Source: Candidatus Nanopelagicales bacterium (GTDB lineage Bacteria; Actinomycetota; Actinomycetes; S36-B12). From it: 28,644 nt of DNA. Made by a program: the position numbers and the translations under genes. Of the stretch, positions 1 through 28,644 are shown piece after piece; within the stretch, counting starts at the first letter, position 1; the number at the start of each line of letters is the position of its first letter. The notes under the pieces are model-generated. The model had not been told where the DNA came from and did no database searches. It saw nothing but the letters and a program-made list of their open reading frames with translations. Location: positions 1-28,644 of the forward strand of contig JBIIDD010000001.1 in assembly GCA_044238565.1 (NCBI GenBank), written 5' to 3'.

Positions 1-1
1 C

Positions 2-133
2 GACCCGGCCAACACCAATTCCCTGGGCAACCTCGGCGGCTGGGTGGCTGTGCTCGCCGTGGGTGTCGTGTCGGCAGTCGTGGCCTGGTTGCTCGAGCGT
101 CGCTGGCGCGCGAAGCATCCCGTCGAGGGTTAG
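2..133 (+). CDS. 3' end of a membrane protein (partial; begins before the window)
   Basis: Frame 2 reads DPANTNSLGNLGGWVAVLAVGVVSAVVAWLLERRWRAKHPVEG* (TAG 131-133): a hydrophobic helix followed by a basic tail. Confidence 0.6.
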   Translation, partial: DPANTNSLGNLGGWVAVLAVGVVSAVVAWLLERRWRAKHPVEG

Positions 134-594
134 GCGCCGCGCCTGCTGTCGCCGTGATCGCGTAGGGGATCGATCCCCGCGATGTGCTGCCCGAGACGCA
201 GCAACTGCTCGTCGGTGAGGTCGTCGATGTCTGCCCGCACGTCGGCGAGGATGCGCCCGGCGATGTCGCGTCGGTGCTTCTCGATGTACGCCGCGAGATG
301 GTGGCTCGCATTCGCCTTGCCTGTGCCGTGTCCGAGCAGGATGATCCCGGATGCCGGAGCGAGTGCCTGAGTGAGCAGTGACCAATAGGCGTCGCTGTCG
401 CCGAGATACGTGCCGTCGACATTGCCGTCATGGTGGTAGACGTTGTGGTAGCGCTTGCGCGGATCCTCGGCGACGACATGCTCGGGAGAGGAGCGGTCGG
501 GGGAGTCCAGCGCGTAGATGCGCGTGCTGTGGAAGTCGACGGCGACGATCGCGATCCGCCCCGTCAGATCGATGGCATCGGTGATGTCATGCAT
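130..594 (-). CDS. eRF1/baeRF-like ('translational machinery'/host-attachment-type) protein, 154 aa
   Basis: ATG at 594 with GAGGAGG RBS upstream. Pattern IVAVDFHSTRIY...HNVYHH...YWSLLTQALAPASGIILLGHGTGKANA...LTDEQLLRLG resembles the release-factor-fold family (VVWIDHxxARIF...HHK...ILIxGPxxAK...TDxQL). No GGQ. Recognised by eye. Confidence 0.6.
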   Translation of the reverse strand: MHDITDAIDLTGRIAIVAVDFHSTRIYALDSPDRSSPEHVVAEDPRKRYHNVYHHDGNVDGTYLGDSDAYWSLLTQALAPASGIILLGHGTGKANASHHLAAYIEKHRRDIAGRILADVRADIDDLTDEQLLRLGQHIAGIDPLRDHGDSRRGA

Positions 595-595
595 G

Positions 596-898
596 TCAGA
601 CCTCCTCGCCGGGCTTCTTGGGCTCGAACCCGGCATTGCGCAGCATGCGCCGCAGGTCGACCACCATCTGCGTGTCGATGTCCTTGTGACGGGGCCGGTC
701 GAAGACCTCGGTCTCGGGGCCCAGCGTGATCTTGAGCTTGCCGTCGTGACGCTCCTCGACATCGCCCACATGCTCGAGAAGGGAGATCGTGTCCGCCCAG
801 CGGATGTTGTGGCTCGTCGGGTGGCTGAAGATCGCCGTGAGCGTGTTGAGGTGGTGATTGTTGAGGTGAATGGGCTCGTCACCCGTGCCGTGTGCCAT
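596..898 (-). CDS. HicA-like (dsRBD-like fold) protein, 100 aa
   Basis: NTLTAIFSHPTSHNIRWADTISLLEHVG...VFDRPRHKDIDTQMVVDLRRMLRNAG matches the long HicA subfamily pattern TLxAIFxxPxxxNIxWxDIxSL...VFHRPH..D...VxxxRxxLxxAG. ATG at 898 is preceded by CAGGCT-N6. Confidence 0.65.
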   Translation of the reverse strand: MAHGTGDEPIHLNNHHLNTLTAIFSHPTSHNIRWADTISLLEHVGDVEERHDGKLKITLGPETEVFDRPRHKDIDTQMVVDLRRMLRNAGFEPKKPGEEV

Positions 899-904
899 GC
901 GCTC

Positions 905-910
905 AGCCTG
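905..910 (-). promoter_or_regulatory. -10-like element (CAGGCT) 6 nt before the ATG of the HicA-like gene; probable leaderless transcript
   Basis: Same 6-nt spacing to the start codon as the TANNNT elements elsewhere in the window. Confidence 0.35.
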
Positions 911-943
911 CCAGACGGGCGCGCGGGAGCGGGTCGTGGGTCC

Positions 944-949
944 TAGCCT
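944..949 (+). promoter_or_regulatory. -10 element (TAGCCT) 7 nt before the SDR ATG; probable leaderless transcript
   Basis: TANNNT consensus, and no SD before ATG 957. Confidence 0.5.
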
Positions 950-956
950 GACCTCC

Positions 957-1700
957 ATGAGCAGTCGAGTTCTCGTCACGGGTGGCTCGCGGGGGATCGG
1001 CGCGGCCATCGCGCGCAGGTTCGCCGTGGACGGATGCCGGGTGGCCGTGCACTTCCACGCGAGCCCCGACGCCGCGCAGGAGGTCCTCGCCTCCCTCCCC
1101 GGCACGGGCCACGTCGCGGTGCGTGCCGACCTGCGTGACCCGGAGGCCATCGCTGGCATGGTCGAGGCGGTTGCCGAGGCCCTGGGCGGCATCGACGTGC
1201 TGGTCAACAACGCCGGGGTCTTCTTCGATCACCCGATCGATGAGGTCGACTTCGCCAGTTGGCTCGACGCGTGGCGCCAGACCCTCGACATCAATCTGCT
1301 CGCGCCGGCGCTCGTCTCCTGGCATGCCGTGAGGCACATGGGCCCGGGCGGGCGAATCATCAATGTCGGATCCCGTGGCGCATTCCGGGGCGAGCCGCGG
1401 AGTCCCGCCTACGGTGCGAGCAAGGCGGGGGTCGCGTCGTTCGGGCAGTCCCTGGCGAAATACCTCGGAGGCCGGGGTATCGCGGTCACCACCGTGGCAC
1501 CGGGTTTCGTGGAGACGGATATGGCGGCCGAGGCGATGGAGGGTGAGGCCGGGGCGGTGCGCCGGGCAGAGAGCCCCTTCGGGCGCATTGCGCACCCGGA
1601 TGAGATCGCTGCAACGGTGGCCTTCCTGGCTTCACCGCAGGCGGAGTGGGCGAGCGGGGGAGTCGTCGATCTCAACGGGGCTTCCTACCTCCGCATGTGA
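957..1700 (+). CDS. SDR family NAD(P)-dependent oxidoreductase (FabG-like), 247 aa
   Basis: TGGSRGIG Rossmann motif, LVNNAG, YGASK catalytic YxxxK, VAPGFVETDM. Confidence 0.9.
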   Translation: MSSRVLVTGGSRGIGAAIARRFAVDGCRVAVHFHASPDAAQEVLASLPGTGHVAVRADLRDPEAIAGMVEAVAEALGGIDVLVNNAGVFFDHPIDEVDFASWLDAWRQTLDINLLAPALVSWHAVRHMGPGGRIINVGSRGAFRGEPRSPAYGASKAGVASFGQSLAKYLGGRGIAVTTVAPGFVETDMAAEAMEGEAGAVRRAESPFGRIAHPDEIAATVAFLASPQAEWASGGVVDLNGASYLRM

Positions 1701-1736
1701 CGTCGCCGCCGGCGCCCGAGGGCGACCGAGGACCTG

Positions 1737-2567
1737 TCAGCCATCGAGGAGGAAGCCGCAGAGGATTCGGTTGAACTCCTCCGCATGCTCGATCTGCGTC
1801 CAGTGGCCGCAGTTGCCGAAGACATGCAGCTGGGCGTCCGGGATGAGCTCGAAGAGGCGCAGTGATGTGGCGAGGGGGATCACTCGATCCTCGCGTCCGT
1901 GGAAGATGAGCGTGGGCGCGCGGATAGCGGATACCGCCGATTCCGCGTGGGCGAGGGCGTCTACCCAGCGCTGGCGCGGCGCCGGGAACATCTCGGCGTA
2001 GGCCTCCTGCACGCCTGGGCGCGTGCTCGCCTCGTAGCGCAGTCGTGCCAGGTCATCGATTCCGGGCGCGGGTGTCGCCGTGAAGATCCGCAGGAGTTCG
2101 GCCATGGACTCCACGCTCGGCTCGTAGCCCCATACCGAGTCCAATCCCGCCGTGATGGGGAAGCTCAGGCCCACAGCCCCCATGAGCCCGAGACGGCGCA
2201 CGCGCTCGGGGTGGCGGATCGCCAGTGCCAGGGCGAGGGAGCCGCCGAAGGAGTTGCCGACGACATGTGCCGTCTCGATCTGGAGTGCATCGAGCACGCC
2301 CACGGTATGGCGCACCCAGGTATCCACGTCGTATCGATCCACTGTGCGATCGGTGTAGCCGAACCCCACGATGTCGGGTGCGATCACACGGAAGCTCGTC
2401 GCAAGCGCCGGGATGGTCAGACGCCAGTTGGCCCAGGCGCTCACCCCAGGTCCCGACCCGTGAATGAGGAGCACCGTGCCACCGCCGGGGTCGATGCCCG
2501 TGTCGTGCACGTTGGTGCGGATGCCGGCGGCATCGATCGCCTCGCCGATCTCCGGACTGGTGGTCAC
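1737..2567 (-). CDS. Alpha/beta hydrolase, meta-cleavage product (2-hydroxymuconic semialdehyde-type; TodF/CumD/BphD family) hydrolase
   Basis: HGSGPGVSAWANW, GNSFGG nucleophile elbow, HGREDRVIP (Asp), CGHWTQIEH (His). GTG start with GGGAGG RBS overlaps the upstream stop (GTGA). Confidence 0.85.
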   Translation of the reverse strand: MTTSPEIGEAIDAAGIRTNVHDTGIDPGGGTVLLIHGSGPGVSAWANWRLTIPALATSFRVIAPDIVGFGYTDRTVDRYDVDTWVRHTVGVLDALQIETAHVVGNSFGGSLALALAIRHPERVRRLGLMGAVGLSFPITAGLDSVWGYEPSVESMAELLRIFTATPAPGIDDLARLRYEASTRPGVQEAYAEMFPAPRQRWVDALAHAESAVSAIRAPTLIFHGREDRVIPLATSLRLFELIPDAQLHVFGNCGHWTQIEHAEEFNRILCGFLLDG

Positions 2568-3316
2568 GGCATGGCCTCCCGGGATGATGCGAGGGTCGAC
2601 TTCGACAGTTTCGCACCGGACGTGTCCGTCACGAGCCCATGATGCACATAGGTCGCTTGAGCCACCAGCTCGGCGTCAAGCCATCGGGACATGTGGATCT
2701 GTGCCGCGGTCGAGGGGACGAGATCGCGTCCCCGGACGATGTGGGTGGCACCGAGGTCCCTGTCCTCCACGACCGAGACGAGTTGATACGCCGGGAGATC
2801 ATCCCGGCGCCACACAACGAAGTCGCCCATGTCGACATCCAGGCGCACGACAACGTCGCCTGCGTGCACGATGGTGCCGGGGGGCACCACCACGCGCAGG
2901 GCAGTCGCACCGGGTTCGAGCGGCAGGTCACGTGACCGGCAGTCACCGACACAGCCCCCCGTCGCGGGCCGGCTCTGCTGCGATCGCGAACAGGCGCAGG
3001 CATATGCAGGCAGTCCGCGCTCCAGAGCCTTCGTGAGTTCGGCGCGGTAGTACTCGGTCTTCGCGCGCTGAGACCAGGCGGATTCGAAGTCGTCGACATC
3101 GCGGGGACCACGCGTCCACGTGATGCCCATCTCGTGCAGGGTCGTGAAGATGTCCTCGGCGTACTCGCGGCGGTAGCGCGAGGCGTCGGCGTCATCAATG
3201 CGAAGGGCGACGACGGCGCCTACTTCCTCGGCGAGGTCGGCAGTCCGTTTGAAGTTGAGTCGGTTTCCTTCATGCAGGAAGCCGCTCGGGGTCGGCGCGA
3301 TCCTGGTGAGGGGCAC
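2564..3316 (-). CDS. Glutamate-tRNA ligase family paralog (GluQ-like, catalytic domain only), 250 aa
   Basis: TRIAPTPSGFLHEGN (HIGH-like), LRIDD, YACACSR, DFVVWRRD, AYQLVSVVED, THIVRGRDL, KLSKS. No anticodon-binding domain. GTG at 3316 is preceded by CATGAT-N6. Confidence 0.8.
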   Translation of the reverse strand: MPLTRIAPTPSGFLHEGNRLNFKRTADLAEEVGAVVALRIDDADASRYRREYAEDIFTTLHEMGITWTRGPRDVDDFESAWSQRAKTEYYRAELTKALERGLPAYACACSRSQQSRPATGGCVGDCRSRDLPLEPGATALRVVVPPGTIVHAGDVVVRLDVDMGDFVVWRRDDLPAYQLVSVVEDRDLGATHIVRGRDLVPSTAAQIHMSRWLDAELVAQATYVHHGLVTDTSGAKLSKSTLASSREAMP

Positions 3317-3384
3317 GCGCCCATCATGCCAACGGAGCGCACGGGCCGAGTGCGCCACGAGCCCCGAGGGGCCCGGCCTAACGA

Positions 3385-3471
3385 TGGTGTCCGAGGGGGG
3401 ACTTGAACCCCCATGCCCTTGCGGGCACTAGCACCTCAAGCTAGCGCGTCTGCCAATTCCGCCACCCGGAC
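3385..3471 (-). tRNA. tRNA-Leu(GAG) with encoded CCA
   Basis: Reverse complement folds as a cloverleaf: acceptor GTCCGGG/CTCGGAC, anticodon arm CTAGC-TTGAGGT-GCTAG, long variable arm GCCC-GCAA-GGGC, T arm GGGGG-TTCAAGT-CCCCC, 3' ACCA; 87 nt. Confidence 0.97.
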
Positions 3472-3577
3472 GTGGTGGGTGATCCGACCGTGCGGGGACA
3501 CGGAACGATCGCCGACGGCGAGGATAACAACAGGCGGCAACCGCCCCCCACCTGGCTCCGCAGGGCAGGATGGGCAC

Positions 3578-4915
3578 GTGGACACCCCGGCGTCAGAGGC
3601 CAGCCCGGAAGCGCACGCTGCCCAGGCCGAGGTGATCGACATCCTGCGCGCGCTCATCCGGATAGACACCACCAACGACGGCACCGATTCCGGGCCAGGC
3701 GAAGCCGCCGCCGCGGAGTACGTCGAGGCATCACTCCAGGAGGCGGGTCTCGAGGTTGAGCGCTTCAGCACCACGTCGTCGCGACGTCAGGGTGTGGTGG
3801 CACGCATCGCGGGGACCGATCCGACACGACCGCGCCTGCTCCTTCACGGTCATCTTGATGTCGTGCCTGCCCAGGCGTCGCACTGGTCGGTGCCGCCGTT
3901 CTCCGCCGAGGTGCTCGACGGCATGGTGTGGGGGCGCGGCGCGGTCGACATGAAGGACATGGATGCGATGCTCATCGCGCTTGCACGCGCGTGGAGTCGG
4001 TCGGGGATGCGACCGAGCCGAGACCTGGTCTTCCTCTTCATCCCCGACGAGGAGGCCGGTGGGCAGCATGGGTCGCACTGGATCGTCGACCACCGTCCTG
4101 ACATCCTCGAGGGAGTGACCGAGGGAGTAAGTGAGGTCGGGGGATTCTCGCTCACGCTGCCGGATGACCGCAGGCTCTACCTGATCCAGACAGCAGAGAA
4201 GGGCATCGCCTGGATGCGCTTGGTCGCCGAGGGGGCCGCCGGCCACGGTTCCGCGCTCACGGGCGATAACGCCGTCACCGAGGTGGCCGCAGCGGTGGCA
4301 CGCATCGGCCAGCACCGTTGGCCCGTGCAGCTATCGCCGACCGCGCGCCACATGGTCGCGGCCATCAGCGAGGCATATGGGCTCGATCTCGATCTCGATG
4401 ATCCGGTCGAGCTCGCACGTCAGCTTGGCCCCGTGGCTCGCTTCATCGGTGCCGGTACGCGCAACACCGCCAACCCCACGATGCTGCAGGCGGGCTACAA
4501 GGCCAATGTCATCCCCGGCGAGGCCACGGCCGTCGTCGACGGCCGCTACGTCCCTGGTGAGGGAGAGGCCTTCCTTGCCGAGATCGATCGCCTGCTCGGG
4601 CCCTCGGTGCGCCGGGAATTCATCAATCACGATGTGGCGTTGGAGGCGTCCTACGACGTGCCGCTCGTCGATGCCATGCGGGCGGCCCTGGAGGCGGAGG
4701 ATCCCGGCGCGGCCGTCGCGCCGTACCTGCTCTCGGCGGGCACCGACGCCAAGGCCTTCTCTCGGTTGGGAGTGCATGGCTACGGCTTCTCGCCGTTGCG
4801 CCTGCCACCCGATCTCGACTTCACAGCACTCTTCCACGGTGTCGATGAGCGCGTGCCTATCGACGCCGTGACCTTCGGCGTGCGCGCCCTGGACCGCTTC
4901 CTCCGGATGGCCTAG
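3578..4915 (+). CDS. M20/M25/M40 family metallo-hydrolase (peptidase/deacylase), 445 aa
   Basis: HGHLDVV, WGRGAVDMK, DEEAGG, FHGVDER metal-binding motifs. GTG at 3578 follows CAGGAT-N6; the longer ORF overlaps the tRNA and was trimmed. Confidence 0.9.
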   Translation: MDTPASEASPEAHAAQAEVIDILRALIRIDTTNDGTDSGPGEAAAAEYVEASLQEAGLEVERFSTTSSRRQGVVARIAGTDPTRPRLLLHGHLDVVPAQASHWSVPPFSAEVLDGMVWGRGAVDMKDMDAMLIALARAWSRSGMRPSRDLVFLFIPDEEAGGQHGSHWIVDHRPDILEGVTEGVSEVGGFSLTLPDDRRLYLIQTAEKGIAWMRLVAEGAAGHGSALTGDNAVTEVAAAVARIGQHRWPVQLSPTARHMVAAISEAYGLDLDLDDPVELARQLGPVARFIGAGTRNTANPTMLQAGYKANVIPGEATAVVDGRYVPGEGEAFLAEIDRLLGPSVRREFINHDVALEASYDVPLVDAMRAALEAEDPGAAVAPYLLSAGTDAKAFSRLGVHGYGFSPLRLPPDLDFTALFHGVDERVPIDAVTFGVRALDRFLRMA

Positions 4916-4918
4916 TCG

Positions 4919-5119
4919 TCAAGCAGTGCGTTGCACGCGCATGACCCGGCGGCGCAGCCACACGCGCCGACGTCCGTCGGGGTAGATGCGCAGGCGCGCG
5001 AGCTCCCAGTGGCCGTATTCCGCGTACTCGGTGAGCACGCTCCGCGCCACGTCGCGCGTCGTCTCACGGGGCATCGCGAACTCGCGGTATTCGTAGGTGC
5101 CATGGCGCGTTGCCGACAT
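4919..5119 (-). CDS. DUF5703-family small protein, 66 aa
   Basis: YEYR...LTEYAEYGHWELARLRIYPDGRRRVWLRRR pattern, GGGAGG RBS, and the usual position next to the M20 gene in actinobacteria. Confidence 0.8.
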   Translation of the reverse strand: MSATRHGTYEYREFAMPRETTRDVARSVLTEYAEYGHWELARLRIYPDGRRRVWLRRRVMRVQRTA

Positions 5120-5140
5120 CGCTGCCCTCCCGCGAGTGGC

Positions 5141-6097
5141 CTAGGTGGACCCTGATCCTGGATCACCATCATGTCCGACGTGCATGGCTTCGTCAGCGAC
5201 TTCATCGAGGACTCGCCGGATCTCGGTGGGCACCGTGATCTCGCAGCTGGCCAGCGCGGCGCGCCACTGGTGGACGGTGCGCGCCCCTGCGAGCGAGGCG
5301 GCGACTCCGGGACGATCGCGCACCCACGCGATCGCGAGTGCGCCGGGCGTGGTGCCGAGGCCCTCGGCAGCGGCGCACAGACCGTCCACCACCGGACGTG
5401 TCGCGGCGGACCGGTAGCGGTGCAATCGCGCAGCGTGGCGCTCGCCAGCTCCTCGGGAATCCGGTGGGGTGGCATGGCGGTACTTGCCCGTGAGCACCCC
5501 GCCGGCGAGGGGCCAGGCCGCGATCAGGCCCGCGCCCACCGCCCGAGACGCCTGCGATACCTGCTCCGCCGGATCACGATCCAGCAGGGAGTAGGGCGTG
5601 GTGACGGCCGCTAGTGGAGCGCGATCAGCGTGCATCGCCAGGCCCGCGCCCACGATGCCGACCTGCCAAGCGGCGGCCGGGCAGAGCCCGGCGTAGCGGG
5701 CGCGCCCGGTGGCCACGGCGATCGCGAGTGCTGACACGAGTTCCGGCCAGGGCAGGTCGGAATCCCAACCCTCGATCGTCCACAGGTCCGCATGGGTGAG
5801 GCCGAGAGCCACGAGAGCGTCGTCGAGCCCGGCGAGCAGGTCACGCTGGGAGTCGGCCGCGGGGATGCGAATGCTCACGAACGCCTCGCGCCGCAGGCCT
5901 GTGTCCGCGAAGACGTCTGCGGCGAGGTCGGCGTCGGTCGTCACGGGAGCGATGTCGACCAGGTTGCCGCCCACGTCGAGCAGCATGGCGAGCTGCTCAC
6001 GTGCCTCCGCGCGATCGGTGCCGCGGCCCCAGGTGCTCGTGCCCAGGCCGAGGGCGCCGACACGGGCACCGGTCACGCCCAGGCTCCGTCGCTCCAC
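5141..6097 (-). CDS. Aldo/keto reductase family protein (catalytic motifs degenerate)
   Basis: LGLGTSTWG, GRARYAG, PLAGGVLTGKY, GART..Q. The expected DTAxxY, K and H positions are altered. Confidence 0.8.
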   Translation of the reverse strand: MERRSLGVTGARVGALGLGTSTWGRGTDRAEAREQLAMLLDVGGNLVDIAPVTTDADLAADVFADTGLRREAFVSIRIPAADSQRDLLAGLDDALVALGLTHADLWTIEGWDSDLPWPELVSALAIAVATGRARYAGLCPAAAWQVGIVGAGLAMHADRAPLAAVTTPYSLLDRDPAEQVSQASRAVGAGLIAAWPLAGGVLTGKYRHATPPDSRGAGERHAARLHRYRSAATRPVVDGLCAAAEGLGTTPGALAIAWVRDRPGVAASLAGARTVHQWRAALASCEITVPTEIRRVLDEVADEAMHVGHDGDPGSGST

Positions 6098-6103
6098 GTG
6101 GGC

Positions 6104-6109
6104 AACCTA
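6104..6109 (-). promoter_or_regulatory. -10 element (TAGGTT) 6 nt before the AKR GTG; leaderless, back-to-back with the TAGGCT at 6128-6133 (+)
   Basis: TANNNT consensus and spacing. Confidence 0.5.
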
Positions 6110-6193
6110 GCCACGACCGGGGGCGGATAGGCTCGCCCGACACGCGCAAGGTCGCCGGTCCGCCGGTGGTGCGCATCGGAATCGGGAGGGCGC

Positions 6194-7246
6194 ATGCAGC
6201 TCGGTCTCAACCTCGGCTACTGGGGCGCGGGCAACGACGCCGACAATCTCGAGCAGGCGCGGGAGGCCGACCGTTGCGGCTATGCGGTCGCGTGGGCAGC
6301 CGAGGCCTATGGCTCCGACGCTGCCACGGTGCTGGCATGGGTGGCCGCCCAGACCGAGCGCATCGACGTAGGTTCGGCGATCTTCCAGATCCCGGGTCGG
6401 ACACCTGCCAATACCGCCATGACGGCAGCCACGCTCGACACCCTCTCCGGTGGACGCTTCCGCCTCGGACTCGGGGTGTCAGGGCCCCAGGTGTCCGAGG
6501 GGTGGCACGGCGTGCGCTTCGACAAGCCGCTGGCACGCACTCGGGAGTACGTCGCCATTGTGCGCAAGGCGCTCGCTCGTGAGCGGCTCACCTACGACGG
6601 TGAATTCTTCACGCTGCCCCTGCCCGATGGTCCCGGAAAGGCCCTCACCCTCACGGTGCACCCGGTGCGCGAGCGGATCCCCATCTACCTCGCGGCCGTG
6701 GGCCCCCGCAATCTCGAACTCGCGGGCGAGATCGCCGACGGTTGGCTCGCCATCTTCTTCGATCCCGACCACTCGGGTGAGCTTCTCGGGCACATCCGTG
6801 CCGGCCGCGAGAAGGCCGGTCTCGGCATGGAGGGCTTCGATGTCGTCCCCACGGTCCCGGTGATCATCGGAGATGACATCGAAGCCTGCGCAGATCCCGT
6901 GCGCGCCTACTGCGCCCTCTACATCGGTGGAATGGGCTCGCGAGAGAAGAACTTCTACAACGCCCTCGCCGTGCGCATGGGCTTTGGTGAGGCGGCAGCG
7001 CGGATTCAGGATCTCTACCTGGCCAAGGACTACGCGGGTGCCGCGGCGGCGGTGCCCCTGGAGTTCATCCAGCGGACCTCGCTCATCGGGCCACCCGACG
7101 TCATCGCCGAACGGCTCAAGGACTACGCCGCCGCCGGGGTGACCACGCTCACCATCGCGAGCTACCACGGCTCCCTGGAGGAGAGGCTCGAGACGTTGCG
7201 CTTGATGCCACAGCTCATCGCCCAGGCAGGACTCGCGGAGGCCTAG
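6194..7246 (+). CDS. LLM-class F420-dependent oxidoreductase (Rv3520c-like)
   Basis: MQLGLNLGYWG, AEAYGSDA, TLDTLSGGRFRLGLGVSGPQVSEGWHG, AGEIADGW, YIGGMG; GGGAGG RBS. Confidence 0.88.
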   Translation: MQLGLNLGYWGAGNDADNLEQAREADRCGYAVAWAAEAYGSDAATVLAWVAAQTERIDVGSAIFQIPGRTPANTAMTAATLDTLSGGRFRLGLGVSGPQVSEGWHGVRFDKPLARTREYVAIVRKALARERLTYDGEFFTLPLPDGPGKALTLTVHPVRERIPIYLAAVGPRNLELAGEIADGWLAIFFDPDHSGELLGHIRAGREKAGLGMEGFDVVPTVPVIIGDDIEACADPVRAYCALYIGGMGSREKNFYNALAVRMGFGEAAARIQDLYLAKDYAGAAAAVPLEFIQRTSLIGPPDVIAERLKDYAAAGVTTLTIASYHGSLEERLETLRLMPQLIAQAGLAEA

Positions 7247-7283
7247 GGGCGATGCGATCCGAGACGTGGCGGCGGCAGGCGCC

Positions 7284-8105
7284 ATGACGTGGTTCGAGGC
7301 GGTTGTCCTCGGAGTCATCCAGGGCCTCACGGAGTTCCTGCCGATCTCCTCCAGCGCCCACATCCTCGTGCTGTCGCGGATCTTCGGCTGGGGAGATCCG
7401 GGTGCCGCCTTCACTGCAGTGACTCAGATCGGCACGGAGGTTGCGGTCCTCATCTACTTCCGCCACGACATCGCGCGAATCCTGAGCGCCTGGGGTCGCA
7501 GCCTCGTCCGACCCGAATTGCGTGGCTCGCCTGACGCCCGACTTGGCTGGTACGTCATCCTCGGCACGATTCCCATCGTGGTGCTGGGATTGGCCTTCAC
7601 CGAGCAGATCGAGACGGTCGCGCGCAATCTGTGGATCACGGCCACCATGCTCGCCGTCTTCGGTGTGCTGCTGGGGCTCGCCGATCGCTTCGGCCGCAAG
7701 GAGCGCGAGATCAGCGTGATGCGCACTCGCGATGCGATCGCCCTGGGATGCGCCCAGGCACTAGCGCTCATCCCCGGTGTCTCTCGGTCGGGCGCCACCA
7801 TCACGATGGGGCTGACCCTCGGCTACACCCGGGAGGCGGCCACACGCTACGCCTTCCTCCTCGCCATCCCCGCAGTGCTCGGATCAGGGTTCTACGAGGC
7901 CACGCGCATCGGCGACGACCCGCAGGTTGCCTGGGGGCAGACCATCCTCGCGACCGTGATCGCCTTCACGGTCGGCTATGCCGTCATCGCCTGGCTGCTG
8001 CGCTACCTGCGGACGGGCTCATATATGCCCTTCGTCGTCTACCGGCTGGCACTCGCCGCCTTCATCGTGGCATTGCTCGTCACCGGCACGATCACGGCCA
8101 CCTAG
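7284..8105 (+). CDS. uppP: Undecaprenyl-diphosphate phosphatase
   Basis: GVIQGLTEFLPISSSAH and LALIPGVSRSGATI BacA motifs; polytopic membrane protein. Confidence 0.95.
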   Translation: MTWFEAVVLGVIQGLTEFLPISSSAHILVLSRIFGWGDPGAAFTAVTQIGTEVAVLIYFRHDIARILSAWGRSLVRPELRGSPDARLGWYVILGTIPIVVLGLAFTEQIETVARNLWITATMLAVFGVLLGLADRFGRKEREISVMRTRDAIALGCAQALALIPGVSRSGATITMGLTLGYTREAATRYAFLLAIPAVLGSGFYEATRIGDDPQVAWGQTILATVIAFTVGYAVIAWLLRYLRTGSYMPFVVYRLALAAFIVALLVTGTITAT

Positions 8106-8108
8106 CCG

Positions 8109-9107
8109 CTAGAGCCACCCGGACTTCTTGAAGCCCCGGTAGAGGAGCAGGCAGATGCCTGTCATCACCGCGAGCACAGCCGGATAGCCGAACGTCCAGT
8201 GAAGCTCGGGCATGTCGTCGAAGTTCATGCCGTAGATCCCTGCGATGGCCGTGGGTACGGCGATGATGGCCGCCCAGGCCGAGATCTTGCGCATGTCCTT
8301 GTTCTGGAGCAGATCCTGGCGGGCGGTGCTCGCCATGAGCATCGTCATGAGCGTGGAGTCGAATCCGTCGACCATGTCTCCCGCTCGCAGGATGTTGTCG
8401 CCCACATCGCGCAGGTAGGGATGCAGGGGAGGGGGCACCAGTGGAAGCGCATCGCGCGCGAGTCTCTGGGAGTCCGGAAGCAGTGGTTGCACGGCGCGCC
8501 GCATCTCGATGTTCTCGCGATTGAGGCGGTAGATCCGATTCGCGGCCTGCGATGGCTGATCGGAGAAGACCTGCTGCTCGATCTCCTCGATATCGGACTG
8601 GATGGCCTCACCCACTGCGAGGTACTGACGGGCGGCGACATCCGCTATGGCCCAGAAGATCGAGAGGGGACCGGTGGCGGCGAGTTCGGGGTGCGAGGCG
8701 AGTCGAGCGGCGACGACCTCGGTGTCCTCTGCACGGCCCATGCGCATCGTGATCGCATAGCCGGGACCAACGAAGCAGGCCACCTGCCCGGTCTCGACGT
8801 CCGACGTATCGTCGACCCACTCGAGGACCTTCAGGAGCACGAAGAGGCTCGTGTCAGCGATATCGATCTTGGCGCGCTGCTGCTGGGAGACGGCATCTTC
8901 GAGAAGCAACGGCTCGAGATGGAAGGTCTCTGCCACCAGGTCGACCTCCGTCCGCGTGGGGTCGGAGAGAGCGATCCAGGTGAAGTCGGTCGGCGCTGCG
9001 ACGGTATCGCGCGCAGCCTGGAGAGCCTCGGGCGAAGGTGCTGCACCCGGGGAGTGGCGCGTGGAGTCGAGCCTGCCCTCCCGGTAGGTGCCCATGATCC
9101 GGATCAC
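8109..9107 (-). CDS. corA: CorA family Mg/Co transporter, 332 aa
   Basis: C-terminal TM pair with IYGMNFDDMPEL (GMN). GTG at 9107 chosen for its GGGAGG-N6 RBS and because it avoids overlap with the divergent gene. Confidence 0.88.
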   Translation of the reverse strand: MIRIMGTYREGRLDSTRHSPGAAPSPEALQAARDTVAAPTDFTWIALSDPTRTEVDLVAETFHLEPLLLEDAVSQQQRAKIDIADTSLFVLLKVLEWVDDTSDVETGQVACFVGPGYAITMRMGRAEDTEVVAARLASHPELAATGPLSIFWAIADVAARQYLAVGEAIQSDIEEIEQQVFSDQPSQAANRIYRLNRENIEMRRAVQPLLPDSQRLARDALPLVPPPLHPYLRDVGDNILRAGDMVDGFDSTLMTMLMASTARQDLLQNKDMRKISAWAAIIAVPTAIAGIYGMNFDDMPELHWTFGYPAVLAVMTGICLLLYRGFKKSGWL

Positions 9108-9161
9108 GTGTCGCCTCCCATGCCGGCGGCTGTCGCCCGCCTTCTCCGATAGCGTCGCGGC

Positions 9162-9842
9162 ATGCCGCTGGTCATCCTCGTCCGACATGGTCGCACGCCG
9201 GCCAATGCTCAAGGGATTCTCGCCGGCTGGACGCCCGGCGTTCATCTGGACGACCAGGGTGTGGCACAGGCAGCGGCTGCCGCTGATCGCCTCCGGGCAC
9301 TACGGCTCACGGCCATCGTGAGCAGTCCACTGGAGCGCACGGTGCAGACGGCGGAGGCGCTCGACCGCGCCCAGCGCCGTCCGCCCGGTGTCTCGCTCGA
9401 CGAGCGGCTGGGGGAGTGCCGCTACGGCGCGTGGACCAATCGTCCGCTGTCCGAGCTGGCGAAGTCCCCGCTGTGGCGCACGGTCCAGGAGCGCCCGAGC
9501 GCCGTGACCTTCCCGGAGGGCGAGTCGCTGCCCCAGATGCAGGCCCGCGCCGTAACAGCCGTGCACGAGTGGAACGAGCGCCTCGGCGACCGAGCGACGT
9601 ACGCCGTCGTCTCCCATGGCGACGTCATCAAGGCGATCCTCGCTGATGCACTCGGCACGCACCTGGATCAGTTCCAGCGCATCGTGGTGGATCCCGCCTC
9701 CGTGTCGGTGGTGCGCTACGGCGCACGGGGGGTGCAGGTCCTGCACGTGAATGATCGTGGATCCGATCTCGCGCCTCTCGCGCGCACGCGCCGCTCCCGG
9801 AAGGTCGAGGGCACGGTGGGCGGTGGCTCGGGGGAGCATTAG
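9162..9842 (+). CDS. Histidine phosphatase / phosphoglycerate mutase family (MSMEG_4193-type)
   Basis: LVRHGRT, SSPLERT, LGECRYG, VVSHGDVIK. TAGCGT-N6 precedes the ATG. Confidence 0.88.
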   Translation: MPLVILVRHGRTPANAQGILAGWTPGVHLDDQGVAQAAAAADRLRALRLTAIVSSPLERTVQTAEALDRAQRRPPGVSLDERLGECRYGAWTNRPLSELAKSPLWRTVQERPSAVTFPEGESLPQMQARAVTAVHEWNERLGDRATYAVVSHGDVIKAILADALGTHLDQFQRIVVDPASVSVVRYGARGVQVLHVNDRGSDLAPLARTRRSRKVEGTVGGGSGEH

Positions 9843-9868
9843 GCGACCTCCCCGGATACGGTGACGGT

Positions 9869-10408
9869 GTGCCACGCCGTATCCACTCCTACGTCGACCC
9901 GCGGCGCTTCGTCGCAGGCACGGTGGGATTGCCGGGTGAGCGGACCTTCTACCTGCAGGCCAGCGACGCCCGCTCCGTGACATCGGTCGCGCTCGAGAAG
10001 GCGCAGGTGGCGATGCTCGCCGAGCGAGTCGAACGTCTGCTCGCACAGGCCGGAGTGCCCGAGTCTGCGGGTCGCGATGACACCGACGCCCTCGCCTTGC
10101 CCCTGGAGGAGGAGTTCCGCGTGGGTGCCCTCGGTATCGCGTGGCTTCCCGACGAGGGCTCCGGCGAGAGGGTGCTTATCGAAGCGCACGCCCTGGGTGA
10201 GGAGGATGCTGCCGAGCCCGGTGATGACGATGACGATGCGGCTGACACCCTGCGCGTGTCCCTGTCCCCGGACGCCGCCGCGGCCTTCGCGCGACGAGCT
10301 CAAGCCCTCGTGGCCGCGGGGCGCCCGCCCTGCCCCTTCTGCTTGCAGCCCCTCGATGCGAATGGCCACATCTGCCCGCGTGCCAATGGATACCGACGCA
10401 GGGTGTGA
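9869..10408 (+). CDS. DUF3090 family protein
   Basis: RFVAGTVGLPGERTFYLQA, VALEKAQV, C-terminal GRPPCPFCLQPLD..GHICPRANGY (Zn-ribbon-like). Confidence 0.88.
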   Translation: MPRRIHSYVDPRRFVAGTVGLPGERTFYLQASDARSVTSVALEKAQVAMLAERVERLLAQAGVPESAGRDDTDALALPLEEEFRVGALGIAWLPDEGSGERVLIEAHALGEEDAAEPGDDDDDAADTLRVSLSPDAAAAFARRAQALVAAGRPPCPFCLQPLDANGHICPRANGYRRRV

Positions 10409-11199
10409 GTGTGACGCCTGCAGAGTTGGAGAGCGTGCTGTCGCAGGGCGATGTGACGGTCGAGGGCAGGCTTTGGGACTCCTCGAACTCGGCGATGCGG
10501 GTCGAGTGCAGCGCAGGTGCGGCGCTGGTGCGCGCGGTCTACAAGCCCCGGCGAGGCGAGCGACCCCTCTGGGACTTCCCCACGGGCTCTCTGGGGGAGC
10601 GCGAGGTGGCCACGTATGTGATCGACCGAGCGCTGGGCTGGGACCTTGTCCCGGTCACGGTGTGGAGGGACGACGCCCCGCTCGGGCCCGGCAGCCTCCA
10701 GGTCTGGGTGGACGTGGCTCCGGAGGACCCGCCCGTCGACGTCGTGGACGCAGATTGCGTGCCCCCGGGATGGCATGTGGTCGTGGAGGGGGAGGGAGCA
10801 CGTGGTGACCATGTGTGCCTCGTCCACGAGGAGTCCATTCCCCTGCGTCGGGTCGCCCTGCTCGACTCCATCGTCAACAACGCCGACCGCAAGGGTGGGC
10901 ACGTCCTGCGCGCGACTCCGGGGGCCGTCGCCGGTATCGATCACGGTCTGACCTTCCATGTCGAGCCCAAGCTGCGCACCGTGCTCTGGGGCTGGGCGGG
11001 CACGCCCATCGGTCCGTCAGAGCTCGCGGACCTGAGCACCCTCGCCGACGGCTGGGGGCTGGTGGCTGAGCAATTGGAGTTGCTGCTCACGCAGTCGGAG
11101 ATCGCCGCGGCGCGTGATCGTCTCCAGGCCCTGCTGCGCGCGGGCGAGTATCCGCTCCCGGACGGAGGATGGCCGGAGCTGCCCTGGCCCGCCATGTGA
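10405..11199 (+). CDS. SCO1664 family protein (PI3/4-kinase-like fold, function unknown)
   Basis: VYKP..GERPLWDFP.G.L..REVA, NNADRKGGH, IDHGLTFH, LRTVLWGWAG. GTGA overlap with the DUF3090 gene. Confidence 0.88.
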   Translation: MSVTPAELESVLSQGDVTVEGRLWDSSNSAMRVECSAGAALVRAVYKPRRGERPLWDFPTGSLGEREVATYVIDRALGWDLVPVTVWRDDAPLGPGSLQVWVDVAPEDPPVDVVDADCVPPGWHVVVEGEGARGDHVCLVHEESIPLRRVALLDSIVNNADRKGGHVLRATPGAVAGIDHGLTFHVEPKLRTVLWGWAGTPIGPSELADLSTLADGWGLVAEQLELLLTQSEIAAARDRLQALLRAGEYPLPDGGWPELPWPAM

Positions 11200-11226
11200 G
11201 ATCGGCGGATCTCCTAGGCTCACACC

Positions 11227-12459
11227 ATGGAGTCCTGGCCGAGGCCGCTCGTCCCATCGCTGGGGCCCGGTGGTCGACCCGTGCGTGTGCTGGATACGTC
11301 GAGCGGGGAACGTCGGCCCACGGCTCCCGGGGAGGAGGCTCGGCTCTACGTCTGCGGGATCACCCCGTACGACGCCACGCATATGGGTCACGCCGCCACC
11401 TACCTCGCCTTCGACACGCTGGTGAGGGCGTGGATCGATGCCGGGCATCGGGTCCGCTACGTGCAGAACGTCACCGACATCGACGATCCTCTCCTCGAGC
11501 GCGCTGTCGCGACCGGCCAGGACTGGCGGGAGATTGCCCAGCGCGAGACGCAACTCTTCCGTGAGGACATGGAGTTCCTGCGCGTCCTCCCCCCGGACGA
11601 CTACATCGGGGCGGTCGAATCGATCCCCAGTGTCGTGAGGTGCATCCAGGGCCTGCAGGAGCGCGGTGCGGTGTACGACGTCGACGGCGATCTCTACTTC
11701 GACATTTCGGCGGATCCGCTCTTCGGGGGAGTCTCCGGTCTCTCGCGCGAGGACATGCTCGAGGTGTTCGCCGAGCGAGGAGGCGACCCGCTACGGCCCG
11801 GCAAGCGAGATCCGCTGGACCCTCTGCTCTGGCGCGCCGCACGTCCGGAGGAGCCAGCCTGGGACACAGCCCTGGGTCACGGTCGACCGGGTTGGCACAT
11901 CGAGTGCGTGGCCATCGCGCTGGACCACCTCGGCATGACCTTCGACGTCCAGGGTGGAGGTCGCGACCTCGTCTTCCCCCATCACGAGATGGGAGCCAGC
12001 CACGCGGAGGTGCTCGAGGGCACCCGGCCCTACGCGCGCGACTACGTCCACGCGGGCATGGTCGGGCTCGATGGCGTGAAAATGAGCAAGTCGCTCGGCA
12101 ATCTCGTCTTCGTGCATCGCCTGCGCGATGGGGGCGTGAGCGCGGGTGCCATCCGGCTCGCCGTGCTCGCCCACCACTACCGCGATGACTGGGACTGGAC
12201 CGATGAGGGCCTTGCGCAGGCCGAGTCGAGACTGGATCGCTGGCGCCGCGCTGCCGCGCTGGCTGCGGGCCCCGCCGCGGAGGCCACGTTGACCGACATG
12301 CGTGCCGCGATCGCCGATGACCTTCGCACACCCGAAGCCCTCGCTGTGGTCGATCGCTGGGCGGATGAGGCACTCACGCGAGGTGGCAGCGATCCCTCGT
12401 CGCCCGCGCGAGTCCGCAGTGCCGTGGATGCGCTGCTGGGAGTGGATCTAGTCGGGTAG
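11227..12459 (+). CDS. mshC: L-cysteine:1D-myo-inositol 2-amino-2-deoxy-alpha-D-glucopyranoside ligase (mycothiol biosynthesis)
   Basis: [51 protein letters not shown]. CysRS-like without an anticodon domain. Confidence 0.95.
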
Positions 12460-12466
12460 CCGTGGG

Positions 12467-13501
12467 CTACGACGACTTCTCGTCGTGGCCGCCGAACTCC
12501 TTGCGCTGGGCAGACATCACCCGGTAGGCGAAGTCGGCCATCCCCTGACTGTCGAAGCGCGAGTAGAGGGCTTCGGTGAGCACGGGTGCAGCCACCCCCT
12601 CCTCGATCGCCGCAATCGACGTCCAGCGGCCCTCACCCGAGTCCGACACCCGGCCGGAGAACTCCGCGAGGTCACCCGATCGCGAGAGGGCGAGGGCGGT
12701 GAGGTCGAGGAGCCATGAGCCGACGACACTGCCACGCCGCCAGACTTCGGTGATGGCGGGCAGGTCGAACGAGTACTGGTAGTACTCGGGATGCTCGAGT
12801 GGCGCTGTCTCCGCATCGGAATCGCGCTGTCGAAGGCCGGTGTCGGCGTGCTTGAGGATGTTGAGGCCTTCCGCGTAGGCCGCCATGAGGCCGTACTCGA
12901 TGCCGTTGTGCACCATCTTCACGAAGTGACCCGCGCCGCTCGGTCCGCAGTGCAGCCAGCCGGCCTCACCGGGCAGGAGCGCTCCGGTGCGATCCGCGGT
13001 GCGCGGGGCAGACTCGACACCGGGCGCGACCGAGTTCCAGATCGGATCGAGGCGGTTCACGGCCTCATCGTCCCCACCGATCATGAGCGAGTAGCCGCGC
13101 TCGAGACCCCATACGCCGCCCGATGTCCCGCAGTCGACGTAGTGGATGCCCCGGGGGTGCAACGCGGCAGATCGTCGGATGTCGTCGCGGTAGTAGGAGT
13201 TGCCGCCGTCGATCATCGTGTCTCCGCCGTCCAGCAGGCCGCCCAGTTCGTCGACGACCGCCTGGGTGATGGCGCCGGCTGGGACCATGATCCAGACGTT
13301 GCGCGGGCCCTCCATCTTGGCGACGAGGTCGGCCAGCGAGTCAGCGCCCACGGCCCCCTCCGCGACGAGGGCGGCCACGGCGGCGGGGTCGCGGTCGTAG
13401 ACCACCGCGGAGTGTCCGTCCCGCATGATGCGCCGGACGATGTTGGCGCCCATGCGCCCCAGGCCGATCATGCCCAATTGCATGGGTTGCGACGTCGCCA
13501 T
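12467..13501 (-). CDS. gnd: Decarboxylating 6-phosphogluconate dehydrogenase (short YqeC/GntZ-like type), 344 aa
   Basis: GMIGLGRMG, IDGGNS, DCGTSGG, GAGHFVKMVHNGIEYG, DSGEGRW, FGGH. GAAGGAG SD upstream of ATG 13501. Confidence 0.92.
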   Translation of the reverse strand: MATSQPMQLGMIGLGRMGANIVRRIMRDGHSAVVYDRDPAAVAALVAEGAVGADSLADLVAKMEGPRNVWIMVPAGAITQAVVDELGGLLDGGDTMIDGGNSYYRDDIRRSAALHPRGIHYVDCGTSGGVWGLERGYSLMIGGDDEAVNRLDPIWNSVAPGVESAPRTADRTGALLPGEAGWLHCGPSGAGHFVKMVHNGIEYGLMAAYAEGLNILKHADTGLRQRDSDAETAPLEHPEYYQYSFDLPAITEVWRRGSVVGSWLLDLTALALSRSGDLAEFSGRVSDSGEGRWTSIAAIEEGVAAPVLTEALYSRFDSQGMADFAYRVMSAQRKEFGGHDEKSS

Positions 13502-13598
13502 GGCGTCATCACTCCTTCGGGTAACCGCAGCATGAGCGCGGGATGTCTCCTGGCCCATACCGTGTACGACTCCGACACCGTAGTGCAAGGCTTATCGC

Positions 13599-15236
13599 AT
13601 GAACTCCATGGAATCCGCTGACCCGACGAGGACCGAGGCGTGGGGCAGACTGCGCGGCCTTGCCGATGGCATGCGGACCCGCCCGCTCCGGGATCTCTTC
13701 GCCGAGGAGCCGGAGAGGGGACCCGCGTGGACTCTGGAGGCCGCCGGCCTCAGGGCGGACTTCAGCAAGCAGCGCGTCACCGATGACGTGATGGCCGCAC
13801 TGGTGGAGCTCTCTCGCGAGCAGGGGGTGCTGGCCAAGCGGGATGCGATGTTCGCGGGCACGCACGTCAACGGCACCGAGGATCGTGCGGTCCTGCACAC
13901 GGCACTCCGACTGCCCGCGGGGGCGACGCTCGAGGTCGACGGCGTCGACGTCGCGGGGGAGGTGCACGAGGTTCTCGCCCGCATGGCGGACTTCTCGGAT
14001 CGTGTGCGCGATGGGAGTTGGAGAGGAGCCACGGGCGAACGCATCGTCAATGTGGTCAACATCGGCATCGGTGGATCAGACCTTGGACCGGCGATGGCAT
14101 ATGCGGCACTGCGCTACTACTCCGACCGAGCGATGACCTTCCGGTTCGTCTCCAACGTCGATCCCACCGACATCACCGAAGCCCTACTCGGACTCGAGCC
14201 GGCACAGACGCTCTTCATCGTGGCGTCGAAGACCTTCGGCACCCAGGAGACTCTCACCAACGCCAAGGCCGCGCGCCAGTGGATCGTCGAGGCGCTCGGA
14301 GAAGGCGCGGTCGGGAAGCACTTCGTCGCGGTCTCGACCAATGGCGAGCGGGTCGCGGCATTCGGCATCGATACGGCCAACATGTTCGGCTTCTGGGACT
14401 GGGTCGGGGGCCGCTACTCCATGGACTCCGCCATCGGGCTGAGCACCATGATCGCCATCGGCCCGCAGCGATTCCGAGAGATGCTCGACGGCTTCCACGC
14501 GATGGACCAGCACTTCCTACATGCGGCACCCGAGGTCAACGTGCCGCTGCGCATGGGTCTCATCGCCGTGTGGAATCGTGACTTCCTCGATATCCCGACC
14601 ACTGCCGTGCTGCCCTACGCGCAGTTCCTCGCGCGCTTCCCGGCGTACCTCCAGCAGCTCACCATGGAGAGCAATGGCAAATCCGTGCGCATGGACGGCG
14701 CCCATGTGGACTACAACACCGGCGCGATCTACTGGGGAGAGCCGGGCACCAATGGCCAGCACTCCTTCTACCAGTTGCTGCATCAGGGCACGGAGATCGT
14801 CGCCTGCGACTTCATCCTCTTTGCCCAGGCCCTCGAACCCGTCTTCGACATGCAGGACATGCTCGCGGCGAATGCCCTCGCGCAGGCGGCCGTGCTCGCC
14901 TTCGGGCGTACGGCGGACGAGGTGCGTGCAGACGGCACGCCTGCTGACCTCGTGCCCCACAAGGTGATGCCCGGCAACCGGCCGTCGACGTTCATCCTCG
15001 CCGCGCGCTTGGAACCGCACGCCCTGGGCGCACTCATTGCCCTCTATGAGCACAGCGTCTTCGTGCAGGGGGCCGTCTGGGGTATCGACAGCTTCGACCA
15101 GTGGGGCGTCGAGTTGGGCAAGGCGATGGCCAACTCCATCCTGCCGGATCTGCAGGATGCGGACCGTCCGCTGGACCGGGACTCGTCGACGGATGCGCTC
15201 ATCCGCGCCTACCAGGCCCTGCACGCGCAAGCCTGA
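13599..15236 (+). CDS. pgi: Glucose-6-phosphate isomerase
   Basis: [59 protein letters not shown]. Confidence 0.96.
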
Positions 15237-15245
15237 TCGCTGGGG

Positions 15246-16097
15246 TCAACCGCCGTCGGTGCCCCTGCGCCGCAAGTAGCGCTCGAACTCCAGGGCGATC
15301 GCCTCTCCGCTCGCTTCGGGGAGGTCGGTCGTGTCACGAGCCTCCTCGAGCTGGCGCACGTAGTCAGCGACCTCCTCGTCGTCGGCTGCGAGCTCGTCGA
15401 CGCCGATCTCCCAGGCGCGCGCATCTTCGACGAGATCGGCCAGGGGCACGGGTACGTCGAGGAGGTCTTCGACGCGTCGCACGAGGGCCAGGGTGGCCTT
15501 GGGCGAAGGCGCCTGGGCGACGTAGTGGGGTACGGCGGCCCACAGGGAGACCGCGGGAAGCCCGCGGCGGCTGCATGCCTCCTGGAGCACTCCGACGATG
15601 CCTGTCGGGCCCTCGTAGTGCGACGGCTCCACCCCAAGGCTGAGCGCGGTGCCAGGATCGGTCGATGTGCCTGTGACGGGGACGGGCCTGGAGTGTGGAC
15701 TGTCGGAGAGGAGTGCGCCCAGCGTGACGGACAGGGTCACACCGAGTTCGGCGGCCAGCACGAGGATCTCATCGGTGAACTGGCGCCAACGCATGTTGGG
15801 TTCGATGCCGTGGACCAGCACCACATCGCGAGCGGCCAGGGGCAGCCGGGCGACGTAGATGCGCGTGGTGGGCCACGTGAGTTGACGCACTCCTTCGTCG
15901 TCGAACGCGATCACGGGCCTGTTGACCTGGTAGTCGTAGTAGTCCTCGGGGTCGATCTCGGCGAGTGGCGTCGCATCCCACACGCGGATGAGATGGGCGA
16001 CGGCATCACTTGCGGCATCGCCCGCGTCATTCCAGCCCTCGAAGGCAGCGACGAGGACGGGGTCGACCAACTCGGGTAGGGCCTCGAACTCGATCAT
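15246..16097 (-). CDS. PAC2 (proteasome assembly chaperone) family protein, 283 aa
   Basis: AAFEGWNDAGDAAS, DPEDYYDYQVNRP, GIEPNMRW, LGALL.D.PHSRP, YEGPTGIVG, WAAVPHY. GGAGG-N7 RBS before ATG 16097. Confidence 0.9.
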   Translation of the reverse strand: MIEFEALPELVDPVLVAAFEGWNDAGDAASDAVAHLIRVWDATPLAEIDPEDYYDYQVNRPVIAFDDEGVRQLTWPTTRIYVARLPLAARDVVLVHGIEPNMRWRQFTDEILVLAAELGVTLSVTLGALLSDSPHSRPVPVTGTSTDPGTALSLGVEPSHYEGPTGIVGVLQEACSRRGLPAVSLWAAVPHYVAQAPSPKATLALVRRVEDLLDVPVPLADLVEDARAWEIGVDELAADDEEVADYVRQLEEARDTTDLPEASGEAIALEFERYLRRRGTDGG

Positions 16098-16192
16098 GCG
16101 GCCACCTCCGATCGCCGAGACGCGCGCCCCCGCCGCGCTCACCCTATGTCACGGCATGGGCTCCGAGGGGTGCGCCGCTAGCCTGCCTGCTC

Positions 16193-16870
16193 ATGGACCT
16201 CCCTGCTGCGGTGCTCTTCGACCTCGACGGCACGCTCATCGACTCTGAGGACCTGTGGTGGGATGCCGAGTGCCGGGTCGTGTCGAGCTGGGGGGGCACC
16301 TGGACGCGTGACGATCAGGCGCACTGCCTCGGGGGCCCGCTTGAGCGGGTGACGTCGTACATGGCTGATCGCACAGGCTCGCCACATGCGCCGGATGTGA
16401 TCGGCGCCGAGCTGCTTGCCACCATGGAGTGGCTCCTGCGATCAGGTGACCTCGTGTGGCGCCCGGGCGCGCTCGAACTCCTCACCGAGTGCCGCGCGGG
16501 TGGTGTGCCGACCGCGCTGGTGTCGGCGTCTCATCGTCGACTTCTCAGCGCCGTGTCCGACGCCGTGTCAGGTCGACAGGGCATTCCCGAGCCCGCCTTC
16601 GATGTCACCGTGGCCGGTGACGAGGTGGACGAGGGCAAGCCCCACCCCGAGCCCTATCTCGCGGCCGCGCGACATCTCGGCGTCCCCATCGAGGCATGCA
16701 TCGTGATCGAGGATTCGCCCACGGGAGTGGCAGCGGGACAGGCCAGCGGTGCCTATGTCCTCGCGGTGCCGCATCTCGTGCCGATTCCGGAGCATCCGCG
16801 CCGTCGCGTGCTCGAGTCGCTCGACGGCGTGACGCTGGCGGATCTGCGGGCCTGGGCTAGCCTCCCCTGA
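16193..16870 (+). CDS. HAD family phosphatase, 225 aa
   Basis: FDLDGTLIDSE motif I, LVSAS motif II, GKPHPEPY, IEDSPTGV. Confidence 0.9.
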   Translation: MDLPAAVLFDLDGTLIDSEDLWWDAECRVVSSWGGTWTRDDQAHCLGGPLERVTSYMADRTGSPHAPDVIGAELLATMEWLLRSGDLVWRPGALELLTECRAGGVPTALVSASHRRLLSAVSDAVSGRQGIPEPAFDVTVAGDEVDEGKPHPEPYLAAARHLGVPIEACIVIEDSPTGVAAGQASGAYVLAVPHLVPIPEHPRRRVLESLDGVTLADLRAWASLP

Positions 16871-17730
16871 TGACCGGCGACCGGATGCTCTCCGCGGGGG
16901 ACATCGTGCAGATCACCGACGACCGCGGGCGCCACCACACCCTCGTGCTGCAGCCTGGCGCGACATTCCACACCCATCGGGGTTCCATCTCTCACGATGA
17001 CCTGCTGGGGCGCCCCGAGGGCATCGTGGTGACCACCACGGGAGGCACGTCCTACGTCGCGCTGCGCTCGCTGCTCGAAGACTTCGTCCTCTCCATGCCG
17101 AGGGGTGCTGCGGTCATCTACCCCAAGGACTCGGGTCGAATCGCGATGCTCACCGGCTTGCGACCCGGCTGGTCCGTGCTCGAGGCAGGCGCGGGCTCGG
17201 GTGCGCTCACCTGCACGCTCATCCAGACCGTGGGGATCCAGGGGCGAGTCGTTTCCTGCGAGCGGCGTCCTGACTTCGCCGAGACCGCGCGTGCCAACGT
17301 CACACGCTGGTTCGGAGACCAGCCCGCCAATTGGACACTCCACATCGGAGATCTCGCGGATCGCCCCTGGGCGGATGAGGCGCCCTTCGATGCGGTGGTG
17401 CTCGACATGCTGGATCCCTGGGAGCACGTCGACGCGGTGGCCCATGCCCTGCGCCCTGGAGGAGTGCTCGTCGTCTACGTTGCCACGACGACGCAGCTCT
17501 CGAGGATCGCTGAGGACCTGCGGGCCGACGGGCGATGGACCGAGCCTCGGGCTGAGGAATCCCTGGTGCGCACCTGGCATCTCGAGGGGCTGGCGGTGCG
17601 CCCGGATCACCGCATGGTGGGCCACACGGGCTTCCTCCTCGCGACACGTCGGCTAGCCGAGGGCACGGTGGCTCCACCCAGGCGACGCCGACCCGCCAAG
17701 GGCATGACGGGGTCCAGCACCGGCGCGTGA
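16870..17730 (+). CDS. trmI: tRNA (adenine(58)-N1)-methyltransferase
   Basis: SMPRGAAVIYPKD, EAGAGSGALT, LDMLDPW, RPDHRMVGHTGFL; usual position upstream of arc. Confidence 0.92.
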   Translation: MTGDRMLSAGDIVQITDDRGRHHTLVLQPGATFHTHRGSISHDDLLGRPEGIVVTTTGGTSYVALRSLLEDFVLSMPRGAAVIYPKDSGRIAMLTGLRPGWSVLEAGAGSGALTCTLIQTVGIQGRVVSCERRPDFAETARANVTRWFGDQPANWTLHIGDLADRPWADEAPFDAVVLDMLDPWEHVDAVAHALRPGGVLVVYVATTTQLSRIAEDLRADGRWTEPRAEESLVRTWHLEGLAVRPDHRMVGHTGFLLATRRLAEGTVAPPRRRRPAKGMTGSSTGA

Positions 17731-17793
17731 CAGGCGCGGGGTGCCCATATGTAGGTAGGGTCGAGGAGTAGGAAGCGTCCCGGGAGGAGCGGC

Positions 17794-19446
17794 ATGAGCG
17801 AGCGTGACTCGGCAATGCGCACCCCTGAGGAGCGCCTCCGGGTGGTCGAGTCCGAGCTTGCAGCCGCGCAGTCGCACAACGGCCGTCTCGTGGCGACCCT
17901 GCGCGATGCACGGGAGCAGATCGTCGCGCTCAAGGCGGAGGTCGACCGCCTCGCCGAGCCCCCTGGCAGCTACGGAGTCTTCCTGGCCCGCCTCGACGAC
18001 GGATCCCTCGATGTGGCGGTGGCCGGGCGCAAGATGCGACTTGTCTCGACACCTGACGTCGATGCCTCCTCGCTACAGCCGGGCCAGGAGGTCATGCTCA
18101 ACGAAGCGCTCAACATCGTCGGGGTTCGCGACTTCGAGCGCATCGGCGAGATCGTCATGCTCAAGGAGCTCTTGGCCGATGGCGAACGAGCGCTGGTCAT
18201 CGGTCGCGCCGACGAGGAGCGCGTGGTGGGCCTGGCGGAGCCATTGCGTCAGCGCACCCTGCGCGCGGGGGATTCACTGCTCATGGAGCCCCGCAGCGGC
18301 TATGTCTTCGAAGTCATCCCCAAGTCCGAGGTCGAGGAACTCGTCCTGGAGGAGGTGCCCGACGTCGACTACGCCGACATCGGCGGTCTCGGCAGCCAGA
18401 TCGACGCCATCAAGGACGCCGTCGAGTTGCCCTTCCTGCACCCCGATCTCTTCGAGGAGCACCGGCTCGCACCCCCCAAGGGGATCCTGCTTTACGGGCC
18501 GCCCGGGTGCGGCAAGACCCTCATCGCCAAGGCGGTGGCCAACTCACTGGCCAAGAAGGTCGCCGAGCGCACCGGACGCGAAGAGGGCCGCTCATTCTTC
18601 CTCAACATCAAGGGACCGGAACTGCTCAACAAGTACGTCGGCGAGACGGAGCGTCACATCCGCCTCGTCTTCCAACGAGCGCGTGAGAAGGCTTCCGAGG
18701 GCATGCCGGTCATCGTCTTCTTCGACGAGATGGACTCCCTCTTCCGCACGCGCGGCTCGGGCGTCTCGAGCGATGTCGAGAACACGATCGTTCCTCAGCT
18801 GCTCAGCGAGATCGATGGCGTCGAGAGTCTCGAGAATGTCATTGTCATCGGCGCCTCCAACCGCGAAGACATGATCGATCCCGCGATCCTGCGCCCCGGT
18901 CGCCTCGATGTGAAGATCAAGATCCAGCGCCCTGATGCGGAGGCGGCTCGCGACATCCTCAGCAAGTACCTCACTCCGGGCCTGCCGCTTCACGCCGATG
19001 ACCTGGGTGAGCATGGTGGCGATGCCGAGGTGACCTGCGCCGCGATGATCCAGCGAGCGGTCGAGCGGATGTATTCGGAGGACGACGACAATCGCTTCCT
19101 TGAAGTGACCTACGCCAACGGTGACAAGGAGGTCCTCTACTTCAAGGACTTCAACTCTGGTGCCATGCTGGAGAACATCGTCGCGCGCGCCAAGAAGATG
19201 GCCATCAAGGACTACCTCGACTTCGGCCAGAAGGGCATTCGGGTACAGCATCTGCTGAGCGCGTGCGTCGATGAGTTCCGTGAAAACGAGGACTTGCCCA
19301 ACACCACCAACCCCGATGACTGGGCGCGGATCTCGGGCAAGAAGGGCGAGCGGATCGTCTTCATCCGGACACTCGTCCAGGGCAAGCAGGGCACGGAGGC
19401 CGGGCGCCTCATCGACACGGTGCCCAACACCGGCCAGTACCTCTGA
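17794..19446 (+). CDS. arc: Proteasome-associated AAA ATPase (ARC/Mpa)
   Basis: N-terminal coiled coil, GPPGCGKT Walker A, FFDEMD Walker [10 protein letters not shown]-terminal GQYL docking motif; GGAGG RBS. Confidence 0.97.
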
Positions 19447-19461
19447 TCGCCGGGTGATCCG

Positions 19462-20976
19462 ATGAGCGTGCACCGTGTCATGGGCATCGAGACCGAATAC
19501 GGCATCAGCGTCCCCGGGCACCCGCACGTCAATGCGATGACGACCTCCTCGGCCGTCGTCACGTCGTACGACGGCATCGCGGTGGGAGACCGGCGCAATC
19601 GCGCTCGATGGGACTTCGACGAGGAGCACCCGCTGCGAGACGCCCGCGGCTACGACATGTCGCGCGCAGAGGCGGACCCCAGTCAGCTCACCGACGAGGA
19701 TCTCGGGCTGGCCAATCTCATCCTGACCAATGGCGCTCGGCTCTATGTCGACCACGCTCATCCGGAGTTCTCGAGTCCTGAGGTGACCAATCCTCGCGAT
19801 GCTGTCCTGTGGGATCGGGCGGGTATGGAGATCATGGCCGACGCCGCGGAGGCGGCCACGCGATCGGGTCCCTTCACGATCCAGCTCTACAAGAACAACA
19901 CCGATAACAAGGGTGCGTCCTACGGGTGCCACGAGAACTACCTCATGCGCCGCGGCACCCCCTTCGCCGATATCGTGCGTGACCTCACCCCCTTCTTCGT
20001 CACGCGGCAGATCTTCGCGGGGGCCGGGCGAGTGGGCCGGGGCCAGGAGGGGCGGGATCCCGGCTTCCAGCTCTCACAGCGCGCGGACTTCTTCGAGGTC
20101 GAGGTCGGGCTCGAGACGACGCTCAAGCGTCCGATCATCAACACGCGCGACGAGCCGCATGCCGATCCGGAGAGGCATCGCCGCCTCCACGTGATCGTGG
20201 GTGACGCCAACCTGGCCGAGGCCGCCACCTATCTCAAAATGGGCAGCACCTCACTCGTGCTCGCCATCATCGAGAGCGGGGGAATGCCCGAGGAACTGGT
20301 CCTCGCTGATCCGGTCCGCGAGATCCATGCCGTCTCCCATGACCCGACCCTGCGTCATCGCCTGACGCTCCGGGATGGCCGCCGCCTCACGGCACTCGAG
20401 ATTCAGCGCGTCTATCTCGAGGCGGCGGCAGACTTCGCTGAGCGACAGGCGGTCGCCGGCGTCGATGCGCAGACGGTCGACATCCTCCAGCGCTGGGATC
20501 GTGTTCTCGTCGACCTCGCCGCTGACCCTCGCCTCGCTGCCGATCGCGTGGATTGGGCGGCGAAGCTCAGTCTCCTCGATGGTTATCGCAGGCGCGATGG
20601 CCTCGACTGGGATAGCGCGCGTCTCGAGCTCGTCGACCTCCAGTACGCCGACATCCGCCCCGCGCGCGGTCTGGCACTCAAGCTGGAGGCGTCCGGGCGC
20701 CTCGAGCGGCTCACGACGCCGGGTGATGTCGATCGGGCCCGTGAGCATCCGCCGGCCGACACCCGGGCGTACTTCCGGGGGGAGTGCCTTCGGCGCTACG
20801 GGGATGCCGTTGCGGCCGCGTCGTGGGACTCGGTCATCTTCGATATCCCCGGCCAGGACGCGCTCCAGCGCGTCCCGACCCTCGAGCCTGTCCGTGGCAC
20901 GAAGGATCACGTGGGCAGCCTCCTTGACTCGGCGAGCACGGCGGAGGAGCTGCTGGAGGCCCTCCGCGGCACGTGA
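19462..20976 (+). CDS. dop: Depupylase/deamidase Dop
   Basis: [56 protein letters not shown]. Confidence 0.96.
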   Translation: MSVHRVMGIETEYGISVPGHPHVNAMTTSSAVVTSYDGIAVGDRRNRARWDFDEEHPLRDARGYDMSRAEADPSQLTDEDLGLANLILTNGARLYVDHAHPEFSSPEVTNPRDAVLWDRAGMEIMADAAEAATRSGPFTIQLYKNNTDNKGASYGCHENYLMRRGTPFADIVRDLTPFFVTRQIFAGAGRVGRGQEGRDPGFQLSQRADFFEVEVGLETTLKRPIINTRDEPHADPERHRRLHVIVGDANLAEAATYLKMGSTSLVLAIIESGGMPEELVLADPVREIHAVSHDPTLRHRLTLRDGRRLTALEIQRVYLEAAADFAERQAVAGVDAQTVDILQRWDRVLVDLAADPRLAADRVDWAAKLSLLDGYRRRDGLDWDSARLELVDLQYADIRPARGLALKLEASGRLERLTTPGDVDRAREHPPADTRAYFRGECLRRYGDAVAAASWDSVIFDIPGQDALQRVPTLEPVRGTKDHVGSLLDSASTAEELLEALRGT

Positions 20977-21031
20977 GGGAGCGCGGCAGGGCCCTGCAGC
21001 CCGCAGGACGGCGTAGGGGCCCCACGGCGTC

Positions 21032-21037
21032 TAGGGT
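21032..21037 (+). promoter_or_regulatory. -10 element (TAGGGT) 6 nt before the pup ATG; leaderless pup-prcB-prcA-pafA transcript
   Basis: TANNNT-N6-ATG with no SD. Confidence 0.55.
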
Positions 21038-21043
21038 GTAGCC

Positions 21044-21235
21044 ATGAGCACCCAGGACAGTCAGCGTCGCTCCACCCGCACCGGGCAGGAAGAGCACGAC
21101 GAGGTCATCCTGCCTGAGCGTGCTCCCAGCGACATCGATGCCGACGTCGACGCGATCCTCGACGAAATCGATGAGGTCCTCGAGGAGAACGCCGAGGAGT
21201 TCGTGAAGTCCTTCGTCCAGAAGGGCGGCGAGTGA
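21044..21235 (+). CDS. pup: Prokaryotic ubiquitin-like protein Pup (C-terminal GGE)
   Basis: [28 protein letters not shown], located between dop and prcB. Confidence 0.97.
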
Positions 21236-22074
21236 CGGTGGATCGGGCCCGGGGCCTGCCCAGGGCCTTCATGGCCCACGGCTCCTCGTTCGCCGATTTC
21301 CTGGCCCATTCCGGGCAGTGGCCGGCCCCCGATGTGACCCTGTCCGGCATGGGCAGCGTCGACGTTCCGCACGCGACCACGATCGTGGCACTCGCGACAG
21401 CAGACGGCATCGTGATGGCGGGTGATCGTCGCGCGACGATGGGCAACATCATCGCGCAGCGCGACATCGAGAAGGTCTTTCCGGCTGATGAGCACTCTGT
21501 CGTGGGCATCGCAGGAGCGGCGGGGGTCGCCGTCGAGCTCGTCAGGCTCTTCCAGGTCGAGCTCGAGCACTACGAGAAGATCGAGGGCTTGCCACTCTCG
21601 CTGGATGGCAAGGCCAACCGCCTCGCCACCCTCCTGCGGGGCAATCTCGGAATGGCGATGCAGGGCCTTGCGGTGGTCCCCCTCTTCGCCGGATACGACC
21701 TGGACCGGGGGCGTGGCCGCATCTTCTCCTACGACGTCACGGGTGGACGCTACGAGGAGCGCGATCACCACGCCGTGGGGTCGGGTTCCGTCTTTGCCCG
21801 AGGATCTCTGAAGAAGCTGTATCGCTCGGGCATGTCGACCGAGGACGGCGTGATGGCGTCGGTCGAGGCGCTCTACGACGCCGCGGACGATGACTCGGCG
21901 ACCGGGGGCCCTGATCTCACGCGCAGGATCTTCCCGGTCATCGCCGTGTCCGATGCCGAAGGTGTGCGCATGCTGCCCGATGCCGAGGTCGGATCGGTCG
22001 TCGAGCGAGTCGTCGGTGCGCGACTCACGAGTCCCGACGGGCCCAAGGCTTCGCTGCCCGGGAGTGCGCGATGA
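21232..22074 (+). CDS. prcB: 20S proteasome beta subunit (48-aa propeptide, Thr1 at residue 49)
   Basis: HA|[36 protein letters not shown]; GTGA overlap with pup. Confidence 0.96.
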
Positions 22075-22826
22075 CGGTGCCCTTCTATGTCTCGCCCGAG
22101 CAGATCATCAAGGACAAGGCGGACTACGCCCGCAAGGGCATCGCCCGAGGTCGCAGCGTCGTCGTCCTGCAGTACGACGGGGGAATCCTCTTCGTCGCGG
22201 AGAATCCCTCGCGGTCCCTGCACAAGATCTCGGAGATCTACGATCGCATCGGCTTTGCGGCGGTAGGCAAGTACAACGAGTTCGAGAACCTCCGAGTCGC
22301 AGGAGTGCGACTGGCCGATATGCGCGGCTATGCCTACGACCGTCGCGATGTCACGGGTCGCAGTCTCGCCAACGCCTACGCCCAGACCCTCGGCTCGATC
22401 TTCACCGAGACCACCAAGCCCTACGAGGTCGAGCTCGTGGTGGCCGAGGTGGGTCATGAGTCCGACCAGGACGAGATCTACCGGCTCACCTTCGACGGCT
22501 CCGTAGCCGACGAACACGGCTATGTCGCCATGGGAGGCCAGGCGGACGAGGTGGCCGAGTCCTTGGGCGCATCGTGGCGACCGGGCATGTCCCTCGACGA
22601 GGCCGTGCGCTCGGCCGTCGCTGCCCTCAGCACGACCGCGTCGGCGCCTCCAGGACCGGAGCAGTGGGAAGCGGCCATCCTCGAGCGCAGCCGACCCCGG
22701 CGCACCTTCCGGCGTCTCAGCGCCGATCGCCTGGCCGGCATCCTCGGCGTGGCGCGGCCCGAGCCGCCCGCGCCCGGAGTCGCCGAATCCCCAGATCTTC
22801 CCGCCACCGGGGGCGAGGTGCCTTAG
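22071..22826 (+). CDS. prcA: 20S proteasome alpha subunit
   Basis: [43 protein letters not shown]; ATGA overlap with prcB. Confidence 0.96.
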
Positions 22827-22828
22827 CG

Positions 22829-24199
22829 GTGGACCGGCGCATCTTCGGGATCGAGACGGAGTACGGCATCACGTGCACCTTCCGAGGTCAGCGCCGTCTG
22901 AGCCCTGACGAGGTTGCCAGGTATCTCTTCCGGCGCGTCGTCTCATGGGGTCGGAGCAGCAACGTCTTCCTGCGCAATGGATCGAGGCTCTACCTCGACG
23001 TGGGCAGCCATCCGGAGTACGCCACCGCCGAGTGCGACGACGTCATCCAGTTGATCACCCACGACCGAGCAGGGGAGCGGATCCTCGAGGGACTGCTCGT
23101 CGATGCCGAACGCCGCCTCAACGACGAGGGCATCGCCGGCGATGTCTACCTCTTCAAGAACAACACCGATAGCGCCGGCAACTCCTACGGATGCCATGAG
23201 AACTACCTGGTGGCCCGCCACGGTGAGTTCCAGCGCCTCGCCGACTCGATCCTGCCCTTCCTGGTCTCCCGTCAGGTGATCTGCGGTGCGGGCAAGGTCC
23301 AGCAGACCCCCCGAGGGGCCGTCTACTGCATCAGTCAGAGGGCCGATCACATCTGGGAGGGCGTGTCGAGCGCCACGACGCGCAGTCGGCCCATCATCAA
23401 CACGCGCGATGAGCCCCACGCGGATGCAGAGCGGTACCGGCGACTCCACGTCATCGTCGGTGACTCCAATATGAGCGAGACGACGACACTGCTCAAGGTG
23501 GCGTCAGCAGATCTCGTGCTGCGCATGCTCGAGTCCGGGGTCGTGCTGCGCGACCTCTCCCTCGAGAATCCCATCCGAGCCATCCGCGAGATCAGCCACG
23601 ACCCGACCGGGCAGCGCACCGTCCGACTGGCCAATGGCCGCGAGCTCACGGGGCTGCAGATCCAGTCGGAGTACTACGACAAGGCCCGGGATTTCGCCGA
23701 CCGGCAGGGTCTGGCCGACGACCCCGGTGGGGTCTACGCACGGTGCCTCGACCTGTGGGAGCGCACTCTCAAGGCCGTGGAGACAGGGGACCTCTCCGGC
23801 ATCCAGGAGGAGATCGACTGGGTGATCAAGAAGACGCTCATCGATCGCTACATGGCGAAGCATGGCCTGACGCTCTCCGATCCGAGGATCGCGCAACTCG
23901 ACCTTGCGTATCACGACGTCACGCGATCACGCGGTCTGTTCTACCTCCTCGAACGCCACGGCAAGGCGGCGCGCGTCACCCACGAGCCCGCGGTCTTCGA
24001 GGCGAAGTCGATCCCGCCTCAGACCACTCGGGCGCGATTGCGCGGCGAATTCATCCGACGTGCCCAGGAGCGCCGACGCGACTTCACGGTCGACTGGGTG
24101 CACCTGAAGCTCAACGACCAGGCTCAGCGGACCGTGCTGTGTAAGGACCCCTTCGCGAGTGTCGATGAGCGTGTCGAGAAGCTCATCGCGAGCATGTAG
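22829..24199 (+). CDS. pafA: Pup--protein ligase, 456 aa
   Basis: [62 protein letters not shown]. Confidence 0.96.
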
Positions 24200-24225
24200 G
24201 TGTGCCCACTACTAGGGTGGTGCGC

Positions 24226-24828
24226 ATGAAGAAGCCCCTCCTCGTCGTCTCTGCATGCTTCGCCGCACTCGCGCTCGCCGCCTGCGGCTCCGGCGGTTCC
24301 TCGTCGGAGACCACCTCCGCGGCACCCGACTCCTCCTCGGCCGCCCCCGGCGTGCCCTGGTCGACGAGCGACTGCACCCAGATCGTCTCTCCGACGACGA
24401 CCGACGCGCCGCCGGAGGGGTCCGTCGTGGAGGGCGAGGTCGCTACGACCACCGACGTCGCTGTCGCACCCACGGTGGCCGTCCTGCAGGGTGCCGTCCC
24501 GGCCACCGCACTCGTCACGGCTGACGTCGTCCCAGGATCCGGAGACGAAGTGGCCGCGGGTGCCACGGTGACCGTGCAGTACTGCGGCGTGGGCCTGGCG
24601 TCCGGAGCGGTCTTCGACTCCTCCTGGGCTCGCGGGGAGCCCGTGAGCTTCCCGCTGAGCGGGGTCATCAAGGGCTGGCAGGACGGCATACCCGGCATGA
24701 AGCCCGGTGGCAGGCGTCTTCTCATCATTCCCGGCGCGGACGCCTATGGCCCGCAGCCGCCCCCCGGCTCGGGCATCCAGCCCGACGAGACCCTGATCTT
24801 CGTCGTCGACATGATCTCCAGCCCCTGA
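24226..24828 (+). CDS. FKBP-type peptidyl-prolyl isomerase, lipoprotein, 200 aa
   Basis: MKK-hydrophobic-LAAC lipobox, S/T/P-rich linker, FDSSW.RG, VIKGWQDG, GGRRLLIIP; TAGGGT-N7-ATG. Confidence 0.88.
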   Translation: MKKPLLVVSACFAALALAACGSGGSSSETTSAAPDSSSAAPGVPWSTSDCTQIVSPTTTDAPPEGSVVEGEVATTTDVAVAPTVAVLQGAVPATALVTADVVPGSGDEVAAGATVTVQYCGVGLASGAVFDSSWARGEPVSFPLSGVIKGWQDGIPGMKPGGRRLLIIPGADAYGPQPPPGSGIQPDETLIFVVDMISSP

Positions 24829-24841
24829 CGGAAGGAACGAC

Positions 24842-25201
24842 ATGACCGAGAAGCCCGAGATCGATTTCATCGGGGGCCCGGCGCCCAGCGAGTTGGTCAT
24901 CACCGACCTCATCGTGGGAGACGGCGCCGAGGCGAAGCCCGGCGACCAGGTGCTCGTGCACTACGTCGGTGTCGACTTCGAGACCGGTGAGCAGTTCGAC
25001 GCCTCCTGGGATAGGGGAGAGGCGATCCGCTTCCCCCTGGCCGGCCTCATCGCGGGGTGGCAGGAGGGGATCCCCGGCATGCGCGTCGGGGGCCGGCGGC
25101 AGCTCGTCATCCCCCCGGCGCTGGCGTACGGCGAGAGCGGTGCTCACCGACTCGCAGGCCGCACCCTCGTCTTCGTGATCGACCTTCTCGCCGTGGGCTG
25201 A
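24842..25201 (+). CDS. FKBP-type peptidyl-prolyl isomerase, cytoplasmic
   Basis: VHYVGV, FDASWDRG, LIAGWQEG, GGRRQLVIPP.LAYG; GGAAGG RBS. Confidence 0.92.
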   Translation: MTEKPEIDFIGGPAPSELVITDLIVGDGAEAKPGDQVLVHYVGVDFETGEQFDASWDRGEAIRFPLAGLIAGWQEGIPGMRVGGRRQLVIPPALAYGESGAHRLAGRTLVFVIDLLAVG

Positions 25202-25209
25202 GTCTGACG

Positions 25210-26145
25210 ATGGCGACCGATCGCACGGAGCGCCTGCTCAATCTCGTCATCTGCCTGCTAGGGGCCAAGCGGCCCGTCAGCCGTGCGGCTCTGCGCGAGG
25301 GCATCCCCGGCTACGGAGATGCCGCGAGCGATGAGGCATTCGAGCGGATGTTCGAGCGCGATAAGGACGAGCTGCGCCAGATGGGGATTCCCATCGACAC
25401 CGTCGTCAACGTCCAGGGCGAGGTCGAGGGCTACCTCATCGATGAAGACGCCTACGCCATGCCCGACATGGATTTCGATCCGGCAGAGCGCGCCGTGCTC
25501 GGGCTTGCGGCTCGTGTGTGGAGCGAGGCCGCCCTCACCGCCGAAGCGGGTGCGGCACTGCGCAAGCTCGAGGCGGCGACAGGTGATCGGTGGTCGCCGC
25601 TCCTCCCTGGTCGTCCGGGCACCGGCGAGGAGGCGCTGCCCCTGCTCTGGGAGGCGATCCGTTCGCGCACGGTCGTCCGCTTCCCGTATCTGGCACGTGG
25701 GCGCGAGATCGTCGAAGAGCGCACGGTGGAACCCTGGGCGACCGCATATCGCGGAGGGGCGTGGTACCTCATCGGACGCAGCCGCGAACGTGATGCAGGT
25801 CGTGCCTTCCGGCTTTCTCGAATTCGAGGCTCGGTCACTCGCACGCGCGAGCAGTTTCCCGCCGCGGATCGCGTCGATATCGAACGCCTCCTGGATGAAC
25901 TCGTCGACCCAGAGACCAAGGGCACGGCACGCATCTCACTTCCCGATCACGGGGCAGCGCGCCTGCGTGCTCTTGCCCGGCAGCGCGGTGACGGCACATG
26001 GGAGGTCGACTACACGGATCTCGGCATCCTTGTGGCTGAGGTCATCGAGGCGGGCGGCATGCTCGTGGAGCCGGGCTCCGCGGCTGACGATCAACGTCGC
26101 GCACTGCTCACGGTGGCCCAGGTGCATGGGGAACCCCATGCGTGA
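25210..26145 (+). CDS. pafB: HTH-WYL transcriptional regulator PafB, 311 aa
   Basis: ERLLNLVICLL, FERMFERDKDELR.MGIP, GAWYLIG, FRLSRI. Confidence 0.92.
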   Translation: MATDRTERLLNLVICLLGAKRPVSRAALREGIPGYGDAASDEAFERMFERDKDELRQMGIPIDTVVNVQGEVEGYLIDEDAYAMPDMDFDPAERAVLGLAARVWSEAALTAEAGAALRKLEAATGDRWSPLLPGRPGTGEEALPLLWEAIRSRTVVRFPYLARGREIVEERTVEPWATAYRGGAWYLIGRSRERDAGRAFRLSRIRGSVTRTREQFPAADRVDIERLLDELVDPETKGTARISLPDHGAARLRALARQRGDGTWEVDYTDLGILVAEVIEAGGMLVEPGSAADDQRRALLTVAQVHGEPHA

Positions 26146-27085
26146 GACGGCGGCAGCACGCCTCTCGAGACTCCTGGCCCTTGTGCCGTGGCTCGAGCAG
26201 CATCCGGGGGTGTCGATCCTCGAAGCAGCGGATCATTTCGGAGTTGCCCCGGCGGAGTTGGAGCAGGATCTGTGGCTCACCATCTGCTGCGGCCTGCCCG
26301 GTCATGGGCCGGACCAACTCATCGACATCCAGTTCTGGGATGAGGACGGCAGCATTCAGGTCATCGATCCGCAGACGCTCGATCGCCCCCTGCGGCTTCG
26401 CCCCGCTGAGGCGATGTCCCTGCTCGTGGGCCTGCGCATGCTCGCGCAGGTTCCGGGGGAGCACGACCGATCGGCGCTGGCGAGTGCCACAGCGAAGCTG
26501 GAGACGGCTGCCGACGTCGGTGAGGAGGCGGCCGTGCTGCTCGACGCTCCACTCGATGACTTCGCTCACGAGATCGCTCGGGCCATCCGCGAAGCACGGG
26601 TGGTCCGCCTCGTCTACGCCGGGGCGAGCCGCGATGTGGTTTCGGAGCGCAGCATCGAACCCACGGCGATCGTGCACCATGCCGGTAGGTCGTATGTGAC
26701 GGCATGGTGCCGAGACGCAGGAGCTCAGCGCACCTTCCGCCTCGATCGCGTTCGCTCGGTCGAGGTTCTGGGCGATGTTGCCGGCGTGGCTGGCGTGCGG
26801 CCAGAGGCCACCGGTGACGTGACCCCGCGCGACGGTGTGCGCGTGCGGGTCCGCGTCCTCCCGCGCTCGCGCTGGCTTCTCGAGGCCTTCGAGCCCACGG
26901 AGGTGGTGGCAGGCGAGGGCGACGAGCAGGAGGCCACCCTTGTGGTCGCCGACCCTGCCTGGCTGGTCCGCATCGTCATGGGGCAGGCAGGGGGAGTGGA
27001 GGTCCTGGAGCCTGCCGAGGTGCGGCTGCAGGTGCGCGACGCCGCCCTGGCCGCACTCGACCGTATGGGGTCCGCTGCCCCCTAG
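26138..27085 (+). CDS. pafC: HTH-WYL transcriptional regulator PafC, 315 aa
   Basis: RLSRLLALVPWL, CGLPGHGPDQLIDI, Y..AWC, RTFRLDRV; 8-nt overlap with pafB. Confidence 0.92.
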   Translation: MRETAAARLSRLLALVPWLEQHPGVSILEAADHFGVAPAELEQDLWLTICCGLPGHGPDQLIDIQFWDEDGSIQVIDPQTLDRPLRLRPAEAMSLLVGLRMLAQVPGEHDRSALASATAKLETAADVGEEAAVLLDAPLDDFAHEIARAIREARVVRLVYAGASRDVVSERSIEPTAIVHHAGRSYVTAWCRDAGAQRTFRLDRVRSVEVLGDVAGVAGVRPEATGDVTPRDGVRVRVRVLPRSRWLLEAFEPTEVVAGEGDEQEATLVVADPAWLVRIVMGQAGGVEVLEPAEVRLQVRDAALAALDRMGSAAP

Positions 27086-27156
27086 GGTGACCCGAAGCCT
27101 CGTGTGCGGCGTCTGCGGGGGTTACCATGGCGGGACGCGCGACGAAAGGGGCTGCG

Positions 27157-27438
27157 ATGCCGTTCAACCTGAGGGGACCCGAACTCCTCGTTCTCGTCCT
27201 CATCATCCTGCTCCTCTTCGGTGCCAAGCGCCTGCCCGACGTCGCGCGCGGCCTCGGCCGTTCACTGCGCATCTTCAAGGCCGAGACCAAGGACCTCCAG
27301 GGGGCCGATGCCCCGGAGAGTGCCGACGCACCGGCTGCCGTCGAAGGTGCCGCTCCCCAGGCCACGCTTCCGCCCGCTCCCGCAGCGGAGGCGAGCCCGG
27401 CTCCTGCCAAGCCTCAGGCAGAGCGCGCCGAGAGCTGA
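27157..27438 (+). CDS. tatA: Twin-arginine translocase subunit TatA, 93 aa
   Basis: LLLFGAKRLPDVARGLGRSLRIFKAE. GAAAGGGG SD before ATG 27157; TACCAT -10 at 27123-27128. Confidence 0.93.
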   Translation: MPFNLRGPELLVLVLIILLLFGAKRLPDVARGLGRSLRIFKAETKDLQGADAPESADAPAAVEGAAPQATLPPAPAAEASPAPAKPQAERAES

Positions 27439-27441
27439 GCC

Positions 27442-28302
27442 GTGGCCGCTCCGCCGGAGACGAGCCCACGCCGTCGCCGCCAGGGCACCGGCGGCGACGC
27501 CGCGATGCCACTCGTCGAACATCTGCGCGAACTGCGTAGCAGGCTCGTCAAGGCCAGTCTCGCGATTCTCGTGGGCATGGTCATCGGGTGGATCTACTAT
27601 GCGGCGATCTTCGCGTGGCTGTCAGCGCCCTTCGAAGCAGTCGTCGAACAGGCTCGGGCCGAGGGCCGCGACATCACACTCGCACTCACCGGCGTCGCAG
27701 ATCCCTTCGTCCTTCAGCTCCAGATCTCCGCTGTCACCGGGCTGCTGCTCTCGTCACCCGTCTGGCTCTATCAGCTCTGGCGGTTCGTCACCCCCGGCCT
27801 GCGCCGATATGAGCGCCGCTGGGCCATTGGCTTCGTCGTCGTCGCCGTGCCACTCTTCGCCTCGGGTGTCATGCTCGCCTACTTCGTGCTGCCCTACGGC
27901 CTCGAATTGCTCTTCGGGTTCACGCCGGAGAACGTCGAGAACATCGTCGCGGTCGATCGCTACCTGTCCTTCTTCATCCGCATGGTCATCGTCTTCGGGG
28001 TGGGCTTCCTCGCGCCGCTCATGCTGGTGCTTCTCAATTTCGCCGGCGTCCTGACCGGCAAGAAACTCCTGTCGTGGTGGCGCTGGATCATCTTCATCAC
28101 CTTCATCTTCGCCGCGGTCGCCACTCCGACCGGTGATCCCATCAACATGCTCCTCCTTGCAGGACCCATCCTCGTCCTCATGACCCTGGCGATTGCCATC
28201 TGCGTGGCCAACGACAAGCGGCGCGCACGCAAGGGCGAGCCCAGCTACGACGAGTGGGACGACGACGACGCCTCGCCCCTCGCGTCCGCCGATCAGGATT
28301 AG
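27442..28302 (+). CDS. tatC: Twin-arginine translocase subunit TatC
   Basis: MPLVEHLRELRSRL, YQLWRFVTPGL, AAVATPTGDP. Confidence 0.95.
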   Translation: MAAPPETSPRRRRQGTGGDAAMPLVEHLRELRSRLVKASLAILVGMVIGWIYYAAIFAWLSAPFEAVVEQARAEGRDITLALTGVADPFVLQLQISAVTGLLLSSPVWLYQLWRFVTPGLRRYERRWAIGFVVVAVPLFASGVMLAYFVLPYGLELLFGFTPENVENIVAVDRYLSFFIRMVIVFGVGFLAPLMLVLLNFAGVLTGKKLLSWWRWIIFITFIFAAVATPTGDPINMLLLAGPILVLMTLAIAICVANDKRRARKGEPSYDEWDDDDASPLASADQD

Positions 28303-28307
28303 GCCAC

Positions 28308-28644
28308 GTGACGCTGACCGTCGTGGCGAACCCTGCATCGGGTCGAGGGCGCGTCGCACGTCTGCTGCCCGAGATCACCGCGACCCTTGCGGCCGACGGG
28401 ATCAAGGCGCGGGTCATCACGACCCAGGACGCCCAGGACCTGCGCGAGGCGGTGCGCGGAGCGCGTGAGGCAGGAGATGCTCGGGTCATCGTCTGCGGCG
28501 GGGACGGCAGCCTCCACCTTGCGGCTCAGGAGCTCGTGGGCGGCCAGACCGCCCTGGCCATCGTGCCTGCCGGCACCGGCGACGACAACGCTCGCACCCT
28601 CGGCATCCCCAGGCGCAGTGCCGGCGAGGCCACCCGTCTTGCGG
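28308..28644 (+). CDS. Diacylglycerol/lipid kinase family (YegS/Rv2252/BmrU), 5' part; runs off the window
   Basis: Own translation from GTG 28308: MTLTVVANPASGRG...VIVCGGDGS...AIVPAGTGDDNARTLGIP (NPxSG, GGDG, PxGTG motifs). Absent from the ORF track because it has no stop in the window. Confidence 0.88.
   Translation, partial: MTLTVVANPASGRGRVARLLPEITATLAADGIKARVITTQDAQDLREAVRGAREAGDARVIVCGGDGSLHLAAQELVGGQTALAIVPAGTGDDNARTLGIPRRSAGEATRLA

What the first reader, a model, noticed from the sequence alone, without database searches (positions are those of the whole stretch)
2564..3316. Minimal GluRS/GluQ-like paralog ending right after KMSKS, with HEGN and a 4-Cys Zn site
Seen: 250 aa, a HIGH-like motif HEGN (acidic second residue), a Zn-type motif C-x-C-x12-C-x3-C (YACACSR...GCVGDCR), and a stop only 10 residues after KLSKS. 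Known: E. coli GluQ-RS uses a Cys3-Tyr site (YxGxC), has a helical segment after KMSKS, and glutamylates queuosine on tRNA-Asp. MshC, in this same window, shows that truncated aaRS paralogs can be repurposed as small-molecule ligases. Inference: this may be a tRNA-independent or novel-substrate glutamyl ligase, or a recently truncated allele.
Basis: partly seen in the sequence, partly recalled or inferred. Interest (0 to 1): 0.6.

Follow-up and report, generated by a model that had tools for sequence, protein, structure and literature searches.

The report
Minimal GluQRS-like tRNA-modifying enzyme paralog
This gene encodes a conserved, unusually short member of a large unnamed branch of GluQRS-type enzymes, which probably still adds glutamate to the queuosine base of tRNA-Asp; it is not a broken gene or an assembly error, and no member has been tested.

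Summary
Window 2564-3316 (-) encodes 250 aa with HEGN, C-x-C-x12-C-x3-C and KLSKS ten residues before the stop.

The shortness is not an artefact. Of the 120 closest protein clusters, 113 end 16 or fewer residues after KLSKS. The short forms make one clade (98/89) with dN/dS of 0.12-0.39. No remnant of the missing helix lies downstream.

The protein belongs to a distinct family (FAM; 396 clusters at 50% identity) found in Actinomycetota, Bacteroidota, Desulfobacterota and Campylobacterota. Most members carry a 30-60 aa tail.

- FAM fails all five NCBIfam GluQRS models.
- It nevertheless forms a 100/100 clade with canonical GluQRS inside bacterial GluRS.
- It has invariant family changes: APTPSG, RIDDxD, STAAQ and HHxL.
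- HEGN and the fourth Cys are not conserved.

In the window's order, 44 of 46 FAM holders have tgt. queA was found in 0 of 151 genomes. tgt sits next to the transporter gene yhhQ, which suggests queuine salvage.

In the short clade the stop overlaps the start of an alpha/beta hydrolase gene.

Best reading (about 0.57): a divergent, minimal GluQRS acting on Q34 of tRNA-Asp. This is a new variant of a known kind. Function is untested. Earlier scan notes describe the same arrangement in other genomes.

The parts
2564..3316 (-). Gene for the 250-aa minimal GluQRS-like protein (FAM family, truncated clade), stop included
   Evidence: AlphaFold2 model pLDDT 95, pTM 0.91; Foldseek best rmsd and identity to E. 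coli GluQRS 4a91
3263..3274 (-). HIGH-type motif HEGN (residues 15-18). H, G and N are family-invariant or nearly so; E is variable.
3185..3202 (-). RIDDAD (residues 39-44). The family-invariant D41 replaces the Glu that binds the substrate amino group in GluRS and GluQRS. A43 replaces the GluRS Thr.
   Evidence: PMC12736043; PMC3542578
2939..2998 (-). Zn-knuckle-type C107-x-C109-x12-C122-x3-C126 in the shortened connective peptide
   Evidence: E. coli site is C101, C103, Y115, C119 (PMC12736043)
2597..2611 (-). KMSKS-type loop KLSKS (residues 236-240)
2567..2596 (-). 10-residue unconserved tail with low model confidence. Its codons hold the Shine-Dalgarno (GGGAGG) of the next gene. It stands where relatives have an 18-residue helix.
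2564..2567 (-). GTGA: the stop of the GluQRS-like gene overlaps the GTG start of the hydrolase gene (translational coupling)
1737..2567 (-). 276-aa alpha/beta hydrolase of the meta-cleavage-product hydrolase type. It scores below the HsaD and BphD cut-offs. It is coupled downstream in 9 of 11 loci of the truncated clade.
3385..3471 (-). tRNA-Leu(GAG), directly upstream on the same strand

Best explanation
The ORF encodes a functional, minimal member of a distinct and widespread but unnamed subfamily (here FAM) of GluQRS/YadB-type paralogs of the GluRS catalytic domain. It most likely works like GluQRS. It would bind ATP through HxGN and KLSKS and activate L-glutamate without tRNA. It would then transfer the glutamyl group to the queuosine at position 34 of tRNA-Asp. 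In this organism the Q base would come from salvaged queuine, imported by the YhhQ/QPTR transporter and inserted by a Tgt with an altered pocket, because queA, queG, queH and queC were not found. The sub-clade that holds the window's protein lost the single helix that follows the KMSKS loop. This coincides with an alpha/beta-hydrolase gene becoming translationally coupled to its 3' end, and the remaining 250-aa core stayed under purifying selection. Shown: the fold, motifs, clade membership, conserved truncation, selection, the gene overlap, presence of tgt and yhhQ, and queA not found. Inferred: glutamate as substrate, Q34 of tRNA-Asp as acceptor, queuine salvage, and any role of the hydrolase.
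For: Fold: PF00749; AF2 model pLDDT 95; closest in rmsd and identity to E. coli GluQRS with Glu, 4a91 (TM 0.78, rmsd 3.0, 30% identity). Phylogeny: FAM plus canonical GluQRS form a 100/100 clade nested in bacterial GluRS; FAM itself is 100/100 (careful IQ-TREE; quick tree). Published GluQRS traits are present: an HxGN signature and loss of the GluRS Thr in EDTD (PMC3542578). Four of the six Glu ligands of 4A91 are identical (R5, A7, Y177, R195) and two are conservatively changed (PMC12736043). Context of Q: the own genome has tgt next to yhhQ. 44 of 46 FAM holders in the order have tgt, against 106 of 151 overall, and all 15 FAM genera lie among the 30 tgt-bearing genera of 40. Five cultured FAM holders (Pontibacter, Hymenobacter, Mucilaginibacter, Desulfoluna, Desulfobacter) have tgt and queA and no canonical GluQRS. 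Truncation is conserved: 113 of 120 nearest clusters and 11 loci in one clade (99 in the quick tree; 98/89 in the careful tree). dN/dS is 0.12-0.39.
Against: It fails all five NCBIfam GluQRS equivalog cut-offs, and so do full-length FAM members. The invariant S9T and E41D changes sit at the substrate amino-group site. The Arg of the TPRQ motif is lost (STAAQ), and HHxL replaces HxPL. queA was found in 0 of 151 genomes of the order, and queG, queH and queC were not found in five relatives. Q can therefore only arise by salvage, and the inserted base is unknown. Two FAM holders have no detectable tgt (97% and 85% complete). One genome (G013) holds FAM and a canonical GluQRS together. No FAM member has been characterised in the papers searched. 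The helix after KMSKS, present in E. coli GluQRS and most FAM members, is missing here.
Confidence: 0.57

Rival explanations
1. FAM enzymes are not isofunctional with GluQRS. They would use the same adenylate chemistry but activate another acidic amino acid, or transfer it to another acceptor (a different tRNA position or a small molecule).
For: Family-invariant changes at the substrate amino-group site (T9, D41) and in TPRQ and HxPL. A long stem branch of 0.9. All five GluQRS models are failed. FAM co-resides with a canonical GluQRS in G013. Two holders lack tgt.
Against: The side-chain carboxylate ligands R5, Y177 and R195 are kept. There is a 100/100 clade with GluQRS. FAM is nested in tgt-bearing genomes and is the only GluQRS-like gene in five cultured tgt+queA+ genomes. 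No conserved neighbour or domain fusion points to another pathway.
Confidence: 0.2
2. In this actinobacterial order the acceptor is not queuosine. It would be whatever 7-deazaguanine the unusual Tgt inserts, such as preQ1 or another salvaged base, giving a new aminoacylated wobble base.
For: queA 0 of 151; queG, queH and queC not found; only tgt and yhhQ are present. The Tgt pocket reads GGAI---EK instead of GGLAVGEPK, and DEL instead of DEC. It matches neither the preQ1-type motif nor the published queuine-type GG[LS][AS]G motif (PMC10723273).
Against: The same FAM family occurs in genomes with a full tgt+queA pathway. The 'tgt plus QPTR only' genotype is the published signature of queuine salvage, which yields Q directly (PMC10723273, PMC10570037). 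The deletion removes the Val that excludes queuine, which fits a larger pocket.
Confidence: 0.1
3. The short ORF is a decaying remnant, a recent nonsense or frameshift allele, or an assembly error.
For: The MAG is fragmented (328 contigs, 64.7% complete). The protein lacks a helix that most family members have.
Against: The same short form occurs in 113 of 120 nearest clusters and in 11 independently assembled loci. All family invariants are kept. dN/dS is 0.12-0.39. No helix remnant exists in any frame downstream. The overlap with the next gene's start and its SD sequence is conserved.
Confidence: 0.03

Closest known systems
E. coli GluQRS (YadB; PDB 1NZJ, 4A91; NCBIfam TIGR03838)
   Same: It is a GluRS catalytic domain without an anticodon-binding domain. 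It has an HxG(S/N/H) motif, a KLSK(Q/S) loop and a CxC...(Y/C)xxxC zinc knuckle. The GluRS Thr of EDTD is lost. Four of six Glu ligands are identical. The two form a common 100/100 clade.
   Different: The score is 153 bits against a cut-off of 276.7. The family has T9 and D41 instead of Ser and Glu, STAAQ instead of PTVRQ, HHxL instead of HLPL, a 9-residue insert after G70 and a 3-residue insert before HHxL. Only 10 residues follow KLSKS, against about 63 in E. coli.
HxGN subgroup of GluQ-RS (Dubois 2004, as cited in PMC3542578; here loci L006-L008, L059, L160-L162)
   Same: Both have the HxGN signature. Some members carry an insert at the G70 position. These are the nearest canonical relatives in the tree, with weak to moderate support of 68-86.
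   Different: Those proteins pass the NCBIfam GluQRS cut-offs (298-329 bits). They keep APSP(S/T)G, R(I/M/L)ED, TPRQ and a 63-69 aa tail.
Bacterial GluRS (TIGR00464)
   Same: The catalytic fold and the Glu and ATP motifs are shared. Foldseek top hits are GluRS catalytic domains.
   Different: There is no stem-contact or anticodon-binding domain. The score is 104 bits against 290. The GluRS Thr that reads A76 is absent.
MshC (CysRS-derived small-molecule ligase, in this window at 11218-12459)
   Same: It is a class I aaRS catalytic-domain paralog with a non-translational role.
   Different: It has a different parent synthetase (CysRS, PF01406). It shows no sequence kinship beyond the Rossmann class I fold and no gene linkage to this ORF.

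Membership tests
GluQRS (tRNA glutamyl-Q34 synthetase) | GluRS-type class I catalytic domain with no anticodon-binding domain | tested here: met
   PF00749 only, 250 aa; AF2 model and Foldseek
GluQRS (tRNA glutamyl-Q34 synthetase) | Score at or above a curated NCBIfam equivalog cut-off (TIGR03838, NF004312-NF004315) | tested here: not met
   152.9/276.7, 147.9/256, 127.8/250, 110.4/380 and 102.9/453. Full-length FAM members also fail, while canonical controls pass.
GluQRS (tRNA glutamyl-Q34 synthetase) | Adenylate-site signature HxGS, HxGN or HxGH (PMC3542578, citing Dubois 2004) | tested here: met
   HEGN. H, G and N are invariant or nearly so in the family.
GluQRS (tRNA glutamyl-Q34 synthetase) | The GluRS Thr of EDTD (which reads A76) is replaced by Ile, Leu or Val | tested here: inconclusive
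   The Thr is absent. The window protein has Ala (RIDDAD). Across the family the counts are A 105, L 65, M 25, I 21, V 19 and T 1. The residue is non-Thr, but not the I/L/V of the published rule.
GluQRS (tRNA glutamyl-Q34 synthetase) | Glu-binding residues of 4A91 (R9, A11, S13, E45, Y172, R190) | tested here: inconclusive
   R5, A7, Y177 and R195 are kept. S changes to T9 and E changes to D41, both family-invariant.
GluQRS (tRNA glutamyl-Q34 synthetase) | Zinc site CxC...YxxxC in the connective peptide | tested here: met
   C107, C109, C122 and C126 are present. The third ligand is C, Y or another residue in relatives. Metal binding itself was not tested.
GluQRS (tRNA glutamyl-Q34 synthetase) | Helical segment after the KMSKS loop (about 60 aa in E. 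coli) | tested here: not met
   10 residues remain, with low model confidence. Relative P0122 has a helix at 251-268. Family tails are 22-76 aa.
GluQRS (tRNA glutamyl-Q34 synthetase) | Phylogenetic placement with characterised GluQRS rather than GluRS | tested here: met
   The FAM+GluQRS branch is 100/100 and includes E. coli GluQ.
GluQRS (tRNA glutamyl-Q34 synthetase) | The genome can put queuosine at position 34 (Tgt plus QueA and QueG/H, or queuine salvage) | tested here: inconclusive
   tgt and yhhQ are present. queA, queG, queH and queC were not found. Salvage of queuine is inferred, not shown.
GluQRS (tRNA glutamyl-Q34 synthetase) | Glutamylates Q34 of tRNA-Asp and activates Glu without tRNA | not testable with these tools
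   This is a biochemical property. No characterised FAM member appeared in the paper searches.
GluRS (glutamate-tRNA ligase) | Anticodon-binding domains and TIGR00464 at or above cut-off | tested here: not met
   104.1 bits against 289.95. The protein ends after KMSKS.

The most novel reading that the evidence does not exclude
FAM is not an isofunctional GluQRS. It would be a new aminoacyl-transferase clade whose remodelled amino-group pocket (T9/D41) and lost TPRQ arginine select another substrate or another 7-deazaguanine acceptor. This would apply especially in the tgt+yhhQ-only, queA-less actinobacteria. In the truncated clade it would work as a two-gene module with the translationally coupled alpha/beta hydrolase, for example to write and erase a labile ester. 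This 0.15 falls inside the 0.2 and 0.1 already given to the first two rival explanations; it is not extra probability.
Probability: 0.15. Interest if true: 0.75.

Novelty: new variant of a known kind. Interest (0 to 1): 0.42.

Why it matters
GluQRS is one of the few synthetase paralogs that modify RNA, and only the E. coli and Shigella type has been studied. This work delimits a large sister or nested family spanning four or more phyla, which current annotation calls only 'glutamate--tRNA ligase family protein'. The family has its own invariant active-site residues. One natural sub-clade shows that a 250-aa core ending at the KMSKS loop can be kept by selection, which makes it among the smallest natural class I synthetase-like enzymes. 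It also links this enzyme to bacteria that seem to live on salvaged queuine. If the function holds, it extends glutamyl-Q to Bacteroidota, Desulfobacterota and freshwater Actinomycetota. If it does not hold, a new tRNA or metabolite modification is waiting there.

Tried and rejected
- **Assembly error or recent truncation:** rejected.
- **HEGN acidic residue and 4-Cys site as functional signatures:** rejected as family traits.
- **Conserved gene neighbourhood across phyla:** none found in 81 loci with 8-kb flanks. Only shadow ORFs and generic families recur.
- **Domain fusions to Q-pathway genes:** none. Longer forms are N-terminal extensions without a Pfam domain, or a Campylobacter form with an insert of about 230 aa.
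- **Riboswitch or other RNA element near the gene:** only tRNA-Leu was found. The promoter and terminator scan was uninformative.
- **Family members in other Actinomycetota:** 0 of 400 sampled genomes outside the order. That count includes the unpublished genomes G168 and G378, which showed only GluRS-level hits.
- **Papers not held:** Dubois 2004, Salazar 2004 and Yuan 2019.
- **Mutual exclusion with canonical GluQRS:** too few cases to judge. There was no overlap in 121 Desulfobacterota (FAM in 2, canonical in about 10) and one co-occurrence in the order.

Full report
**Observation**

The minus-strand ORF 2564..3316 encodes 250 aa.
- HEGN at residues 15-18.
- C107-x-C109-x12-C122-x3-C126.
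- KLSKS at residues 236-240, with ten residues before the TGA.

Pfam sees only the GluRS/GlnRS catalytic domain (PF00749, 79.8 bits). The best NCBIfam model is GluQRS TIGR03838. It scores 152.9 bits against a cut-off of 276.7, and the other four GluQRS models are also failed.

tRNA-Leu(GAG) lies 69 nt upstream on the same strand. The TGA overlaps the GTG of a 276-aa alpha/beta hydrolase gene (GTGA at 2564-2567). The window is otherwise a core actinobacterial region holding an MshC-like gene, PGI, TrmI, Mpa, Dop, PrcB/A and PafA. The genome is a 1.6-Mb MAG, 64.7% complete.

**Is the shortness real?**

Yes. Among the 120 nearest 90%-identity clusters (57-77% identity), 113 end 16 or fewer residues after KLSKS.

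In whole-genome and contig searches, eleven independent loci share tails of 5-15 residues: L017-L020, L062-L066, L068 and L069. They form one clade, with support of 99 in the quick tree and 98/89 in the careful tree.

Pairwise dN/dS in this clade is 0.12-0.39, with dS near saturation. All family-invariant residues are kept. A profile of the relatives' tails finds nothing in any frame downstream of the stop. This is an old, selected state, not a recent nonsense allele or an assembly error.

What is missing is one helix. A 277-aa relative (P0122) folds with pLDDT 95 and has a confident helix at residues 251-268. The window protein (pLDDT 95, pTM 0.91) ends in a tail of low confidence.

In 9 of the 11 short loci the stop overlaps the start of the same hydrolase gene (GTGA, ATGA or TTGA). 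The last codons of the short protein carry that gene's Shine-Dalgarno sequence. The loss of the helix and the coupling to the hydrolase therefore go together.

Other very short forms occur elsewhere in the family: L075, several 50%-identity representatives, and an earlier scan note. The tail seems to have been dispensable more than once.

**The family (FAM)**

The protein belongs to a large family:
- 396 clusters at 50% identity reach E<=1e-30. Typical length is 265-310 aa, and the median tail is 46 residues.
- At least 592 loci occur in one-genome-per-species contigs. They come from Actinomycetota (Nanopelagicales-type MAGs), Bacteroidota (Pontibacter, Hymenobacter, Mucilaginibacter, Chitinophaga and others), Desulfobacterota (Desulfobacter, Desulfoluna), Campylobacterota, SAR324 and Bacteriovoracaceae.
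- Sources name these proteins 'glutamate--tRNA ligase family protein' or, sometimes, GluQRS.
- Full-length members also fail all five GluQRS models (178-226 bits), while canonical controls pass.

Family invariants, or near-invariants, are R5, A7, P8, T9, P10, S11, G12, H15, G17, N18, R39, D41, D42, D44, C107, C109, R111, Y177, D185, R195, G196, D198, L199, Q206, H225, H226, K236, S238 and K239.

Compared with GluRS and canonical GluQRS, FAM differs at several points:
- APTPSG replaces APSP(S/T)G.
- RIDDxD replaces RIEDxD.
- STAAQ replaces TPRQ.
- HHxL replaces HxPL.
- There is an insert after G70 and a 3-residue insert before HHxL.

HEGN is not conserved as such. Position 2 of the motif is A, E, L, I, V and others. 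The third zinc ligand is Cys, Tyr or another residue.

**Relation to GluQRS**

I built a careful IQ-TREE (LG+C20 PMSF) of 59 catalytic domains, rooted on GlnRS. FAM plus canonical GluQRS, including E. coli GluQ, form a 100/100 clade inside bacterial GluRS. FAM alone is 100/100, on a stem of 0.90.

Whether FAM is sister to canonical GluQRS or nested among its HxGN members is weakly resolved (68-86 support). Canonical GluQRS is monophyletic in 11% of bootstrap trees.

Published GluQRS traits are present:
- An HxG(S/N/H) signature and loss of the GluRS Thr of EDTD. The window protein has Ala there, most FAM members have L, M, I or V, and only 1 of 261 has T (PMC3542578).
- Four of the six residues that hold glutamate in 4A91 (R9, A11, S13, E45, Y172, R190; PMC12736043) are identical.
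- The two that touch the amino group are conservatively but invariantly changed (T9, D41).

Foldseek places the model on GluRS catalytic domains and on 4a91, which gives the lowest rmsd (3.0) and nearly the highest identity (30%).

**Queuosine context**

The own genome has tgt, cut by a contig end (285 bits). It sits directly beside a YhhQ/QPTR transporter gene, and four near-complete relatives have the same pair.

In 151 genomes of the order (at least 85% complete):
- FAM occurs in 46 genomes (15 of 40 genera).
- tgt occurs in 106 genomes.
- 44 of the 46 FAM holders have tgt.
- All 15 FAM genera lie among the 30 tgt-bearing genera. The naive probability is 0.004, but kin are not independent.
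- The two exceptions (97% and 85% complete) have no tgt fragment at all.

Strikingly, queA was found in 0 of 151 genomes. queG, queH and queC were not found in five relatives. 'tgt plus QPTR only' is the published signature of queuine salvage (PMC10723273; PMC10570037).

The Tgt here has DEL for DEC and a three-residue deletion in the pocket loop, so GGLAVGEPK becomes GGAI---EK. This removes the Val that excludes queuine. The loop matches neither published motif.

Five cultured FAM holders from other phyla have tgt and queA, and FAM is their only GluQRS-like gene.

Canonical GluQRS is rare in the order (4 of 151), and one genome, G013, has both types. In 121 Desulfobacterota, FAM (2 genomes) and canonical GluQRS (about 10) do not overlap.

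**Interpretation**

The weight of evidence favours a divergent, minimal GluQRS. It would activate Glu without tRNA and esterify Q34 of tRNA-Asp, with Q obtained by salvage.

The family-specific changes around the amino-group site, the lost TPRQ arginine, the failure of all curated models, the co-residence in G013 and the queA-less background leave real room for a different amino acid or acceptor. I put that at about 0.3 in total.

The hydrolase is of the meta-cleavage-product type (HsaD 199/400, BphD 166/462). It is linked only within the truncated clade, and its role, if any, is unknown. No neighbour is conserved across phyla and no informative fusion exists.

**Limits**

- No FAM member has been characterised in the literature I could search.
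- Three key papers were not held.
- The count of 0 of 400 other Actinomycetota includes the unpublished genomes G168 and G378.
- Earlier scan notes had already seen the same gene pair in other genomes.

Noticed in passing
own genome, contig C316 (locus L002:5-787 tgt; 841-1323 yhhQ on the other strand): tgt lies beside a YhhQ/QPTR transporter gene. The Tgt has DEL for DEC and a 3-residue deletion in the substrate-pocket loop (GGAI---EK against E. coli GGLAVGEPK). This matches neither the preQ1-type motif nor the published queuine-type motif.
   Followed up: partly
order-level sample of 151 genomes: tgt occurs in 106 of 151 genomes, but queA was found in none. queG, queH and queC were also not found in five relatives. 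The whole order looks like a 7-deazaguanine salvager.
   Followed up: partly
L063:6495-7979 (+), directly upstream of its GluQRS-like gene: A xanthine/uracil-type (NCS2) permease gene ends 4 nt before the FAM ORF, giving a permease-FAM-hydrolase chain. An earlier scan note describes the same chain in another genome. It could be a base importer linked to the modification.
   Followed up: partly
window 3413-4915 (+): The longest ORF of the M20 peptidase (NF005913, 669 bits) overlaps tRNA-Leu on the other strand, and the profile match starts at residue 62. The true start is probably further downstream. This peptidase neighbours FAM in several related loci.
   Followed up: no
P0283 (Campylobacter rectus, 526 aa): A FAM member carries an insertion of about 230 residues, with no Pfam match, inside the connective peptide between the two halves of the catalytic domain.
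   Followed up: partly
G013 (loci L005 and L038): One genome of the window's family holds both a canonical, proteobacterial-like GluQRS (359 bits) and a FAM gene. The GC contents of the two loci are 60% and 56%. Transfer or contamination was not resolved.
   Followed up: partly
L075:7980-8735: A MAG labelled Synechococcus carries a FAM gene that groups with Bacteroidota and is independently truncated (6 residues after KLSKS). The bin may be contaminated.
   Followed up: no
window 10246-11199 (+) and 130-1210 (-): These long, high-GC3 ORFs have no Pfam match. They sit between the histidine phosphatase gene and the MshC-like gene, and at the left end of the window.
   Followed up: no
window 16861-24199: A complete Pup-proteasome cluster (Mpa, Dop, PrcB/A, PafA) is preceded by a TrmI-type tRNA m1A methyltransferase gene. 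This is an ordinary actinobacterial core region.
   Followed up: no
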